Source: Candidatus Bathyarchaeia archaeon (GTDB taxonomy: Archaea; Thermoproteota; Bathyarchaeia; Bathyarchaeales; DTEX01). From it: 64,000 bases of DNA. Both the position numbers and the translations under genes were made by a program. The stretch covers positions 46,797-110,796 of the forward strand of contig JAWAXF010000002.1 of the NCBI GenBank assembly GCA_038897035.1, read 5' to 3'. The notes beneath the pieces were generated by a model. It made no database searches. It was not told where the DNA came from and saw nothing but the letters and a program-made list of their open reading frames with translations. Each line of letters opens with the position of its first letter. Within the stretch, counting starts at the first letter, position 1. Positions 1 through 64,000 of the stretch are shown piece by piece.

Positions 1-116
1 CATTTAACAACTAACATACAAGGACATATTTAATCTTTTCCGAACAAAAATGTACATAATCTAACCAGGGGTAGGAGAGACTAGGCCCATATTAATCGCG
101 GGAATGCATTAACTTT

Positions 117-1325
117 ATGCAAAGTTTTTACAAAGATGATCAACAAATTCATATAAATGCGGAATATATTTTAGCATTGGTTTACCGGGGCCATTGGCAC
201 TTGTCCCGCCTAGTTCAGCTGCTTGAGCTGAAAAAGAAAATTTTGGAGGAGCTTGGTAATAGGCTTAGTGAGGGGTCTAGGCTTAAGGCCAGCGGGGACC
301 ACCATTCAAGGAGAAAACCCAGGCCATGCGGAATGACGATACATACTGGCGTAGGTTGCAGCTACAGCTGCGCATACTGCTATATCTACGACATGGGCTT
401 CACAGCGAAGCCAAAGCTATATCCGCTTGAACCGGAGGAGATAGCTTACGCGCTTGCACTAAATCCATATGTTATCCAAGGGAGAACCCTGGCAGCATAC
501 GGCTCGGTGACAGAGCCATTCCTCCCAGAGACCACTAGACGGGCGATCGATTACATGAGGGAAGTGTATAGGTGGCTTAGGCCCCCAACACAAATCTCAA
601 CAAAAGCCATCCTTACGGAGGAGATATTAAGGGGAATTTCTTTGGGGGACCCGAGGACGAGCATACTCGTAACGACAGTAACTCTGTCTAATAGGAGGGT
701 TGAGCCGAGGGCCCCGGATCCAGTAGAGAGGATAAAATTTGCTGGAAGAGCCTCTATGGCTGGCTTTGCAGTCTCATTATTTATGAGGCCAATAATCCCA
801 GGGATAACTGATGCTGAGGCAGATAAGATACTTGGCTTAGCGGCGGAAAACGGTGTGAAATCTGTTGCCCTTGGATCACTTAGGGTTACTGAGAGAATCC
901 TCGCGAATCTTGGGCGCTGTGGCGCCAACATACATGAAATTAAGGGGAGACTAGCAAGGCCACCTAGGGGATCGGAGCAGGTTGAGGTTAGATCGGCCGA
1001 TTTAAAAGGGAGGATTGAAGGGATTGCTGAGGACCTAGGTCTCATGGTCTTTAAGGCCGCCTGTGAGGCAAACGTTTATGCGCACGGAAGGCACTGCGCC
1101 ATGTGTAATATGGGCCCATGCAACACCAGTGCAAAACCGGAGCAAATTGAGGATGGCGACATAATAGATCTGCTCGAGGGTTTAGGGGTCCAGCCTGAGG
1201 GGGTCGAAGTGACGGATACTGTAGTGAAGGTAGCCCTGAAGGAGAAGCTAAGAGATGATAGAATAGGGGCGATATTAGCCTTAGCAACGTATAGGAGGGC
1301 AATCTTAAAAATCCCTAAGCCATAA
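117..1325 (+). CDS. radical SAM domain protein (SplB/COG1533-like)
   Basis: 402-aa ORF with a canonical CxxxCxxC cluster motif in HTGVGCSYSCAYCYIYD. The real start may be an internal codon. Confidence 0.7.
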   Translation: MQSFYKDDQQIHINAEYILALVYRGHWHLSRLVQLLELKKKILEELGNRLSEGSRLKASGDHHSRRKPRPCGMTIHTGVGCSYSCAYCYIYDMGFTAKPKLYPLEPEEIAYALALNPYVIQGRTLAAYGSVTEPFLPETTRRAIDYMREVYRWLRPPTQISTKAILTEEILRGISLGDPRTSILVTTVTLSNRRVEPRAPDPVERIKFAGRASMAGFAVSLFMRPIIPGITDAEADKILGLAAENGVKSVALGSLRVTERILANLGRCGANIHEIKGRLARPPRGSEQVEVRSADLKGRIEGIAEDLGLMVFKAACEANVYAHGRHCAMCNMGPCNTSAKPEQIEDGDIIDLLEGLGVQPEGVEVTDTVVKVALKEKLRDDRIGAILALATYRRAILKIPKP

Positions 1326-1401
1326 ACCGCATTGGTAGGGACTGCCGTCTCCCATTGGGCAGCGTCTCAAGCAGCCCACGCAGGCCATATGATTATAAAA
1401 A

Positions 1402-1713
1402 TTGCAACATTACGTCATAGTCTTCCTAGATATTTATCCGGATCTAGGCTTGGCTACGATTCTCCCTCATGACTACATAATTTTAGGCTTCCATTATATG
1501 CATATGCCAAGAAAATATGTTGAAGAATCCCTCTTCAAGAAAGGCTTATGGGGGCAGCTGCTTAAACTTTGGCAAATCGTGGAAAATGACTATGATCTCA
1601 AGCGCCTACAGGAGGAGTTCATGTTTACAATAGAGCGGGAAAGCAAGGAAACACTAAAAAGCCTCCAAGAATGGCGCACTTTCTGGCATGAACATTTAAT
1701 GAGGGGGGCTTAG
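1402..1713 (+). CDS. hypothetical small protein
   Basis: 103-aa ORF with a charged, helical C-terminal half (from MPRKYVEESL). No recognisable motif; start uncertain. Confidence 0.3.
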   Translation: MQHYVIVFLDIYPDLGLATILPHDYIILGFHYMHMPRKYVEESLFKKGLWGQLLKLWQIVENDYDLKRLQEEFMFTIERESKETLKSLQEWRTFWHEHLMRGA

Positions 1714-1740
1714 TTTGGGGTTGTACAACCTCTCGCAAAG

Positions 1741-1756
1741 TATATGGTAGCGGGGG
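1741..1756. repeat. 16-nt direct repeat of the tRNA-Met 3-prime end (TATATGGTAGCGGGGG); second copy at 1815-1830 inside/abutting the tRNA
   Basis: Exact 16-nt identity read directly at 1741-1756 and 1815-1830, 74 nt apart. Confidence 0.8.
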
Positions 1757-1818
1757 TTAACATGCTTTGTTTCGGGAGAAGGTGCTTGGGCGCGGGCGGA
1801 CGTACGAAAAGATTTATA

Positions 1819-1896
1819 TGGTAGCGGGGGGACGATTTGAACGTCCGATCTCTGGGTTATGAGCCCAGCGGGTTAACCTGGCTACCCCACCCCGCT
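1819..1896 (-). tRNA. tRNA-Met (anticodon CAU), initiator type, CCA encoded
   Basis: Hand-folded cloverleaf: acceptor AGCGGGG/CCCCGCT, D stem GGGT/ACCC, anticodon stem CTGGG/CCCAG with loop CTCATAA, T arm GGACG-TTCAAAT-CGTCC. A1:U72 and three G:C pairs closing the anticodon stem are archaeal initiator hallmarks. A T-run (TCTTTTC) follows the CCA. Confidence 0.9.
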
Positions 1897-2030
1897 ACTT
1901 TACATAACTTAGGTTTATCTATTTTTCAAGAATAAATGGAAAAGTTCTGGTTTAAAAATTTATCTCCGGGATTTATCCGCTTTTAAGTTCATTTATCAGT
2001 TAGTTTAAGTGTTTAATTGTACATTGTTTA

Positions 2031-3212
2031 GTGATGGTGGTTGTTTTGGTTTCCAGGTATGCTGAGACTGGGGTTGATGTTAGGAAGATGGGTGTGGAGG
2101 TTTTTAGTTCTCTTCTAGATAACATTTTTCCAGGTGCTTTCTGTGTTGTTAGTGTGGATCCAGACCTACCTGGTTTTGGTATTGTTACCCATATTGATGG
2201 CGCTGGCAGTAAGCCTCTTCAGGCCTATCTCCATTGGAAGGAGACTAGCGAGCTAAGGTGGTTTAGGGGCTTGGCCCAGGATGCCCTAGCAATGAACTTA
2301 GATGATATCATTTGCGTGGGCGCTGTGCCAATAAATTTTGTCGATTATGTGGCGGTGAACCCCCTTAGAGTTGATAAGATTGGCGTGCTAGGCGCCTTAA
2401 GCGATGGCTTCAAGGAATGCCTATCCCTGCTGGATAGCTTAGGCATTAAGGTTTTCTTCTCAGGTGGTGAGACTGCGGATCTACCAGATCAGCTTAGGAC
2501 TTTGGATATTGTGGTGGCCATGAATGGGCGTGTGGAGATCTCTAGGGCCATAACTGGAAGCGGAGTTAGGCCCAATGATGTGATTATAGGCTTTAGGAGT
2601 GGGGGGAAGACAAAATACGAGAGGACTGAAAATAGTGGAATAATGTGTAATGGGATAACATTGGCACGCCTATGTCTAATGGATAAGATCTACCAAGAGA
2701 AGTATCCGGAGATAGTTGAAGCCTATGGCGGAAAGAGGTCGTATTATGGCAGGTTTAAGTTCGACGAGCATATCGATGAGCTCGGCATGACAGTTGGCGA
2801 GGCAATCCTATCGCCAACAAGATTCTACGCGCCCGTAATTCTGAGAATCCTTGAGCGCTACAGAGAGCAAATCACTGGGCTAGTCCATAACACTGGTGGG
2901 GGATTAACAAAGTGCCTGCGTGTGGGGAGGAACATTCACTACATTAAGGATAATTTGTTTGAGCCGGACCCGATCTTCAAGATAATACAGCGCGAGTCTG
3001 GCGAAGGTTGGGCGGCGATGTACGAGAATTATAATATGGGAGTTGGCTTTGAGGTGGTCGCGAGCCCTGAGGTTGCTGACGATATAATCAGCCTATCGGA
3101 GAAGTATGGTCTAGAGGCAAGGGTCATTGGAAGATGCGAAAAGAACTGTGAAGGGAATAAGTTGACCATAAAGAGCCGCTATGGAGACTTTCACTACATA
3201 TCTAATAGATAA
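2031..3212 (+). CDS. purM: AIR synthase (PurM) family protein
   Basis: N-terminal YAETGVDVRKMG, DGAGSK and SGGETADLP motifs are typical of PurM-type ATP-grasp-like cyclo-ligases. At 393 aa it is longer than a typical PurM. The start (GTG/ATG/TTG cluster) is uncertain. Confidence 0.6.
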   Translation: MMVVVLVSRYAETGVDVRKMGVEVFSSLLDNIFPGAFCVVSVDPDLPGFGIVTHIDGAGSKPLQAYLHWKETSELRWFRGLAQDALAMNLDDIICVGAVPINFVDYVAVNPLRVDKIGVLGALSDGFKECLSLLDSLGIKVFFSGGETADLPDQLRTLDIVVAMNGRVEISRAITGSGVRPNDVIIGFRSGGKTKYERTENSGIMCNGITLARLCLMDKIYQEKYPEIVEAYGGKRSYYGRFKFDEHIDELGMTVGEAILSPTRFYAPVILRILERYREQITGLVHNTGGGLTKCLRVGRNIHYIKDNLFEPDPIFKIIQRESGEGWAAMYENYNMGVGFEVVASPEVADDIISLSEKYGLEARVIGRCEKNCEGNKLTIKSRYGDFHYISNR

Positions 3213-3271
3213 GAAGCATGGAGTTATGTAATAGAGGCTGTAGCCTAATCAAAGCAACCTGGCATATTATC

Positions 3272-4636
3272 TCATTCCTCCATTTCATGCACGCGCTTAA
3301 GTAGTCTTTCGCATGCTTTCTCAACCTCCTCCAGAACCCACCCAACATTAATAGTCCTTATTTCCCTGTCTTCCATAATTATCTGTCCATCAGCCACAAC
3401 CGTTTCGACGTCTGAGGCCTTGGCGGCGTAAACCAGGTGGCTTATTTCGCTATACACTGGTTTTAGGTGTGGTCTCCTAAAATCAACTATAATTATGTCG
3501 GCCCTCTTCCCAACCTCTATAGACCCGATCTGATCGTCCCATAGGAGGGCCCTAGCACCGTCTATTGTCGCCATCCTAAGCACGGCTTCGGCCGGAAGCA
3601 ATGTTGGATCCCCATTAACCCCCTTATGCAGTAGGGCTGCGAGCTTCATAGTCTCAAACATGTCAGCCGAATTATTTGAGCATGGGCTGTCCGTGCCGAG
3701 GGCGACTATTACGCCAGCCCTAATCATATCTGGGACGGGGCTTATTCCAGAGGCGAGCTTAAGATTTGAGACCGGGTTATGTGCGACCTTAACCCCCTTA
3801 AGCCCTAGGATCTCAATGTCCCTTTCTCCTAAGTGGACGCAGTGTGCTGCGAGCACATCTGGGCCTAATATGCCAAGCGAATCAACATATTCCACAACGC
3901 TATCCTCGACGCGGATATTAAATGAATCTCTAATCTTTTGCGCCTCATCTTTCGTCTCCGCTAAGTGAATGTGCCATATTATCGGGCCTATCCCCCGAGC
4001 ATATCTATCATTAAGCTCCTCCGTCGTAGCCCTGAGCCCCTTCATGTATTCTGGGTCGACGGTATATGGCGCGTGCGGGTCTACACTAACCCGAATCCTC
4101 CCATTAGCTCCTCCATGCCACTTTGCGGCTAGATCCCTTAGGCTTCTGATATCCCGCTCCCTGCGCCATGAGAAGCATACGTGGCCGACTACGCCGCGCA
4201 ATCCGGATTCGGCGATGGCTCTAGCCTCGTTGTAATCCTCCATGTAATGGTACATCGTGTTTATGGTGGTTGTTCCGCTCATAATTGATTCTATGGCGGT
4301 TAGGAGCGAGCCTATATATATGTCATATCCAGTCATATGTCTCTCTACTGGCCAAACCCACCTTTCAAGCCACTCTTTGAGCGGGTAATCATCTGCATAG
4401 CCCCTTAATAGACTCATGGCCATATGCTGGTGGGCGTTGATTAGCCCAGGCATGACGACCTTTCCCCTAGCGTCAATCCTCTCGTATCTCGGATACTTAC
4501 GCTTAATCTCGTCACTCCTTCCGATATCAGTTATGACGCCATCCTCAATTACAACAGCCCCCTCACGTATGATCCCTTTGGTACCCATTGTGACAACAGT
4601 ACCATCAAGTATCGCGATCTCCATAAAGATACCCAA
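3272..4636 (-). CDS. mtaD: amidohydrolase, 5-methylthioadenosine/S-adenosylhomocysteine deaminase-like
   Basis: Metal-dependent hydrolase signature (GLINAHQHMAMSLLRGYADD, HLAET, AHCVH, GTDS). Likely start at MEIAILDG (4624). Confidence 0.75.
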   Translation of the reverse strand: MGIFMEIAILDGTVVTMGTKGIIREGAVVIEDGVITDIGRSDEIKRKYPRYERIDARGKVVMPGLINAHQHMAMSLLRGYADDYPLKEWLERWVWPVERHMTGYDIYIGSLLTAIESIMSGTTTINTMYHYMEDYNEARAIAESGLRGVVGHVCFSWRRERDIRSLRDLAAKWHGGANGRIRVSVDPHAPYTVDPEYMKGLRATTEELNDRYARGIGPIIWHIHLAETKDEAQKIRDSFNIRVEDSVVEYVDSLGILGPDVLAAHCVHLGERDIEILGLKGVKVAHNPVSNLKLASGISPVPDMIRAGVIVALGTDSPCSNNSADMFETMKLAALLHKGVNGDPTLLPAEAVLRMATIDGARALLWDDQIGSIEVGKRADIIIVDFRRPHLKPVYSEISHLVYAAKASDVETVVADGQIIMEDREIRTINVGWVLEEVEKACERLLKRVHEMEE

Positions 4637-4831
4637 AGCAGAAAATAATCAGCTATGCCCCTTATTTACTTTTGAGGTTCTTAGGCGCTGGAGCGCTAGA
4701 AGAATTACTGAGGAGCGATTGTTAAGTTACGTTAGCTCCCACTCTTCTTCTTACGTTAATAGGAGGGATGCCTCACACATAAATACGTGGGAAGATAAAG
4801 GATTTATTGTGAAAATTCTTGGGGGGATCTC

Positions 4832-5920
4832 ATGGAGATACTCCTCGGCCCGGATAGCTTGCGTAACTATTTTCGTGAGATCTATGGGCCTGAAGCCCGC
4901 GTTCTTAGAATTATAGAGCTTTTTTCTGGGAAGGAGAAGGGTGTGGAGCTTAAGGGCTTCGGCTACGGTACCCCATATTTAATTGAGGTCTTAGTTAACG
5001 GCGAGGTTAAGAGGGTTGTCCTTGAAACCATTAGGCCAGGCGGCTTTGGGCACGAGCACTTCTCAGACAGGGCTCAGATACTCCTTTGGCAGCACTCAGC
5101 CTTCAACAAGCTCCCAAGACATGTTAGGTCAATAGATGTTGGCGCCTTCACAACCAGCGGAACATTAAAGTCCCTTAGAGACTGTAGCGAGTTCTTTATA
5201 TTAACGGAATACGTTGAGGGTAGACCATATTACCTAGATTTAGAGGATATAAAGGCCCGAGGCGAATTAACAAGTCTTGATATAGAACGCTGCCTAGCAC
5301 TATCTGATTACCTCGTCGAGGTCCATTCGGTTAAGGGGGTTGGATTAGAATCGCTCTATATTAGGCGTGTTAGGGACCTTATTGGTCATGGCGAATGTAT
5401 TATGGGCTTGATAGATAGCTATCCACCTGGGCTGGATTACGCGGATGAGAGGACCCTAATGGAGATCGAGCGTAGATGCCTTGAGTGGCGCTGGAGACTG
5501 AAGGAAAAGACCCATAGGTGCGCCAGAGTTCACGGAGACTTCCATCCATGGAACATACTATTTCACGAGGGAACAGACTTCACAGTCCTAGATAGGAGCC
5601 GGGGTGAATGGGGCGAGCCAGCGGACGATCTAGCAGCCATGACAATAAATTATCTATTCTACTCGCTACAAGCTTACGGCGAGTTTAGAGATTCCTTCAA
5701 AAGGCTATTTGAGATATTCTGGGAAAACTACCTAAATAAGGCTGGCGACGAGGAAATTCTAACGGTCATACAGCCATATTATGCGTGGAGGGGGTTAGTA
5801 ATAGCATCGCCAATATGGTACCCAAACCTAGCAAAAGAGACAAGAATAAAGATATTCAACTTCATAAAGAGCATACTTGAAACTGAAAAGATCGATATTA
5901 AACTGAATTTGAATTTTTAA
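4832..5920 (+). CDS. phosphotransferase family kinase (APH/choline-kinase fold)
   Basis: Catalytic-loop motif RVHGDFHPWNILF followed by VLDRSRGEWGEPADD. Substrate unknown. Confidence 0.65.
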   Translation: MEILLGPDSLRNYFREIYGPEARVLRIIELFSGKEKGVELKGFGYGTPYLIEVLVNGEVKRVVLETIRPGGFGHEHFSDRAQILLWQHSAFNKLPRHVRSIDVGAFTTSGTLKSLRDCSEFFILTEYVEGRPYYLDLEDIKARGELTSLDIERCLALSDYLVEVHSVKGVGLESLYIRRVRDLIGHGECIMGLIDSYPPGLDYADERTLMEIERRCLEWRWRLKEKTHRCARVHGDFHPWNILFHEGTDFTVLDRSRGEWGEPADDLAAMTINYLFYSLQAYGEFRDSFKRLFEIFWENYLNKAGDEEILTVIQPYYAWRGLVIASPIWYPNLAKETRIKIFNFIKSILETEKIDIKLNLNF

Positions 5921-5927
5921 CTCTTAG

Positions 5928-8696
5928 TTGTTAATGTCGTTCTCTATGGATAGAAAGTCTTATAAATTTTTATTGTGGAAAAATGTCTTGGGTGTAATTA
6001 TGTTGGGGAATAAGATGAGAATTTTAGCGGGGGCTTTGCTGGTTTTACTGTTCCTAGGAATTCTCATGTCAGAGATTCCAGTCTCATACGCCCAGGTGCC
6101 AAAGGGTCCTTGGGTTGATGAAGTTGTATTCTCCGTAGAAACGGATGAGGCGAAGACCGTAGACATGCTACTTAAGAACGAGATACAAGTATACTTTAGA
6201 GATATAAGAGACTCAGAGCTATTTAAGAGGGTAAAGGCTTCGCCAGACCTCTGGTATGTTACGTCTTTTGGGCTATACTTTGAATTAACATTTAACCCCG
6301 TAGGGCCAGAGTTTCCTGCAACTGGCAAGTTGAATCCATTCTCAGTCCCACGGATAAGGGAAGCAATAAACTACTTGGTTGACAGAAAATATATCTGCGA
6401 CGAGATAATGGCTGGGATGGCTGTACCTAAGTACACAGTTTTAACACCAGCCTTCCCAGAGTACGCAAGATATGCGGATGTGGTTAGGGAGATTGAAAAG
6501 GAGTATAGTTATAATTTTGAAAAGGCTAGGGAAATTATCACTGAGGAGATGATTAAGCTCGGCGCCGAGCTAAGAGATGGGAAATGGTACTATAAGGGTG
6601 AACCAGTTACGATAATATTCCTTGTTAGAGTTGAAGATCAGAGGAGACCAATAGGCGATTATGTGGCCTCACAGCTCGAGAAGCTGGGCTTCACAGTTGA
6701 TAGACAGTATAAAACTAGTAGAGAGGCAGCGCCAATATGGATAAGAGGTAACCCGGCTGATGGGAAATGGCACATTTACACCGGCGGATGGATTGTAACC
6801 GCGGTTTCCAGGGATGATGCAGATAACTTTGGCTATTTTTACACGCCAAGAGGCGCTATGGGCCCCTTATGGAGCGCTTATAAGCCAGCACCAGAATTCG
6901 ATTACGTGGCTGGTAAGTTATGGGCCAGAGATTTTAGAACCATCGAGGAAAGAAACGACCTCATGAAGAAAGCCTTAACACTTTCAATGAAGGATTCTGT
7001 AAGAGTATGGCTGGTTAATCAGATAGCTCCCTGGCCTGCTAGAAAAGAGGTATCGCTAACGTATGATCTGGCAGCGGGCTTCTCTGGTGCAAGATTATGG
7101 CCATACACTATTAAATATGTCGATAAAGCTGGCGGCACAATTAAAATAATGTCCACGGACCTGCTTGTAGATTCGATAAATCCAGTTGGAGGAAGCAACT
7201 GGGTATATGATGCCATGTTCTATCGGGCGCTATCCGACCCAGCCGTTATACCAGACCCATTCACTGGGCTCTACTGGCCTCAGAGAGTTAAGAAGGCAGA
7301 GGTCTATGCTGAGAAAGGGTTGCCTCTTGGAGTTACACTGGATTGGGTTTCCCTGAAATTTGTTGATGAGATAACTGTGCCAACAGATGCATGGTATGAC
7401 TGGGATCCGGTGAAGCAGGAAATAATCTATGCTCCTCCTGGAACAAAAGCAAAAACAAAGACCGTGGTTTACTATGATGAGAACCTATTTAACACGAAGT
7501 TCCATGATGGAAGTAAGCTCTCACTAGCGGACATATTATTCGATTATATACTGACTTTTGATGTAGCTAAGCCTGAAAGCCCAGTATATGATGAATCAAT
7601 TGTTCCCGCGTTTGAGGCCTTCAGAGAATACTTTAAGGGCTTTAAGATAGTGAGCACGAACCCGTTAGTCATAGAATACTACTCAGATATGTTATATCTG
7701 GATGCCGAGTGGATAGTTGCTGAGGCTGCGACAAGGTTCTATCCGGAGGATCAAACTCTGCAGTGTCCTTCTCCATGGCATATGGTTGCCATCGGTTGGC
7801 TGGCTGAAGCAGATAAGATGCTGGCCTTCACGGCTGATAAGGCTGAGAGCCTTAAAGTTGAATGGATGAGCTATGTTGCAGGCCCCTCAATACCAATACT
7901 GGCCGAATACTTGGAGAAGGCTATTAGGGAGAAATTTATACCCTATAAGAACGTGCTTGGCAAGTATGTTAGCGAGGCGGAAGCCCTAGAGAGATATAAT
8001 AATCTAAAGAAATGGTATAGCGCGAAGGGCCACTTCCTCATCGGCAATGGTCCATTTTACCTAGATAAAGTTGACCCGACCGCTAGGATAGTTGTGCTAA
8101 AGGCCAATAGGGAATTCATCGATCCAGCTGATAAATGGCTTAAATTCTCTAAGCCAATGATACCGGAAGTTAAAATTGCCGCTGCGCCCACAATTGTACC
8201 GGGCTTACCTGCGGAGATCACGATTTCAGTAACATTTGAGGGCAAGCCATATGGAAAAGCGGACATGAGCTACGTTAAGTATATGATTACCAGCCCAACA
8301 GCAACCTTGACCGGAACAGCTGAGGCTGTGGCAGATGGAAAATGGGTTATTAAGCTCAAGTCGGAGGAGACAGCGCTATTAGCTGCTGGGGCGGTTAGCA
8401 TAAATGTAATAGCTGTCTCCAAATTGGTTGGTATGCCGGTGTCTGTGAGCGGAACAGCTATGATCATGAGTGAGACAGAATATCTGATGAGCGAGCTAGC
8501 AAAGGCTAAAGCCGATTATGAAGTAAAGCTGTCGGATCTAAAAACTGGGCTGGAAAGGAGAATTAATGAGATTAATGCGAGGATTGATGAACTAAAGGAT
8601 GCAATCGGCACGGTTACGACGATTATGTGGATTAGTATAGTAGCCATAATAATTTCTATAGTGGCGATAATACTCCCAATACTAAGAAAGAAGTAA
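5928..8696 (+). CDS. ABC transporter substrate-binding protein (family 5, peptide/oligosaccharide type) with C-terminal stalk and membrane anchor
   Basis: Likely start at 6015 (MRILAGALLVLLFLGIL signal-like segment). The body resembles Opp/Dpp-type SBPs. The C-terminus has a beta-rich segment, a coiled-coil-like stretch (LAKAKADYEVKLSDLKTGLERRINEINARIDELKD) and a hydrophobic helix ending in RKK. It lies first in an operon with two permeases and two ATPases. Confidence 0.8.
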   Translation: MLMSFSMDRKSYKFLLWKNVLGVIMLGNKMRILAGALLVLLFLGILMSEIPVSYAQVPKGPWVDEVVFSVETDEAKTVDMLLKNEIQVYFRDIRDSELFKRVKASPDLWYVTSFGLYFELTFNPVGPEFPATGKLNPFSVPRIREAINYLVDRKYICDEIMAGMAVPKYTVLTPAFPEYARYADVVREIEKEYSYNFEKAREIITEEMIKLGAELRDGKWYYKGEPVTIIFLVRVEDQRRPIGDYVASQLEKLGFTVDRQYKTSREAAPIWIRGNPADGKWHIYTGGWIVTAVSRDDADNFGYFYTPRGAMGPLWSAYKPAPEFDYVAGKLWARDFRTIEERNDLMKKALTLSMKDSVRVWLVNQIAPWPARKEVSLTYDLAAGFSGARLWPYTIKYVDKAGGTIKIMSTDLLVDSINPVGGSNWVYDAMFYRALSDPAVIPDPFTGLYWPQRVKKAEVYAEKGLPLGVTLDWVSLKFVDEITVPTDAWYDWDPVKQEIIYAPPGTKAKTKTVVYYDENLFNTKFHDGSKLSLADILFDYILTFDVAKPESPVYDESIVPAFEAFREYFKGFKIVSTNPLVIEYYSDMLYLDAEWIVAEAATRFYPEDQTLQCPSPWHMVAIGWLAEADKMLAFTADKAESLKVEWMSYVAGPSIPILAEYLEKAIREKFIPYKNVLGKYVSEAEALERYNNLKKWYSAKGHFLIGNGPFYLDKVDPTARIVVLKANREFIDPADKWLKFSKPMIPEVKIAAAPTIVPGLPAEITISVTFEGKPYGKADMSYVKYMITSPTATLTGTAEAVADGKWVIKLKSEETALLAAGAVSINVIAVSKLVGMPVSVSGTAMIMSETEYLMSELAKAKADYEVKLSDLKTGLERRINEINARIDELKDAIGTVTTIMWISIVAIIISIVAIILPILRKK

Positions 8697-8712
8697 CCAC
8701 TACTTTTTTATT

Positions 8713-8756
8713 CTTCCTCTTCACCTATTTTTTCTTTAGATTGTGAGGAAAGAAGG
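8713..8756 (+). promoter_or_regulatory. imperfect intercistronic stem-loop between SBP and permease genes, preceded by a T-run
   Basis: CTTCCTCTTCAC (8713-8724) is imperfectly complementary to GTGAGGAAAGAAGG (8743-8756). CTTTTTTATT lies just after the SBP stop. This could uncouple SBP and permease mRNA levels. Confidence 0.25.
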
Positions 8757-8759
8757 ATA

Positions 8760-9821
8760 ATGCTTCCAAGAATAGTGAAGTATGTACTAAAGCGCGCCAT
8801 CATACTTTTCATAACGGTGGTCATCGCAGTTTATGTAACAATTTGGATTGCAAATATGGGCGGATACGTTGATGAAATAGTTAAAAGCGATATACTTTTT
8901 TGGGTTTCTCAAAGTGTTCGGCAGAATCCGGCATATAAGGGATTAAATGAAACCCAGATAACAAAGATAATAAGCGAGATTTATGATAATGAGCTGAAGA
9001 AAATAGGCTTTGATAAACCATTCATATATAGAAGCTTCATTTACTTGAAGGATGCTATAACGCTTAGCCTTGGAAGGGCATTATTCTTAAGCAGCGATAG
9101 CGGATCAAAAAGTGTCCGCATAATAATTCTTGAAAGACTGCCAAACACTGTTCTCCTATTCACAACAACGCAGCTGATCCTATTCTTCATAGGGCTATTT
9201 TTCGGATTATTCCTCTCTAGGAGGTATGGAAGTTTTTTGGATAGACTCTCTGTTTTGCTTGCTCCTCTCTCGTCCTTACCAGGATGGTTTTATGGAATAT
9301 TCCTCATACTAATCTTCGCGTCATTCCTGAGACTGTTGCCATATGGAGGCATGGTTGATGTCCCGCCGCCAGCAGATAAGCTGGCATATGCATTAAGCGT
9401 CCTAAAACATATGACCCTACCGGTCTTATCGTGGCTAATAGCCTACTCCTTCATAAATGTCTACGTGAGAAGAACCTTCTTCCTAATGTTTTCAAGCGAG
9501 GATTACGTGGAATTTGCAAAGGCTAAAGGCTTACCCGACTCTTTAATACAAAGGAGGTATATACTCAGACCAACATTACCACCAATAATAACCGACTTCT
9601 CATTAACGTTAATCGGCTCATGGATGGGGGCAATAATAACTGAGAGAGTATTCAACTGGCCTGGAATAGGAAGCCTATTCTACGCGGCATCCATAATGTT
9701 CGATACACCAGTACTTGTAGGACTCGTTGTCATATATGCATACCTTCTCGCAGCAACAGTTTTCGCTCTTGAATTTATATACGCAATCCTGGACCCAAGA
9801 ATCAGGGCTGGAGGAACATAA
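8760..9821 (+). CDS. ABC transporter permease (DppB/OppB type)
   Basis: 353-aa polytopic membrane protein in operon position with the C-terminal LDPRIR motif typical of this permease family. Confidence 0.85.
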   Translation: MLPRIVKYVLKRAIILFITVVIAVYVTIWIANMGGYVDEIVKSDILFWVSQSVRQNPAYKGLNETQITKIISEIYDNELKKIGFDKPFIYRSFIYLKDAITLSLGRALFLSSDSGSKSVRIIILERLPNTVLLFTTTQLILFFIGLFFGLFLSRRYGSFLDRLSVLLAPLSSLPGWFYGIFLILIFASFLRLLPYGGMVDVPPPADKLAYALSVLKHMTLPVLSWLIAYSFINVYVRRTFFLMFSSEDYVEFAKAKGLPDSLIQRRYILRPTLPPIITDFSLTLIGSWMGAIITERVFNWPGIGSLFYAASIMFDTPVLVGLVVIYAYLLAATVFALEFIYAILDPRIRAGGT

Positions 9822-9824
9822 AGC

Positions 9825-11231
9825 TTGTCAAAAGTTAAAGGCGCCCTTAGTCAACTATTACTCTACAAGTCCATGCTCATTGGACTAATCATCATACTTT
9901 TTCTAGTTGGGCTCTCTATTTACACTGTTATAACAATACCATATGAGGAGGCCACGCGGCTCTGGAGGGCTGGCGAACAATATTGGCTAGATAATCCACG
10001 CAACGCCCTACCCCTATGGGTGAACATCTTTACGCAAAAAAGGCTTCCTGAAACAATAGTATTGAGCACGGAGAAGCCCCAAGTTGGCGTCTCTAAAACT
10101 ATAGTTCCAGCTCCGGGTGAAAAGTTCAGCATAATTAAGGTAAAGTTCTCATTCAGCTATGAGTACGACGATTTTCCAAGTGAGATAAACCTATTCCTTA
10201 AGGCGAGCTTTAATGAATCTAATCCCCATCTAACAATCTACTGGGTTAAACCCAGTGGGGAGCAAATAACTCTGAGGTCACTTTTAATATCGAGGGAAGA
10301 TAGATATTACATATCAAACGATGAGGAACTAGCCAAGGAGATCAGGGGCTATATCTCAAATAAAATTAACAAGACCATAGAATATGAGGCGCCAATCACC
10401 ATTCTACTCTTTGCAGAAGAGGATAGTAGCATCCTGAGTCCAGATACGGCTAGGGTAATGAAGGGGGTGTACGAACTTTGGATAGAGGGCATCGTCTTTG
10501 AAATTAATGTGGACCTGGATGCTAAACTAGTGGTGTATGGTAAGGTTTATGGGCTAGCTGGCACAGATCACCTAAGAAGGGATCTAAGGATAGCGCTTTT
10601 ATGGGGCACACCTATAGCGCTCTCTTTCGGCGTGACTGCCTCTGTCACTGTGGCATTGATACAAATGTTTATTGGGGCTATCAGCGCCTGGTTTGGAGGG
10701 AAAGCAGATACCATTTTGCAGAGGCTCACAGAGGTCTTTATGGTTCTTCCCTTCCTACCGCTATTAATAATGATATCTACATTCTATAAATTTAATATAT
10801 GGGTGCTCTTGGCAGTCATTATAATACTCACGGTATTTGGTAGTGGCGTCAAAAATTATAGGGCAATGTTCCTGCAAATCAAGGAGCTCCCATATGTGGA
10901 AGCCGCTAGAGCCTATGGGGCCGGTAACCTTAGAATCATAATGCTCTATCTAATCCCGAAGGTCCTCCCAACAATAATTCCATCAATAGTTATCTCAGTT
11001 GCAGATTTCGTCTTCCTAGAGGCTGCGTTAGCAATACTCGGTTTAGGCGACCCATTAACTCCCACATGGGGAAAAATAATTGATGACGCATATACGTATG
11101 GAGCATTATATAAGGGATTATATTATTGGGTTCTACAACCATCAATAATGTTAGCATTAACTTCGTTGAGCTTCGCAATATTGGGCTTCGCATTAGATAA
11201 AATATTCAATCCAAGGTTAAAGGAGATGTAA
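9825..11231 (+). CDS. ABC transporter permease (DppC/OppC type) with large extracytoplasmic insert
   Basis: 468 aa: an N-terminal TM helix, then a ~230-aa soluble insert, then the permease core (EAARAYGAGNLRII motif). Confidence 0.85.
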   Translation: MSKVKGALSQLLLYKSMLIGLIIILFLVGLSIYTVITIPYEEATRLWRAGEQYWLDNPRNALPLWVNIFTQKRLPETIVLSTEKPQVGVSKTIVPAPGEKFSIIKVKFSFSYEYDDFPSEINLFLKASFNESNPHLTIYWVKPSGEQITLRSLLISREDRYYISNDEELAKEIRGYISNKINKTIEYEAPITILLFAEEDSSILSPDTARVMKGVYELWIEGIVFEINVDLDAKLVVYGKVYGLAGTDHLRRDLRIALLWGTPIALSFGVTASVTVALIQMFIGAISAWFGGKADTILQRLTEVFMVLPFLPLLIMISTFYKFNIWVLLAVIIILTVFGSGVKNYRAMFLQIKELPYVEAARAYGAGNLRIIMLYLIPKVLPTIIPSIVISVADFVFLEAALAILGLGDPLTPTWGKIIDDAYTYGALYKGLYYWVLQPSIMLALTSLSFAILGFALDKIFNPRLKEM

Positions 11232-12194
11232 ATGGAGGAGGAACACCTGAGCGTAAAAAACTTAACAATGTATTATAGAACCATGAAAGGTGAAGTCAAA
11301 GCTGTCGACGATGTATCATTCTCGCTACTTAAAGGGGAAACAATGGCCTTAATAGGTGAATCAGGTTGTGGGAAAAGCTCATTGGCAAAGGCGATAATAA
11401 GATTAATGCCCAGAAATGTCTCCGTATATAAAGGCACAGTTTTACTTAATGGCGTTAATTTGATGGATTTAGATGAGGAAGAGTTTAGAAGGAAAATTAG
11501 GTGGAGCAAGATTGCGTATGTTCCGCAGGCGGCGCTAAACTCTTTGAATCCCATCGTTAAAGTTGGGGAGCAGATGATAGAGCCGCTTATCCTCGTCTAC
11601 AGGATGAGTAAAAGGGAGGCTTTGGAGAAAGCTGCCGGAGCATTAAGAAAGGTTAGTATAAGTGAAAGCTTCATAGATCATTATCCTTTTGAATTAAGCG
11701 GAGGAATGAAGCAGCGAATTACCATAGCAACTGCTCTTCTTGTAAACCCGGAACTGATAATTCTGGACGAACCAACATCCTCATTAGACGTGTTAACCCA
11801 GGCTAACATCATGAATATATTGAAGAGCATTAAATGGGAGAGAGATTTAAGCATGATATTTATAACCCACGATATCAGTCTCTCAAGCGAATTAGCCGAT
11901 AAAATTGCTGTGATGTATGCTGGCCAAATAGTTGAGTTCAATGTGGCGGAAAAATTCTATAGTGATCCGAAGCATCCGTATTCTCAAAGATTGATGGAGA
12001 GCGTTCCAACGCTTAGAACTGATAAGAAGCTAGGCTTCATACCAGGTTCGCCACCCAGCCTTCTAAATCCGCCTAAAGGGTGTAGATTCGCAGAAAGATG
12101 CCCTTTCGCCTTTAATAAGTGCTCCGAAGATCCGCCCATAATTTACCTAGATGAAGATTTTTACGTTAAATGCTGGCTTTATGCGAAGGAGTAA
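11232..12194 (+). CDS. ABC transporter ATP-binding protein (OppD/DppD type)
   Basis: Walker A GESGCGKSS, signature LSGGMKQR, Walker B ILDEPTS, and a C-terminal oligopeptide-type extension with CRFAERCPF. Confidence 0.9.
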   Translation: MEEEHLSVKNLTMYYRTMKGEVKAVDDVSFSLLKGETMALIGESGCGKSSLAKAIIRLMPRNVSVYKGTVLLNGVNLMDLDEEEFRRKIRWSKIAYVPQAALNSLNPIVKVGEQMIEPLILVYRMSKREALEKAAGALRKVSISESFIDHYPFELSGGMKQRITIATALLVNPELIILDEPTSSLDVLTQANIMNILKSIKWERDLSMIFITHDISLSSELADKIAVMYAGQIVEFNVAEKFYSDPKHPYSQRLMESVPTLRTDKKLGFIPGSPPSLLNPPKGCRFAERCPFAFNKCSEDPPIIYLDEDFYVKCWLYAKE

Positions 12195-13174
12195 GTATGG
12201 GCGCACCATTATTGCTGGTTGAAAACTTGAAGAAGTACTTTGAGGTAAGAAGGGGTTTCTTGGGTAAAAAGGTTTATTTGAAGGCTGTTGATGGGGTGAG
12301 TCTAACATTAGTTAGGGGTGAGGCTATAGCGATAGTTGGCGAGAGCGGCTGCGGAAAAACAACCCTTGGTAAAACAATACTTAGGTTGTACGAGCCTACC
12401 GGTGGGAGAATAATATTTGATGGGAGAGATATAACCCGCTTAAGATGGAAGGATTTGAAGTGGTATAGGTGTGAGACTGGCTTAGTTCAGCAGGATCCGT
12501 TCGGTGCATTACCACCGTTCATGACGGTGAAGAGAATATTGGAGGAGCCGCTGATAATTAACGGCGTTAAGAGTAAGAGGGAGAGAGAAGAGAGGATTTA
12601 CAGGGCTTTGGAGAGGGTTAAGCTGACGCCAGTTGAGGACTTTATCAATAAGTATCCGCATATGTTAAGTGGGGGTCAGCAGCAGAGACTAGTTATAGCT
12701 AGAGCGACAATTCTGGAGCCAAAGATAGTGGTCGCCGATGAACCCGTTTCAATGCTAGACGCATCAGTTAGAATAGAGATCCTCAAGCTACTTCAAGAAT
12801 TGCAGCAGAAGTATAATCAAAGTATAATATATATAACGCATGATCTTTCCACAACAAAATATTTTTCGGAGAGAATCTATATAATGTATGCGGCCCAGAT
12901 AATTGAGAGCGCGAGTACAAGCGAGCTACTGTGGAACCCGATGCACCCATACACAAAGGCTCTGCTCAACGTTATACCAGATCCAGATCCAGGTAACCGC
13001 CTTATCATTAAAGATGTGCCGGCGGGCGAGCCGCCTAACCTAATGAGTCCACCATCCAGCTGCCGCTTCCATCCGAGATGCCCGAATTTCATGAAGGGGG
13101 TTTGCGATGCAAGGGAGCCGCCGACAATAGAAGTTACAAAGGAACATTATGTGAAGTGCTGGCTTTATGATTAA
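12170..13174 (+). CDS. ABC transporter ATP-binding protein (OppF/DppF type)
   Basis: Walker A GESGCGKTT, LSGGQQQR, ADEPVS and a C-terminal CRFHPRCP. Likely start at ATG 12197 (MGAPLLLVENL). Confidence 0.9.
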   Translation: MLALCEGVSMGAPLLLVENLKKYFEVRRGFLGKKVYLKAVDGVSLTLVRGEAIAIVGESGCGKTTLGKTILRLYEPTGGRIIFDGRDITRLRWKDLKWYRCETGLVQQDPFGALPPFMTVKRILEEPLIINGVKSKREREERIYRALERVKLTPVEDFINKYPHMLSGGQQQRLVIARATILEPKIVVADEPVSMLDASVRIEILKLLQELQQKYNQSIIYITHDLSTTKYFSERIYIMYAAQIIESASTSELLWNPMHPYTKALLNVIPDPDPGNRLIIKDVPAGEPPNLMSPPSSCRFHPRCPNFMKGVCDAREPPTIEVTKEHYVKCWLYD

Positions 13175-13376
13175 AATGAGTAAAGAGGCCCTTGAGATAA
13201 TCATTGGAGGTTTTCTCTTAGTAGCTGGCTTCGCCCTCTCATTTCTAATGGTTGTAGACATCTTGGAGAAGCACATATCCCTATTGATACTAGCTTTCTC
13301 CATATCCTTCGCGGGCCTACTTATAGGTTTTTATGGAATATACGGGTTAGTGATTTCGCACCGTAAAGGTGATTGA
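13167..13376 (+). CDS. small membrane protein (two predicted TM helices)
   Basis: 69-aa ORF overlapping the oppF stop by 8 nt, with two hydrophobic stretches. Its operon position suggests it is real. Confidence 0.4.
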   Translation: MIKMSKEALEIIIGGFLLVAGFALSFLMVVDILEKHISLLILAFSISFAGLLIGFYGIYGLVISHRKGD

Positions 13377-13379
13377 AAT

Positions 13380-13943
13380 ATGCCCATAAGCGGCTGGTGC
13401 GCTTGGGTTACTGGTCTACCTGGCAGCGGTAAGTCTACAGTTGCGCATCTTCTTGCCGAGAAGCTTAGGGCTCTTGGAATACACGCTTATGTTCTCTCCT
13501 CAGATGAACTCCGCAAGGTTATGACGCCTAGCCCAAAGTATACTGAGGAGGAGCGGGACATAGTCTATGCTACACTAGTCTATATTGCCAGAATTTTAAC
13601 GGAGAACGGCGTGAATGTGATCATCGACGCAACTGGCAATAGGCGTAGGTACCGTGATGAGACTAGAAGGCTGATCCCAAAGTTTATGGAGGCCTATTTA
13701 AGATGTCCACTGGAGGTCTGCATCATGAGGGAATCTAAGCGTGGCCCAGATTTTTATGGGGCTCCAGGCGGCATATATGCTAAGGCGCTTAGGGGGGAAA
13801 GTGAAACGGTCCCCGGGATCGGAGCGCCATACGAAGAGCCGATAAATCCAGAGGTAACGGTAGACTCGGATAAACTTAGCCCAGAAGAGTGCGCAGAAAG
13901 AATACTAGATGTCATATTAGAGCGCTTTAAGCCCGCGCCATAA
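13380..13943 (+). CDS. adenylyl-sulfate kinase-like P-loop kinase
   Basis: P-loop GLPGSGKST, SSDELR (LDGD-like) and a C-terminal APYEEPINPEV pattern as in the APS kinase family. No other sulfate-assimilation gene is in the window. Confidence 0.65.
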   Translation: MPISGWCAWVTGLPGSGKSTVAHLLAEKLRALGIHAYVLSSDELRKVMTPSPKYTEEERDIVYATLVYIARILTENGVNVIIDATGNRRRYRDETRRLIPKFMEAYLRCPLEVCIMRESKRGPDFYGAPGGIYAKALRGESETVPGIGAPYEEPINPEVTVDSDKLSPEECAERILDVILERFKPAP

Positions 13944-14102
13944 AAATTTTCATAGGATTTGGAAGAAATTCTCAGTTCATGCTCGAGGTTAAGTAGGGTA
14001 AACTTATTCTTTGAGGGGCCTCTGTCATTAAAGAAGTGACCGCTTGTGTAGAGATGAGTGGAGGATAATACGGGGCTAGTTACTAAGAGGCGAAATGAGA
14101 GG

Positions 14103-15257
14103 TCAAAAGAGCCTGGTTTTAGCGTTTGGTGGAACAAACCTCCTCAATTTCTGGAGCATTTCTAGGCGTTCTTTATCACCCAAATTAGCCCTCTCAACAG
14201 CCTCCCTCAAGATTCTTATAGACTCATCCATTGCCCTCCTATTAACTGGATATGGGACGCCGTCTTTTCCACCGTATGCAAATGAATATTTAACGGGATC
14301 CCTCCAACTTGGCTTACTGCCATAAATTATTTCGGCGACGAGCGCCAGTCCCCTAACTGTTAAGGGGCCTATACCCCTAATCCCAAGTAGCTCCTCATAA
14401 TTTTTTGGCTGTATTTCATAGGCCCTCTTCAGGGCCTTCCAATTTATTGATAATGGCATCTTAAGGAACTCCGCAACATATTCCTTTTCCTCTTTGGGTG
14501 CTGCCTCTGGAATCCATTCTTTTAGGGATCTTTGGTATGATGGCCTTATCATATCTAATAGTCTCGTAACCCTTTGGGGTCTCTCCTTAGCCAGGTCCAC
14601 TGAGGTCTTTCTACATTCCTCGCTTTCTTTGGCGGTCATGTCTAGGGCGAGGGGGCGCCTCACATCTCCGACTATGGCGCTGTGCGGCTCCACAACAAAG
14701 TTTTCAACGTGATCTGATAGCCAATGATATCTGCGCGCCGTCCTATCGTTCACGTTCATCCCTTGCTGAATAACGGCCCACTTGCCGTCCTCTGTGACGA
14801 AGAAAGCATGGTGATAGAGCTGGTAGCCAGCTTGTATGGCCGTATTATCAACTTTGGCACTCATCCTACTAGCATATTGTAGATCACTTATCTTAGACGT
14901 GGATAAATTGAAGATCTCTCCAACAGTTGTTATTTCCAAGAGCGTTTCCCTAGATGCCTTCCCCTTACCCCCACATATAGCTACTCCTAGATTCGCCTCT
15001 TTAAGCGCCGTCTTTAAGGCCCCTGTAACGACTGTTGTTAGCCCTGATGAATGCCAGTCATACCCCAGCACACAGCCAAACGCCTGGAACCAGTGGGGCT
15101 CTGAGATTCTCCTAAGGAATTCTTCTCGGCCATACTCGTCAATAATGATCGTAACTATCTCCTTTGCTAACTCTATCATGCGCTTAACTAGCCATTGCGG
15201 GGCCTTCCCATCATGTAGGGGGAGCTCTGCTAAGCCAGTTTTCTTCAAGTAAATCAC
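14103..15257 (-). CDS. conserved uncharacterised protein (DUF763-like) with helix-hairpin-helix segment
   Basis: The N-terminal GLAELPLHDGKAPQWLVKRM matches my recollection of the DUF763 family. LGIRGIGPLTVRGLALVAE looks like an HhH motif. Confidence 0.55.
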   Translation of the reverse strand: MIYLKKTGLAELPLHDGKAPQWLVKRMIELAKEIVTIIIDEYGREEFLRRISEPHWFQAFGCVLGYDWHSSGLTTVVTGALKTALKEANLGVAICGGKGKASRETLLEITTVGEIFNLSTSKISDLQYASRMSAKVDNTAIQAGYQLYHHAFFVTEDGKWAVIQQGMNVNDRTARRYHWLSDHVENFVVEPHSAIVGDVRRPLALDMTAKESEECRKTSVDLAKERPQRVTRLLDMIRPSYQRSLKEWIPEAAPKEEKEYVAEFLKMPLSINWKALKRAYEIQPKNYEELLGIRGIGPLTVRGLALVAEIIYGSKPSWRDPVKYSFAYGGKDGVPYPVNRRAMDESIRILREAVERANLGDKERLEMLQKLRRFVPPNAKTRLF

Positions 15258-15310
15258 GGCATCTGCCCAAATATGCTCAACAATAATAATAGTTCCTTTT
15301 AAATTTTTCC

Positions 15311-15829
15311 TTACCTAATTAATCGGCCCTCATGATTTATTTCGCCGCGCTTGATCCTCGTCGTCGAGATTGGAATCTGATCCTCTGCCAAGACCATATC
15401 TATGACAATTACTTCTAATGGTTTGATCCCCCTTCTCCCCCTCAAAATATTTATTTCCCTAGCCTTTTCCTCCGTCTCCCTGCTGACGACGATCGCCTCG
15501 ATCTCCGGGTTAGATGCCGCCGGACCATATGGGTCGTCCAATGGGACTATCTCAGCCCTGCTAGAGACGCTCAAGTCCTCAAGGAATTTCATGAGATTTC
15601 TAAGTCTAACATCATAGGGCGCAATCCCATGGTTTTTGCGCAGTTTCTTGGCGAACCCATCTGTGGTCAATCCTATCCAAACAGTCTCTCCATACTCAAA
15701 AGCGGTTTTCAGCAGAACTTTATGCCCCTTATGGAGCTCATCAAATGTTCCACCAACACCAACTATTCTAAAAGGCCCTCTCTTATTCTGATATAGACAT
15801 GACACCATGATCGGCATCCCGCCACTCAT
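15311..15829 (-). CDS. archaeal-type phosphopantetheine adenylyltransferase (cytidylyltransferase fold)
   Basis: GVGGTFDELHKGHKVLL nucleotidyltransferase (H/T)xGH motif and a C-terminal ISTTRIKRGEI, at the size typical of archaeal PPAT. Confidence 0.75.
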   Translation of the reverse strand: MSGGMPIMVSCLYQNKRGPFRIVGVGGTFDELHKGHKVLLKTAFEYGETVWIGLTTDGFAKKLRKNHGIAPYDVRLRNLMKFLEDLSVSSRAEIVPLDDPYGPAASNPEIEAIVVSRETEEKAREINILRGRRGIKPLEVIVIDMVLAEDQIPISTTRIKRGEINHEGRLIR

Positions 15830-16008
15830 TATTTTTTAGTCTAAACGGATTTGTGATTCTTTTAATTGATCTTAGGTATAAAGTTAAGGGCAAGCTTTAG
15901 CATTTAGTTCAAGAGTGTTGATGTAGATTATTATAATTGTGTATATTAACTAAACAAGAATAAATAATTCTTGGTCAAGTGTTTTAAAAGTTTTCGGAGA
16001 TGACCCTG

Positions 16009-16021
16009 GTGATCTGATCAC
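16009..16021. promoter_or_regulatory. 13-bp perfect palindrome GTGATCTGATCAC in a divergent promoter region
   Basis: Read directly. It lies in the 287-nt AT-rich spacer between the PPAT gene and the S-component-like gene, upstream of the TATA-like ATATATCTATATATAA at ~16066-16082. Confidence 0.3.
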
Positions 16022-16116
16022 TCAATTAAGTATATTTTGTTTAAACATTACATATGAAATTCTTATATATCTATATATAACAGTTATTTTTAATACTGCC
16101 TGGATAGTGTTAAAAT

Positions 16117-16923
16117 ATGGCCAGTCAGCCGAAATCACTAAGTATTATCGCAACCACTATATGTGCGGCTTTATATGCCGTTAGCTCCTATGCAACCGCC
16201 TATATTCCGTCACCTTGGGGTTTTGGGCAGTTCAGACCAGCTGTCGTTATACCAGCCCTATTTGCAGTTCTTTTCGGTCCATTACCGGCGGGTATAGGCG
16301 CGGCAATAGGAACATTGATTGCAGACTCGGTTAAACATGGAACATTATATTTTGGGAGCTTATTTGCCGCCGTTCCGGGGAACTTCGTTGGCTTCTACAT
16401 ATTTGGAAGAATTTGTAGAAAGTTTAGCTGGAAGAGGTTTATAATCGCGGCAAATGTAACGCTTACTTTAGCAAACTTTATAACAGCTTTTCTATATATC
16501 TATCTATATAGATACCTATTTCTGCAAGCCCTTAAAGTTGGCTTCATGGACATTATGCTCTTATCGGTTGGTTTAACCATATGGTGGTACATAACTATGC
16601 TTCCATTTGTATTAATATTCGACCCACTACTTATAAAGGCAGTCTCGGCCGCGGTTCCCTCGATCGTCCCAGAGGATGTTAGGTATAAAAGTTTTAATGA
16701 GGAGTACTCAAATACCAGCTTCGGGCTCTCCCTAATGGCTCCAGGGCTAATTCTTCTAGTGCTGGGATTACTTATCACATTCACAGATTTTGGCAAGCTA
16801 ATGGTATCTATCACTAAGCTCCCGACAATAGCCCCACTCCAGACACTCCTCTATGGCAGTGGAGTAGTGTTAGTACCGCTTGGGGTACACTCCCTTTCTA
16901 AAGCGAAATCTAGGTCTACATAA
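16117..16923 (+). CDS. ECF-transporter S-component-like membrane protein
   Basis: Polytopic. The N-terminal pattern (ICAALYAVSSYATAYIP...FRPAVVIPALFAVLFGPLPAGIGAAIGTLIADS) resembles vitamin-type S components. No EcfA/T genes are nearby. Confidence 0.5.
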   Translation: MASQPKSLSIIATTICAALYAVSSYATAYIPSPWGFGQFRPAVVIPALFAVLFGPLPAGIGAAIGTLIADSVKHGTLYFGSLFAAVPGNFVGFYIFGRICRKFSWKRFIIAANVTLTLANFITAFLYIYLYRYLFLQALKVGFMDIMLLSVGLTIWWYITMLPFVLIFDPLLIKAVSAAVPSIVPEDVRYKSFNEEYSNTSFGLSLMAPGLILLVLGLLITFTDFGKLMVSITKLPTIAPLQTLLYGSGVVLVPLGVHSLSKAKSRST

Positions 16924-17103
16924 TACTTCCTCAAGCATCTAATAATTGACATGGAAGCGTGAATTGATCCTTCCTACCTCATGATATTACAATTAAGATT
17001 GCAGGATTGTTGTGTGAATTCAATTAATGGCGAAATGAGAACGGGTGTTAGTGAGAGCAAAGTTTAATTAATGGGGTGGATCTGATATATCAGTGCTTTC
17101 TAT

Positions 17104-17652
17104 TTGAGGTGCTTGCCCGTGGATCCGATACTTGAAAGGAAGACGAATGTGCTTATTGAGCTTAGGAACTATAAGGTTTTGGGGAGGGAGGAAAGTGAGG
17201 ATGGCGTATTTACCTTGGTTGAGGATAAAGAAGGTAGGAAGATCCTCATATGGACCGCTGCCATATCCGAGATGGGTATTAAGCATGTGAATAGTATGGC
17301 TAAGTATATGAGGGATAGGGGCGCAGAGAGTGGCATAATAGTGAGTAACAAGTATTCACAATCCGCAAAAACCCAGGCTAAAAAAGAGAATATTGAGCTT
17401 ATTCCCCAAGACTTCCCCTCATTTAACATATTTAAGCATTACCTTGTTCCAAAGCACGAGATCCTGTCGCCCGAGGAGAGACAAGCCCTCCTAGAGAAGT
17501 ATCGCATAGAACCATATAAGCTACCGCGCATAAAGGCTTCTGATCCAGCTGTGCGTTTAATTGGCGCTAAGCCAGGAGACATTGTTAAAATAGTTAGGCG
17601 GAGCCCAACCGCTGGAGAGAGCGTATATTACCGCTATGTTGCTGAGGGCTAA
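17104..17652 (+). CDS. rpoH: RNA polymerase subunit H (Rpo5) with N-terminal Rpb5-like extension
   Basis: The C-terminal 70 aa ([68 protein letters not shown]) is canonical RpoH/Rpb5-C. The ORF is open for ~110 codons upstream. The last in-frame Met is still 43 codons upstream of the conserved domain, and the annotated start is TTG. Confidence 0.85.
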
Positions 17653-17657
17653 TAGGC

Positions 17658-18185
17658 TTATATGCCCTTTATAACCTTAATTATTTCCTCCGTTCTCCTG
17701 ACTCCTAGCTCCGTTATCTTATATTCTCCCTCAGAAGCCCTCTCAACCAAACCACCCTCAATGAGTTTTGGCAATTCATTGGTCACTGTTTTCTTAGCCT
17801 TACCAGTCAGCCTTGACAGCTCGCCTACTGACAGTGTATCTTTACTCAGCTTCCCAATTCTACTGCCAACATAGGCCCCCAAGAGGGCTAGGCATATGGC
17901 GTTCTTTGCAGATAACTCTAGGCTTGGATTAATTATTGGGCCGCTTGAAGATATCTCCACCAGACCAGATATGTTATTTATGATCTTAGCTAGATCCGGT
18001 GTGTACATGATTCTACGCAGCAGCTCTATGTTTGGGCAGATCTGCGATATAAAGCGCAATAATGAATCGAAAACTTGTTCAGAGCTTCCCTCAAAATTTA
18101 CCTTCATGTCACCAATCTCTAAGTGGACTTTAACCGCGCTCAACCCCGATCTCCCCCTCTGATTTAATTTTAGGTAATACCTCAT
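17658..18185 (-). CDS. uncharacterised two-domain protein with C-terminal winged helix (paralogue A)
   Basis: C-terminal wHTH LSVGELSRLTGKAKKTVTNELPKLIEGGLVERASEGEYKITELG. It aligns along its whole length with the 18130-18696 product. A TTG at 18143, preceded by GAGGGGGAG, would give a 14-nt overlap with the upstream gene and is a plausible true start. Confidence 0.6.
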   Translation of the reverse strand: MRYYLKLNQRGRSGLSAVKVHLEIGDMKVNFEGSSEQVFDSLLRFISQICPNIELLRRIMYTPDLAKIINNISGLVEISSSGPIINPSLELSAKNAICLALLGAYVGSRIGKLSKDTLSVGELSRLTGKAKKTVTNELPKLIEGGLVERASEGEYKITELGVRRTEEIIKVIKGI

Positions 18186-18696
18186 CGAAGAAGAATTTTA
18201 CTCCAAGCGTTGTTAATCTATATTCTCCGCGCCCAACCCTCTCAACGAACCCCATGTCCGTAAGCTCACTTAGGCGGGCGGCAACAGTACCACTCTTGCA
18301 CCCGGTTGCGGATGTCAGGTCAGCTACTGAGAGGGAGTCCTTTTCAATGCGTCCAACTCTATAACCAACATACACCTTAACTAGGTTGAGCAGTATGGCG
18401 TTCCTATCTCCTCCTAACCTATCGCGTGGAACAGTTATAACCGGACCTTCTGGCGTGAGAGCTATAATGCCCCTAACGCCCCTCAGAAGGTCCTCTATGT
18501 CCACGGAGAGCGTCAGCTGGGCAGCAAGGTCATACGCTGGCAGAACTCTACTAATAAAGTTTAGGAGAGCCCTTATAACCTCGTCTGGCTTACCAGCAAA
18601 TCTTGCTTCAAGATTCCTATATCTCACGGTTAATTCTAAATTTCCCTCTACACTCTTCATCTCACTACACAAATCCTCTTTCATAATAATCTTCAA
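18130..18696 (-). CDS. uncharacterised two-domain protein with C-terminal winged helix (paralogue B)
   Basis: LSVADLTSATGCKSGTVAARLSELTDMGFVERVGRGEYRLTTLG. The N-terminal LELTVRYRNLEARFAGKPDEVIRALLNFISRV and central EGPVITVP match paralogue A (VNFEGSSEQVFDSLLRFISQI; SGPIINPS). Confidence 0.6.
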   Translation of the reverse strand: MKIIMKEDLCSEMKSVEGNLELTVRYRNLEARFAGKPDEVIRALLNFISRVLPAYDLAAQLTLSVDIEDLLRGVRGIIALTPEGPVITVPRDRLGGDRNAILLNLVKVYVGYRVGRIEKDSLSVADLTSATGCKSGTVAARLSELTDMGFVERVGRGEYRLTTLGVKFFFDEVLPKIKSEGEIGVERG

Positions 18697-18848
18697 AAAT
18701 TATTATAACATGATTTTATATCTAAAAGATTTTTGCCCACATAATTATCTGGATGAGCTTCTCAGTAGAAAGGATATATTTTTGAGAGGAAATCTACTAG
18801 TATAGGTACTGCCTACCAATTAATTAGAAGATGATTTGAGGGTTAAAA

Positions 18849-19583
18849 ATGAGTTCATCGAAGGTTCTCCCAAGGCGCTTAAGTTTTCCCAAGATATGCG
18901 AAGCACTAGTTGCTTACCTCAATGCTGGCGCGGATAAGGAATATGTAAGCGTGGGTGACGTCGCCGAGAAAACCACGGTCACCCTACATAACATTAGCCG
19001 AAACAATAGTTTTTTTAAGAGCTGGGGCTTCATAGAGGAGAGTGAGAAGGAACAGGGGAAGTATAGGCTGACTAAAGAGGCTGCGGAATTCGCCTACGCC
19101 TATAGAATTGATCCAGATGGTAGCAAAACAAAACTTCTTCTGAGAAACATTCTTTCTAAGGATGAGGTTTTGGTCGAGTTTGTTGAGCGGATAAGGGGCG
19201 AGAGAATTAATAGGGAAGCAGCCCTAATAGATCTACCAAGGATAGTTGGTGATCTGAGGGCTGATAAGGTTGGGTTGAACGCGTTTTTGGACATGGTTGC
19301 ATATTCCTTCGAAATAAATTGGCTCTCTACGCCAGTAAGAGTGGTTAAGTCCCCGAGAAAACTAGTTCCCGCGGAGACTAAAGTGGTTAGACCACTTCTC
19401 AGGAAGACCGAGGGGAGGACTTCGCCAATGCCCGCGATATCTCTGGAGCCTAGAACAAACATAACAATAAACTTAACTATAGCCCCAGAGATCACACCCG
19501 CGATGCTTAAGGAATATATTAAGGCAATGCTAGAGGCATATGAAGAGTATGCAGAGAAGAGAGCGGCCAACAAGGTTGAATAA
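18849..19583 (+). CDS. uncharacterised protein with N-terminal winged helix
   Basis: VSVGDVAEKTTVTLHNISRNNSFFKSWGFIEESEKEQGKYRLTKEA looks like a wHTH. The C-terminal NITINLTIAPEITPAMLKEYIKAMLEAY resembles the strand-helix module found at the N-termini of paralogues A, B and D. Divergent from A/B. Confidence 0.55.
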   Translation: MSSSKVLPRRLSFPKICEALVAYLNAGADKEYVSVGDVAEKTTVTLHNISRNNSFFKSWGFIEESEKEQGKYRLTKEAAEFAYAYRIDPDGSKTKLLLRNILSKDEVLVEFVERIRGERINREAALIDLPRIVGDLRADKVGLNAFLDMVAYSFEINWLSTPVRVVKSPRKLVPAETKVVRPLLRKTEGRTSPMPAISLEPRTNITINLTIAPEITPAMLKEYIKAMLEAYEEYAEKRAANKVE

Positions 19584-19596
19584 GGCATATACCTGG

Positions 19597-20082
19597 TTAC
19601 ATCTTCATTATCCTTGGTAGAACCTCCTCTTTAACCCATCGCTCACCCTTGGGGGTCAGAGCCCATCCAGGCTCTTTTTGAGAGAGCTTAAAAACTAGGC
19701 CCTTTCTAAACATCTCATTTAGTCTCGAAGAGATTTGGACGGACATTCCCGAGTACTTAAGGAGGCGCCTTATCTGCAATGGTCTAAAACATTTATCCCT
19801 AGAAAAGTATAAGAGTAGACCAATCGCCTCGCAATGTGTAATAGAATCCGGGTTCTTTAGGACTAGCACGGGCCCCTCCTCGGTACACTTCACCACATTG
19901 TTGACTGCTTCTTCGGGGCTAATTCTTTTATTCGCTGCGATTTTTCCCGAAATTAGGTTTTCTAGGTCTGTGAAGAAGTTTTCCGGTAGCTTTTCTAGTG
20001 TTTCAAGGAGTTCGCTTGGTGTTGATCCTTCTATTACCACTCTACCGAAGGGCATGTTTATTTCAGCCTGAACTCTGCCCAA
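19597..20082 (-). CDS. uncharacterised two-domain protein with C-terminal winged helix (paralogue D)
   Basis: Same architecture as A and B: GRVVIEGSTPSELLETLEKL, EEGPVLVLK, then LQIRRLLKYSGMSVQISSRLNEMFRKGLVFKLSQKEPGWALTPKG. Lies 66 nt downstream of gatE on the same strand. Confidence 0.55.
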   Translation of the reverse strand: MGRVQAEINMPFGRVVIEGSTPSELLETLEKLPENFFTDLENLISGKIAANKRISPEEAVNNVVKCTEEGPVLVLKNPDSITHCEAIGLLLYFSRDKCFRPLQIRRLLKYSGMSVQISSRLNEMFRKGLVFKLSQKEPGWALTPKGERWVKEEVLPRIMKM

Positions 20083-20148
20083 AGAACATCACTAATATCT
20101 ATTTGGTATACGTGAGCCTTAATAACATTTGTGGCGATTAAATATGGA

Positions 20149-22056
20149 TTATCTGCCCGCAATTTCCTCCAAAATCTTCTCCTTGAGAATTCTGTTGACT
20201 ACTTCAGGCTTAGCTCTACCCCTCAGTTCTCTCATAAGAGTGCCCATTAATGTGCCAAGCGCGCTGAGACCCTTCTCAGCGATGAGATCCTTATTTCTCT
20301 TAATGTGCTCCCTCGCGATCCTGCGGAGATCCTCCTCGGATATCATGGTTAAACCAAGCTCCTTCACAGCATCTATTGGGCTGGCGCCCTCATGCTTAGA
20401 GAGCCACTTTAGTATATCCGGTATAGCCTCTTTAGTCGTCTTCTCTTGGCCTACAAGCCTAAAAGTCTCGATTATCTGCTCTTCAGTTAGCGTGTCGACA
20501 TCGAAACCATCGCGTCTAAGGGCCTTAATGGTCTCTGTTAGGGCCGTTGCTACAACCGTTGGTGCAACCTCCGTCTCCTTAACAATCGTCTCAAAGAGGT
20601 CGTCGTAATCCGTGTCTAGAAGCTGCTTAGCAAGCTTCTCATTTATACCATAATTTTTCATCAACTCCCTAATTTTCTCCTCGGGCGGCTTAGGTAGCTG
20701 TATCCTAATCTTCTCTAGGAGATCTTTAGTCACCTTTGTCGGCGGTATATCGGTCTCCGGGTACATTCTAGCGGCCCCTGGCCTGGGTCTCATATACCTC
20801 GTAGTTCCATCCGGGTTCGCTGCGCGGGTCTCCTCTGGAACCCCCCTAAGAGCCTCCCTCGCCCTCTCTACAACGGCCTCGAGGGCATTCCTCGCGTTCT
20901 CAGCCCTACCCGCAACTAAAACAATAGCGTCCTCCTCCGAAGCGCTCATTCTTCTTCTCAGCTCGTTCTCCTCCTCATCTGTGACACCATAAAGCTTAAG
21001 CTCATCCGTGTGGAGTATTCCGCCAACCCTACCCCAGAACTTAGCCCTATCAGATAATTCCCCCCCAAATCTTAGCCCCGGAATAAGCTCAAAGCCTAAT
21101 AGACCGGCGAACTTAGGCAGCTTCACGGCCATCACGATCTCACCCCTATTTATTGCATTCTTGATCACGCGGCACCTAGTCTCCCTAAATATTGGAGTTG
21201 CATCGACGAACTCCTCCTTAATATCCTCCTCCTTCAGCCCGCGTTTCCTTAACTCATCCCTTATCTTAAGCAGATTAAGCTGACGCTGGGCCTCGTACTC
21301 AACAACCTTTGAGATGATCTCTAGCTCCTGGACGCCTTTTATCTCCACGAGGGCCCCATCCCTGATAGATATGTTTAGATCCTGCCTTATTGTGCCTATC
21401 CCGCGCTTAACCCTCCTGGTTGCCCTAAATGTCTTCCCTATTGCCAGAGCGACTTTCTCAGCCTCCTCCGGGCTGTTTATCACTGGGCCGGTTGCAACCT
21501 CGATGAGTGGTATGCCAAGCCTATCAATCCTATATCTAACTATGAGGCCCTCCTCGCCCATCTTTCTGGCGGCATCCTCCTCTAGGCTTACGTGCTCTAT
21601 TGGAATCTCCTTCCCATCAACTGTTATAGAGCCATTTAACGCTACAACGCACGTCCTCTGGAAGCCAGTTGTGTTTGAGCCGTCTATCACGATCTTGCGC
21701 ATAACGTATATCTCGTCGACGGGCTTGGCCTTCATCATTAGGGCTACCATTAAGGCTATCTCCAGCGCCTCTCTGTTAAGATCATGCGGTGGCTCCTCAT
21801 CCATCTCCACGAAGCAGGATGTTCCTGTGTTAGCCTCATATAGAATTTTCACGCCCTTCTGAAACTCAAAGTAGGCCGCCGGATCCACCTGGCCCAGTTC
21901 GCTCTGAGTCGGCCTAAGTCTCCGCAGAAAGGTTATCTCCGGCTCACACTTGAAAAGCTCGGGGCTACAGCTACAGAACAATTTCTCGCGCGTCGCTAGC
22001 TGCTGGTGGCATTCCAAACCAACCTTAAGCCCAATCTCCCCATAATCAACCTTCAA
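20149..22056 (-). CDS. gatE: Glu-tRNA(Gln) amidotransferase subunit E
   Basis: 635 aa. N-terminal GLKVGLECHQQL, GatB/E core, and a C-terminal YqeY-like tail. Overlaps gatD by 4 nt. Confidence 0.95.
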   Translation of the reverse strand: MKVDYGEIGLKVGLECHQQLATREKLFCSCSPELFKCEPEITFLRRLRPTQSELGQVDPAAYFEFQKGVKILYEANTGTSCFVEMDEEPPHDLNREALEIALMVALMMKAKPVDEIYVMRKIVIDGSNTTGFQRTCVVALNGSITVDGKEIPIEHVSLEEDAARKMGEEGLIVRYRIDRLGIPLIEVATGPVINSPEEAEKVALAIGKTFRATRRVKRGIGTIRQDLNISIRDGALVEIKGVQELEIISKVVEYEAQRQLNLLKIRDELRKRGLKEEDIKEEFVDATPIFRETRCRVIKNAINRGEIVMAVKLPKFAGLLGFELIPGLRFGGELSDRAKFWGRVGGILHTDELKLYGVTDEEENELRRRMSASEEDAIVLVAGRAENARNALEAVVERAREALRGVPEETRAANPDGTTRYMRPRPGAARMYPETDIPPTKVTKDLLEKIRIQLPKPPEEKIRELMKNYGINEKLAKQLLDTDYDDLFETIVKETEVAPTVVATALTETIKALRRDGFDVDTLTEEQIIETFRLVGQEKTTKEAIPDILKWLSKHEGASPIDAVKELGLTMISEEDLRRIAREHIKRNKDLIAEKGLSALGTLMGTLMRELRGRAKPEVVNRILKEKILEEIAGR

Positions 22057-23429
22057 TCGCCGGCAGCCCTCCCCGCATAAGTTTTCGGGAGCTCAACATA
22101 TTCGACAGTTCTTGGAGATATCTCTCCAGCCATATTGGTTAATAGGAGCCTCTTAACCTCTTCTGGATCACTTGTCTGGGCTAGGCACCACATCATCTTC
22201 ACCAGCGCTGTCTCAGCAAGCATATCGCCCAAGGGGACAACCCCCATCGCGAGCAGATCTCTCCCAGTAGAGTAAACGTTCATGTTCACGCGGCCCCATA
22301 TACACTGGGACGTCATCGCCACGATCACGCCACTCTCAATGGCCCTCCTAACCGCCGGGAAGCACTCCCTACGAATATGCCCTAGACCAGTCCCCTCTAA
22401 GATAATGCCCCTATATCCCTTAGAGACATACCAATCGATAACTTCTGGGTTTAGGCCTGGATAATACTTTATCAACGCAGCCCTCTCATCGAAACTTGGC
22501 TTAAGAATAAGCTCTCTGCTGGGGTCTCTTGGGCGATAATTGTCCGTTAACATGATAATCTCATTGCCAATTATTCTGGCTAATGGGCTGGCATTTATTG
22601 TCTTAAAGGCATCCCTCCTACTAGTATGACACTTCCTCACCTTTGTTCCCCTATGCAGGATTATTGAGTCGTCTGATGGGGTCTCATGCATCGCCGCGGA
22701 GACTTCCGCGAAGGGTGCCCTTGAGGCTGCTAATACCGCACCTATCAGGTTTAGAGCAGCATCCGAGCTTGGTCTATCCCCCGACCTCTGTGCGCCGACA
22801 AGAATCACCGGGACCGGTAGGTTCTGGAGGGCGAAGCTTAATGCGGCTGCAGAGTAGCCCATCGTATCCGTTCCATGCGCTATAACGACTCCCTGAACAC
22901 CATTTTTAATTTGCCTTGCAACGGCCTCTGCCATTCCAGACCAGTGCTTCGGGGTCATATCCTCGCTAAAAATGCTAAATAACACCTCCGTCTCTATGAG
23001 GGCTATGTCAGCTAGCTCTGGGACGATGCTGTATAAGTCGCTGGCCGATATAACTGGCCTAACAGCCCCAGTCCTATAATCAACGCGGCTGGCTATAGTT
23101 CCACCAGTGCTCACTATTGTAACCTTAGGTAAGCCCGCCCTCTGCTCGGGCGGCGGCGGGGGGATAAACGCTGGTTTCGCCTCAGAGCCGAGCCGAATAA
23201 CCTTTGTAGAAGGCGTGACTTCAACCCCTACATTGTAGCCAGATCTAATTTTTATCACTATATGCCTGTCGTCGCTATACTCTGACCTCGGAATTAAGAT
23301 TCCCTCTAGAATCAAGTCATCCTTAACTATGCGTATTAGGTCGCCTATCTCCGCACCAGCGTCAAGCAGAGCTTTTAGAGCCAGCCCCCTATACCCTGGC
23401 AACTGTTCGTCCACCCAATCTACCTCCAT
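22053..23429 (-). CDS. gatD: Glu-tRNA(Gln) amidotransferase subunit D
   Basis: Asparaginase-like core (STGGTIASRVDYRTGAV, HGTDTMGYSAAALSF) behind an N-terminal GatD-specific domain. Translationally coupled to gatE. Confidence 0.95.
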   Translation of the reverse strand: MEVDWVDEQLPGYRGLALKALLDAGAEIGDLIRIVKDDLILEGILIPRSEYSDDRHIVIKIRSGYNVGVEVTPSTKVIRLGSEAKPAFIPPPPPEQRAGLPKVTIVSTGGTIASRVDYRTGAVRPVISASDLYSIVPELADIALIETEVLFSIFSEDMTPKHWSGMAEAVARQIKNGVQGVVIAHGTDTMGYSAAALSFALQNLPVPVILVGAQRSGDRPSSDAALNLIGAVLAASRAPFAEVSAAMHETPSDDSIILHRGTKVRKCHTSRRDAFKTINASPLARIIGNEIIMLTDNYRPRDPSRELILKPSFDERAALIKYYPGLNPEVIDWYVSKGYRGIILEGTGLGHIRRECFPAVRRAIESGVIVAMTSQCIWGRVNMNVYSTGRDLLAMGVVPLGDMLAETALVKMMWCLAQTSDPEEVKRLLLTNMAGEISPRTVEYVELPKTYAGRAAGD

Positions 23430-23551
23430 TTATGGTAAATATATTAGGGAGTAGATAAATGAGGAGGATGAGCTGCCATTAATCTACAATAGGTTACCGT
23501 ATACCCAGCTGAAGGGCATCTTTCAATAGGATACCGAAAATAAATTATTAG

Positions 23552-23830
23552 TTATTTCTGAATGATTTTGTATACCTTATCTCCTTCCCTAACTCTCTGG
23601 GCGACCTTTAGGCCAATGCTCTGCCCGCTATAAGCAGTGTTAACGTTTTTGTGCTCTATCTGCATCGACTCAACACTCTGCTCGAGATTTGTGGTTGTTC
23701 CTTTTATGAGGATCCTATCTCCGACAGACAACGTGTCTATTAGGCTGATTACGGCGACTCCTATCTTTGTATAATAGTGGGTTACTCTGCCAACCTCCTT
23801 TAATTCCTTCTCAGACACATACACCACCAA
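23552..23830 (-). CDS. small EF-Tu domain-2-like beta-barrel protein
   Basis: 92 aa. VGDRILIKGTTTNLEQSVESMQIEHKNV...GQSIGLKV...GDKVYK resembles translation-factor domain II. Confidence 0.5.
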   Translation of the reverse strand: MVVYVSEKELKEVGRVTHYYTKIGVAVISLIDTLSVGDRILIKGTTTNLEQSVESMQIEHKNVNTAYSGQSIGLKVAQRVREGDKVYKIIQK

Positions 23831-23897
23831 ATAGAAATTATTAGAACTAAAGTATATTTAAGCCAAATTCAGATTCCCAAACTATAGAAAAAGGGGG

Positions 23898-24320
23898 TTA
23901 TGCGATTACTTCCTTAAGCTCCTCTAAGCTAGCTCCCAGCTCCTTAGCCCTCTTAACAAGCTCTGCGAGATCGGCCTTAATCTTCTTTATCTCCTCATCC
24001 TTAGACAAATAGACCGTGAATGTTTCCAGGGGCTTTATCTCCATCAACTCGACAGTTGCCGAAAGGGGTATAAATTCGCCACGAGGACCACTCTCATAAT
24101 TTATTATTAGCCTCGTAGGCTTATCTGAGGCATTACGCTTATTAACCTCCTTAACAAGCCTCGAAGCGAGATCGACCCAGGCCTTCTTATTAACTTCCCT
24201 AACATCGGCTGGAAGCTCCTTTGTATAGAAGATTGAGTAAAACCACCTCTTAGCCCTAAACAGGGCGCCCCTACTTGTGGGCGTAATTCTAAACCTTTGA
24301 GTGGGCATAACGTTACCCAA
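23898..24320 (-). CDS. hypothetical protein (conserved-archaeal-looking, function unknown)
   Basis: 140-aa ORF with clean coding appearance and a C-terminal charged helix. No motif recognised. Confidence 0.45.
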   Translation of the reverse strand: MGNVMPTQRFRITPTSRGALFRAKRWFYSIFYTKELPADVREVNKKAWVDLASRLVKEVNKRNASDKPTRLIINYESGPRGEFIPLSATVELMEIKPLETFTVYLSKDEEIKKIKADLAELVKRAKELGASLEELKEVIA

Positions 24321-24549
24321 GACAATAATATTTATATATACTGCATATAAACATATCGAGCAAATATTTACTTAAAGCCCAAAATGGGCTCAGCCAAAAT
24401 TAATTATAATTATAGGTGATGGGGACTAAATTGACTACTGTCCCAAAATCCCTATCACGATAGAGGTTGTATCAGAGAGAGGAGAGACCAGTCCCGGAAA
24501 GCAGCTCCTCAATCTAGAGATCATTTGTCCGCAAATCTAATCTTCGATA

Positions 24550-25671
24550 TCATGAGCCCGCCAATAAGTCCTGGAGTTCCTTGAGTATTTCTGACAACTT
24601 TGGTGTATCAAAGAATTTTCTCCCAGTTAACTCGTTTGCCGCAGCCATATACATCTGGCTTATTAGGGTCTTTAGTCTCGGCTTAAGCTTTGGCGGCGGA
24701 ACCTTCACCAGAGTTCTCCAATCTTCTATGCCCTTCTCCCGCGCCATCTTCTTTGCCTCCTCAACCTCCCTAGCCCACCTCGTCCGCCTATAATATATTC
24801 TGGCAACCTCCTTGCTAACATGAAGCCCACTATATGTGAACCTACACTCATCCAATGTGCCAACAACATCGACAACCATTAGCCGTCTCAAAGGATCAAA
24901 TGCTAACTCTATCTTGCCATCCTCATTCACCAAGCCAGCCCCATCGGCTATCTCGGTTATAGTCTCATCAACCTCAAAGAGAATCAACTTAACCTTCTCA
25001 ACCTCCTCATCAGTTAAGCCAGCTATCTCCTTAGCCTCCCTCCAGGTAATGTACCTATCGCCCTCCTCAAGCTTTGTGCTAACATCAAAGATAGGCCTCA
25101 GGAGCCTCTCGCCGGGCTTCGGCATATGATCTAAACCCAAATCCTCCAAGGTTATAAGCCCCTGACTAAGCCTCCTAAAGATCGATGAACCCTCGGGCAA
25201 ACCATTCCTATAGATTATCTCAAGGGGCAGAAGATAATTCTTCAGACCTGGCGTGAAAATACTATAATCATACTTTAGCTTCCCATTTTCCACATAAGCC
25301 CTAGGCCTATAAACGTTCACAAGATTTATCTCCATAATGTTTGAGGGCTCTTCAATCTCATCAAAGCGGAGAACCAGCCCTCTAGAGTCTACTAGACCGC
25401 GGTAGTGGGTTCTCACTCCCTTCTCCTCAAGTCTCTCAAAACAGTATGCTCCCATGAGACATAGGGATGCGCCCTTACCCCCTATGTGATCAGGCATCTC
25501 ACCCCAATCAAAAACCGAGTACCTGTCTGAAAAATGGAATCGGGCTACCCCCATACTATCAACGGTTGGCCTCTTAATGACCTCTAAATCTTTAACACTG
25601 CCCATCCTAGGCACCAACCCCACAGTCATAATGCCTCTGATTCCCACGTTACCTAAAAATAGCTGTCCCAA
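24550..25671 (-). CDS. purC: phosphoribosylaminoimidazole-succinocarboxamide (SAICAR) synthase, long form
   Basis: GSVKDLEV, RFHFSDRYSVFDWGEMPD and GKGASLC motifs. Probable start at MGSVKDLEV (25605). Carries a C-terminal helical extension. Confidence 0.85.
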   Translation of the reverse strand: MGQLFLGNVGIRGIMTVGLVPRMGSVKDLEVIKRPTVDSMGVARFHFSDRYSVFDWGEMPDHIGGKGASLCLMGAYCFERLEEKGVRTHYRGLVDSRGLVLRFDEIEEPSNIMEINLVNVYRPRAYVENGKLKYDYSIFTPGLKNYLLPLEIIYRNGLPEGSSIFRRLSQGLITLEDLGLDHMPKPGERLLRPIFDVSTKLEEGDRYITWREAKEIAGLTDEEVEKVKLILFEVDETITEIADGAGLVNEDGKIELAFDPLRRLMVVDVVGTLDECRFTYSGLHVSKEVARIYYRRTRWAREVEEAKKMAREKGIEDWRTLVKVPPPKLKPRLKTLISQMYMAAANELTGRKFFDTPKLSEILKELQDLLAGS

Positions 25672-25848
25672 AGCCTAAAGAAAAATATAGTGGCTTTTAA
25701 CCCTCCTGTCGTCGAAAAATTTGAATAAAATACACGCATATTCCCAGTAGAAAACTTAATATTGCGTAAGTCTCCATTTTTAACAGTCAATAGAAAAGGA
25801 GTATAAAGTGGAAGTTCCGAGAAGAGTAAGAGGAGTTAGAGAGTACGG

Positions 25849-27759
25849 ATGACAAGCAGATCTTATGAGGGAGCTGTCCAAAAACCGCTGAATATATTGG
25901 TAGATAGGATGGACAGCGAGAACTATAGGAAACTATGCGCCATAAAGGATGCCAGAGTCCATCAATTCATCACCGAAGCAGCAGAGATCTGTAACCCAAA
26001 AGATATATTTATATGCAGCGACAAGCCAGATGAAATAGCATATATTAAGCATATGGCAATCGCAAGTGGTGAGGAGTCTGCTGCCCTAGAGATCCCAGGT
26101 CATATATTTCACTTCGATGGAATATATGACCAAGCGAGGGATAGAGAAGTCACAAAATTCCTTGTCCCGAGGGGCGATAGGCTGAGCCCGGCGATTAGGC
26201 AGATTAATAGGGATGAGGGTTTAAGGGAGATTTTTAGCCTACTTAAGGATTCTATGGTAGGCCGGACCATGATTGTACGCTTCCTAACACTTGGACCACC
26301 AGACTCCGTTTTCACAATACCTTGCATGGAGTGCACAGACTCGTGGTACGTGGCGCATGCAGTAAGTTTACTTTACCGAAAAGGTTACGATACTTTCCTC
26401 AGAATGACGCCCGATACAGAGTTCTTTAAGACCCTCCACTCCTGCGGGAAGGTTGATGAGCGCAGGATAAGCGTTGAGTATGAGAAGAAGCGCATCTACA
26501 TTGACTACACAACGAACACCGTCTATAGCATTAATACGCAGTATGCTGGGAACTCCATCGGCTTTAAGAAGCACGCCCTACGTTTAGCCATTAGGAAGGC
26601 CCATAGGGAGGGTTGGCTAGCCGAGCACTTCATGATAATGGGCGTCCACGGCCCTGGGGGGAGAAAAACATATGTGGCTGGAGCCTTCCCAAGCGGCTGT
26701 GGAAAAACTTCTACGGCGATGCTCCCAGGAGAGACAATACTCGCTGACGATATAGCATATCTACGCAATATTGATGGTGTCTGCCGAGCCGTGAACCCCG
26801 AGGCCGGAATACTCGGGATTCTGAGGGACGTTAACCCGAGGGATCAGCCGCTACTCTACCGGGTTCTCACGAGCCCAAACGAAATTATCTTTACGAACGT
26901 CCTAGTTAAGGATGCGAAGCCCTGGTGGATTGGGATGGGATGCGACCCCCCAAATGAAGGCGTAAACTTCTCCGGAAAGTGGTGGAGGGGAAAGAAGGGG
27001 CCGGATGGCAGGGAGATTCCACCAGCCAGCGATAACGCCCGCTACATAATATCCCTGAAGGCCCTGCCTAACTATGATCCAGAACTGGATAATCCCTTAG
27101 GGGTCGAGTTAAGTGCCATTATTTACGGGGGGCGCGATTATAGGGCTTATGTGCCAATACAGCAGGGATATAGCTGGGAGCATGGCATAATATCTTACGG
27201 AGCGGCCCTAGAGACGGAGACGACATTCGCCATCACAGAACAGGGCAGGTATGAAGTCAATATAATGGCAAACCAGGACTTCATCTCAATACCCCTCGGC
27301 CAATATATCAAGAATTATCTGGAGTTCGGCAAGAGACTAAAGAAGCAGCCGCTGGTCTTCGGAGCAAACTATTTTCTACGCGATCTAAATACTGGTGAAT
27401 TTCTGAATAGCCCCATTGACAAGCATGTCTGGGTAAAGTGGGTGGAGCTCCGCGTGCATGGAGACGTTGGCGCAATACGCGCGCCCACAGGACTAATTCC
27501 TAGGTATGATGATCTAGCAAGACTCTTCAGGCAGGTTCTAAACAAAGAGTACGCCATGGAGGATTACAGGAGACAGTTTACTATCAGGGTTCCTGAGAAT
27601 TTGAGTAAGATTAGGCGTGTGAGGGGGTTCTGGTCGAAGCAGGTTGATGACGCTCCAGAGGAATTATTTAAGATAATGGATGAGCAGGTTAGGCGCCTCA
27701 TTAAGGCTAGGGATCTTTACGGCGATTACATACCGCCGGATAAATTTGAGGAAGAGTAG
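25849..27759 (+). CDS. pckG: phosphoenolpyruvate carboxykinase (GTP)
   Basis: 636 aa with the kinase-1a motif AFPSGCGKTS and overall GTP-PEPCK layout. Confidence 0.95.
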   Translation: MTSRSYEGAVQKPLNILVDRMDSENYRKLCAIKDARVHQFITEAAEICNPKDIFICSDKPDEIAYIKHMAIASGEESAALEIPGHIFHFDGIYDQARDREVTKFLVPRGDRLSPAIRQINRDEGLREIFSLLKDSMVGRTMIVRFLTLGPPDSVFTIPCMECTDSWYVAHAVSLLYRKGYDTFLRMTPDTEFFKTLHSCGKVDERRISVEYEKKRIYIDYTTNTVYSINTQYAGNSIGFKKHALRLAIRKAHREGWLAEHFMIMGVHGPGGRKTYVAGAFPSGCGKTSTAMLPGETILADDIAYLRNIDGVCRAVNPEAGILGILRDVNPRDQPLLYRVLTSPNEIIFTNVLVKDAKPWWIGMGCDPPNEGVNFSGKWWRGKKGPDGREIPPASDNARYIISLKALPNYDPELDNPLGVELSAIIYGGRDYRAYVPIQQGYSWEHGIISYGAALETETTFAITEQGRYEVNIMANQDFISIPLGQYIKNYLEFGKRLKKQPLVFGANYFLRDLNTGEFLNSPIDKHVWVKWVELRVHGDVGAIRAPTGLIPRYDDLARLFRQVLNKEYAMEDYRRQFTIRVPENLSKIRRVRGFWSKQVDDAPEELFKIMDEQVRRLIKARDLYGDYIPPDKFEEE

Positions 27760-27841
27760 GTCCTCAGCGTGATGCTTAAAAACCTAAAACACTTAAATAT
27801 CTGGTGGTAAAGTTTTTAGATAATGTGGTGAGGGTTAAATA

Positions 27842-28108
27842 TTGAGCAAGGTTATTTTTACCCTTCTCCTTAACGATGTTCTAAGTAGGAGTGGGCTTAG
27901 GGTTAAGTTGAGCGAGTTTGAGAAGAATCAACTTTATGGAGAACTCTTGAATCATTTTGGATTGGTCGGCGGGTTAAATGTATGTGAGGCTCTTGAAAGG
28001 GCTTGGCAGGACCCATATGTGAAGGGTAAGATTGAGGATTTCATCCTAGCGTGGCTTGGAAGAAAAGTTAGGAAGGTGAGGGGCGAATATAGAACCGGGA
28101 TAATTTAA
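27842..28108 (+). CDS. hypothetical protein
   Basis: 88-aa ORF with a TTG start and no motif. It marks the left edge of the ORF-poor region. Confidence 0.3.
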   Translation: MSKVIFTLLLNDVLSRSGLRVKLSEFEKNQLYGELLNHFGLVGGLNVCEALERAWQDPYVKGKIEDFILAWLGRKVRKVRGEYRTGII

Positions 28109-28264
28109 GCCCCTTGATCAAAAACCTAGATGCTATATATGAGAATATTCTTAATTCTTATGTAAGGAGAAGAAGCTAAGTTTATATCCGGCTCTTATTG
28201 CTTATTACACTCTAATTACACGGGGTTTAGAGGAAGCCCTAGGAAGGAGCCTCGTGAAGCATAG

Positions 28265-28519
28265 AGACGCATAAATAGAAAGGAAAAGATTGATGACATT
28301 CTTAGTGAGTTTAAGGTCTTGGTCAACAATCTTATTCCAGTAAGTCCCAATCAGGGTTGAGTGGATTTGTAGTGAAATTGAGAGGCTGATTAGGGAGCGC
28401 CCGGACTTAAGGGCGAAGATCGAGGAGTGGTGTAGATCTGATGATGACTCTGGGTTATTGAGCGGCTAATTCAAGCCATTGCCGAGGCGAAGAGATGGAA
28501 ATTGGAGGGGAAGCAATAG
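28265..28519 (+). pseudogene. possible decayed gene: three overlapping short frames encoding helical peptide pieces
   Basis: My translation gives three pieces: 28265-28360 (..KIDDILSEFKVLVNNLIPVSPNQG*), 28344-28469 (..SEIERLIRERPDLRAKIEEWCRSDDDSGLLSG*) and 28448-28519 (..VIERLIQAIAEAKRWKLEGKQ*). Each lacks an ATG and overlaps the next in a different frame. Confidence 0.25.
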
Positions 28520-28573
28520 ACCGTACATGCTTTCCCAAACGCTTTTAATACTTAGGGGCATTAATTCTCTGCG

Positions 28574-29008
28574 GTGAATTTTATGGGGCATTTAGAGGTT
28601 AGGGGGCGGAGGGAGTTCCTGTTTAGGCTCCCTTATGACTCGGATCTCCTACTGGCATTAAAAGACTTGGCTAAAAAGCTCGATGTGAAGACCGGAGTAT
28701 TCGTTTTGTTGGGGGCACTGAAGAGCGCGACTATACTATATTACATGCAGGAGGAAAAGAAGTATGCAAAGATTTCGCTCGACTTCCCCCTCGAAATAGC
28801 CTCCGGAGTTGGGAATATTGCTATGATGGGTGATGATGTGCTCATACATACGCACGTCGTGCTCTCGGATAGGGATGGGAGGTGCTATGGAGGCCACCTA
28901 TCTGAGGGCTCAAGGGTATTCTCATGTGAAGTCTATTTAAGGGAGCTATCGCCGACAGTGCATAGAAAATACGACGAGCTCACAGGCCTAAACCTCCTTG
29001 ACATATAG
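28574..29008 (+). CDS. PPC (DUF296) domain DNA-binding-type protein
   Basis: The pattern REFLFRLPYDSDLL..L...GVFVLLGALKSATILYY...GNIAMMGDDVLIHTHVVLSD..G.CYGGHL is typical of the PPC/DUF296 fold. Probable ATG start at 28583. Confidence 0.7.
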   Translation: MNFMGHLEVRGRREFLFRLPYDSDLLLALKDLAKKLDVKTGVFVLLGALKSATILYYMQEEKKYAKISLDFPLEIASGVGNIAMMGDDVLIHTHVVLSDRDGRCYGGHLSEGSRVFSCEVYLRELSPTVHRKYDELTGLNLLDI

Positions 29009-29184
29009 GGTCTGCCCACTCGGCTTCTACGGGGCAGCTCAAACCTCAAAGCAAGATAATATATCCTTTGTGGTGGCTAGCCCCATGAGTCTGCCTTCTG
29101 GTGGGAGGGCTATCCCATATGTATATAAAAGCGGCGCTGTAAGGTCCCCTCGGAGTGGCCCCTAAGCGCCCTATCCCCCTCAGG

Positions 29185-29457
29185 CTATGTGACGTATATA
29201 AACTTGGCATCTGCTGGTATGCGAAGCTTACCAATTGACGCTGGCGATAATGGATATACTATATACTTGCCTGAGGGGAGCGAGATGCTTAGTACGAGCG
29301 CAACCCTATACCTAAGCATATACCCATGAGAACAGCCTACGGAGAACCTTTTCCTAGGCAACATATTTTCCACGTATTTCTCTCCACGATAGAAAACCTT
29401 TCTATATTCTGGGCTAGCACACGCAATAATATCAATCTTCATCCCTATATCCCTCAC
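29185..29457 (-). CDS. hypothetical ORF, possibly a decayed gene continuing in another frame (29046-29234)
   Basis: A 90-aa ORF whose 3-prime end overlaps a second 62-aa minus-strand ORF in a different frame. No motif recognised. Confidence 0.2.
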   Translation of the reverse strand: MRDIGMKIDIIACASPEYRKVFYRGEKYVENMLPRKRFSVGCSHGYMLRYRVALVLSISLPSGKYIVYPLSPASIGKLRIPADAKFIYVT

Positions 29458-29839
29458 CCATATTATAGTAGTCCTGCTAACGTGGTCACTTATGGTAAAG
29501 AGCCCAGCAGCCCATCAGCCTATAAAAACAAAGGAAAAAGGATCCAAGTTACCATGAATCATGAATAGCTGAGCGACGAGGTCTAGATCTAAAATGGATA
29601 AAATATAGCAACCATTTCAAGGCTCTCAAACAAGCTCCTCAATATGCTGATGAATATAAGGGCGCCCTTAAGACCTTTAAAGGCGATAACCGGAATAAAG
29701 GGAATCTTTCCAGTCCACAATTTATCAAAGATTAAATTAGGAATAATATATCGAGCAACATTCTAAATATACCCTCTCCTCTCCCCCGCTTGAAGCCATT
29801 TTTTCTTCCAAGATGACTTTTAATGAAATCCTGATTCAA

Positions 29840-29863
29840 TTCTTAATGTACGAAGATTAAGAA
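29840..29863 (-). terminator. perfect 8-bp hairpin just downstream of tRNA-Lys
   Basis: TTCTTAAT (29840-29847) and ATTAAGAA (29856-29863) flank an 8-nt loop, 13 nt past the tRNA 3-prime end. Confidence 0.3.
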
Positions 29864-29875
29864 CTGCTCTCTTTG

Positions 29876-29953
29876 TGGCGGGCCCGGGGGGAGTTGAACC
29901 CCCGACCCCCGGGTTAAAAGCCCGGTGCTCTGTCCTGGCTGAGCTACGGGCCC
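29876..29953 (-). tRNA. tRNA-Lys (anticodon UUU), CCA encoded
   Basis: Hand fold: acceptor GGGCCCG/CGGGCCC, D stem GCTC/GAGC, anticodon stem CCGGG/CCCGG with loop CTTTTAA, T arm GGGGG-TTCAACT-CCCCC. Confidence 0.9.
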
Positions 29954-29968
29954 CAACCTTAATTTGAT

Positions 29969-30002
29969 GAATAAAGCCAGATTTATGGCTTTCTGTTACC
30001 AT
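29969..30002. repeat. 34-nt repeat, copy 1 (29 of 35 aligned positions identical to 30916-30949)
   Basis: GAATAAAGCCAGATTTATGGCTTTCTGTTACCAT versus GAAAGAAGCCCAATTTATGGTTTACTGTTACCAT. On the minus strand, copy 1 lies 16-49 nt upstream of the tRNA-Lys 5-prime end and contains CCATAAAT. Confidence 0.7.
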
Positions 30003-30150
30003 CACTTTCCGCGCATTTTGTGTATGATGATAGAGGAGCGTTTTCAGAGGCGCTTTTGGCGAAAGAAGGCTAATGTAGGGTTCTCTATTACCATTGGGGA
30101 TGGTAACAGATACACCTTTTTCAGCCTTCATTTTCCCAATGGCGCCATTT

Positions 30151-30378
30151 TCAGGCTTCCCCAAAAAGTTTGTATATCCCTTCGCCTTCATCAAGCCGCC
30201 CAATATAGCACCATTTAACCTCTGTAGAAAGAAATAGGCTCGAATAGCTTTGCATTTTGCTCTTTCTATGGGCTTTAACCTCGAACGCTATTATCATATT
30301 ATCCTTAACGGCAAAAACGTCTGGCAGAGGCTTATTCGCCTCCTCAATTGGCTTAAACCGCCATAACTTATAACTGCT
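30151..30378 (-). pseudogene. PD-(D/E)XK nuclease (Hjc-like) gene fragment lacking a start
   Basis: My translation of the open frame gives SSYKLWRFKPIEEANKPLPDVFAVKDNMIIAFEVKAHRKSK...IYKLFGEA*. PDVFAVKDNMIIAFEVKA matches the catalytic D...(E/D)xK strand pair of Holliday-junction-resolvase-type nucleases. There is no N-terminal part and no in-frame ATG upstream of the motif. Confidence 0.35.
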
Positions 30379-30549
30379 TTAAGCAGGCAAAAATTTACGC
30401 TAAAGATTTATGCGCTATGCCAGTAATATCATCATTGCTTAAGAGGATTGTTAGGGAGAGGGAGAACGGGCTTCTCGACTGGGTTCACGCGGTTAAGAGA
30501 CTTAAGAGATAGGGTTTTCCAGGCGCTAAAAAGATCATGAAGTAAGAAA

Positions 30550-30896
30550 ATGGATAGTTTTTCTATCCATCACTTAGAAATAACATTTCACATGAGGTCT
30601 CCCGGTTTTTCTGGCGGTTATGGCGGCGTTATAGGGCGGGGGCATGGATTTCAGATAGAAAAACTGTCCAAAATAGGGGATTAAGTCTTCCCCAAGAGGC
30701 TTCCACGCGGGTTGATGGACAAACTTTTTAGCCATCCTAAAAATGCAGTTAACCTTACGGCCCTAAGGTTAACAAAAAGCGCCCCTCCAGGAGCGGAAAC
30801 GTTAACCCTTTCTTACATAAGGTTAAATAATCCGGGAACCAGCAGACAAAAGTCCACTTATGCCAAATGATGACATAAGTCTTTCCTGAGAATAAA
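30550..30896 (+). repeat. hairpin-rich, inverted-repeat-bounded element, copy A (MITE-like or structured RNA)
   Basis: The left end has the hairpin ATGGATAG-TTTTT-CTATCCAT, followed by ATCACTTAGAAATAAC. The right end is GTCTTTCCTGAGAATAA. Internal hairpins are at 30676-30693, 30748-30773 (10-bp perfect stem GTTAACCTTA) and 30857-30879. The first ~150 nt align with the reverse complement of 43590-43739. Confidence 0.5.
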
Positions 30897-30915
30897 TTTT
30901 AGAGACGTAATCAAA

Positions 30916-30949
30916 GAAAGAAGCCCAATTTATGGTTTACTGTTACCAT
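30916..30949. repeat. 34-nt repeat, copy 2
   Basis: See copy 1. It lies between the YdhR-like gene stop and element A. Confidence 0.7.
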
Positions 30950-31077
30950 GGAGACATAACGGGCCCTCTTTTCTGCCTTAAAAATTCTTGGGTTTTGCTG
31001 TTTTCTTACTTCTCTCGGCACTTTTATTGTGTCCTTGGTAATTGTGTATTACAAAAAGATTGTGGTGCGAATTATGA

Positions 31078-31425
31078 TTATTCTATGGGCCCATGGGTGA
31101 TCTTTGTAGGTTCGCGCAATATCTCGAATATCTTTACTTCAAGGTCGCTTATAGTTGGGTTCTTTTTTAATGCCGAGAATAGCTCTCCCCTAAGATATGT
31201 CTCCACTGAAGCCTCATCTTTAAACAAGTAAATTCCAGAGAGTAGGCTTTCAGATTCATTTATGAGCCAAATCTTCCATAAAAGTCCCTGGACTTCACCA
31301 CCAGGTCTGAATTTTGGAGCGACTTCTAAGATAGATTTTTCAAGCTCAGCCCTTGGTACTTTAAATTTGAACCTCACCTGAAGTACTCTCATTCTAGGCA
31401 CCAAAAAAGTATTTTTAGAGCCCAC
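31078..31425 (-). CDS. YdhR-like putative monooxygenase (dimeric alpha-beta barrel)
   Basis: GLLWKIWLINESESLLSGIYLFKDEASVETYL resembles the YdhR signature (GFLWKVW...GGIYLF.DE.SA.AYL) as I recall it. Confidence 0.65.
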   Translation of the reverse strand: MGSKNTFLVPRMRVLQVRFKFKVPRAELEKSILEVAPKFRPGGEVQGLLWKIWLINESESLLSGIYLFKDEASVETYLRGELFSALKKNPTISDLEVKIFEILREPTKITHGPIE

Positions 31426-31517
31426 TTTTTAAGTCTTTTCTGAAGAACCGAGAATTTAAGACGTGAGACGGCGTTTCTCTTTTCTCCATGTTTGAGGGTT
31501 ATTTAAGTACAACTTAA

Positions 31518-31691
31518 ATGAGCGCGGAGGGAGCCGCGTTAAACGTTAAAATCTGCACTAATCCAACCGTCAAAATGGCCTTAAATCCTCCGAGTCTTAG
31601 CGCCTCCTTATCAGACTTCAGGGAATACTATAATGATGACTTTGAAATCGTAAGGGACTTTGAGAGAATAAGAGATCAATATATCATTTAA
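31518..31691 (+). CDS. possible small ORF (57 aa)
   Basis: ATG at 31518 to TAA at 31689-31691 by my translation (MSAEGAALNVKICTNPTV...FERIRDQYII). It falls below the ORF-track cutoff and has no motif. Confidence 0.15.
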   Translation: MSAEGAALNVKICTNPTVKMALNPPSLSASLSDFREYYNDDFEIVRDFERIRDQYII

Positions 31692-31742
31692 TACTGCCAA
31701 AATATCTAGAGAGGGCTTCTCTTATTCTACTATATGGAATGT

Positions 31743-32495
31743 TTATCCAAGAGCGCTTGTAATTCCAGTAACCTCTTCGAAGTCCATGTAGTCTCCGCCA
31801 ACAACCTTGAGTTTCGCCTCGATTCTCTTGCCTTTAAGCTCTATCACATTATATGAGTTTAGAAAGAAGCCACGTAGCTTCTCGCATGAGATGCTTCCAG
31901 CATGGAGCATCTGTATATCTTCTATTCGCCATCTCCATGGTCTATGCCGATGCCCGCACAGAACCAAGTCTACCTTCCCCTTTATGAGGGTTCTGAGTAC
32001 GTCGCCTGCATCCAAGACCGTGATCTGGTCCGCGCCAGTATCCGGAACCGGGACTATGTGGTGGTGTATGGCCACAATCTTTACGTGATTCTTATAGTTC
32101 TCCAGCGTGCTTTCAAGCCAAAGGTTCTGTCTATGCCCAACTTCCCCATCATCTCTGTCGGGGCGCGCGCTACTCAGCACGATCATTATGACATCGCCAA
32201 TTTCAGTAACCTGGTTAAATGGGAAAAGCTGTTTAAAAAGTAGATAGCCCGTGGATCTGTAGTCGTGGTTCCCGCTAATGTAAATAACTTTTTCAGTCTT
32301 TAGCCGCTTAAACTCTTCACGGGCCATTTTAAACTCTGAGAGTATACCATTTTCTGTTATATCACCAGTCACCACAACCACATCTGGTGAGAGGGCATTT
32401 ATTTCATCCATAGCGGTGTGAAAAACCCCGTAATTAAACATCGGCCCACAGTGGACGTCTGAAATCTGAACGATAAGCATGGGTATCCCTCCCAA
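31743..32495 (-). CDS. metallophosphoesterase (calcineurin-like)
   Basis: Motifs ISDVHCG, VTGDITENG, GNHD, AIHHH and CGHRH. Confidence 0.8.
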   Translation of the reverse strand: MGGIPMLIVQISDVHCGPMFNYGVFHTAMDEINALSPDVVVVTGDITENGILSEFKMAREEFKRLKTEKVIYISGNHDYRSTGYLLFKQLFPFNQVTEIGDVIMIVLSSARPDRDDGEVGHRQNLWLESTLENYKNHVKIVAIHHHIVPVPDTGADQITVLDAGDVLRTLIKGKVDLVLCGHRHRPWRWRIEDIQMLHAGSISCEKLRGFFLNSYNVIELKGKRIEAKLKVVGGDYMDFEEVTGITSALG

Positions 32496-32513
32496 TATTT
32501 CTTACCAAGACCC

Positions 32514-32870
32514 CTAAGTAAATTTGTTTATCTGTGTTATTGCGTAAGCTAATGATGCTATAGAGAGAACCACATAGAAAATGGTTCCCGTGAGTGCCAG
32601 TATGCTTAAAATATCTTGGCTAAAGGAAAAGGTCATTGCGGCTAGCGTCACAAACCCAAACGTGAGACTGATAAGTGAGATTAGAGCCAATGTATAAAGT
32701 GTCCCCCTTCTTTTTCCATATACTCCACAGGATGCAATTATATTGAGCACGCCTACCAGGCATATATGAACAGGAACATATTTTGATTGAGTAGCAACGA
32801 TTATCAACGCTATTCCAGCAATAAAATAGGCTACTGAAATAATGTGTGACATGGATATCCTCTCAATCAT
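32514..32870 (-). CDS. small integral membrane protein
   Basis: 118 aa with about four hydrophobic helices. Confidence 0.5.
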   Translation of the reverse strand: MIERISMSHIISVAYFIAGIALIIVATQSKYVPVHICLVGVLNIIASCGVYGKRRGTLYTLALISLISLTFGFVTLAAMTFSFSQDILSILALTGTIFYVVLSIASLAYAITQINKFT

Positions 32871-32934
32871 ATTGCTCTCATCCGGGATGCTTTTTCATTA
32901 AGTAAAGCATATATTTAATACAAATCTTTATTCC

Positions 32935-33849
32935 TTGCCGACAGATATGAGCAATCTAAACCTCTTTATATCACCAGCACCGCTGTTCGGTGGCTATCAA
33001 AAGGAGTTTAAGGATGCAGAATACATTGTTTTTGGAGTACCCTTCGATGCAACGAGTACATATCGCTCAGGAGCCAGATTTGCACCCACAGCCATTAGGG
33101 AGGCGTCCCTTAATATAGAAACATACAGCTTTAGGTCAGGCATTGACCTAGAGGATCTGAAAATACATGACGCAGGGGACCTCCATACAAGCATGAATGC
33201 TGGTGAGACGCTGAGAAGAGTGGAGGCGGTTTGCCGAGATATCCTCAAAGAGGATAAAATGCCAGTTATCATAGGTGGCGAGCACACAATAACTTTCGGC
33301 GCGGCAAAGAGCATCAAGGGAGACCTCACGATAGTCAGCTTTGACGCGCACCTAGACTTAAGAGATGAGTATATGGGTGAAAGATTATCACATACAACCT
33401 TCCTTCGGAGGATAAATGAGGAGATGGAGCCGAAGAGAATAATGGTGATCGGTGCTAGAGCTGCATGCAGAGAGGAGCTGAGGTACGTCTCCGAGTCCGA
33501 GAATATTAGGTATATAACCTCACAGAAGATTTTACATGAGGGTATTGAGGGTGCATTAAGAGACATTAAGGACTTTCTCTACGACCGTGATAGGCTGTAT
33601 ATTACAGTTGACATGGACGTTCTAGACCCATCCTTCGCACCCGCCGTTCAAAATCCTGAGCCAGAAGGAATCTCCTTAACTATGCTTTTAGATATACTGC
33701 TGGAGATTTGTGATGATCGATTAGCTATATTTGATCTTGTTGAGGTCACACCGCACTATGATAATGGCATAACAGCGGCGGCCGCCGCTAAGATAATATT
33801 TGAGACCCTCATGCATCATCATAAGGTTATTGAAAGAAGAAGGGAATAA
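32935..33849 (+). CDS. speB: agmatinase (ureohydrolase family)
   Basis: Mn-binding motifs GGEHTITFG, SFDAHLDLRD and DMDVLDPSFAP, at the size typical of archaeal agmatinase. Confidence 0.8.
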   Translation: MPTDMSNLNLFISPAPLFGGYQKEFKDAEYIVFGVPFDATSTYRSGARFAPTAIREASLNIETYSFRSGIDLEDLKIHDAGDLHTSMNAGETLRRVEAVCRDILKEDKMPVIIGGEHTITFGAAKSIKGDLTIVSFDAHLDLRDEYMGERLSHTTFLRRINEEMEPKRIMVIGARAACREELRYVSESENIRYITSQKILHEGIEGALRDIKDFLYDRDRLYITVDMDVLDPSFAPAVQNPEPEGISLTMLLDILLEICDDRLAIFDLVEVTPHYDNGITAAAAAKIIFETLMHHHKVIERRRE

Positions 33850-33866
33850 TAATCTGTAAGGAGATT

Positions 33867-35102
33867 TTATAGAGCTCCTTCAGTCGTTACATCGATCAGT
33901 CTTTGGATTTCTCTCTCAAGATCCTTTGGCAACCCAAATATGCTTACATCCATGAAGCCCCTGACAATAAGGGACTCCGCCTCACTCCTCGAGAAGCCCC
34001 TGGCCATCAGGTACTGAATCTGCTCCTCCGATATCTTCCCAACAGCTGCCTCATGCGTTAGTTCGGCACCCTGCGCCTTAGCCACAAGCTCCGGAATCGC
34101 ATGGATCATTGCCTTATCGGACAATAATAGGCCTCTGCACTCTAGGTGGGCCCTTGTGTCCCCATGCTCGCTCACTAGGAAGCCTCTAGCATATATTTGC
34201 GCCCTGTCTCTTGCAATCGCCCTGGAAATAACCTCGCCTCTGCAGTCCTCGTTTTGGAGGACTATTTTTGAGCCTACGTCGATATAGGAATCTCCCACAC
34301 CATAAATGATTGTATTGAATCTGGCGCGCGCATCCTTCCCACCGCAGTATGCGACTGGATAAGCCTGTAAACTCCTAAGCGGCTTGAAGCACATATAATT
34401 GCTTACAAATACCCCATTGTCCTCGATAATCGCCCCGGATCTGGGCCTAGAATCAAATTTTTGAGTCCAGTTATGGATCATGGTGAACGTTAATTTGGCA
34501 TCCCGTTTAATATAGAACTCCGTTATGCCTATGTGGAGCCCGCGCTGGACGCTTGGGTGTAGGGTGCAGCCAGTTATTATCTGAGCTTCTGAGCCGGGCT
34601 CAGCTATTATTACGTTGTGGACGTTTTGGTTCAAGTTGTCTGTTGATATGAAGAGACATGCCTGCAGGGGTAGAACAACTTTTTGATCCTCAAGTATCCT
34701 AATGAAGTATCCCTGATCTAACGCGAGCTCAGCTAGGGCGGTATACTTGTCCTTATCAACTTCCACGCTTCTCCACCAATACTCCTTCAGCCAGTCATAT
34801 TTGGCAAGCGCCTCCTTGATACTCATTATCTCAACTTTATTCTCGAAGGCTTCTTGAATCGCCTTGAAGACGACAGAATGATCTATTTGAAAATATGTTG
34901 CGGACCTCTCCTTCTCATCAGCTACGACGCCAACGCTTAGCGCCCTATCCAAGATATCCCTCGGGAGAGCAGAGAGCAGACATGCATCCCAATTTTTTGC
35001 CTCTCTAGAGTACTGGCTTATGTCGAGATCCGGGCCGTACTCAGATGGCTTATTTATAGCTCGCAGCGCTCTATCTTTGCTTGAATACATTTCTCGCACC
35101 AC
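33867..35102 (-). CDS. Fe-S cluster assembly protein, SufB/SufD family
   Basis: C-terminal beta-helix family pattern (HEAAVGKISEEQIQYLMARGFSRSEAESLIVRGF). Immediately downstream of and overlapping sufC. Confidence 0.85.
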   Translation of the reverse strand: MVREMYSSKDRALRAINKPSEYGPDLDISQYSREAKNWDACLLSALPRDILDRALSVGVVADEKERSATYFQIDHSVVFKAIQEAFENKVEIMSIKEALAKYDWLKEYWWRSVEVDKDKYTALAELALDQGYFIRILEDQKVVLPLQACLFISTDNLNQNVHNVIIAEPGSEAQIITGCTLHPSVQRGLHIGITEFYIKRDAKLTFTMIHNWTQKFDSRPRSGAIIEDNGVFVSNYMCFKPLRSLQAYPVAYCGGKDARARFNTIIYGVGDSYIDVGSKIVLQNEDCRGEVISRAIARDRAQIYARGFLVSEHGDTRAHLECRGLLLSDKAMIHAIPELVAKAQGAELTHEAAVGKISEEQIQYLMARGFSRSEAESLIVRGFMDVSIFGLPKDLEREIQRLIDVTTEGAL

Positions 35103-35794
35103 GCGTAACCCTCATTAAGTATTTGACCTAAAATCTTGATTGGCGAGCCGGAGCAAACTATAGATCCATTCATCAAGACATGCGCATCGTCTACATCAAT
35201 ATACTGGAGAATAACTCCTAAATGCGTAATTATCAGTGCTGAGCGGCCGCGTAACATTTCATTAATAACCGTGCCCAAAGTTCTTAAGTTCTCAACGTCA
35301 ACCCCGGAATCTGGTTCATCAAGCACAACGAGGTCGCCGCCATGGGCTAAAACCTGAAGAATTTCAGACTTCTTAATTTCTCCGCCTGAGAAACCCAAGT
35401 TTACGTCTCTTTCGAGGAAGGTTTGCGGGAACTTTACCCTATTGAGGAGATCCTGAATTTTATTATCGTCCAATGTTAAATGCCTCAGGATGTGCCCGAG
35501 CTTAACGCCCCTGATTGCTGGCGGATGCTGAAATGCTACGCTTATACCCATCTTAACTCTCTCGTCTGTTGGAAGATCTGTTATATCCTTGCCTTTGAAA
35601 AATATTCTGCCGGAAATAACCCTGTATGCTGGAAAGCCTAAAAGAGTCATAATTAGCGAGCTCTTTCCAGAGCCGTTGGGCCCGAAGAGCACATGAGCCT
35701 CGCCTTCAGGTATCTGCAAATTTACATTGTTTAATATTCTTCTACCGGACACCTCTACACTTAAGTTGCATATCTCAAGTATATTCTTTGTCAT
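35054..35794 (-). CDS. sufC: Fe-S cluster assembly ATPase SufC
   Basis: Walker A GPNGSGKSS, signature FSGGEIKK, Walker B VLDEPDSGVD. Confidence 0.9.
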   Translation of the reverse strand: MTKNILEICNLSVEVSGRRILNNVNLQIPEGEAHVLFGPNGSGKSSLIMTLLGFPAYRVISGRIFFKGKDITDLPTDERVKMGISVAFQHPPAIRGVKLGHILRHLTLDDNKIQDLLNRVKFPQTFLERDVNLGFSGGEIKKSEILQVLAHGGDLVVLDEPDSGVDVENLRTLGTVINEMLRGRSALIITHLGVILQYIDVDDAHVLMNGSIVCSGSPIKILGQILNEGYAWCEKCIQAKIERCEL

Positions 35795-35871
35795 AACCAG
35801 TTATCCCTTAGTTTCTCAATATTAGGGCATCGCTCTAATTAACGTTTCTCTGCAACTGGAAATGGGGCATA

Positions 35872-36792
35872 TTAAATGTAATCCATAATTTTCTTTTGCA
35901 TGCCGCCCTCCTTCAACCCGATAACGTAATTAATTATGTCGTCAACCCCCTTAAATCTCAGGTTTAAGAGTTTACTGAAGCCCCAGCCTGTGCATTTTAT
36001 GCTTGAGATGATTGATGCCGCTGTCACGGCCTTCATTAAGTCGTTTGTCTGCTTATAGGCTGCTAGGAAAGAGCCACACCATGTGTCACCAGCACCAGTC
36101 GTATCTACAACTCTTTCAACCGGGATCCTTAGCGCTGGCACAAGCTGTATATCACCATCTCTGCTTACTATTGCCCCCAAATCACCCAATGTTACAATTA
36201 AAGTCTTAGTCTCTAAGAGCTTCAGAGCAGTTGCTAGGCTCTTCGCATTTGTCAAGGCTTTTGCCTCAGAATCATTCAGTATGAAAAAGTCTACTTCTGA
36301 GGTTATCTCTCTAAGAGTATCCTTATTCTCACCTCTAATGTATCCTATCCAAGTATTGACGGAGATCTTCACCTCGGGCTTCTTTTCCCTAATTAACTTA
36401 ACGATCTTCTTAACCCTTAAGGGGGAAAGAGGCGAGATATGCACTATACTTTCTTGACCCAGGGCCTCTACCGGAACTAGTAGCGGTGATATTTTAAGGC
36501 CAGAGCCATACCTCGCCTCTAAATATTTTGCCTCCCACCGCTCATTATATTTTATGCTAAACCTTGTCGAGGAAGCATTTGAAAACTTTATGAACCTTTT
36601 TGAGAAGATATTTAAAACTTCCAGAAATGGATAATCTTTGCCTAGAACGGAGACCAAATAAACATTTTCTAGGAGGGTTTTTGCGGCAATGGCTGCATAA
36701 AGCGCGGCTCCCCCCGGCTGTAGATTAGAACCATTAATATTCTGAACTTTATCGATTGAGACATGTCCAATGAAAAATAGTCCATCGATCAT
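35872..36792 (-). CDS. PfkB-family sugar/nucleoside kinase
   Basis: N-terminal GG motif region and the C-terminal DTTGAGDTWCGSFLAAY signature. Confidence 0.8.
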   Translation of the reverse strand: MIDGLFFIGHVSIDKVQNINGSNLQPGGAALYAAIAAKTLLENVYLVSVLGKDYPFLEVLNIFSKRFIKFSNASSTRFSIKYNERWEAKYLEARYGSGLKISPLLVPVEALGQESIVHISPLSPLRVKKIVKLIREKKPEVKISVNTWIGYIRGENKDTLREITSEVDFFILNDSEAKALTNAKSLATALKLLETKTLIVTLGDLGAIVSRDGDIQLVPALRIPVERVVDTTGAGDTWCGSFLAAYKQTNDLMKAVTAASIISSIKCTGWGFSKLLNLRFKGVDDIINYVIGLKEGGMQKKIMDYI

Positions 36793-36899
36793 GGCTGCAA
36801 TCCCATTTTCTCCAACTTTAATTAATCTTAAAAGAACATTGATTATGAAAAGATATATTTGGCTGTATTTGTGGTTGAGTTTAGTGGAGCCTGATAGGT

Positions 36900-38576
36900 T
36901 TGAGGAGCGATGTTATTAAGTTTGGTGTTGAGAGGACCCCGCATAGGGCTCTGTGGAAGTGTTTAGGGGTTACGGATGAAGACTTTAATAAGCCGTTTAT
37001 CGGCATAGCAAATAGTTTCACAGAGCTGGTTCCGGGGCACATTCACCTAGATAAACTTGTTGAGTATGTTAAGGCCGGAGTTAGAGCTGCTGGCGGCGTC
37101 CCCTTCGAATTTAACACGATCGCTATATGCGATGGCTTAGCCATGGGTCATAAGGGCATGCACTACTCGCTCCCATCAAGAGAGATTATCACCGATTCTA
37201 TTGAGGTCATGGCTGAAGTATACAACTTTGATGGTTTAGTTCTATTGACTAACTGCGATAAGATAACTCCTGGTATGATGATGGCTGCTGCTAGGCTAAA
37301 TATTCCTGCGATAGTTGTAACTGGTGGGCCAATGTTATCAGGTAGGTATGGGCGTAGGCGCGTTGATGTGACGGCAATATTCGAGGCTATAGGTGAATAC
37401 TCGGCTGGAAAAATAGGCATAGAGGACTTAAGGGCACTTGAAGATTATGCCTTTCCCACATGCGGCTCATGTAACGGTATGTATACGGCTAATACGATGG
37501 CGTGCATAGCGGAGGCCATTGGCTTATCATTACCGGGATGTGCAACAGCCCTGGCCTTCTCGTCCAAAAAAGCCAGGATAGCTAAGAGAAGTGGGGAGAG
37601 AATCGTGGAAATGGTTAAGGAGGGTCTTAAGCCAAGCGACATTTTAATCAGAGAGGCTTTTGAAAATGCTATAGCGGTTGATGCAGCCCTAGGTGGCTCA
37701 ACAAACGCGGTTCTCCACCTAAAGGCTATAGCCGAGGAGGCTGGCGTGGATCTCCCATTAGAAGTCTTCGATGAAGTATCTAGAAAAGTTCCGCATATAT
37801 GTGACATGAGGCCAAGCGGACCCTATGATATGGAGGAGCTTGAAGCAGCCGGCGGAATACCAGCAGTCATGTGTGTCCTTCGTGACAGGCTCCACCTAGA
37901 TGCCTTAACTGTTACTGGCAGAACCGTGGGTGAAAACATTAAGGGCGTCAAAGTTCACGATTGGGAGGTTATTAGATCGCCCTCAAATCCAGTTCACGGG
38001 GAAGGTGGGATAGCAGTTCTTTTTGGAAACATTGCGCCATTAGGGGCCGTCGCAAAGATCACTGCAATATCACCTAAAGTGCTCATGTTTAGGGGTCCAG
38101 CCAGAGTATTTGATTCGGAGGAAGATGCTATGAGAGCTATCTTAAGCCGGAAGATCAGCGCTGGCTATGTAATTGTCATCAGGTATGAGGGGCCTAAGGG
38201 AGGGCCGGGGATGCGTGAGATGCTTGCGCCGACGGCTGCCATAGCTGGGATGGGTCTAAGCGAGTCTGTGGCCATGATAACTGATGGGCGCTTCTCAGGC
38301 GCAACAAGGGGCCTATGCATTGGCCATATCTCGCCGGAAGCTGCCGAGGGTGGACCCATAGCGGCGCTAAGGGACGGGGATATTATAAGCATTGATATAC
38401 CCAATAGGAGGTTGAATGTTGAGCTTACCGATGAGGAGATTAGACAACGTCTTTTATCATGGAAACCTAGGCCGCCGTGGATCTTTAAGGGATACTTGAG
38501 AAGATACTGGTACTTTGTACAATCGGCCGATAAGGGCGGGGCATTGAAATCTCAACCGCGGTCCTTAACATTTTAA
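36900..38576 (+). CDS. ilvD: dihydroxy-acid dehydratase
   Basis: TTG start giving [18 protein letters not shown]. Also [23 protein letters not shown] and [12 protein letters not shown]. Confidence 0.95.
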
Positions 38577-38588
38577 GAGGGGACACTA

Positions 38589-39065
38589 ATGAAATTTAGC
38601 TTAACTCTAGCTCTCCCCGATAAGCCTGGTCAGCTACTAAGGGCCCTCGAACCAATAGCCAAAAATGGCGGAAACATAATATCTATTATCCACGAAAGAG
38701 ATAAGCCCGTCGAGGGCTATGTTCCAGTAAGTCTTGTGGTAGACTTTCTGTCTCACCAGAGCTTTAGGAAGACCATAGAAGAATTAAGGAGCTTTGGAAT
38801 ATCCATTATAAAGTCGGAGGAGGTGGTTGAGCGACATAGGCTTACGTTCATTCTTATAGGCAGCATGGATATAAAGAGGGTTATTGAGTCTAGGCTTGAT
38901 GGTGTAGATATAATAAGTGTTGAGGTCGTGATGTCAAAGTCTGGTGGTGTCTCAATTAGATTGGAGATTGAGGCGCCCGCAGATGTGACTGAAAAAGTTG
39001 TCGAGAAGCTTAAGAGGATCGTCAGCGAGCAGAGCGCCCTACTAATTCCGTCAATAGGAGTATAA
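38589..39065 (+). CDS. ACT-domain amino-acid-binding protein
   Basis: LALPDKPGQLLRALEPIAKNGGNIISIIH is an ACT signature. Sits between ilvD and hom. Confidence 0.6.
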   Translation: MKFSLTLALPDKPGQLLRALEPIAKNGGNIISIIHERDKPVEGYVPVSLVVDFLSHQSFRKTIEELRSFGISIIKSEEVVERHRLTFILIGSMDIKRVIESRLDGVDIISVEVVMSKSGGVSIRLEIEAPADVTEKVVEKLKRIVSEQSALLIPSIGV

Positions 39066-39084
39066 GGTTTCAAGGGGATACCTT

Positions 39085-40080
39085 ATGAGACTGGCAATCA
39101 TTGGTTTTGGCTTTCTCGGAAGAAACCTCTTAAAAGTAATATGGGAGAAAATATCCTTCCTCAGAGAACTTGATAAAAACTTCCTTATCGTTGGAGCTGC
39201 AAATAGTAAGGGCTACATTTATGATGAAAATGGCTTAAATGCGGAGAGATTAATTGCCGCGCACGATCTTTCAAAACTATCAGAATTTAGGACTGGTCCT
39301 GCTATCGATCTAATTAGAAATGATCTATGTGACATAATTGTCGAGGCGACTCCTACAAACATTAAGGATGGGGAGCCAGGTTTAACCCACATTAGGCTTG
39401 CATTAAGTAGGGGCATTCATGTTGTTACTCCCAATAAGGGCCCCCTTGTTTTAGCCTTTAGGGAGTTAACGGAGTTAGCAAAGGAAAATAATTGTGACCT
39501 TCTCTATGAGGGGGCTGTCGCCGGCGCGATTCCAATATTCTCACTTGTTAGAGAGTGCTTACAGGGCGATAAAATAATCAGGTTATATGGGATATTAAAT
39601 GGCACAACAAACTACATTCTCTCAAGAATGTTCTTTGAGGAGATAAGCTTTGATATAGCTCTCAAGGAGGCCCAGGAGAAGGGAATTGCTGAGAGGGACC
39701 CCTCCTATGATGTTGATGGCATAGACGCTGCTTGCAAGGTTGTTATTCTCGCGAATGCGCTTATGGGACGAAATGCAAAAATTAATGATGTTGAAAGAGT
39801 TGGTATACGCGATATAACACAGGAAGCAGTAAGCCTAGCTAAGAAGGTAAACTATGCAATAAAGCTGATTGGCACGATTGATAGGAGACTCGAGGTCGCG
39901 CCGAAGCTTGTTCCAGTAAACCATCCATTGTGTGTGCATGGGACGTTGAATGCAATACACGTTGAAACCGATTTAGCAAGGGAGATAACGTTAGTAGGCT
40001 ACGGAGCTGGAAAAGAGACGGTCTCAGCAATATTAAACGACATAATAATTGTGTTAAAGAGAAGGGGCGCAAAACTTTAG
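39085..40080 (+). CDS. hom: homoserine dehydrogenase
   Basis: N-terminal Rossmann IIGFGFLGRN, plus LYEGAVAGAIPIF and GILNGTTNYIL motifs. Confidence 0.85.
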   Translation: MRLAIIGFGFLGRNLLKVIWEKISFLRELDKNFLIVGAANSKGYIYDENGLNAERLIAAHDLSKLSEFRTGPAIDLIRNDLCDIIVEATPTNIKDGEPGLTHIRLALSRGIHVVTPNKGPLVLAFRELTELAKENNCDLLYEGAVAGAIPIFSLVRECLQGDKIIRLYGILNGTTNYILSRMFFEEISFDIALKEAQEKGIAERDPSYDVDGIDAACKVVILANALMGRNAKINDVERVGIRDITQEAVSLAKKVNYAIKLIGTIDRRLEVAPKLVPVNHPLCVHGTLNAIHVETDLAREITLVGYGAGKETVSAILNDIIIVLKRRGAKL

Positions 40081-40185
40081 CATCAGGTCGCATTAACATT
40101 ATTCTCCATCATGAATAACACAAGAATAACGTAAAGTTCTTATGCTCCCTAGCTTCTTAATAGTTAAAATATATCCCCGGATGGG

Positions 40186-41085
40186 TTGATGAATTTGCCA
40201 GTAAAGATAATTAAGAGTGAAGATGCTAACTCCCTTCTACTCGAGAGAATTATGTATACTAAGCGTTATATGTTATCTCTCAACAGGGATAGATGTGTTG
40301 GCTGCGAGCTTTGCGAAGTGGCTTGTCCAAAGGAGGCAATTAAAGTTGTTAAGCCATCTGAACTCAAGAACCTTGAGGAACCACCGAAAAAGATAACCGC
40401 GACGGTTCTCGAGGATAAATGCAACTTCTGCGGAATATGTTCCGAAATATGCATCTTCGGGGCCTTTAAGCAGAGCGTAGATGGAAAAGACTTTATCCCA
40501 GTGATTGAGAGTGAGAGTTTCCCAAGGATAATTCACGAAGTTAAGATTGATGAAAGTAAATGTCCGCCTGGATGCAAAATATGTGAAGAGGTCTGTCCAC
40601 TACGCCTAATCCATGTCAAATTTGGTCCCGAGGAGAAGGTTATTAAAGTTGATGTTGATAGCGGGTACTGCCCCGGATGCCGCGTATGTGAGGTTAAATG
40701 CCCATACGATGCAATACATACGAGGAAAATAATTACTGGGACTATAAAGATCAATATAGATTTATGCCCCGAGGGATGCCGCTATTGTGTTGACGCATGT
40801 CCTATACCAGGCGTCTTATCTATCGCCGAAAATGGCAAGGTCAATGTTAATGAGTTATTTTGCATTTACTGTGGAGCGTGCAGAAAAGCTTGCCCAGTTA
40901 ATGGCGCCATAGAGCTTAAAAGAATCTCTATTTATCACGCACCAGTCAAGTCTGGGGCATGGAATAAAGCATTAGAAAGATTAACTTCAACATTAAATAT
41001 GAGTAAAGAGTTACGGAGTAAGTCACTCCTTAAAGCCTATGACTCGGTTAAAAGACTACATATGGGAGGTCGGGCCAAGAGATGA
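40186..41085 (+). CDS. polyferredoxin-like protein with six [4Fe-4S] binding motifs
   Basis: Six CxxCxxCxxxC(P) motifs counted (CVGCELCEVACP, CNFCGICSEIC, CPPGCKICEEVCP, CPGCRVCEVKCP, CPEGCRYCVDACP, CIYCGACRKACP). A 4-nt ATGA overlap joins it to the next gene. Confidence 0.8.
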   Translation: MMNLPVKIIKSEDANSLLLERIMYTKRYMLSLNRDRCVGCELCEVACPKEAIKVVKPSELKNLEEPPKKITATVLEDKCNFCGICSEICIFGAFKQSVDGKDFIPVIESESFPRIIHEVKIDESKCPPGCKICEEVCPLRLIHVKFGPEEKVIKVDVDSGYCPGCRVCEVKCPYDAIHTRKIITGTIKINIDLCPEGCRYCVDACPIPGVLSIAENGKVNVNELFCIYCGACRKACPVNGAIELKRISIYHAPVKSGAWNKALERLTSTLNMSKELRSKSLLKAYDSVKRLHMGGRAKR

Positions 41086-43514
41086 GCATTGAATCAAAGC
41101 AAGAGGATATTAGAATAGGTGTTTTTGTCTGCCACTGCGGCTTAAACATAGCTGGCGTAGTGAATGTTAAGGAAGTGACGGAGTATGCGCGTACGCTGCC
41201 AAACGTGGTCTTCGCTATAGACAACAGGTACACATGTTCAGATCCCGGTCAAGAAGAGATTAAAGAGGCCATAAAAAAGTATAATCTTAACCGCGTTGTC
41301 GTAGCGGCGTGCTCGCCTAGAATGCACGAATTCACTTTCAGGAGAACTATTGCTGAAGTTGGCTTAAACCCCTACCTTCTGGAGATGGCCAACATAAGGG
41401 AGCATTGCTCTTGGGCCCATCCAAGCCACCCGAAAGAGGCAACAGAAAAGGCTAAGGAGCTGATCAAGATGGCCGTCGCTAAGGCTAAGCTGCTAGCACC
41501 GCTGGAGCCAATAAAGGTTCCAGTTACGCCAACAGCGCTTGTTATAGGTGGTGGAATAGCTGGTATGAACGCCGCTCTAGAGCTAGCCGAAATGGGCTTC
41601 AAGGTCTACCTCCTTGAGAAGAAGGAGAGCATAGGCGGACACATGGCTCAGCTGGATAAGACATTCCCAACATTGGATTGCTCGATCTGCATCGAGGGAC
41701 CGAAGATGGTTGACGTGGCCCGCCACCCAAACATCGAGATAATTTCGTTTGTTGATTTAGTGAAGGTTGAGGGCTACATCGGGAACTTCGCAGTGAAGAT
41801 TAGGAAGAACCCACGTTATGTCCTTGAGGATAAGTGTACTGGCTGCGGCGAATGTGTTCCTGTATGTCCCATTGAGTATCCAAACGATTGGGACATGAAT
41901 CTGGGCGTTAGAAAGGCCATATCAGTTCCATTCCCACAGGCCGTTCCACTAGTCTATAGAATAAACCGAGACTATTGCATAGAGTGCTACAAATGCGTTG
42001 ACGCATGTGGCCCGCGCCAGGCGATAGACTTCGATCAGAAGCCAGAGGATATAGAGCTTAAGGTTGGAGCAATAATTGTTGCAGCAGGATATGATATATA
42101 CATCCCTGAAGATGGCAACCTCTACGGATATGGGAAATATGCTAACGTAATAACAAGCTTGGAATTTGAGAGGCTGATTTTAGCCGCCGGGCCAACTGGC
42201 GGGCATGTTGTTAGGGCATCTGATGGCAGGAAACCAAAGAGTGTTGCCTTTATACAATGTGTTGGCTCAAGGGACATTAATAAGTACCCCTACTGCTCAA
42301 ACTTCTGTTGCATGTACACCCTAAAGCATACTGTTCAGTTAAAGGAGCATTATGGGGATGATGTTGATGTTTATGTATTCTATATGGATCTGCGCAGTCA
42401 CTTTAAGGGGTATGAGGAGTTCTATAACAGGGCCAGGGAAATGGGCGTAAACTTCATTAGGGGCAGGGTATCAAGGATAGAGGAGGATCCGAAGACAAAG
42501 AATCTCATAATATACGCTGAGGACACGTTCCTCGGAGAGCCAATAACGCTGGAGGCGGAGATGGTTGTCCTCGCAACTGCAGCAGTTCCAAGTAAAGGCT
42601 CAGATGAACTTGCTAGACTATTAAATATACCAAGGGGAACGGACGGTTTCTTCCTCGAAAGCCACCCGAAGCTTAAGCCGCTGGATACCCCCGTAGATGG
42701 AATTTTCCTAGCAGGGGCCTGTCAGGGGCCGAAGGATATACCCTACAGTGTTGCGCAGGGCTGCGGCGCGGCCGCTAGAGCCGCAACTATACTCTCAAAA
42801 TCTCATGTAACGATCGAGCCGATAGTGGCAGTAGTGGATCCAGATAAGTGCAGGAACACCCAAGTTAAGTGTGGTATATGCGCAATGAAGTGTCCCTATG
42901 GGGCGATTAAAGCCGAACCCGGGAAACCAGCGGTGGTTACGCCTGCCATGTGCCACGGTTGCGGAACATGCGTTGCTGAGTGCCCAACCGATGCTATAAC
43001 TCAAAGGCACTTCACTGACGCACAAATACTAGCTCAGATAGATGCCGCGCTGGAGGAGAACCCCGAGGACAAGATACTGGGCATATGTTGTAACTGGTGC
43101 GCATATGCTGGTGCGGATCTAGCCGGGACGAGCCGCTTCGAGTATCCGCCAAACATAAGGATGATTAGAGTGATGTGTTCTGGGCGCGTTGATAGGGATT
43201 TTGTGCTATATGCCTTAAAGAAGGGCGCCGGGATGGTTCTGATAGGGGCATGCCACCCATACGACTGCCACTATATTGACGGAAACCTGAAGATGAGAGT
43301 GAGGATGGATGCGCTGGCCAAGGCCCTCGAGAAACTTGGCTTAACGCCAGATAGGCTTAGGGTGGAGTACGTCTCAGCGGCGGAGGGCATCAAGTTTGCC
43401 CAGATAGTGAAGGAGATGACCACTAAACTAAAGGAGCTGGGCCGGGAGAGAATAAGAGCCGAGAACGAGAAGCTGCGACCACACCTAGAGCGGATGCTTA
43501 GTAGAAAGAAGTAG
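41082..43514 (+). CDS. hdrA: heterodisulfide reductase subunit A-like flavoprotein fused to an MvhD-type domain
   Basis: HdrA N-domain cysteines (VFVCHCG, AACSPRMHE, EHCSWAH), FAD motif GGGIAGM, and ferredoxin inserts. The C-terminal ILGICCNWCAYAGADLAG...MCSGRVD...GACHPYDCHY is MvhD-like. Confidence 0.85.
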   Translation: MSIESKQEDIRIGVFVCHCGLNIAGVVNVKEVTEYARTLPNVVFAIDNRYTCSDPGQEEIKEAIKKYNLNRVVVAACSPRMHEFTFRRTIAEVGLNPYLLEMANIREHCSWAHPSHPKEATEKAKELIKMAVAKAKLLAPLEPIKVPVTPTALVIGGGIAGMNAALELAEMGFKVYLLEKKESIGGHMAQLDKTFPTLDCSICIEGPKMVDVARHPNIEIISFVDLVKVEGYIGNFAVKIRKNPRYVLEDKCTGCGECVPVCPIEYPNDWDMNLGVRKAISVPFPQAVPLVYRINRDYCIECYKCVDACGPRQAIDFDQKPEDIELKVGAIIVAAGYDIYIPEDGNLYGYGKYANVITSLEFERLILAAGPTGGHVVRASDGRKPKSVAFIQCVGSRDINKYPYCSNFCCMYTLKHTVQLKEHYGDDVDVYVFYMDLRSHFKGYEEFYNRAREMGVNFIRGRVSRIEEDPKTKNLIIYAEDTFLGEPITLEAEMVVLATAAVPSKGSDELARLLNIPRGTDGFFLESHPKLKPLDTPVDGIFLAGACQGPKDIPYSVAQGCGAAARAATILSKSHVTIEPIVAVVDPDKCRNTQVKCGICAMKCPYGAIKAEPGKPAVVTPAMCHGCGTCVAECPTDAITQRHFTDAQILAQIDAALEENPEDKILGICCNWCAYAGADLAGTSRFEYPPNIRMIRVMCSGRVDRDFVLYALKKGAGMVLIGACHPYDCHYIDGNLKMRVRMDALAKALEKLGLTPDRLRVEYVSAAEGIKFAQIVKEMTTKLKELGRERIRAENEKLRPHLERMLSRKK

Positions 43515-43529
43515 CCTGTTGATGCTTTT

Positions 43530-43739
43530 GTATCCACTTAAATAAAGACGATTTTTCTGACCGAAAACTCCTAAAGCCCTTTGGCGAGAAAAATTTTCGC
43601 CAATTTCTTAGACAGTTTTTTCATCCAAGCCAATGGATAGGAACTTGGCGGAAGATAAAAAGATTGGGGGCGCCAAAGGAGAAAACCGGAGCCCTTATGA
43701 ATTTTGTCTTTTCCTGAGGATAGACCATTTTTCTATCCC
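43530..43739 (-). repeat. hairpin-rich, inverted-repeat-bounded element, copy B (inverted relative to copy A)
   Basis: It fills the spacer between convergent hdrA and tal. The reverse complement begins with the hairpin GGGATAG-AAAAATGGT-CTATCC followed by TCAGGAAAAGAC. The other end is GTCTTTATTTAAGTGGATAC. The internal hairpin GGCGA/TCGCC (43583-43601) sits where copy A has GGGGA/TCCCC. Confidence 0.5.
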
Positions 43740-43751
43740 TTGATAAGGCAA

Positions 43752-44666
43752 TTATCTGTGTTCAAAAATCTCCTTGTACTGGGGGATGACATCGGCCATA
43801 AAGTCCCTTATTCCCTCGAGCGTCTTCGGGTGCCTAATCATCTCCCTTAGGACTTCAAATGGCATCGTAACGATGTCCGCGCCCACCTCCGCGACCTCCC
43901 TAACCTGCCTAGCGTTCCTAATGCTTGATGCAATTACCTGCGCTTTAAAACCGTATATCCTGAAGATCCTGACTATTCTTGCGATGAGATCAACGCCACT
44001 AATAATTCCATTATCGTGGATCGTTTGGTCTAACTTTCTTATCTCTTGGCTCTTACAGGCGTCGAGTATGGAGCCACACTTAGCTATTTGCTCGTTAAGT
44101 TTTAGATCCCATATTCTACAGAGTAAACTGTAATCGAAATAATCTTCCTTTTTGTAGTCAACACCGATCTTCATCCCCATCCTCATTCTAATGTAATCGT
44201 CTATTCGGCCCGCGAATGGGCTTACATATTTTGCCCCAGCCTTCGCTGCAAGGATCGCCTGCTCCGGTGTCATGATGAGGGTGCAGTTTACTGGTATCCC
44301 CTCTCTACTCAGCTGTTTTATGGCCCTCAGGCCATCGAAGTCCAGATGGTCACCTTCGCTTAGGCTCGGATTCACGGGTATCTTGATTACAACCTCGCCG
44401 TAAGGGCTAAACTTTTCATAGAGCAGCTTGGCCTGCGCGACCATCTCATCGGCCTTGACAGCGATTACTTCCAAGCTAACCGGCCCGGGAACAGTCTTAA
44501 GAATCTCTTTAATATAGTCTTCCATGGAATTTTTTTCAGCCCTCTTCTCAACAGCCTTCTTAATAAGCGACGGGTTTGTCGTAGCCCCATCTATAATGCC
44601 CCACTCGCAGGCCTGCTTAATCTCATCCAAGTCAGCCGAGTCTATAAAGATCTTCAAGGAAAACAC
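43752..44666 (-). CDS. tal: transaldolase / fructose-6-phosphate aldolase family protein (long form)
   Basis: N-terminal IFIDSADLDEIKQACEWGIIDGATTNPSL and the catalytic-lysine region VVIKIP. At 304 aa it implies insertions relative to the ~220-aa TalC/FSA type. Confidence 0.8.
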   Translation of the reverse strand: MFSLKIFIDSADLDEIKQACEWGIIDGATTNPSLIKKAVEKRAEKNSMEDYIKEILKTVPGPVSLEVIAVKADEMVAQAKLLYEKFSPYGEVVIKIPVNPSLSEGDHLDFDGLRAIKQLSREGIPVNCTLIMTPEQAILAAKAGAKYVSPFAGRIDDYIRMRMGMKIGVDYKKEDYFDYSLLCRIWDLKLNEQIAKCGSILDACKSQEIRKLDQTIHDNGIISGVDLIARIVRIFRIYGFKAQVIASSIRNARQVREVAEVGADIVTMPFEVLREMIRHPKTLEGIRDFMADVIPQYKEIFEHR

Positions 44667-44696
44667 CCCAAATAAACTAGTAGGAGGAACTTTTAC

Positions 44697-44898
44697 TTAG
44701 GGGTTGCTGCTAACCCCTATCAAAGTAGAGGTTCTTCTCCTTGGCTGAGCCATGGCGGCAGCCCAATCCGGTACACATATACATTCCATATATTTTCGGC
44801 GCGGTTCTAGCAGCAACCTGCATAAACCTAGCGGCCTCAAGAACAGCTTGCTTCTCCCCTCCCTAACAACCAATAATGTTTCAACTTTCATGTTTATC
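44697..44898 (-). pseudogene. frameshifted/truncated remnant of a DUF2148-like (ferredoxin-domain) gene
   Basis: The ATG at 44891 gives MKVETLLVVREG. A shifted frame then reads EKQAVLEAARFMQVAARTAPKIYGMYMCTGLGCRHGSAKEKNLYFDRG*. The A.RTAPK pattern matches my recollection of DUF2148 N-termini. Neither frame continues beyond ~65 codons. Confidence 0.35.
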
Positions 44899-45903
44899 CT
44901 ATAACTCTATGCCCATTTGCGTCAAAATCTTCTCGACATCTTTCTGCGCCAGTTTTTTCGGGAAGTTGTAGATGGGGCCGCGCGGCTCCTCATTATAGTA
45001 TGGTCTATTACAGCCCGGGCAGCCGGACGTCAGGAAAGGCTCTCCAGAAAAAATGGCCTCTTTGAGGGTATCTTTTGGGACGCCGAAGTCTATCAGCCGC
45101 CCGCCCTTGAATTTCATGTTCTCGTAACGCCCCAATTCGCGGGTTATAAGATAGTGAGCTACCTGAATCCTTCTATAAGAGTCGATCGGAGGTTTTGGGC
45201 GGCTTGACATTTGCGTTCCGGGTATTGGTGTGAAGGCAAAGACTGCAGGAAATATCCCCATATCATGACACTTCTGGACCATACGAATAAATTCTTCCTC
45301 ATTCTCGCCCAAACCAACTATCAGATGCGTTGTGACTCTACCTTTACCTAGAATCTCTAAGGCGGTCCTTAGGGCCTCAAAGTGCTTGTTCCAACGATAT
45401 GGCCCGCCAGCAGCCTTTCCTTTAACTGCAGAGAATATCTCCTCTGTGACGGCATCCAGCGCTATGCTCACCCTGTCGATACCGGCATCAGCTAGCATGC
45501 GGATCTCCACTTGGCTTAAGGGTTGGCATGAAACTGATATCGGAATACTGCACTCACGGCGGATGCCCTTAACCAACAATAATATGTCATCCTGCACTCC
45601 AAGATAATTTAGCGCCTGAATGCACACTCTCCTTATCCTGCCGCCCTCAAAGGCCCTTTTAATGCTAAGAATAACGTCCTCAACATTAAAGTCTGGCCAC
45701 ACAACCCTAGAGAGCATGTCTATCCTGGAGCTGCTTCCCCTTGCTTGTGGGCAGAAGGCGCAGTTTGCTGAGCAGCGTCCATCAAAATAGGTAAGGAGGT
45801 AAGCGGTCGTTGGCTCAGCGCTAATTGTTCCCTCACATAAGCCCAGTACTATAGCTGTTCCAAGAGAAACCCTAACCCTTCTGACCCTTTTGTCTAGATT
45901 CAT
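44899..45903 (-). CDS. radical SAM protein, biotin-synthase-related (COG2516-like)
   Basis: Cluster motif GRCSANCAFCPQA and a TIM-barrel-like remainder (RVCIQALNY, THLIVGLGE). Confidence 0.7.
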   Translation of the reverse strand: MNLDKRVRRVRVSLGTAIVLGLCEGTISAEPTTAYLLTYFDGRCSANCAFCPQARGSSSRIDMLSRVVWPDFNVEDVILSIKRAFEGGRIRRVCIQALNYLGVQDDILLLVKGIRRECSIPISVSCQPLSQVEIRMLADAGIDRVSIALDAVTEEIFSAVKGKAAGGPYRWNKHFEALRTALEILGKGRVTTHLIVGLGENEEEFIRMVQKCHDMGIFPAVFAFTPIPGTQMSSRPKPPIDSYRRIQVAHYLITRELGRYENMKFKGGRLIDFGVPKDTLKEAIFSGEPFLTSGCPGCNRPYYNEEPRGPIYNFPKKLAQKDVEKILTQMGIEL

Positions 45904-45975
45904 TATTTAACTTCCACCCTTTACACAATATTCATATCGAGGCTTCCCACTAATCACATTAATGGGGGATATTTA

Positions 45976-46842
45976 ATGCATATTGTTTTCTCAGAGAAGT
46001 GCCTTGAATACTGGAGTCCCGGGCACCCGGAGTCGCCTGAGAGAGTGTATCAAACATATAAATTGCTTGCTGAGGAGGGCTATAAGTTCGCTCAGCCAGA
46101 ACCATGCAGTAAGGAAGACCTACTCCTAGTTCATAGTAATAGATACGTCGAGACTATAAAGGGCGGAATGTTCTTTGACCCGGATACACCAGCACTTCCA
46201 GGAATATACGAGTATGCTAAGCTAGCCGCTGGCGCGGCGATAAAAAGTATGGAGATAGCCCTTAGCGGAGACATAGCCTTCTCCTTAATGAGACCCCCGG
46301 GGCACCACGCTGGCGCAGATGGAAGAGCCCTTAATGCACCGACATTGGGGTTCTGCTACTTTAATAACATAGCGATTGCATGTAAAAGGGCTCTTCAGAG
46401 GGTAAACAAAGTTGCGATAGTAGATATAGATTGCCATCATGGAAACGGAACCCAAGAGATATTCCTCGGCGAGTCTCGCGTACTCTTCATTTCCCTCCAT
46501 AGAATTGGAGTCTATCCGGGAACCGGATCAAAGTCCGTGGGCAACTGCTTAAATTACCCATTCATACATGCCGTCGGTGATGAAGAATATTTAAGGGTTT
46601 TAGGCGAAGCCCTTAGGGAGGTTGAGAAATTTAACCCAAATTTAATAGCCATTTCAGCCGGGTTTGATGCTTATAAATATGACCCGGTCTGCTCTCTCGG
46701 ATTAAGCATGGAAGCATATACTAAGATGGGGCAAATGATAGCTCGACTCAACCGAAAGACGTTCGCCGTCCTCGAGGGCGGATACGGAAGAGATATGCCG
46801 CGGTGCGTTCTAAACTTTCTTAAGGGGCTTGAGCAGAGATAG
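45976..46842 (+). CDS. histone deacetylase-family amidohydrolase (acetylpolyamine/acetoin-utilisation type)
   Basis: RPPGHHA, DIDCHHGNGTQEIF, SAGFDAY and EGGY motifs. Confidence 0.85.
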   Translation: MHIVFSEKCLEYWSPGHPESPERVYQTYKLLAEEGYKFAQPEPCSKEDLLLVHSNRYVETIKGGMFFDPDTPALPGIYEYAKLAAGAAIKSMEIALSGDIAFSLMRPPGHHAGADGRALNAPTLGFCYFNNIAIACKRALQRVNKVAIVDIDCHHGNGTQEIFLGESRVLFISLHRIGVYPGTGSKSVGNCLNYPFIHAVGDEEYLRVLGEALREVEKFNPNLIAISAGFDAYKYDPVCSLGLSMEAYTKMGQMIARLNRKTFAVLEGGYGRDMPRCVLNFLKGLEQR

Positions 46843-46862
46843 CGTTATAGTACCAGTCCTTT

Positions 46863-47843
46863 TTGCGTTCAATTTTTGGGAGAATGAGTTTAATGGTTAG
46901 CGAAAAGGACGTTGTTAAAGATTATAGAATTTATGAGGGCATGACGGTGGACGAGATCGTTAAACAAATGCGGTCTGCTTGGGGCTTCACCGCTGGGAAA
47001 ATCGCGGCTGGAATGGACATATTAAGGGAGATGATTTTCGACAAGGAGTGCCTAAAGTTTCTCTCTTTCCCAGCATGTATCGTGGCTACTGGAACAAGAG
47101 GCGTCGTTGTTGAGATGGTTAAGCGCCGCCTAGTAGATGTGATCGTAACGACTTGTGGTACCCTCGACCATGACTTGGCAAGGAGTTGGAGGAACTATTA
47201 TCATGGATCATTCGATATGGATGATGCGGAGCTCCATAGGAGGGGGATAAATAGGCTTGGGAACATATTGATACCGAATGAGAGTTATGGAATGATAATT
47301 GAGGAGAAGATGCGCAAGCTCCTAATGGACTTATGGAGTAGTGGCGTTAGGGAGATCTCGACTAAGGAGCTCTGCTGGGCTATGGGAACAAATGTATGCG
47401 GGGAGGACTCAATACTTTACTGGGCTGCTAGGAACGGCATACCAGTCTACGTGCCAGGAATCACGGATGGTGCCGTAGGCTATCAAATATGGCTGTTCTC
47501 CCAAGACCATAAGATAAAGATAGACATCCTTAAGGATGAGCAGGAGCTAAGCGACATGATTTTCAGCGCTAAACGCACAGGGGCGTTAGTGATCGGTGGT
47601 GGAATCTCTAAACACCATATAATATGGTGGAATCAATTTAAGGGCGGGCTAGACTATGCGGTCTATATAACCACCGCGGTTGAATGGGACGGAAGTCTCT
47701 CCGGGGCGAGGGTGCGCGAGGCCATCTCATGGGGCAAGGTTAAGGAGAACGCAAAACACGTAACGATTGAGGGGGACGCAACCGTAATACTTCCGCTAAT
47801 GGTGACCGCACTACTCTCAAGGATTCCTAAGGGCGAACACTAG
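46863..47843 (+). CDS. dys: deoxyhypusine synthase
   Basis: The pattern GFTAGKIA...IVTTCGTLDHDL...GITDGAVG...GGGISKHH is typical of DHS. Start probably at Met 46884 or 46893. Confidence 0.9.
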   Translation: MRSIFGRMSLMVSEKDVVKDYRIYEGMTVDEIVKQMRSAWGFTAGKIAAGMDILREMIFDKECLKFLSFPACIVATGTRGVVVEMVKRRLVDVIVTTCGTLDHDLARSWRNYYHGSFDMDDAELHRRGINRLGNILIPNESYGMIIEEKMRKLLMDLWSSGVREISTKELCWAMGTNVCGEDSILYWAARNGIPVYVPGITDGAVGYQIWLFSQDHKIKIDILKDEQELSDMIFSAKRTGALVIGGGISKHHIIWWNQFKGGLDYAVYITTAVEWDGSLSGARVREAISWGKVKENAKHVTIEGDATVILPLMVTALLSRIPKGEH

Positions 47844-47850
47844 GTGGCAC

Positions 47851-48378
47851 TTAACCCTTTATTTGCTTTCTCACACTCTCGTCCTCTAATAGTATCTCGG
47901 CAACCCATTTAGCCACCTTGCCAGCAACATTAGTACATTTATCTCTGTGCCCGCCCATCTCCTCAAATTTCTTAAAGTCTTCCGGATCCCATAGGTTAAA
48001 TGACCTTCCAAAAATTTTCGTCTGGACATCCTTACAGACGCAGCTGCCAAATTCCCTAACAAATTTGTCGTATAGTTCTTTTGCCTTGATGTAAGACTTG
48101 AGGAATCTTCCTTTCCCCATGTCTTCTAAACTTCTGCCATAGAAGATGCCGAGCGCCAGAACTCCTCCGGAGAGGGCTCCGCATGTCCCATTTCCGCTTA
48201 ACCCTAAGCCCCCGGCTAGGGCATGTGCCGACTTGATCACCGTCTCTATTCCCTTAAGGTTAAACACTTCATATACTGCCCTCAAGACCGCTTGTGGACA
48301 GCTTCCGTATTTTGCTTCATACTTAAACGCCAAATTATAAACCCTTTTAGTCTCGTCCAAGCTTAACTCACCAAACAT
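47851..48378 (-). CDS. C_GCAxxG_C_C family redox-active protein
   Basis: GSCPQAVL and GNGTCGALSGGVLALG match the family-defining motif. Confidence 0.75.
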   Translation of the reverse strand: MFGELSLDETKRVYNLAFKYEAKYGSCPQAVLRAVYEVFNLKGIETVIKSAHALAGGLGLSGNGTCGALSGGVLALGIFYGRSLEDMGKGRFLKSYIKAKELYDKFVREFGSCVCKDVQTKIFGRSFNLWDPEDFKKFEEMGGHRDKCTNVAGKVAKWVAEILLEDESVRKQIKG

Positions 48379-48422
48379 TTATAATGTCATCAAAAAGATA
48401 TTTTAGTCTTGTGTGAAGAGCG

Positions 48423-49385
48423 TTGACTAGTGATAAAATAGGGCGGGCTAAGGAATTAAGCTGGCGGGTTTTTGGCAAGGTAATATACTTTTATGTTCCG
48501 GGCTTCACATATTATGATAACAGATACTTTAGGTCGTCACCAACGGTCTTTCCATCGATATCTATTACTGGCTCTTTTTGCTCACTTAAGTGTGATCATT
48601 GTGGTGGTGCGATCCTAAAGACTATGATCCCGGCTACTACGCCAAGCAAGCTTATAGAAGTTTGCTCAGACCTTAAAAGGAGTGGAGCGATAGGCTGCCT
48701 GATAAGCGGAGGTTGCATGCCAAGCGGCTCCGTGCCAATAGAGAGATTTATAGACGCAATATCTGAAGTAAAGAAGAGACTTAGATTAACAATCGTTGTG
48801 CACACGGGTCTAATAAACTTTGAGACTGCTAAGAGACTTAAGGAGGCTGGTGTGGACGCTGTTTCAGTTGACATAATAGGCTCTGATGAAACTATAAAAG
48901 AGATCTACCACCTTAACTGCGGCGTAGAGAAGTATGTTGAGACGCTAGAGGCGCTGAAGAGCGCCGGAATACCATTCACACCTCATGTTCTTATAGGCTT
49001 GCATTACGGCAGCATTAAGGGTGAGGTTGAGGCATTAAAAATGATCTCAAGATACGATCCATCAGCCCTGATACTCATAGTCTTCTTCCCCATAAGGGGC
49101 GCAAAGATGGAGTCTATTAAGCCACCGCCTCCAGAAACCGTGCTAGAGATTCTTTTAAAAGCTAGGTTTTTGATGCCGAGAGTTCCAATAGCCCTCGGAT
49201 GTGCAAGACCAAAAGGATCTCATAGAGTAAGGACAGATATACTGGCGGTCGATGCCGGAGCTAATGCGATAGCGTTCCCAAGTCCAGAGGCCATAGAAAG
49301 GGCGAAGGAACTAGGTTTAGATATAAGGTTCTCACAAGTCTGCTGCTCCCAGATCTACAGAGACATTACCTTTAAGAATTGCTAG
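48423..49385 (+). CDS. radical SAM protein, biotin-synthase-related (COG1856-like)
   Basis: Cluster motif GSFCSLKCDHCGG, followed by ISGG and HTGL barrel strands. Confidence 0.7.
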   Translation: MTSDKIGRAKELSWRVFGKVIYFYVPGFTYYDNRYFRSSPTVFPSISITGSFCSLKCDHCGGAILKTMIPATTPSKLIEVCSDLKRSGAIGCLISGGCMPSGSVPIERFIDAISEVKKRLRLTIVVHTGLINFETAKRLKEAGVDAVSVDIIGSDETIKEIYHLNCGVEKYVETLEALKSAGIPFTPHVLIGLHYGSIKGEVEALKMISRYDPSALILIVFFPIRGAKMESIKPPPPETVLEILLKARFLMPRVPIALGCARPKGSHRVRTDILAVDAGANAIAFPSPEAIERAKELGLDIRFSQVCCSQIYRDITFKNC

Positions 49386-49389
49386 CTCC

Positions 49390-49929
49390 TCAAAGAGTGG
49401 CTTCAGCAGATACTCTTTCCCCAACTCTGTAGAACATTTTTCCGGAGCAGTGAAGGATTGGCTTAAAGTCCGTTTGATCCACGTGCTCCTCAACGACCCT
49501 GCCGACAACAAGGTAATGGTCACCAAATTTCTCCATGAACTCAACGACACACTCAAGCTGAACTGGGCAGCCTTTTATCCTAGGTGGGCGAACCCTTATG
49601 CTTCTTTCGGTCTCAAGCCCTATTAAAGCAAACTTATCGACATTCCTACCAGACCTTGTGCCGCAGATCCACACTTCCTTAAGCATATCCTCACATGGGA
49701 TATTCACTACAAATTCTTTGACCTCGTTGAGGTTCCTGAAGGTATATCTTTCCGGAGCCACTGAAAAGGCTAGATACTTCGGTTCAAAGCTGATTGGCAT
49801 CATAAATGAGAATGATGCGACGTTGGGTTTTCCATCCTTATCGCAGGTGGTTATGAGACCCGTTACTCGGGGAAATATAAGTCTACTGATGACCTCAACC
49901 ATATTAAAAGCTAGGGTCATTTTTAGCAC
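49390..49929 (-). CDS. flavin reductase-like FMN-binding domain protein
   Basis: GLITTCDKDGKPNVASFSFMMPISFEPKYLAFSV is typical of the split-barrel flavin reductase family. Confidence 0.75.
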   Translation of the reverse strand: MLKMTLAFNMVEVISRLIFPRVTGLITTCDKDGKPNVASFSFMMPISFEPKYLAFSVAPERYTFRNLNEVKEFVVNIPCEDMLKEVWICGTRSGRNVDKFALIGLETERSIRVRPPRIKGCPVQLECVVEFMEKFGDHYLVVGRVVEEHVDQTDFKPILHCSGKMFYRVGERVSAEATL

Positions 49930-50062
49930 ATAAGCGTTTCTTATTTGAGAAGGCTAACTGAAAAGGGGATAAGGTTTAAAGAAAAGCCTAAGGAGGATTT
50001 GGGAACATCTTAAAAAACCGAAACTTAGAAATACTCATTAAAGATATAAACATTAAATCGAC

Positions 50063-51190
50063 ATGAATAATACTGGAAAAATTAGCATTTTTATTCCAGT
50101 TTATAGGGAGTCTGAGCTCATTGGACAGACATTAGCATTTCTTCTGAATGATCCATACAAAGAGAAAGAGATTTTCGTTGTAATAGATGAGCCGACACAG
50201 AAAAGCATAGAGATAGTTGAAGAATTTTCTCAGAGAGGGGTTCACTTCAGATTAAATGGCGAGAGAAAGGGTAAAGCCAACGCTCTAAACGAGGTTGTTA
50301 AGGAATCGAGCGGCGATATTTTTCTATTCCTTGACGCTGATGTTTTGATAGATGAGACAGCTGGAGGGAACTTTCTCGGAACTATAGCCAAAGAGATGGA
50401 GAATGCAGAAATAGTTGAAATCAAGAAGGAGGTTATCAGAGACTCCTTTGTAGCTAAAATAGCAGGCTATGATTATATAGGCTTCGCCTTAGCTAGCCTA
50501 TACTTTTCTCAAAAAATAGGGCGGTGCTTGGCAATAAATGGTGCAGCCTTCGCCATAAAGAGAGAAACTTTTGAGGAGCTGGGCGGATTTAGAAGAACTA
50601 TATGCGAGGATTTAGACATAGCTACGAGGTCTTTTGCCAATGGCACGCGCTTCAAATTCATAAGTGATCTAACCGTGTTCACTAAAGCACCTTCCTCTTT
50701 GAGGGGATGGTTTAACCAGAGAAAACGGTGGGCTATTGGCGCAGCTTTCTGGGTTAAAGATCACTTTAGAACGCTTAGAAGGGCCCTTCGGAAACATCCT
50801 AGAGTCATAGCTCTATCATTGCTTTCAGCTTTTCCATCAATTCCCCTTCTGCTGATGAGCCTCTTCATACCAGACGAGATATTCACTAAAGCGCTTTATA
50901 TGCTGCTCTTACTATTTTCAACAACAACAAGTTTGTTAATTTTTCCAGCAGCCTTCACTTCTGTCATAATCCCCGCTATGAAAAGCCTTGCAATGCTCCT
51001 TGGTAGCTTTCTGGGATATTCAGCAACATTTTACCTTCTCGCAAAAAAGCTCAGATTTCACTTTAACCTTCCAGAGTTTGCAGTATATTATTTTATCGCG
51101 GCTCCCTTATGGCTCATGTTGACAGTTACCCTTTTGATTAGGCTTTGCATTAAGAAAAACAGCAAAGTCAACATCGACTGGAAAGTATAA
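50063..51190 (+). CDS. family 2 glycosyltransferase with C-terminal membrane domain
   Basis: IFIPVYRE, FLDADV, and a QRKRWAIG (QxxRW-like) motif, then four or more hydrophobic helices. Confidence 0.8.
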   Translation: MNNTGKISIFIPVYRESELIGQTLAFLLNDPYKEKEIFVVIDEPTQKSIEIVEEFSQRGVHFRLNGERKGKANALNEVVKESSGDIFLFLDADVLIDETAGGNFLGTIAKEMENAEIVEIKKEVIRDSFVAKIAGYDYIGFALASLYFSQKIGRCLAINGAAFAIKRETFEELGGFRRTICEDLDIATRSFANGTRFKFISDLTVFTKAPSSLRGWFNQRKRWAIGAAFWVKDHFRTLRRALRKHPRVIALSLLSAFPSIPLLLMSLFIPDEIFTKALYMLLLLFSTTTSLLIFPAAFTSVIIPAMKSLAMLLGSFLGYSATFYLLAKKLRFHFNLPEFAVYYFIAAPLWLMLTVTLLIRLCIKKNSKVNIDWKV

Positions 51191-51269
51191 TTTTCAAGAA
51201 CTTTCACGCCACTTGTTTTAGTCTAAAGGGTAAGGCTTATTAAGTTAAATTTTAAATATCGACTATGTT

Positions 51270-52175
51270 ATGTTCAGGTTTAGTAAAGAACAAAAAATCT
51301 TCGATATCGCTGGCGTTAAAATTGGTGGGCAGCCTGGTGAACTTCCAACAGCGATGATCGGATCTATCTTTTACCATAAGCACAAAATACTATACAATGA
51401 GAAGACCGGAGAGTTCGATAAGCAAAAAGCTGAAGAGCTCCTAATGAAGGAAAAGGAAATATCTGATGAGACAGGTAACCCGAGGATAGTTGATGTCTGT
51501 TGTGGGTGGCCTCAGGCTTTTGAGAAATTCATAGATTTCATCGCAGACGTAATTGAGGGGCCGTTCTCAATAGATGGTGTTACAGCGGATGCAAGAATAG
51601 CTGGAGCAAAGTATGTAGGAGAAGCTGGTCTCTCTGAAAGGGTTATTTACAACTCCATTACGCCTGAAACAAGAGAAAATGAAATTTCCGCAATTAAAGA
51701 GGCTAAGATAAAGTCCGCAATCTTTTTAACGCTTAACGCAAAAAGGCCGACATTATCTGGTAGACTGCAGGTTCTCGATGATCTGCTTATAATAGCCCAG
51801 AAGGCTGAGATTGAAAATATCTTAGTTGATACGTGTGTCCTCGACATACCAGATCCAGGTCCGGTTAGTAAAGCAATCTATTATGTCAAGGAGGAATATG
51901 GTTTACCAGCGGGAGCGGGAATACACAACGCCATTGATATGTGGAGGAAAAGACGCAAAAAAGATCCAACTAAGTATATGTTAGCTAGCGCGGTAGCTAA
52001 CGTCACCTCCATAATACTGGGGGCAAACTTCCTCTTATATGGACCAATAGAGAATGCCGGGATAGCATATCCCACATGCGCGCTGGCAGACGCATATATA
52101 GCTTATGCTGCGAGACAGGAATATGGAACAAAACCGCTAACAACTAATCACCCACTATTTAGAATCTTCCGCTAG
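51270..52175 (+). CDS. mtrH: MtrH-like methyltransferase (tetrahydromethanopterin S-methyltransferase subunit H family)
   Basis: The N-terminus MFRFSKEQKIFDIAGVKIGGQPGELPTAMIGSIFY closely follows the MtrH N-terminal signature as I recall it. No other mtr subunit is in the window. Confidence 0.8.
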   Translation: MFRFSKEQKIFDIAGVKIGGQPGELPTAMIGSIFYHKHKILYNEKTGEFDKQKAEELLMKEKEISDETGNPRIVDVCCGWPQAFEKFIDFIADVIEGPFSIDGVTADARIAGAKYVGEAGLSERVIYNSITPETRENEISAIKEAKIKSAIFLTLNAKRPTLSGRLQVLDDLLIIAQKAEIENILVDTCVLDIPDPGPVSKAIYYVKEEYGLPAGAGIHNAIDMWRKRRKKDPTKYMLASAVANVTSIILGANFLLYGPIENAGIAYPTCALADAYIAYAARQEYGTKPLTTNHPLFRIFR

Positions 52176-52205
52176 AAGTCTCATATGTGAATCGTTTCCC
52201 CAGCG

Positions 52206-52230
52206 TGACCTATTTTAACTTTCTAGGTCA
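52206..52230 (+). terminator. 7-bp perfect hairpin after the mtrH-like gene
   Basis: TGACCTA (52206-52212) and TAGGTCA (52224-52230) flank an 11-nt loop, 31 nt after the stop. No clear T-run, so it could instead be an operator. Confidence 0.3.
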
Positions 52231-52341
52231 TGTTCAACAGACATAAAAAGACTAAATACAGAGAGATTGAGGATTACATCACGAAAATCTTTAATAGCGA
52301 TTCACCAGAAAGTAAATTTAATGTTTTGGAGAGTGCATTAG

Positions 52342-54978
52342 TTGGAAGAGAGAAAAATTAAAGAGACGGATGGTGTTAAGGTTTGTTATGTTAGTCATGG
52401 CTTAGGTGGAATAGGAAGTTCAGCCGAGCCTTTAGAGGTTCATGTTAAAGACGGAAAGATTCTAAGGGTTAAACCAATGCACTTTGAGAATGTTAGGTTA
52501 TATGAGATAAAGGCTCGCGGGAAGGTTTTCACCCAACCAGCTAAAACCTTACCTTATTGGATCAGTCTGGCTTACAAGAAGCGCGCCTATTCACCCAATA
52601 GAGTGATGTACCCGCTTAAGAGAGTTGACTGGAGCCCAGAGAATAGAAACCCGCAGAATAGAGGAAAAAGCCCGTTTGTCAGAATAACGTGGAAGGAAGC
52701 CCTTGACATAATTGTGAGCGAAATAAAGCGGATAAAAGAGAAGTATGGACTATGGTCGATATTGGTTCAGGATGACGGTCACGGACAATGTGGCGCCATG
52801 CAGACACCACATGGCGTATACCATGAGCTTTTCTATCGACTAGGCGGGTTTACAATGCAGGTAAGAAACCCGGATAGCTGGGAGGGCTATTATTGGGGCG
52901 CGAAGCACGTGTGGGGTATGGAAGGTCCCCATGCCGGGCTTCCCCATCAGGACGCCATCTTTGATGATATTTTAGAAAACGCTGAGGTGTTAATATTTAC
53001 TGGGTGCGACCCGGAGACAACGGTTGCTGGTTTTGCTGGCCAAATTGGCAGCGTTATGTGCCGCTGGTTTAAGGAGGCTGGAATAAAGATAATAGCAGTA
53101 GCGCCTGACTGTAATTTTACAACAGCTTTGCATGCCAATAAGTGGATTCCTATTAGACCTAATACTGACGCGGCGCTCTATTTAGCTATAGCTTATGTTT
53201 GGATTAAAGAGGACACGTATGACAAAGAATATTTGAAGACTCATTGTGTTGGCTTTGAGGAGTTCAAGAGATACGTTCTTGGCGAGGAAGATGGAATACC
53301 GAAAACACCTGAGTGGGCGGAGAAGATAACCGGCGTTCCATCGAGGGCCATAAAGGCTTTAGCCAGAGTCTGGGCAAAGAAAAGGACATCATTAACAGTG
53401 TTCTTCGGAGGGCCAAAGATTAGGGGTCCATATTCTCATGAAACTGCTAGGCTGGAAGTTGTATGCATGGCCATGCAGGGGCTAGGAAAACCTGGGAGAC
53501 AATTCTTTAGGGGTTTTTACCCACCAGCTACAGGAAAGAGAATAGCGCCGATTCCTCAGTATCCTGAGATCACTAGGTCATTTGTAGGTAATCCAATGGC
53601 CAGATACACGGTTGAAGCCCTTGCGCCAGTAATTGTACCTAAAGTTCTCGTTGCTGACGCAATATTAAACCCGCCTATAATATGGTATGGCACGGGGGCG
53701 ATAGCTGCGAGGAGGGAAGATCAATTTAAGAAGTATACGTTTCCGCCAGAGGGGCATCCGGGCATTCACATGATATGGAACGCTAATTGTTGCTATATCA
53801 CATGCTGGAATGGTAAAATATTGGAGGCATTTAGAAGCCCGCAGATAGAGTTCATTGTTGCGGTCTCTCCTTGGCTTGAGAACGAAGCTGTTTTTGCTGA
53901 TGTAGTGCTTCCCGCTCAAACCATATTTGAACATGAAGACTTAATACAGACTGCGCGCGCGGCTGTGAGTGCGATTGCCTTTCAAGAAAAATGTATTGAT
54001 CCTATAGGTGAATCAAAGAGCGACTATGAGATATGCCGAATGCTGGCAGAAAGACTGGCGAAAGAATTCAATAAGCCTGAAATACTTGAAGCTTTTCTGC
54101 CGCCAGAGGAGTTTATGAAAAGGTTATATGAAAAAACATATGCTCTCACAAAATATGGATTAAGCTTGGAGGAACTTAAAGGAAGAAAAGTTCTTATTCC
54201 GGATCATCCGACATGGGAGGAGTGGAAACAGATTCAAAATGACATAGCCGCTAAGTATGGTCTGACATGGGGCTCGAAGCCAGGTTTAACCTGGTTTTAT
54301 GAGTTGCCTGAAGGAAAAGACCTTGAGACCCCGACTGGTAAAATAGAAATATTTTCCACTGGCTTAGCTAAGCATTTTCCCGACGATGAGGAGAGACCCC
54401 CGCTACCAAGATACATGCCCTACGGTGAGACCCACCAAGAAAGTCTACTTCACCCGAGAGCTAAGAAATACCCAATGTTATTAGTATCAAATCATCCAAG
54501 ATGGAGGTTCCATGCTCAAGGTGATGATATTACATGGCTTAGGGAGATACCGACATGTAAAGTTAAAGGGCCAGATGGCTACTGGTATGAGCCCCTCTGG
54601 ATTCATCCCTTCGATGCCATCAAAAGGGGTATAAAGCATGGAGATGTAGTTAAGGTCTATAATGAGAGGGGAGCAATTCTATGTGGGGCATATGTCACTG
54701 AGAGGATAATGCTGGGCTGCGTCCTAGTACATCATGGATCAAGAGCCGATTTAATATCAATAGACCCGCCCATAGATAGGGGTGGAGCAATAGACATTCT
54801 CATGCCGCCTAAGCCGATGTCTAAGAATACTGTAGGCCAAGTGTGCAACGGGATACTAGTTGAAGTAGAAAAGGTAGATCTCTCCGATATAATGAAGAGG
54901 TACCCAGAAGCTTTTAAGCGCAAATTACATAAGGATGTTGGACCATATCATGGATCATGGGTCATGGAGGAAAGATAA
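52342..54978 (+). CDS. molybdopterin oxidoreductase catalytic subunit, pyrogallol-phloroglucinol transhydroxylase-like clade
   Basis: VHVKDGKILRVKPM, IKARGKVFTQP, NPDSWEGYYWG, LAIAYVWIKEDTYDKEY and IPKTPEWAEKITGVP parallel the transhydroxylase large subunit as I recall it. There is no twin-arginine signal and no N-terminal Cys cluster. Confidence 0.8.
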   Translation: MEERKIKETDGVKVCYVSHGLGGIGSSAEPLEVHVKDGKILRVKPMHFENVRLYEIKARGKVFTQPAKTLPYWISLAYKKRAYSPNRVMYPLKRVDWSPENRNPQNRGKSPFVRITWKEALDIIVSEIKRIKEKYGLWSILVQDDGHGQCGAMQTPHGVYHELFYRLGGFTMQVRNPDSWEGYYWGAKHVWGMEGPHAGLPHQDAIFDDILENAEVLIFTGCDPETTVAGFAGQIGSVMCRWFKEAGIKIIAVAPDCNFTTALHANKWIPIRPNTDAALYLAIAYVWIKEDTYDKEYLKTHCVGFEEFKRYVLGEEDGIPKTPEWAEKITGVPSRAIKALARVWAKKRTSLTVFFGGPKIRGPYSHETARLEVVCMAMQGLGKPGRQFFRGFYPPATGKRIAPIPQYPEITRSFVGNPMARYTVEALAPVIVPKVLVADAILNPPIIWYGTGAIAARREDQFKKYTFPPEGHPGIHMIWNANCCYITCWNGKILEAFRSPQIEFIVAVSPWLENEAVFADVVLPAQTIFEHEDLIQTARAAVSAIAFQEKCIDPIGESKSDYEICRMLAERLAKEFNKPEILEAFLPPEEFMKRLYEKTYALTKYGLSLEELKGRKVLIPDHPTWEEWKQIQNDIAAKYGLTWGSKPGLTWFYELPEGKDLETPTGKIEIFSTGLAKHFPDDEERPPLPRYMPYGETHQESLLHPRAKKYPMLLVSNHPRWRFHAQGDDITWLREIPTCKVKGPDGYWYEPLWIHPFDAIKRGIKHGDVVKVYNERGAILCGAYVTERIMLGCVLVHHGSRADLISIDPPIDRGGAIDILMPPKPMSKNTVGQVCNGILVEVEKVDLSDIMKRYPEAFKRKLHKDVGPYHGSWVMEER

Positions 54979-54979
54979 G

Positions 54980-55855
54980 ATGGGGAAAGCTTTTATTATA
55001 GATATAGCTAAATGTAACGGCTGTTATTGCTGCCAAATAGCCTGTAAGGATGAGCATGTAGATAACGATTGGAGTCCATACGCAAAACCACAGCCCGACA
55101 CCGGTCACTTCTGGCTTAAGATCGAAGAGCTGGAAAGGGGAAGTATACCAAAGGTTAAAGTAACTTATATACCGCGTCCCTGTATGCACTGCGATAACGC
55201 TCCATGCATCCAGACATGCTCTATAGGTGCAATAAAAAAGAGAGCTGATGGTATAGTCCTAATAGACCCAGAAAAATGTAACGGCTGTAAAGCATGTATA
55301 GATGCATGCCCATATAACGCCATATACTTTAATGACCAGTTTAACATTGCCCAGAAGTGCACTATGTGCGCACATATAATAGATGGGGTAGACCCCTTAG
55401 TTAAAATTCCTAGGTGTGTTGAGGTCTGCCCGCACGATGCGATAATCTTTGGAGAGGAAAATGATCCAAAAATAAAAGAGGTCATAGGCAAATCTGAAAC
55501 ACTAAACCCGGAGTGGCGTAAAAGACCATTTGCAATTCTGTATGGTGAGAACAAATATAAGCCGAGGGTGTACTACCTTAATTTGCCCAAACCATTTATA
55601 GCTGGAGAAGTATATGACCCGGAGATCGATGAATGCCTAGAAGGGGCCAAAGTAACACTTACAGACATAGATACCGGTAAAACATATATTACTGAGACTG
55701 ATGAATTTGGGGATTTCTGGCTCGAAAACCTAGAATGGAGGCATATATACTCAATCAAAATAGAAAAAGATGGATATATACCATGGATTTTAGAGGACAT
55801 AAAAGCTGATAAAGACGTAAATTTGGGTGAAATAACCCTCTTGAGAAAAAGATAG
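54980..55855 (+). CDS. 4Fe-4S ferredoxin-type beta subunit with C-terminal beta-sandwich domain
   Basis: Likely ATG at 54980 (MGKAFIIDIAKCNGCYCCQIACKDEH), 2 nt after the alpha-subunit stop. Further motifs are CMHCDNAPC, CNGCKACIDACP and CTMCAH. The C-terminal ~80 aa (AKVTLTDIDTGKTYITETDEFGDFWLENL) look like a CarboxypepD_reg-like fold. Confidence 0.85.
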   Translation: MGKAFIIDIAKCNGCYCCQIACKDEHVDNDWSPYAKPQPDTGHFWLKIEELERGSIPKVKVTYIPRPCMHCDNAPCIQTCSIGAIKKRADGIVLIDPEKCNGCKACIDACPYNAIYFNDQFNIAQKCTMCAHIIDGVDPLVKIPRCVEVCPHDAIIFGEENDPKIKEVIGKSETLNPEWRKRPFAILYGENKYKPRVYYLNLPKPFIAGEVYDPEIDECLEGAKVTLTDIDTGKTYITETDEFGDFWLENLEWRHIYSIKIEKDGYIPWILEDIKADKDVNLGEITLLRKR

Positions 55856-55873
55856 ACAATATTTTTTCCTTAT

Positions 55874-55896
55874 TAATCTTCTGAATTAAAAGATTA
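55874..55896. terminator. 7-bp hairpin between convergent genes
   Basis: TAATCTT (55874-55880) and AAGATTA (55890-55896), with T-runs on both sides. Confidence 0.35.
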
Positions 55897-55923
55897 TAGC
55901 TGCTTTTATTGGAATCGAGGAAT

Positions 55924-56607
55924 CTAAGGTTTAGTGGGCGGTTTTATGATGCTTTTATGATAATTACTGTAAAGTGCGATTACTGGATTATGCCCTAAAA
56001 GTCGATCCTTAACTATTAAAGTCGTTACCGGGGCCTTTGAATGCATTGTAAAGAGGATATCGTGTCCAATGCACAAACCGACAATTATATTTAGATCTGT
56101 TCCAGCATTATTTAATATCAATGCCTGGGCTATTGGGTTGCATGCAGCCTCATATTTGTTTGGATCCCGGATCTTATATTCATTAGGAACAAAAAGTTTT
56201 GTCTTATCAACTGCGCCGCATTTACATCTGACGGAGACTACAGAAAATCCTGACTCCTCAAGAACTTCTACCACCCTTGCTGCTTCGTCATGAAGCCCCG
56301 TGCAGAAAGCTACACCTAGCTTTTTAACATCAATGAGACTACAGAATTCTATAAGCTCCCTTATCCTCGGATACACGGGCATCAACGCTCCCCTAACAAC
56401 TTCATATGCTTTTTTCTCAGTAATTGAGGAGGCCAAGTAAATTCTCTTTATATATTCGTCATTATACATAAGTTGCGCTGACTCTATTATTTGCTCATAA
56501 TTCACTATCGGGCAAAAACTCGGAAGTAATTTTCTATCAATTTCTTCCTTTGGCGAGAATAAGCAATAAGCCTTCTTACACTTTGCACATTGAGGGGGGG
56601 CGCTCAT
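55924..56607 (-). CDS. Cys-rich metal-binding protein (DUF1847-like)
   Basis: N-terminal QCAKCKKAYC...FCP plus later CTG, CKC and CN cysteines. The family assignment is from memory only. Confidence 0.5.
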   Translation of the reverse strand: MSAPPQCAKCKKAYCLFSPKEEIDRKLLPSFCPIVNYEQIIESAQLMYNDEYIKRIYLASSITEKKAYEVVRGALMPVYPRIRELIEFCSLIDVKKLGVAFCTGLHDEAARVVEVLEESGFSVVSVRCKCGAVDKTKLFVPNEYKIRDPNKYEAACNPIAQALILNNAGTDLNIIVGLCIGHDILFTMHSKAPVTTLIVKDRLLGHNPVIALYSNYHKSIIKPPTKP

Positions 56608-56621
56608 GAATATTCCTCCTC

Positions 56622-57332
56622 TTATTGGCCAGGTAGATATTGCGCCAGAATCATCGCGTGGTCCTTATCATAGGGTTCTAAATGGATCACTTGGTGTATC
56701 TGGAATCCATTCTTCTCTAATATGGTTATCTCTCTTTTATAAACTTCACTGGGCTCCTTCGTGACATCTATACTCCTAGCTTTTATTGCGAGCATTATCC
56801 AGCCACCCCTCTTAAGAAAAATCTTAGCGTTATCTGCCAGCACCTGAGCTTGCTCGGGCTGTGCTATATCACAGTAGATTATATTAACCTTCTCGACTAA
56901 ATGGGCATATTTCTCTGGGAATCTGGCATCAGCCAATATTGGTGACATATTAGGTCTATATTTACAGACATTGTTTATAAGTTCTTTTATGGGCCTTGGA
57001 GCAAACTCTATACAATAAATGTGGCCTTTTTCGCCAATTATGTCTGAGACGTGACTTGCAGTTGTTCCGGAGGCGGCTCCTAAGTATAGAACCTTATACC
57101 CGGGTTTTATCGGCAGCATTTTCAACCCCTTGAGGATGGCTGCGGCAATCTTGCTTCTATAAGGATCCCAAAGCCTGTATTCCGTATCCCTATATTTTAT
57201 CAGGCGCTCTCCATAGACGTCCCTGCCTGGGGCAAGATTCTTAGAGGCTATCCTCTTGCTTCCATCCTCAAGGGTAACTTGATATATCCCCTCAAACTGT
57301 GGTACCGGTTCAACTTTAACGCTCATAAACAA
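56622..57332 (-). CDS. flpA: fibrillarin-like rRNA/tRNA 2-prime-O-methyltransferase
   Basis: RLWDPYRSKIAAAI, VLYLGAASGTTASHVSDI and DIAQPEQA motifs. Confidence 0.95.
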   Translation of the reverse strand: MFMSVKVEPVPQFEGIYQVTLEDGSKRIASKNLAPGRDVYGERLIKYRDTEYRLWDPYRSKIAAAILKGLKMLPIKPGYKVLYLGAASGTTASHVSDIIGEKGHIYCIEFAPRPIKELINNVCKYRPNMSPILADARFPEKYAHLVEKVNIIYCDIAQPEQAQVLADNAKIFLKRGGWIMLAIKARSIDVTKEPSEVYKREITILEKNGFQIHQVIHLEPYDKDHAMILAQYLPGQ

Positions 57333-57343
57333 CTACCTCTAAA

Positions 57344-58549
57344 CTACCTTTTTCTCCCAGCTTTCTTAGCAACCTTTTTTGCGGTCTTCTTAACCTTAGG
57401 TGGTGTAGGATACTTCTCCTCGATTTCCCTAACTCTTTCTATCAGCTCTTCCTTAAGCTTATCTCCTATATAGTTGCCAGTAAAAGCGTCTGTCCTAGCA
57501 GCTATAGAGAGCTTCCCTGCAAGGGCCCTGGCAATCTTGCCTCTTAGCCACTTCTTAGCCTTAAATATTAGGGAGTGCTGGAAGATCACGCCGTGCTTTG
57601 GAGGCTTGCTGCCAGTTCTGAGTGCTCTGAAAAGCGCCTTCTCGGCGCCTAGAACCTGAACTGTGCTTGCAGGCAACTTGGCGAGATTCTCTAATCCTCC
57701 TGCAAGGGCTATTAGTCTAGCACCAAGGGATGACCCAGCTAAAGCCCTGAGGTTTGGAGCAACCTCCTCCATGAGCTCATCAATATATTTATCTATGTTA
57801 GCCCTGACTTCATATAATTGCATTACCTGCTTTGAGAACCTTCTAAGTAGCTCTATGTCCTTATCCTCTAGATCGGCACCCATAGAAGACTTGGCAGCTT
57901 CAATTATCTGTGTTATCTTACTCTTTGGGAAGCCCTCCCTCTCAAGCTTCTCAGAGGAAAAATTATCCCTGCGCCCAAAAAGGTACACTAATCTGACAAA
58001 TGACTCATGCTTATCTATTAGGCGGCTAAGCTCGGGAAAGTGTATTCCATACCACTCGCGTATGCGGCTCGCGAATAAGTTTAATGTCTGATCTAGATCA
58101 TCAAGGGCATGAACAGCTTGAATTACTAGAAGATCCCTCTTCTCAGTAGCCCTTTTTATTCTAAGCTTCGAGAGTTCTATCGTTACATCATGCGTCCATT
58201 TAGTTATCTCGCTAGGCTCTTTAAGAAAACCGACTTCAACGCCCACTTCACCAATATTCTCCCGCAGTCTCTTAGTTAAGCCACCTAAGGACCTGACCTC
58301 AATATCTATCTTAAACTCACTACTAATGAGATTAGCTATCTCCGGGTTATTAAATATTAACTTACAATCCTGCCTCTTCAGTCTCTCTATGAGTCTCCTC
58401 GCTTCAGGTATGATTTTTCCTTGTTCTAGGGCAAATAATCTCTCGGCAATCTTAGTGGCATCCCTCTCAAAAACCTCTTTATCAATTATCCTACCATTTT
58501 CATCTACAGCTAAAACCCCTACAACACTCGGTATAATAGCAACCCTCAA
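57344..58549 (-). CDS. nop5: C/D box sRNP core protein Nop5 (Nop56/58)
   Basis: Nop domain (GSSLGARLIALAGGLENLAKLPASTVQVLGAEKALFRAL) and a C-terminal KK-rich tail. Directly upstream of flpA, as is usual in archaea. Confidence 0.9.
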   Translation of the reverse strand: MRVAIIPSVVGVLAVDENGRIIDKEVFERDATKIAERLFALEQGKIIPEARRLIERLKRQDCKLIFNNPEIANLISSEFKIDIEVRSLGGLTKRLRENIGEVGVEVGFLKEPSEITKWTHDVTIELSKLRIKRATEKRDLLVIQAVHALDDLDQTLNLFASRIREWYGIHFPELSRLIDKHESFVRLVYLFGRRDNFSSEKLEREGFPKSKITQIIEAAKSSMGADLEDKDIELLRRFSKQVMQLYEVRANIDKYIDELMEEVAPNLRALAGSSLGARLIALAGGLENLAKLPASTVQVLGAEKALFRALRTGSKPPKHGVIFQHSLIFKAKKWLRGKIARALAGKLSIAARTDAFTGNYIGDKLKEELIERVREIEEKYPTPPKVKKTAKKVAKKAGRKR

Positions 58550-58618
58550 GAGACTTCACCAAGTCCCACTCTATAAAGTTGATAAGCAAATATATGTATT
58601 TACTGCATACTATCACCC

Positions 58619-59560
58619 ATGGGAAACCTGATGGTTAGGGCGCCTAATTGTATTGATCTGAGCGTGCGCGTATCTGGGTTATTTATGCAAAATCCAACGA
58701 TGCTTGCTTCTGGGATACTTGGCATGTCCGCTGATACTTTGAGAATGGTGGCTGAGTCCGGCGCGGGGGCGGTTGTAACTAAGTCAGTTGGGTTAAAGCC
58801 CAGTAGCGGATACCCGAACCCGACCGTAATACAGGTTGAGTGTGGCTTCTTAAATGCTGTTGGACTACCAAACCCAGGGGTTCATAAATTCGCCGAGGAG
58901 ATAAAGGCGCTTAGGAATCTGGGGGTGCCAATTATAGTCAGCGTCTTCGGCTTCTCTCCCGAGGAATACGCTAAGGTCGCTAGGATTGCCGTGGAGTCCG
59001 GGGCAAGCGCCATAGAGTTAAACTTATCCTGCCCGCATGTTAGTGGTACTGGTGCGGAGATAGGTCAGGATCCGAAGATGATTAAGCAGGTGGTGGGGGC
59101 GGTTAAAAGAAGCGTCGAGAAGCCGGTTTTCGCTAAACTAACGCCAAACACCACGAATATAGCGGAGATAGCAGAAGCTGCCATCTCAGCCGGGGCTGAC
59201 GCCATTACCGCAATAAATACTGTTAGGGCAATGGCAATTGATGTTGAGACCCATAGACCCATATTAGCCAACAGGATTGGCGGCCTCTCTGGACCCGCGA
59301 TAAAGCCGATAGCCTTGAGATGCGTCTATGAGATCTATGAAGCGGTGAACGCACCAATAATTGGATGTGGTGGGATAACGTGCTGGAGAGACGCTGTAGA
59401 GTTCATGCTCGCTGGCGCGAGCGCAGTCCAAATTGGCTCAGCAATAGCCATCGAGGGGTTCTCAATATTTAAATCCATCTGCACTGGCTTGGCAGAATAT
59501 CTTGCAAGAAAGGGCTTTAGGAGCGTAGGTGAGATAATTGGGCTGGCCCATAAAAAATAA
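58619..59560 (+). CDS. pyrD: dihydroorotate dehydrogenase, catalytic subunit (class 1B)
   Basis: NPTMLASGILG, ELNLSCPH, GGLSGPAIKPIALR and IGCGGI motifs. Confidence 0.9.
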   Translation: MGNLMVRAPNCIDLSVRVSGLFMQNPTMLASGILGMSADTLRMVAESGAGAVVTKSVGLKPSSGYPNPTVIQVECGFLNAVGLPNPGVHKFAEEIKALRNLGVPIIVSVFGFSPEEYAKVARIAVESGASAIELNLSCPHVSGTGAEIGQDPKMIKQVVGAVKRSVEKPVFAKLTPNTTNIAEIAEAAISAGADAITAINTVRAMAIDVETHRPILANRIGGLSGPAIKPIALRCVYEIYEAVNAPIIGCGGITCWRDAVEFMLAGASAVQIGSAIAIEGFSIFKSICTGLAEYLARKGFRSVGEIIGLAHKK

Positions 59561-59561
59561 T

Positions 59562-60362
59562 ATGTTACGTGTCGTTCGGATATTAGATATTAAGGTCGAA
59601 AACCCATACGTCAAAACAATCTTCTTTAATGACGAGATGTGCACCCTAGCCGAGCCGGGCCAATTCGTTATGGTTTGGATACCTGGGATAGATGAGATAC
59701 CGATTAGCATCTCATCAGTATACCCGGATGGCTCTTCATCGATAACCGTTGCGGCCGTCGGCGAGGCTACTAAAGCTCTTACTGAAATGAAGCCCAGCGA
59801 CTTAATCGGCGTGAGGGGACCCTTCGGCAGAAGCTACAGAGTTATCGGCAAAAAAGCTCTTGTTGTTGGGGGTGGAATAGGTATGGCCCCGCTTATGCTA
59901 CTCATAAGCAAGCTTATTGATAGAAATGTTGAGACGATAGTTGTTAATGGGGCTAAGACCAGGGATAAAATAATCTTCATGGAGAGACTTAAGAACCTAG
60001 CGAAATCGGATATGGTTAGCGTATATTTTGTCACCGAAGATGGGAGTTATGGACTTAAGGGGCTAGCGACGGATGTCGCCGAGGAAGTTCTTAGATCAGG
60101 GAAGGTTGACATAATATATGCCTGCGGGCCAGAAAGCATGATTAAAAAGCTCTATAACTTGGCTAAGGCTTACTTGGTGGATATGCAGGCGAGCTTAGAG
60201 CGGTACATAAGGTGCGCCGTAGGAATATGTGGAAGCTGCGTGATAGGCAGGTATAGGGTGTGTAGAGATGGTCCGGTCTTCATGATGGAGGAGCTTAGGG
60301 AAGTTGAGAGTTGCCTCGGGTTAATAAAATATAATGAGAAGGGAGAAAGGGTTCCAGTTTAA
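59562..60362 (+). CDS. pyrK: dihydroorotate dehydrogenase electron-transfer subunit
   Basis: FAD/NAD-binding ferredoxin-reductase fold (GPFG, VGGGIGMAPL) and the C-terminal 2Fe-2S motif CAVGICGSCV...C. ATG at 59562 lies 2 nt after the pyrD stop. Confidence 0.85.
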   Translation: MLRVVRILDIKVENPYVKTIFFNDEMCTLAEPGQFVMVWIPGIDEIPISISSVYPDGSSSITVAAVGEATKALTEMKPSDLIGVRGPFGRSYRVIGKKALVVGGGIGMAPLMLLISKLIDRNVETIVVNGAKTRDKIIFMERLKNLAKSDMVSVYFVTEDGSYGLKGLATDVAEEVLRSGKVDIIYACGPESMIKKLYNLAKAYLVDMQASLERYIRCAVGICGSCVIGRYRVCRDGPVFMMEELREVESCLGLIKYNEKGERVPV

Positions 60363-60369
60363 AGTCCAC

Positions 60370-61266
60370 TTAGATAGTTCCACTGCTCTCAGGATTTTCC
60401 TCCTCCTTTCCTCCCCTTAGTAGATCCTCAATCCTCCTCAGAACTGGCGTCTCCTTCATCTCAAGCATTTTGCTACCTATTATGCCTCGCACCTTCCTAG
60501 GATCAGGCACTCCATAAAGGCTGAAGTATGTTGCTACCCTAGGTCTATTCGCACTCCTCTTCCCGCCTACTGAGGCTCCAGCCAATTTACCCTTTATAGT
60601 AGCCCCTATGGAGATGGCTGCTAATGAAGCATCTTCACCTAATCCAAAACCCGACTCTGTAATTAGTATAATTGTGCCGTAATTAAATATTCTGCCTAAG
60701 GGCCCCTGATGCACATAGACATCAGATATCTTGTCATACATCACCTCTCGAGTCTCCTTCCCAATGAATTTCTTTATGGCAATGATTCTATAGTTTGTTA
60801 AGACGAACCTGTGCCCACGCCGATAAAAGTCCACTAGAATCAGCCCTAATACCGCGGAGAAGAGGAGTATAGTAGATTTTGCGGCCAGCTCCGAGTACAA
60901 GTAGACCTCCAGCAGCGTTCCAGAAATGCCTATGAGGATCATGTAGAATAGTGGCATCTTGCTAATCCATAAGGCCCCTATTAAAAGTCCGCTTAACACT
61001 AAAATAGCCCAGAAAATTATCAGGGAGACCAGTTCCTCCGGGCTTAACCCGGGTACTATACCGAAGAGTAAATTCAGGATCCCTGCAATGTTTGGGTTTG
61101 ACCATACATTCTGGTGGAACCATTGATAGATTATATAAAGCGCGGCTGCTAGAAATGCTAAGTAGAGACATGCAGAATAATATTTTAGGAATGAGAGCAG
61201 ATGTGGTTTAAGAGAAGTCTCCACCTGCTCGCCACTAAAAAGCTCAAAGTCTTTTTGACTACTCAT
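60370..61266 (-). CDS. membrane protein with bacterial PH-like (bPH_2/DUF304-type) domain
   Basis: Four or five TM helices, then RFVLTNYRIIAIKKFIGKETREVMYDKISDVYVHQGPLGRIFNYGTIIL, which is typical of the YdbT-like PH domain. Confidence 0.6.
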   Translation of the reverse strand: MSSQKDFELFSGEQVETSLKPHLLSFLKYYSACLYLAFLAAALYIIYQWFHQNVWSNPNIAGILNLLFGIVPGLSPEELVSLIIFWAILVLSGLLIGALWISKMPLFYMILIGISGTLLEVYLYSELAAKSTILLFSAVLGLILVDFYRRGHRFVLTNYRIIAIKKFIGKETREVMYDKISDVYVHQGPLGRIFNYGTIILITESGFGLGEDASLAAISIGATIKGKLAGASVGGKRSANRPRVATYFSLYGVPDPRKVRGIIGSKMLEMKETPVLRRIEDLLRGGKEEENPESSGTI

Positions 61267-61312
61267 TATCTAGCCCACACTAAATTAATGGTGCGTAGAG
61301 CGGAAATAAACG

Positions 61313-64000
61313 TTATGAACCAACTTTTCTAAGCCATATCGTCAGCGTTTCTCCGGCTAGCTGGTATATTGCCTGATGCGCCTCCGCGTTCGGCTTCCCT
61401 TTTCTTACGAATACGGAGAGAGTCTCGGCAGCAATGTACTCCTCAAAGCTCTCGAATACTTCTGTAAGTATTGTCCCAGCCTCATAATAAGTTTCTATCT
61501 GATCCGCTATGTTGAAGCCAGCTTCCTTCCTCTGGTTCTGTATCCGCCTAACTATGTCTCTAGCAATCCCCTCCAATCTGAGCTTAGGTGGTATAGTAGT
61601 ATTTATGGCAACAAGAACCTCACCTTCCTCAGAGAGCTCCCATTCACTCTTGGGCTCTTCTATTACCTTAACCTCATTTGAGTATATATTTATCTCCTGC
61701 CCATCAACTAATATCGCCAAGAAATCATTCTCCCTGATAGCCTTTATGGCTTTGAGCGGGTCCATGCGCGCTATAACCTCCTGAATCTTCGGGAACAGTC
61801 TGCCATATTTCTTACCAAGGATCTCTGGTATCGGCTTAATAATATAATTTATGACCTCGCTCCTATCTACTGCATAAGATATCTTCTTCACGTTAAGTTC
61901 ATCGAGCACTAAATGCTCTAATCTTTTTACCCGGTTAATTACCTCCTTGCTTGCTATTACCTTAGCTTCCACGAGTGGTTGCCGCAGCTTGATCCCAGCT
62001 TTGTTGCGTGCCGCCCGCCCAAGACTACATACTTTGATCACTAGATCCATGTCTTTCATCAGCTCTTCATCGATTAAGTCTTCGTTCGGAGTAGGCCAGT
62101 CATTATGATGGACACTTTCTGGGGCATCTGGATTAACCCTACGCACGATGTTCTGGTACATTTCCTCTGTCAGGAATGGTATGAATGGTGCTAAGAGCTT
62201 TATTAGTGTTATTAGGCAAGTATACAGCACTGTGTAAGCGGCGTTCTTATCCTCGTCCCATTCACTCTTCCAGAATCTCCGCCTAGACCTCCTAATATAC
62301 CAAGTTGATAAATCATCAATGAATCTCTCTATGACCATAGCTGCATCATACGGGTTAAAGTCCTCAAGGAAACACGTGACATCTTTTATAAGTACATTAA
62401 GCCTAGAAAGAATCCACCTATCCAGCAGTGATAATATATTATATGGTGCAGAGCTCTTTGGAGTCCATTCGTCGAGATTTGCATAGGTTGTGAAAAAGTT
62501 ATATATGTTCCATAGGGGTAATATGAAGCGCCTCTTGACCTCGTCAGCTTTTTTGTAGCCGAAGAGCAAGTTTGATTCAGGCTTAGTCGTGCAATATATC
62601 CAGCGCATAAGGTCTGCACCCATTTTCTCCACGGCTTCATCAAACCATATCACGTTACCCCAAGATTTATGCATCTCACGCCCCTGCTCATCCAATACGA
62701 GTCCATGGCCAAAGCATACCTTAAATGGGGGCTCGCCCTCCATAACGGTGCTCATGGCTAGCATTGCATAAAACCAGTTCCTAAATTGTCCTGGAAGAGA
62801 CTCACAGACGAACTCTGCTGGGAACCACTTCCTCCAGTAATCGCGGTCATACCTATAGCGTAGCGTTGAATAGGCAACTATACCAGCGTCGAGCCATGGG
62901 TTACCGACATCCGGTATGCGTGACATCAATGAGCCGCACTTAGGGCACCTTATCTTTACGGCATCAACCCAAGGTCTATGGGGTGTATGCCCATTGAATA
63001 TCTCCCATCCCTCAACTGCCTTATCTTTAAGCTCCTCTTTACTACCTATGACCTCAAAGTGTCCACAGTTCTTGCATTCCCATATTGGTATGGCTAGACC
63101 CCAATAGCGCTTCTTCGATATCATCCAATCCTCCATATTCTCAAGCCAATTCAGCTCATGCTGCAGCCCATAGGGCGGTATCCAGCGAACCCTCTTAGCA
63201 ACCTCCATAATCTGGTACCTTAGGTTCTGAGCCTTCTTCTCCTCGGTCAATTCCTCTAGAGACTTATTGAGCTTCTTGCCCATATGTATGAACCACTCGT
63301 CCACCAGGCGGAAAACTAGCTCGCTGCCACACCGCCAACAAACTGGATAGCGGTGGAGGTAATCCTCAACCTTTAGAAGCAGACCCTTCTCCTTTAAGTT
63401 CTCAATTATCGGCCCGGCTGAGTCGTAGACGTGCATGCCAGTATACTCGCCGAAGCCTTCAATGAATACTCCGAATTCGTCTAGGGGGGCTATTGCTGGC
63501 AAATTATAGATCCTCCCGAGTTCAAAGTCCTCTTTACCGCAGCCTGGTGCTATATGGACGATGCATGTGCCCTCTTCCTCCGTTACGCCATCCCATAGTA
63601 TCACTCTATGTGTCTCCACCGCACCAGATTCCCTTTGAGCCAGAAGCTCATCGAATGGTCCATCGTAAGCCCATCCTTCCATATCGCTTCCTTTAATCTC
63701 TTTAAGTATCTCGTAGCTATCCTTCAGAAGAATTCTGTCTAGGGCTGGCTTGCCTAGATAATAGTATTCATTCTCATGCCTGACTTTCACGTAGGTTATG
63801 TTTGGGTGGACCGCAACCGCAACGTTGGATGTGAGGGTCCACGGCGTTGTTGTCCAAATCAAGAGATACTCTTTCTCCCCGCTCCTCAATGGGAATTTAA
63901 CCGTTAGGCCTGGGTGGACGAGTTCCCTATAACCTTCAGTGACAATCTCGTGCTCTGAGAGGGCTGTTGAGCATCTTGGACACCATGGCATGACATCCCT
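61313..64000 (-). CDS. ileS: isoleucyl-tRNA synthetase (5-prime end beyond window)
   Basis: KMHKSWGN (KMSKS-type) motif, a CP1 editing region, Zn-finger-like CWRCGS/CKNCGH/CPKCGS and an anticodon-binding C-terminus. The ORF runs off the right edge, so the HIGH region is not in the window. Confidence 0.95.
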   Translation of the reverse strand, partial: RDVMPWCPRCSTALSEHEIVTEGYRELVHPGLTVKFPLRSGEKEYLLIWTTTPWTLTSNVAVAVHPNITYVKVRHENEYYYLGKPALDRILLKDSYEILKEIKGSDMEGWAYDGPFDELLAQRESGAVETHRVILWDGVTEEEGTCIVHIAPGCGKEDFELGRIYNLPAIAPLDEFGVFIEGFGEYTGMHVYDSAGPIIENLKEKGLLLKVEDYLHRYPVCWRCGSELVFRLVDEWFIHMGKKLNKSLEELTEEKKAQNLRYQIMEVAKRVRWIPPYGLQHELNWLENMEDWMISKKRYWGLAIPIWECKNCGHFEVIGSKEELKDKAVEGWEIFNGHTPHRPWVDAVKIRCPKCGSLMSRIPDVGNPWLDAGIVAYSTLRYRYDRDYWRKWFPAEFVCESLPGQFRNWFYAMLAMSTVMEGEPPFKVCFGHGLVLDEQGREMHKSWGNVIWFDEAVEKMGADLMRWIYCTTKPESNLLFGYKKADEVKRRFILPLWNIYNFFTTYANLDEWTPKSSAPYNILSLLDRWILSRLNVLIKDVTCFLEDFNPYDAAMVIERFIDDLSTWYIRRSRRRFWKSEWDEDKNAAYTVLYTCLITLIKLLAPFIPFLTEEMYQNIVRRVNPDAPESVHHNDWPTPNEDLIDEELMKDMDLVIKVCSLGRAARNKAGIKLRQPLVEAKVIASKEVINRVKRLEHLVLDELNVKKISYAVDRSEVINYIIKPIPEILGKKYGRLFPKIQEVIARMDPLKAIKAIRENDFLAILVDGQEINIYSNEVKVIEEPKSEWELSEEGEVLVAINTTIPPKLRLEGIARDIVRRIQNQRKEAGFNIADQIETYYEAGTILTEVFESFEEYIAAETLSVFVRKGKPNAEAHQAIYQLAGETLTIWLRKVGS

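Follow-up and report, generated by a model that had tools for sequence, protein, structure and literature searches.

The stretch at positions 30550-30896 of this Bathyarchaeia DNA (hereafter the element) raises a simple question: what is a hairpin-rich segment, placed where no gene is apparent? The initial annotation had read it as one of two copies of a MITE-like repeat or, alternatively, as a structured non-coding RNA. We analyzed it within the window, that is, the whole stretch of DNA under study (64,000 nt). All of the hairpins that had been described in the element were found in their places by direct reading, and the interval 30219-30931, which had been described as free of ORFs, indeed contains no ORF of at least 60 aa; the longest one has 53 aa, and an exact look-up showed that it is not on record. 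The explanation that we favor is that the element is a single-copy, non-coding relic of acquired or rearranged DNA, and that the hairpin modules on its minus strand are terminators or the leftovers of terminators; we give this explanation about an even chance of being correct. The features on which the argument draws are collected in Table 1.

Table 1. Features of the element, of the decay zone around it and of the region at 43.5 kb (positions refer to the window).
Feature	Position	Strand	Description	Basis
Hairpin ATGGATAG-TTTTT-CTATCCAT	30550-30570	-	minus-strand 3' side: TTTTCTTACTTC	direct reading and terminator scan
GATAGAAAAACTGTCCA	30654-30670	.	degenerate inverted copy of the 30550-30570 hairpin; 94% complementary to 30551-30567	
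Hairpin GGGGA/TCCCC	30676-30693	-	minus-strand 3' side: TATTTTGGACAGTTTTTC	direct reading and terminator scan
Perfect 10-bp hairpin GTTAACCTTA-cggccc-TAAGGTTAAC	30748-30773	-	minus-strand 3' side: TGCATTTTTA	
6-bp G+C-rich hairpin CGCUCC-UGGA-GGGGCG	30780-30795	-	G-U pair on the minus strand only; then CTTTTTG	
Second TTAACC/GGTTAA hairpin	30802-30826	.	75% copy of the 30748-30773 unit, 54 nt downstream on the + strand	
Hairpin ACTTATG.../...CATAAGT	30856-30881	-	9-10 pairs (CTTATG/CATAAG at 30857-30879); then GGACTTTTGT	
GTCTTTCCTGAGAATAA	30880-30896			direct reading
PCC/DUF296 gene	28583-29008			
Frameshifted C-terminal remnant of a ~198-aa protein	29040-29320	+		tblastn E = 2e-15
tRNA-Lys(UUU)	29876-29953	-		
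R1	29961-30008	-	8-55 nt upstream of the tRNA-Lys 5' end; presumed tRNA-Lys promoter region	
R2 (30053-30100) and Rinv (30094-30141)	30053-30141	.	imperfect palindrome with 40-nt arms, centre near 30097	
Truncated Hjc/Hje-like Holliday-junction resolvase remnant	30151-30375	-		Pfam PF01870, PHROG 6591, PDB
R3	30908-30955	-	on the minus strand, 12-20 nt ahead of the element; keeps CCATAAAT (TATA-like)	
C-terminal remnant, 57 aa (44 align)	31518-31691	+		E = 3e-11; HMM E = 1.2e-10
Region B (the 'other copy' of the initial annotation)	43574-43729	-	between two convergent genes; marginal similarity to 30549-30702 in inverted orientation	

The cluster of hairpins in the element is beyond chance and strand-biased. 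Of the six terminator-like sites (a hairpin with a T-rich tail) detected in 29000-31600, five are minus-strand sites within 30549-30881, whereas the whole window averages 0.32 such sites per kb per strand. The element holds five modules in 332 nt, and every other 350-nt stretch of the window holds two at most. Runs of at least 4 T on the minus strand number 6 in 366 nt (mean, 1.74), five of the six following a hairpin, and the T-rich tail starts 0-2 nt past each minus-strand hairpin of the element. In two of the stems (30780-30795 and 30856-30881) G-U pairs, as read from the sequence, are restricted to the minus strand. The predicted folds are stronger than those of dinucleotide shuffles on both strands, with z-scores of -2.7 for the plus and -2.4 for the minus strand. 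When positions of 347 nt were sampled across the window (92 in total), the one covering the element ranked second in structure, the first being the position with tRNA-Lys and the R2/Rinv palindrome.

Examination of the surroundings placed the element in a decay zone of ~2.7 kb (29009-31700) around tRNA-Lys(UUU), which holds three truncated gene remnants and four local repeats of ~44 nt. The ~198-aa protein represented by the leftmost remnant is found intact after the PCC gene in two relatives (L007 and L010). The remnant at the right corresponds to the C-terminal 44 residues of a protein of 167 aa, intact in two others (L014 and L016); an exhaustive search with the 57-aa remnant retrieved spurious repeat proteins only. 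The third remnant matches the Pfam Hjc family PF01870 with E = 3.3e-5 (24.2 bits, the cut-off being 21.1 bits) and the Holliday junction resolvases of PHROG 6591 at 1.5e-4, and its best 4 PDB matches are all Hje or Hjc. It retains the PD...EVK motif and has a gene-like codon usage, and a word-index search for the closest homologue of this Hjc-like fragment gave no candidate. The ORF-free gap is explained in part by a dead resolvase gene; the context that accounts for it best is this zone of truncated genes and local repeats beside tRNA-Lys.

The four local repeats (R1, R2, Rinv and R3) were found at this locus only, in a search that covered the window and 315 kb of related loci. R1 and R3 share 82% identity over 34 nt (E = 0.003 in blastn), and their aligned parts, 29969-30002 and 30916-30949, form direct repeats that bracket 947 bp, a segment that contains both the resolvase remnant and the hairpin-rich element. 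Such an arrangement beside a tRNA gene brings to mind the tRNA-linked integrated elements of archaea, among them SSV-type elements, pTN3-like elements and proviruses, and resolvase-type genes are common in viruses. Classical att sites overlap the tRNA gene, whereas the aligned part of R1 sits 16 nt upstream of tRNA-Lys, outside the gene, and the window holds no repeat derived from a tRNA. Neither an integrase nor a remnant of one was detected in six-frame Pfam searches of 29300-29880 and 30370-31080 or in a six-frame search of 29954-31080 against 5.8 billion proteins; the Hjc-like fragment is the sole remnant detected. The failure to find an integrase, or any other clear gene of a mobile element, speaks against a history as an integrated element.

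Comparison with other genomes delimits the same zone. We compared related Bathyarchaeia loci retrieved through the neighboring Metallophos gene (24 loci) or through the PCC gene (four loci); the element is absent from all of these, and synteny with every relative examined stops at both edges of the decay zone. The metallophosphoesterase (31743-32480, minus strand) is encoded identically in the Candidatus Bathyarchaeia MAG GCA_964474615.1 and in several metagenomes of hot-spring type, and NCBI assigns the PCC/DUF296 protein to Candidatus Bathyarchaeia as well. The 13 copies of the locus that we were able to retrieve are 99.9-100% identical, with few SNPs, all of them outside the element; they therefore represent one population, and provide evidence neither for nor against conservation. 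Records of a 31-aa ORF that lies 38 nt left of the element come from 7 contigs, all of the same locus.

In the explanation that we favor, DNA that was acquired or rearranged, possibly an integrated element that has since eroded, would have been left to decay beside tRNA-Lys. What the element still carries is a row of hairpins, each with a U4-U5 tract behind it on the minus strand; ydhR (upstream) and tRNA-Lys (downstream) are encoded on this strand too. The modules may then stop read-through transcription ahead of the tRNA promoter, whether they still work as stacked terminators or are the leftover terminators of genes now lost. Such a role is plausible since U-tracts of at least four, aided by aCPSF1, signal termination in archaea, a hairpin being not strictly required (PMC8716108). 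Archaeal U-tract terminators were described as working together with aCPSF1 (PMC8716108, PMC7515710). Because archaeal terminators need no hairpin, five hairpin/U-tract modules are more elaborate than termination requires. The direction of transcription, its termination and an origin from a mobile element are what we infer for this locus.

The alternative that survives best is a novel structured small RNA, produced from the minus strand of the element by way of a putative promoter in R3, with a start near 30900-30904. The arrangement upstream of tRNA-Lys provides the rationale for this reading: the TATA-like octamer CCATAAAT in R1 ends 28 nt before the mature tRNA-Lys 5' end, and R3, given its similarity to R1 over 34 nt, keeps both this octamer and a BRE-like AGTAAA, so that by its sequence R3 is a candidate promoter for the element. 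The other tRNA of the window is without such a motif. At its right edge (30896) the element ends where transcription is predicted to start, and on the minus strand the CTTTTTG that follows the 30780-30795 hairpin contains the first T5 run met past the putative R3 promoter. The predicted transcript would hold three to seven hairpins and would end at a U5 tract, giving it a length between ~125 nt (end at 30775) and ~370 nt (end near 30530). The strand-specificity of the modules, the G-U pairs that favor the minus strand and the second rank of the element among the sampled positions of the window are all in accordance with such an RNA.

Several observations stand against it. Searching the whole window with Rfam 15 retrieved only two tRNAs that reach the gathering score, and even at E <= 10 the interval 28900-31200 gave nothing but the tRNA and noise of 19 bits or less, so that no Rfam family is assigned to the element. 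Its G+C content (0.43) is under the window mean (0.45), as compared to 0.72 for tRNA-Lys. For the A+T-rich stems, folding is predicted to be marginal at 75 C and to be lost in all but one at 85 C, a temperature at which tRNA-Lys is predicted to stay folded; this sits badly with a functional RNA in a seeming hot-spring thermophile, the relatives coming from hot-spring bins and the springs being presumably hot enough to matter. Furthermore, nhmmer searches with the element, region B and the local repeat found no match in 315 kb of related-genome loci, and the two-sequence consensus fold of the element with region B is weak (-10.9 kcal/mol, with 3 pairs changed on both sides). We therefore regard a minus-strand small RNA as unlikely, if still worth serious consideration. 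The more specific proposal, that a duplicated tRNA-Lys promoter (R3) drives an undescribed, lineage-restricted Bathyarchaeia small RNA on the minus strand from ~30902 to 30775 or further, has at best a slim chance. A decayed copy of the tRNA downstream of R3 was also considered and rejected, its Smith-Waterman score being no better than that of shuffles.

If such an RNA does exist, its A+U-rich hairpins and U-tracts could make it a decoy or sponge for U-tract-binding factors (aCPSF1, Lsm), or, in another role, the stretch could act in cis as an insulator that protects the expression of tRNA-Lys. The duplication of a promoter would then have given rise to a new small RNA with multiple hairpins, and an uncultured archaeal lineage would offer a modest but concrete case of how a non-coding RNA is born.

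It is also conceivable, though in our judgment improbable, that what remains in the element is a decayed protein-coding gene, or several, with relatives so distant or so rare that they escape detection, the hairpins being incidental. The element does sit between three recognizable gene remnants, and the plus-strand frame that opens at 30550 spans 107 codons (30550-30870) with a single stop. In addition, tblastn with the 167-aa protein of a relative gave a match at 30744-30553 on the minus strand with E = 0.31. This match falls to E = 6.2 with the family profile, and at that value we rejected the idea that the 53-aa minus-strand ORF represents the N-terminal half of the truncated 167-aa gene in inverted form. 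Pfam, PHROGs and NCBIfam returned nothing for the element, nor did the six-frame search of 29954-31080 against the 5.8 billion proteins. The codon-usage score of the ORFs inside the element is ~0, as compared to 0.33 +/- 0.13 for real genes; the scores fall between those of real genes and those of wrong frames. Finally, five modules of hairpin and T-tract on one strand are not what decaying coding sequence would be expected to leave.

The reading with which the element was initially presented, in which 30550-30896 and 43515-43751 are diverged copies of a MITE-like element or belong to a dispersed repeat family, is in our estimation the least probable of all. It had been built on homology between the first ~150 nt of the element and the stretch at 43.5 kb, and this homology fails in formal alignment at conventional thresholds. 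With blastn (word size 7, E <= 10), 30200-30950 gave no match to the 43.5-kb region. Aligning 30549-30702 with 43729-43574 by nhmmer gave E = 0.057 (reciprocal, 0.074), which is not significant. The best Smith-Waterman alignment was in inverted orientation, the plus strand of the element against the minus strand of region B, and scored 19, a value matched by 3 of 500 shuffles and only 1-2 points over that of unrelated segments of the window. The similarity covers only the first ~155 nt of the element.

A few observations do point toward a relation between the two places. The element and region B are each other's best non-self nhmmer match, and three exact blocks (CTATCC, CCGGTTTT and AAAAACTGTC) are colinear in both, the best common block having its core at 30654-30670 (GATAGAAAAACTGTCCA). 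In the hairpin that lies past the last common block, one compensatory pair differs between the two. Moreover, a GGATAG...CTATCC hairpin occurs at two places only, the element and region B (expected number, 0.05). The loop of this hairpin, however, is TTTTT on the plus strand at both places, which contradicts the inverted colinearity of the other blocks, and GACAGTTTTT did not emerge as a general motif when the window was scanned. Region B itself is a spacer of the ordinary kind, flanked by convergent genes; a terminator-like hairpin follows the HdrA/MvhD-like gene there, and the region folds well on the plus strand only. We also considered whether the flanks of the element are decayed copies of the genes that flank region B; tblastn gave noise only, and this candidate was rejected.

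The other hallmarks of a MITE were likewise not recovered. The terminal inverted repeats that had been proposed are not borne out, since no inverted pair joins 30550-30590 to 30860-30900 (seed 6, search over 29950-31080); the two end sequences on which the proposal rested agree, by eye, at about 10 of 17 positions. No direct repeat that could represent a target-site duplication is present in the flanks tcatgaagtaagaaa (30535-30549) and attttagagacgtaa (30897-30911), and there is no transposase among the called genes of the window between 21.7 and 42.5 kb. Lacking terminal inverted repeats and a target-site duplication, and with its sole proposed second copy failing formal alignment at those thresholds, the element gives no footing to the repeat-element interpretation.

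Searches for further members of a family were also empty. Neither blastn nor nhmmer found a second copy of 30700-30896 anywhere in the window, and a third copy is absent from the window and from the related loci. Scanning exact patterns through sequence collections, we found 0 matches to the three-block pattern in contigs of one genome per species, 2 unrelated chance matches to the block-3 module pattern in JGI metagenome contigs, the source contig also not being recovered in either of these scans, and 0 matches to three exact patterns in the viral contigs of IMG/VR; these scans speak for other genomes, the copy number within the source genome being outside their reach. No match was obtained by blastn against phage and plasmid collections. 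Since the block and hairpin patterns were derived from the element and region B themselves, the fact that these two match them is no independent evidence of a family. A CRISPR mini-array, which might be suggested by the 54-nt period at which the palindromic hairpins start (30748, 30802 and 30856), was rejected, as its units are 75% alike (first versus second) or unrelated (third) and TRF finds no array.

We thus return to the element as a relic of acquired or rearranged DNA with terminators or their leftovers on its minus strand. On this explanation the result is mainly corrective: what looked like a MITE would be single-copy DNA within a hotspot of rearrangement and decay beside a tRNA gene. 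It would add one documented case of tRNA-adjacent genome erosion in the little-studied Bathyarchaeia of hot springs.

Set beside known systems, the element shows partial likeness to several. As in MITEs, of which the Sulfolobus SM1-SM4 elements are an example, it is ~350 bp long, non-coding, rich in structure and intergenic; unlike them, it is without terminal inverted repeats, a target-site duplication or a demonstrable second copy, and no cognate transposase was seen among the genes called at 21.7-42.5 kb. Composition screens by Klein et al. in 2002 reportedly found G+C-rich RNAs in A+T-rich hyperthermophiles. The element resembles the structured non-coding RNAs of hyperthermophiles in having several stem-loops in an ORF-free region, a possible promoter and U-tract ends, but differs from them in that its G+C content is not raised, its stems are predicted to be marginal at 75 C and nearly all melted by 85 C, and neither an Rfam match nor a conserved homologue was found.

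The remnants of tRNA-integrated elements differ from this locus in other respects: here the repeats are situated upstream of the tRNA without overlapping it, the search for an integrase fragment was negative, and the segment, only ~950 bp long, has no similarity to the phage, plasmid or IMG/VR sequences tested. The likeness lies in the adjacent tRNA, the imperfect direct repeats that bracket the segment, a decayed resolvase-type gene, the truncated host genes on the flanks and the absence of the segment from relatives. With archaeal U-tract terminators, the element shares its six runs of at least 4 T on the strand of the flanking ydhR and tRNA-Lys. Such terminators are normally single, stand at gene ends and need no hairpin; in the element, set against these and against intrinsic terminators of the bacterial type, five modules are stacked in 330 nt, distant from the ends of intact genes.

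The decay zone around the tRNA-Lys(UUU) gene is bordered by truncated genes, each with intact counterparts in related Bathyarchaeia (see the table). At the edge next to the PCC/DUF296 (PCC) gene, the N-terminal half of a gene for a probably membrane or secreted protein has been deleted; the gene at the opposite edge is a second truncated one, and a truncated resolvase-like remnant lies between them. This remnant may be either the sole hjc of the organism or an additional copy carried by an element. Several assemblies also call a 31-aa ORF (30417-30512, plus strand) as a gene; it has a high codon-usage score (0.49) and no family match. Like its neighbours it may be a piece of a gene, or it may encode a genuine micro-protein.

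Gene remnants of the decay zone and the hairpin in the 43.5-kb spacer (L007, L010, L014 and L016, loci of related Bathyarchaeia)
Feature	Position	Strand	Remarks
C-terminal remnant, frameshifted, of a ~198-aa protein	29040-29320	+	Intact gene after PCC in L007 (2042-2638) and L010 (3423-3926)
Hjc/Hje-like Holliday-junction resolvase remnant, truncated	30151-30375	-	PD...EVK motif present
C-terminal end only of a 167-aa protein, called as a 57-aa gene	31518-31691	+	Intact in L014 (6804-7307) and L016
10-bp hairpin TTGGCGAGAAAAATTTTCGCCAA, then T-runs	43581-43603	+	67 nt past the stop of an 810-aa HdrA/MvhD-like gene

In the related locus L008, whose PCC protein is 74% identical to that of the window, the next gene after PCC, on the opposite strand, is tRNA-Thr(CGU) (6693-6768), which shares 77% DNA identity with the window's tRNA-Lys and is followed 135 bp further on by a TrmI-like methyltransferase. 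The tRNA slot after PCC therefore seems to be conserved, and its surroundings not. Within tRNA-Lys itself, one ENA assembly (loci L006/L039) carries a G>A change (plus strand) at 29932; strains also differ by SNPs at 31043 and 32915, and none of the SNPs seen falls within the hairpin-rich element (30550-30896).

The local repeats R2 and Rinv together form an imperfect palindrome with 40-nt arms (30053-30141), the core of which (TTACCAT-tgggg-ATGGTAA) resembles the core site of a recombinase. Close to the centre of the palindrome, on its 3' side, lies the first base (30103) of an independent assembly, L041 (SRR5468567). The element and the repeat to its right, R3, are enclosed by a perfect 12-nt inverted repeat, GAAGTAAGAAAA (30539-30550) and TTTTCTTACTTC (31001-31012), with ~0.04 such pairs expected in 1.1 kb; an RNA covering both arms would have ends that pair.

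At 43.5 kb, where the initial annotation had proposed a second copy of the element, the spacer holding the tabulated hairpin has a fold z-score of -2.5 for the plus strand but of just -0.7 for the minus strand. This points to a structured 3' UTR or terminator after the HdrA/MvhD-like gene.

Near the right end of the element, the plus strand reads AUGAUGA, 12 nt and CUGA (30867-30889), with no Rfam match to this C/D-box-like motif. This resembles the order C box, guide, D' box in an archaeal C/D-box sRNA; no C'/D half comes after it.

Follow-up and report, generated by a model that had tools for sequence, protein, structure and literature searches.

Gene context and anatomy of the element

The window (the whole 64-kb stretch of DNA analysed here) belongs to an uncultivated Bathyarchaeia archaeon whose nearest genomes are MAGs of hot-spring Bathyarchaeia. 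Two metagenome contigs, JGI 3300025089 Ga0209394_1000186 and ENA ERZ27245617, show only 0-1 base differences to it over the 14.4 kb compared. On the plus strand lies an hdrA-mvhD fusion gene (41082..43514; 810 aa; Pfam FlpD, Fer4 and FAD/NAD-binding domains), and convergent with it, on the minus strand, a transaldolase gene (tal; 43752..44657; 301 aa; Pfam TAL_FSA, E=4e-56); both are also called on the identical metagenome contigs. The original prediction placed one copy of a repeat element, copy B, in the spacer between the two stop codons and described the spacer as filled by it. This proved correct: the 237-nt convergent spacer (43515..43751) is wholly occupied by copy B, which consists of a motif termed M3 and a body. 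The element extends from 4 nt past the hdrA stop to 13 nt short of the tal stop codon, and the profile described below matches 43517-43742. Of the two flanking genes, hdrA-mvhD is the constant upstream neighbour of copy B among relatives.

Read in hdrA-sense order, copy B begins with M3, GTTGATGCTTTTGTATCC (43518..43535, plus strand; motif GTYGATGCTTTTGTATCC), which corresponds to a 5-bp hairpin, GAUGC-UUUU-GUAUC, with a G.U pair on the plus strand only. It is followed by an H5-like block, AAAGACGATTTTTCTGACCGAA (43546..43567; profile positions 37-56), conserved as GGNNA..T-rich..TNNCC; this block forms no consistent hairpin, and its mean folding energy equals that of shuffles. The H4 hairpin, TTGGCGAG-AAAAATT-TTCGCCAA (43581..43603), contains GGCGA..TCGCC, has the family form TTGGCG-N8-11-CGCCAA and is followed by TTTCTT on the plus strand. 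Next comes the H3 hairpin or palindrome, CTTAGACAG-TTTTT-TCATCCAAG (43607..43629), with the family consensus CTTGGAYAT-N5-ATRTCCAAG. A variable stretch of about 40 nt separates H3 from block 4, GCGCCAA (TTGGCGC in tal sense; 43670..43676), a conserved column block in alignments A4 and A5 whose core, CGCCAA, is a third, unpaired copy of the H4 arm sequence. Block 5, GGAGCCCTTATGAA (43688..43701; consensus GGAGNCYTCNTGAA, tal-sense TTCANGARGNCTCC), is also unpaired and conserved, and is found in copy A as well as in L011, L019, L012, L020 and L045 (handles of this form denote loci of relatives). The H1 hairpin, GGATAG-ACCATTTTT-CTATCC (43718..43738), closes the element on the tal side, 13 nt from the stop codon.

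A diverged and inverted copy of the element

According to the original prediction, copy B has a related, inverted counterpart in the window, copy A. Direct comparison of the two does not demonstrate this. Local alignment of copy A with the reverse complement of copy B scores 24, dinucleotide shuffles score 18.2 +/- 2.5 and reach at least 24 in 38 of 1000 cases, and the wrong-orientation control gives 23; judged against these, the pairwise similarity is not above chance. A repeat finder run on the window did not report the pair either. We therefore rely on a profile HMM made from 10 orthologous hdrA spacers of related Bathyarchaeia, copy A being excluded, which was searched against the window and 88 loci (940 kb in total); the relatives compared comprised five related genomes and 80 metagenome loci. 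The profile matches copy A at 30744->30551 on the minus strand (E=7.5e-13, 47.2 bits; profile positions 30-234). The match is colinear across ~200 nt, and beyond copy B it is the sole one in the window. Since a profile built without copy A finds it at this E-value, the predicted relationship is confirmed by the profile even if the pairwise test alone fails, and the matching segments on which the prediction was based, all of them present where it placed them, coincide with blocks conserved in the orthologous spacers. On the strength of this match, A and B can be regarded as diverged homologous copies of one element, lying in opposite orientation 13 kb apart, with an identity of 43% in the guided alignment. 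Copy A, downstream of a ydhR-family gene, appears to be the much older, diverged duplicate.

One part of the proposed correspondence has to be given up. The outer end of copy B (GTATCCACTT...) had been equated with the left end of copy A, but this outer end is M3, which has no counterpart in A: in the profile alignment M3 lies at the other extreme of the element, and A aligns only from profile position 30. The resemblance is due to the half-palindrome TTTTNTATCC, of which the window contains three instances (one in M3 and one in the H1 of each copy), and not to colinear homology.

Copy A (30551..30744, minus strand; located by nhmmer with the profile of B orthologues) is a diverged, inverted paralogue of the B body and has all parts of copy B except M3. 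Its H1 is a perfect palindrome, ATGGATAG-TTTTT-CTATCCAT (30550..30570; MFE -10.1 kcal/mol, z -4.2). Then follow block 5 (CATGAGGTCTCC), a T-run and block 4 (CTGGCGG), together at 30591..30617, H3, TTCAGATAG-AAAAA-CTGTCCAAA (30650..30672), and H4, GGGGA-TTAAGTCT-TCCCC (30676..30693), in which one stem pair is swapped relative to B and the adjacent outer pair is lost. Beside copy A, outside the shared element, there is a GTTAAC-hairpin module (30748..30880, minus strand) with three hairpins and a T-run after each of them on the minus strand. The GTTAAC palindrome is unique among all sequences compared, and copy B indeed lacks this module, as had been noted.

Copy A lies in a 1.1-kb stretch without credible genes, between the ydhR-family gene (31078-31425, minus strand) and a tRNA-Lys gene (29876-29953, minus strand). 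Here it belongs to a series of five hairpin + T-run units, each of them in ydhR sense; in terms of pattern matches, the minus strand of 29950-31100 has five terminator-like sites, compared with 1.6 +/- 1.4 in shuffles. A pair of 22-nt direct repeats at 29980 and 30930 encloses a 950-bp region, which is larger than copy A. Orthologues of copy A were sought beside ydhR homologues and PCC-domain homologues in relatives and none were found, because this place is a synteny breakpoint: downstream of the PCC-domain gene, both the tRNA gene and the other genes differ from lineage to lineage.

Distribution among relatives

The hdrA spacer keeps the colinear block set in most loci in which the hdrA C-terminus is at least about 85% identical, the exceptions being L003, L009, L012 and L019. 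The element takes up the spacer after hdrA in at least 12 lineages, which differ in the convergent partner (tal, a DUF2148 gene or other ORFs). In spacers of genomes with transaldolases 73-82% identical, the blocks are kept while the sequence between them is scrambled, and this supports the view that the element is under purifying selection. The two closest relatives are without the body: L003 keeps the stretch after H4 together with M3, and L009 keeps M3 only. Absence of the body from these two, combined with its retention in more distant lineages, means that it is dispensable. In L019 an inserted glycosidase-like gene parts M3 from the body. M3 has kept its place at the hdrA stop and the body its place at the 3' end of the convergent gene, the body now lying between two co-directional genes; M3 and body are split in the same way in L012. 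Modules are rearranged in L045, L011, L019 and L012. A search of about 1 Mb of related loci with the profile turned up no additional copy of the body away from the hdrA locus; the 64-kb window itself has two copies. Taken together, copy B appears to be a vertically inherited, dispensable non-coding module of ~200-230 nt belonging to one clade of hot-spring Bathyarchaeia.

M3 has a distribution of its own. Its core is invariant in all hdrA spacers with an hdrA C-terminus identity of at least 79%, and it is a separate multi-locus motif, the exact 18-mer being present also downstream of thiDN in L017, L019 and L020. In L025 (980+/1948-) and L028 (142+/1099-), inverted pairs of M3 flank the gene of a 201-aa tyrosine recombinase. 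The two recombinases are 77% identical and have the catalytic domain only; the best NCBIfam match of the 201-aa protein is archaeal XerA, below the family cut-off. In L045 an identical 22-nt inverted pair of M3 encloses a block 5-like sequence. Among IMG/VR viral contigs M3 has four distinct matches, which by a rough estimate is about the chance level. We also considered that read-through of the hdrA stop codon might extend the protein into M3 (VDAFVS), and rejected this because M3 is not in frame in L016.

Hairpin stability, covariation and strand

Only H4 is a hairpin throughout the family, with a mean MFE of -10.9 kcal/mol compared with -3.7 kcal/mol for shuffles; in L020 and L011 the H4 position holds another hairpin or a weak one. 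H3 is consistent in the family (MFE -6.2 kcal/mol tal-sense and -4.4 kcal/mol hdrA-sense, -1.2 kcal/mol for shuffles). H1 forms a hairpin in some members only, and its stem varies in both register and sequence (GGAT/ATCC, GGCT/AGCC, GGGA/TCCC). Folding of single sequences is not decisive for copy B (z = -2.5 on the plus strand, -0.7 on the minus strand) or for the A region (z = -2.2 minus, -2.6 plus).

The original prediction drew attention to a compensatory G:C to C:G change in the H4 stem and concluded that structure rather than sequence is selected. The swap is real (GGCGA..TCGCC in B, GGGGA..TCCCC in A), and so are the near-identical tails after the hairpin in the two copies, AAGAGGCTT and AAAGGGCTT. 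The conclusion drawn from it holds less well, since the swap is a single event next to a broken pair. Compared with the B-type stem TTGGCGA..TCGCCAA, that of copy A is TAGGGGA..TCCCCAA, with the neighbouring outer T-A turned into A.A, and H4 of copy A alone does not exceed shuffles in stability (z -1.3 and -1.8). The arms TTGGCG/CGCCAA are invariant in all 12 of 12 B-type copies, and as they never vary, these copies are uninformative on pairing. In H3 there is modest covariation: 88.8% of cells pair on the tal-sense strand, a percentage that shuffles reach in 13 of 500 cases, and three pairs are changed on both sides (C-G/U-A, G-C/A-U, U-A/G-C), but 76 of 500 shuffles attain the same covariation score. 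Applied to 5, 10 and 15 sequences and to both strands, RNAalifold returned only invariant hairpins or nothing; for 10 orthologues it predicted M3 and H4 alone, both invariant, and for the 15-member family alignment no consensus structure. Much of the conservation of the element resides in unpaired sequence blocks. Two long-range pairings were examined by eye, that of block 5 with what follows H4 and, as an alternative, that of block 4 with the 3' arm of H4. Their register is inconsistent, and in copy A block 4 shows no covariation with H4. Selection on the RNA structure of the element may thus be at work, but it is weakly supported.

As to the strand, of the 41 non-Watson-Crick cells of H3, 26 are G.U on the tal-sense strand and 10 on the other strand, and at four positions 14-15 of the 15 sequences pair only in tal sense; because the sequences are related, these G.U counts are not independent events. 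The G.U pair of M3, the H4 extensions, the hairpin + T-run pattern and some H3 and H1 pairs favour the hdrA-sense strand. In other words, the strand signals conflict, and the H3 G.U pattern does not settle the strand. In copy B, H4 + TTTCTT scores as terminator-like on the plus (hdrA-sense) strand; in copy A, H4, H1 and three neighbouring hairpins do so on the minus strand. Both are pattern matches only. The first 20 kb of the window show no enrichment in such sites (10 found, 16.8 +/- 3.8 expected).

Comparison with known families

Rfam, searched with the whole window at gathering thresholds, gave two tRNAs only; permissive scans of both regions gave only E>2 matches to unrelated eukaryotic miRNA and snoRNA models, and no snoRNA model matched near threshold. 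Inspection disposed of several further candidates. M3 contains UGAUGC, but in alignments A4-A6 no conserved CUGA follows it, which speaks against a C/D box sRNA; the H4 stem is without an internal loop, and there is no ACA at the distance required for an H/ACA sRNA. The defining features of CRISPR and of integron attC sites are absent. A SECIS element for hdrA was dropped because no TGA is in frame in the ORF. Neither M3 nor H3 has the core or the geometry of an Xer/dif site, and M3 is multi-locus. No terminal inverted repeats or target-site duplication bound A or B in the manner of a MITE, and two copies in 64 kb fall short of the copy number of REP/BIME elements. Copy B has no match among plasmids, and a literature search on Bathyarchaeia non-coding RNAs yielded nothing relevant.

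Possible roles of the element

Based on these observations, we tentatively favour, with somewhat less than even confidence, the reading that the element is an RNA hairpin module at the 3' ends of the flanking transcripts; its transcription, the strand or strands used and its role as a terminator or stabiliser are what we infer. The original prediction had raised a bidirectional terminator or a 3' UTR element, and a role of this kind is still our best guess. Two adjacent stable hairpins, H4 and H3, joined by H1 in some lineages and interleaved with U-tracts, would stop or pause the archaeal RNA polymerase. The hairpins would also shield mRNA 3' ends, that of hdrA on one strand and that of the convergent gene on the other, and the conserved unpaired blocks might bind a protein. 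Supporting this idea is the position of the element at the 3' ends of hdrA and of the convergent gene in at least 12 lineages, as well as the stability of H4 and H3, which across the family is far above that of shuffles. The terminator-like pattern is present at both copies against an unenriched background, and mismatches that a wobble pair can accommodate are found on either strand, which would be expected of palindromes used by both transcripts. The lack of an Rfam match, of a consistent reading frame and of room for a promoter, together with the homology of A and B, points in the same direction. Archaeal termination needs only oligo-T, and the archaeal RNA polymerase requires no hairpin. 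This speaks against a 3'-end module, as does the observation that hairpin terminators are not general in the window. A terminator role also leaves the conserved unpaired blocks (GGAGNCYTCNTGAA, CGCCAA) and the invariant 18-mer M3 unexplained, and likewise the patchy distribution, with the body missing in L003 and L009. In L019 the body lies between co-directional genes, parted from hdrA by the inserted gene. Finally, covariation is weak and the strand signals conflict.

An alternative, which we consider rather unlikely though worth keeping in mind, is that the element acts at the level of DNA. The palindromes M3, H1 and H3 (TGGAYA-N5-TRTCCA type) would then be binding or recombination sites of a site-specific recombinase, or else the relic of a non-autonomous mobile element (a MITE- or BIME-like mosaic), and A and B would mark the reshuffling of gene order. 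Several of our observations are consistent with this: M3 occurs as inverted pairs around an Xer-like recombinase in two lineages (L025 and L028) and around the block 5-like sequence of L045, and it recurs at several conserved positions in the chromosome, downstream of hdrA and of thiDN. The palindromes have a common half-site, for which independent RNA helices would have no reason, and H3 mismatches fall on either strand. Moreover, the body is patchy among lineages, its modules are rearranged in the four loci mentioned above, and both A and B lie at synteny breakpoints. On the other hand, the window is without a recombinase or transposase, A is without M3, and no terminal inverted repeats or target duplication were seen at the body. 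Unlike active MITEs, the two copies are old and have diverged to 43% identity, and B has been inherited vertically. Direct M3 sites 6 kb apart around core genes in L017 and L020 would be dangerous if they recombined, and M3 is unlike archaeal dif with its TAA-N6-8-TTA core (PMC11840125). The stems of H1 and H4 change in sequence between lineages yet stay paired, so hairpins fit better than a fixed protein site. It is tempting to speculate further that M3-type palindromes are the sites of a minimal tyrosine recombinase consisting of the catalytic domain only, and that the hdrA spacer element and its inverted copy are docking modules marking the boundaries of segment inversion, excision or exchange. 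Such docking modules would account for both copies sitting at synteny breakpoints, but we regard the idea as distinctly improbable.

We also think it unlikely that the element is a small regulatory RNA, independent or 3'-UTR-derived, in tal sense (minus strand at B, plus strand at A). H1, H3 and H4 would serve as its scaffold, and the conserved single-stranded UUCANGARGNCUCC, with the U-tract after it, would pair with target mRNAs at ribosome-binding regions containing GGAG. The G.U bias of H3 to the tal-sense strand (26/41 versus 10/41), on which 88.8% of its cells pair, is in favour, and H1 closes with G.U on the same strand in L014, L015, L017 and L018. In L019 and L012 the body stays at the 3' end of the minus-strand gene when parted from hdrA, and the CUCC motif with the T-run after it is conserved in nearly all members, including A. 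What weighs against such an RNA is that inspection of alignments A4-A6 revealed no conserved promoter-like element upstream of H1, that the H4 extensions, together with some pairs of H3 and H1, point to the opposite strand, and that the H1 loop flips between an A-run and a T-run among members. In addition, the body has been lost in close relatives, and no targets were identified.

The remaining two explanations have little to recommend them. That the likeness of A and B is chance or the neutral decay of duplicates, with conservation among orthologues reflecting recent ancestry only and no shared function, would agree with the chance-level pairwise similarity at 43% identity and with the loss of the body in L003 and L009. 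This reading is already disfavoured, and we consider it very improbable, in view of the colinear ~200-nt profile match to A, the only extra match in the window, and of the discrete blocks retained amid randomised sequence at Tal identities of 73-82%. Hardly credible at all is a small protein gene with open frames of 35-60 codons across blocks 5 and 4 in tal sense (motif F-x-[KR]-[STAP]-P-x-[FL]-x-x-G): motif-sharing open stretches do exist in B (35 codons from ATG), A (44 aa), L016 (43 aa), L045 (67 aa, MRSP start) and L011, but 1-nt indels break the frame between close relatives (L016 versus L017 and L018), L019 is without a start codon, stop positions differ, no similarity extends past ~10 residues that mirror conserved nucleotides, the nucleotide that varies in block 5 falls on a first codon position and the opposite strand is just as open, so that a coding element was rejected on both strands for its inconsistent frame among relatives.

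Relation to known systems

Returning to the 3'-end module, the element resembles intrinsic terminators in having the G+C-rich H4 followed by a T-rich stretch just past a stop codon. Its several T4-T6 runs on both strands, and the hairpin + T-run array at copy A, are also reminiscent of terminators and oligo-T signals. It differs from terminators in that its sequence is conserved over its evolutionary distance, with ~60 nt of conserved unpaired blocks; to our knowledge, terminators are not sequence-conserved over such distances. Bacterial REP/BIME elements offer another parallel: like them, the element is non-coding, lies after genes, often between convergent genes, and combines imperfect palindromes of common sequence with short conserved linkers in a variable arrangement of modules. 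REP/BIME elements are thought to be stabilisers or terminators of mRNA 3' ends and protein-binding sites; REPs are present in tens to hundreds of similar copies in a genome and rely on RAYT transposases. Unlike them, our element has two copies in 64 kb, is old (43% identity), is inherited at one locus in the case of B and resides in an archaeal host, and no RAYT/IS200-type gene was noticed in the window or the fetched loci. With archaeal MITEs it has in common that it is short, non-coding, hairpin-rich, patchy and located at synteny breakpoints. It is unlike them in having no bounding inverted repeats or duplications, few and highly diverged copies and an orthologous position after hdrA across many lineages.

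In sum, the two diverged copies represent a non-coding element that is real, previously undescribed and restricted to one clade. We know of essentially no regulatory RNAs or repeat elements described for uncultivated hot-spring Bathyarchaeia. If real, it would be a clade-specific non-coding element of this group, located after hdrA, a central energy-metabolism gene. On the methodological side, a repeat invisible in pairwise comparison proved recoverable via orthologous spacers.

The comparison with the sites of tyrosine recombinases (Xer/dif, FimB/FimE-type) concerns M3 above all. M3, H1 and H3 are short imperfect inverted repeats with an A/T-rich centre, like such sites, and in L025 and L028 M3 flanks a small Xer-like recombinase gene as inverted repeats. 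Archaeal dif is a single-copy 28-bp site with 11-6-11 geometry and a TAA-N6-8-TTA core (PMC2958812, PMC11840125). Unlike archaeal dif, M3 has neither this geometry nor this core and occurs at several loci; the window has no recombinase, and no junctions were observed. An invariant 18-mer that stands on both sides of a minimal Xer-like recombinase gene and is met again at fixed places in the chromosome could lead to a recombination system shaping the gene order of these archaea.

Repeats and gene content around copy A

Copy A, the diverged inverted counterpart of the element that fills the spacer between hdrA and the transaldolase gene (tal), is surrounded by four occurrences of a motif of ~35 nt, ATGGTAAYAGnnAnCCATAAATnnGGCTT (29966-30002(-), 30058-30094(-), 30913-30949(-) and 30100-30130(+)). 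One of them occupies the expected TATA-box position of tRNA-Lys, and two others together form a palindrome at ~30097. The motif may represent a promoter or operator-like repeat, or else att-like direct repeats around a 950-bp insert. Copy A is also adjoined by three further hairpins (30748-30880). On the minus strand a T-run comes after every one of them, and one hairpin is a perfect palindrome, GTTAACCTTA-N6-TAAGGTTAAC, which has no counterpart among the other sequences retrieved.

The slot downstream of the neighbouring PCC/DUF296 gene is a recurrent hot spot of rearrangement or integration. The tRNA gene found there varies, being Lys in the window (28574-30000) and Thr or Gly in relatives (loci L104-L111), and the genes that come after the tRNA are unrelated.

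Variants of the hdrA locus and isolated look-alike sites

In one relative (L011:6734-10750) a 1338-aa ORF ends at the hdrA stop, which suggests that hdrA has been fused to the ferredoxin-like gene preceding it or that a stop was overlooked. At another locus (L006, 6904-7430) the tal-hdrA spacer reaches 804 nt, and an additional small, membrane-protein-like ORF lies between tal and the element.

Elsewhere in the window, the only other hairpin with the arms of H4, one of the hairpins of the element body, is TTGGCGAGGCAATCCTATCGCCAA at 2794-2817, its arms being identical. An M3-like site, GTTGATGC-CCGT-GTATCC, is present at 56369-56386(-), with 3 mismatches, all in the loop. A perfect palindrome resembling hairpin H3, GGACAAT-TTT-ATTGTCC followed by AAG, lies within the coding sequence of the Xer-like recombinase described below (L025:1283-1303) and has a near-identical counterpart at L028:457-477.

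M3 at other loci

M3 itself, the 18-mer GTYGATGCTTTTGTATCC adjoining the hdrA stop (43518-43535), is not confined to this position. In three lineages an exact copy lies 54-312 nt downstream of a thiD-thiN fusion gene in antisense orientation (L017:2256-2273, L019:611-628 and L020/L022:4319-4336). Its distance from the hdrA copy is ~6.5 kb in L017 and L020, where both have the same orientation, and ~6.3 kb in L019.

At further loci M3 forms inverted repeats: L025:980-997(+) and 1948-1962(-), L028:142-156(+) and 1099-1113(-), and L045:1673-1687(+) and 2256-2270(-). In two lineages the inverted repeats enclose a gene for a Xer-like tyrosine recombinase (201 aa, catalytic domain only), accompanied by a GTAACATTACATATATAATGTTAC palindrome. 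This M3-bounded recombinase unit resembles a cassette that can invert or move.
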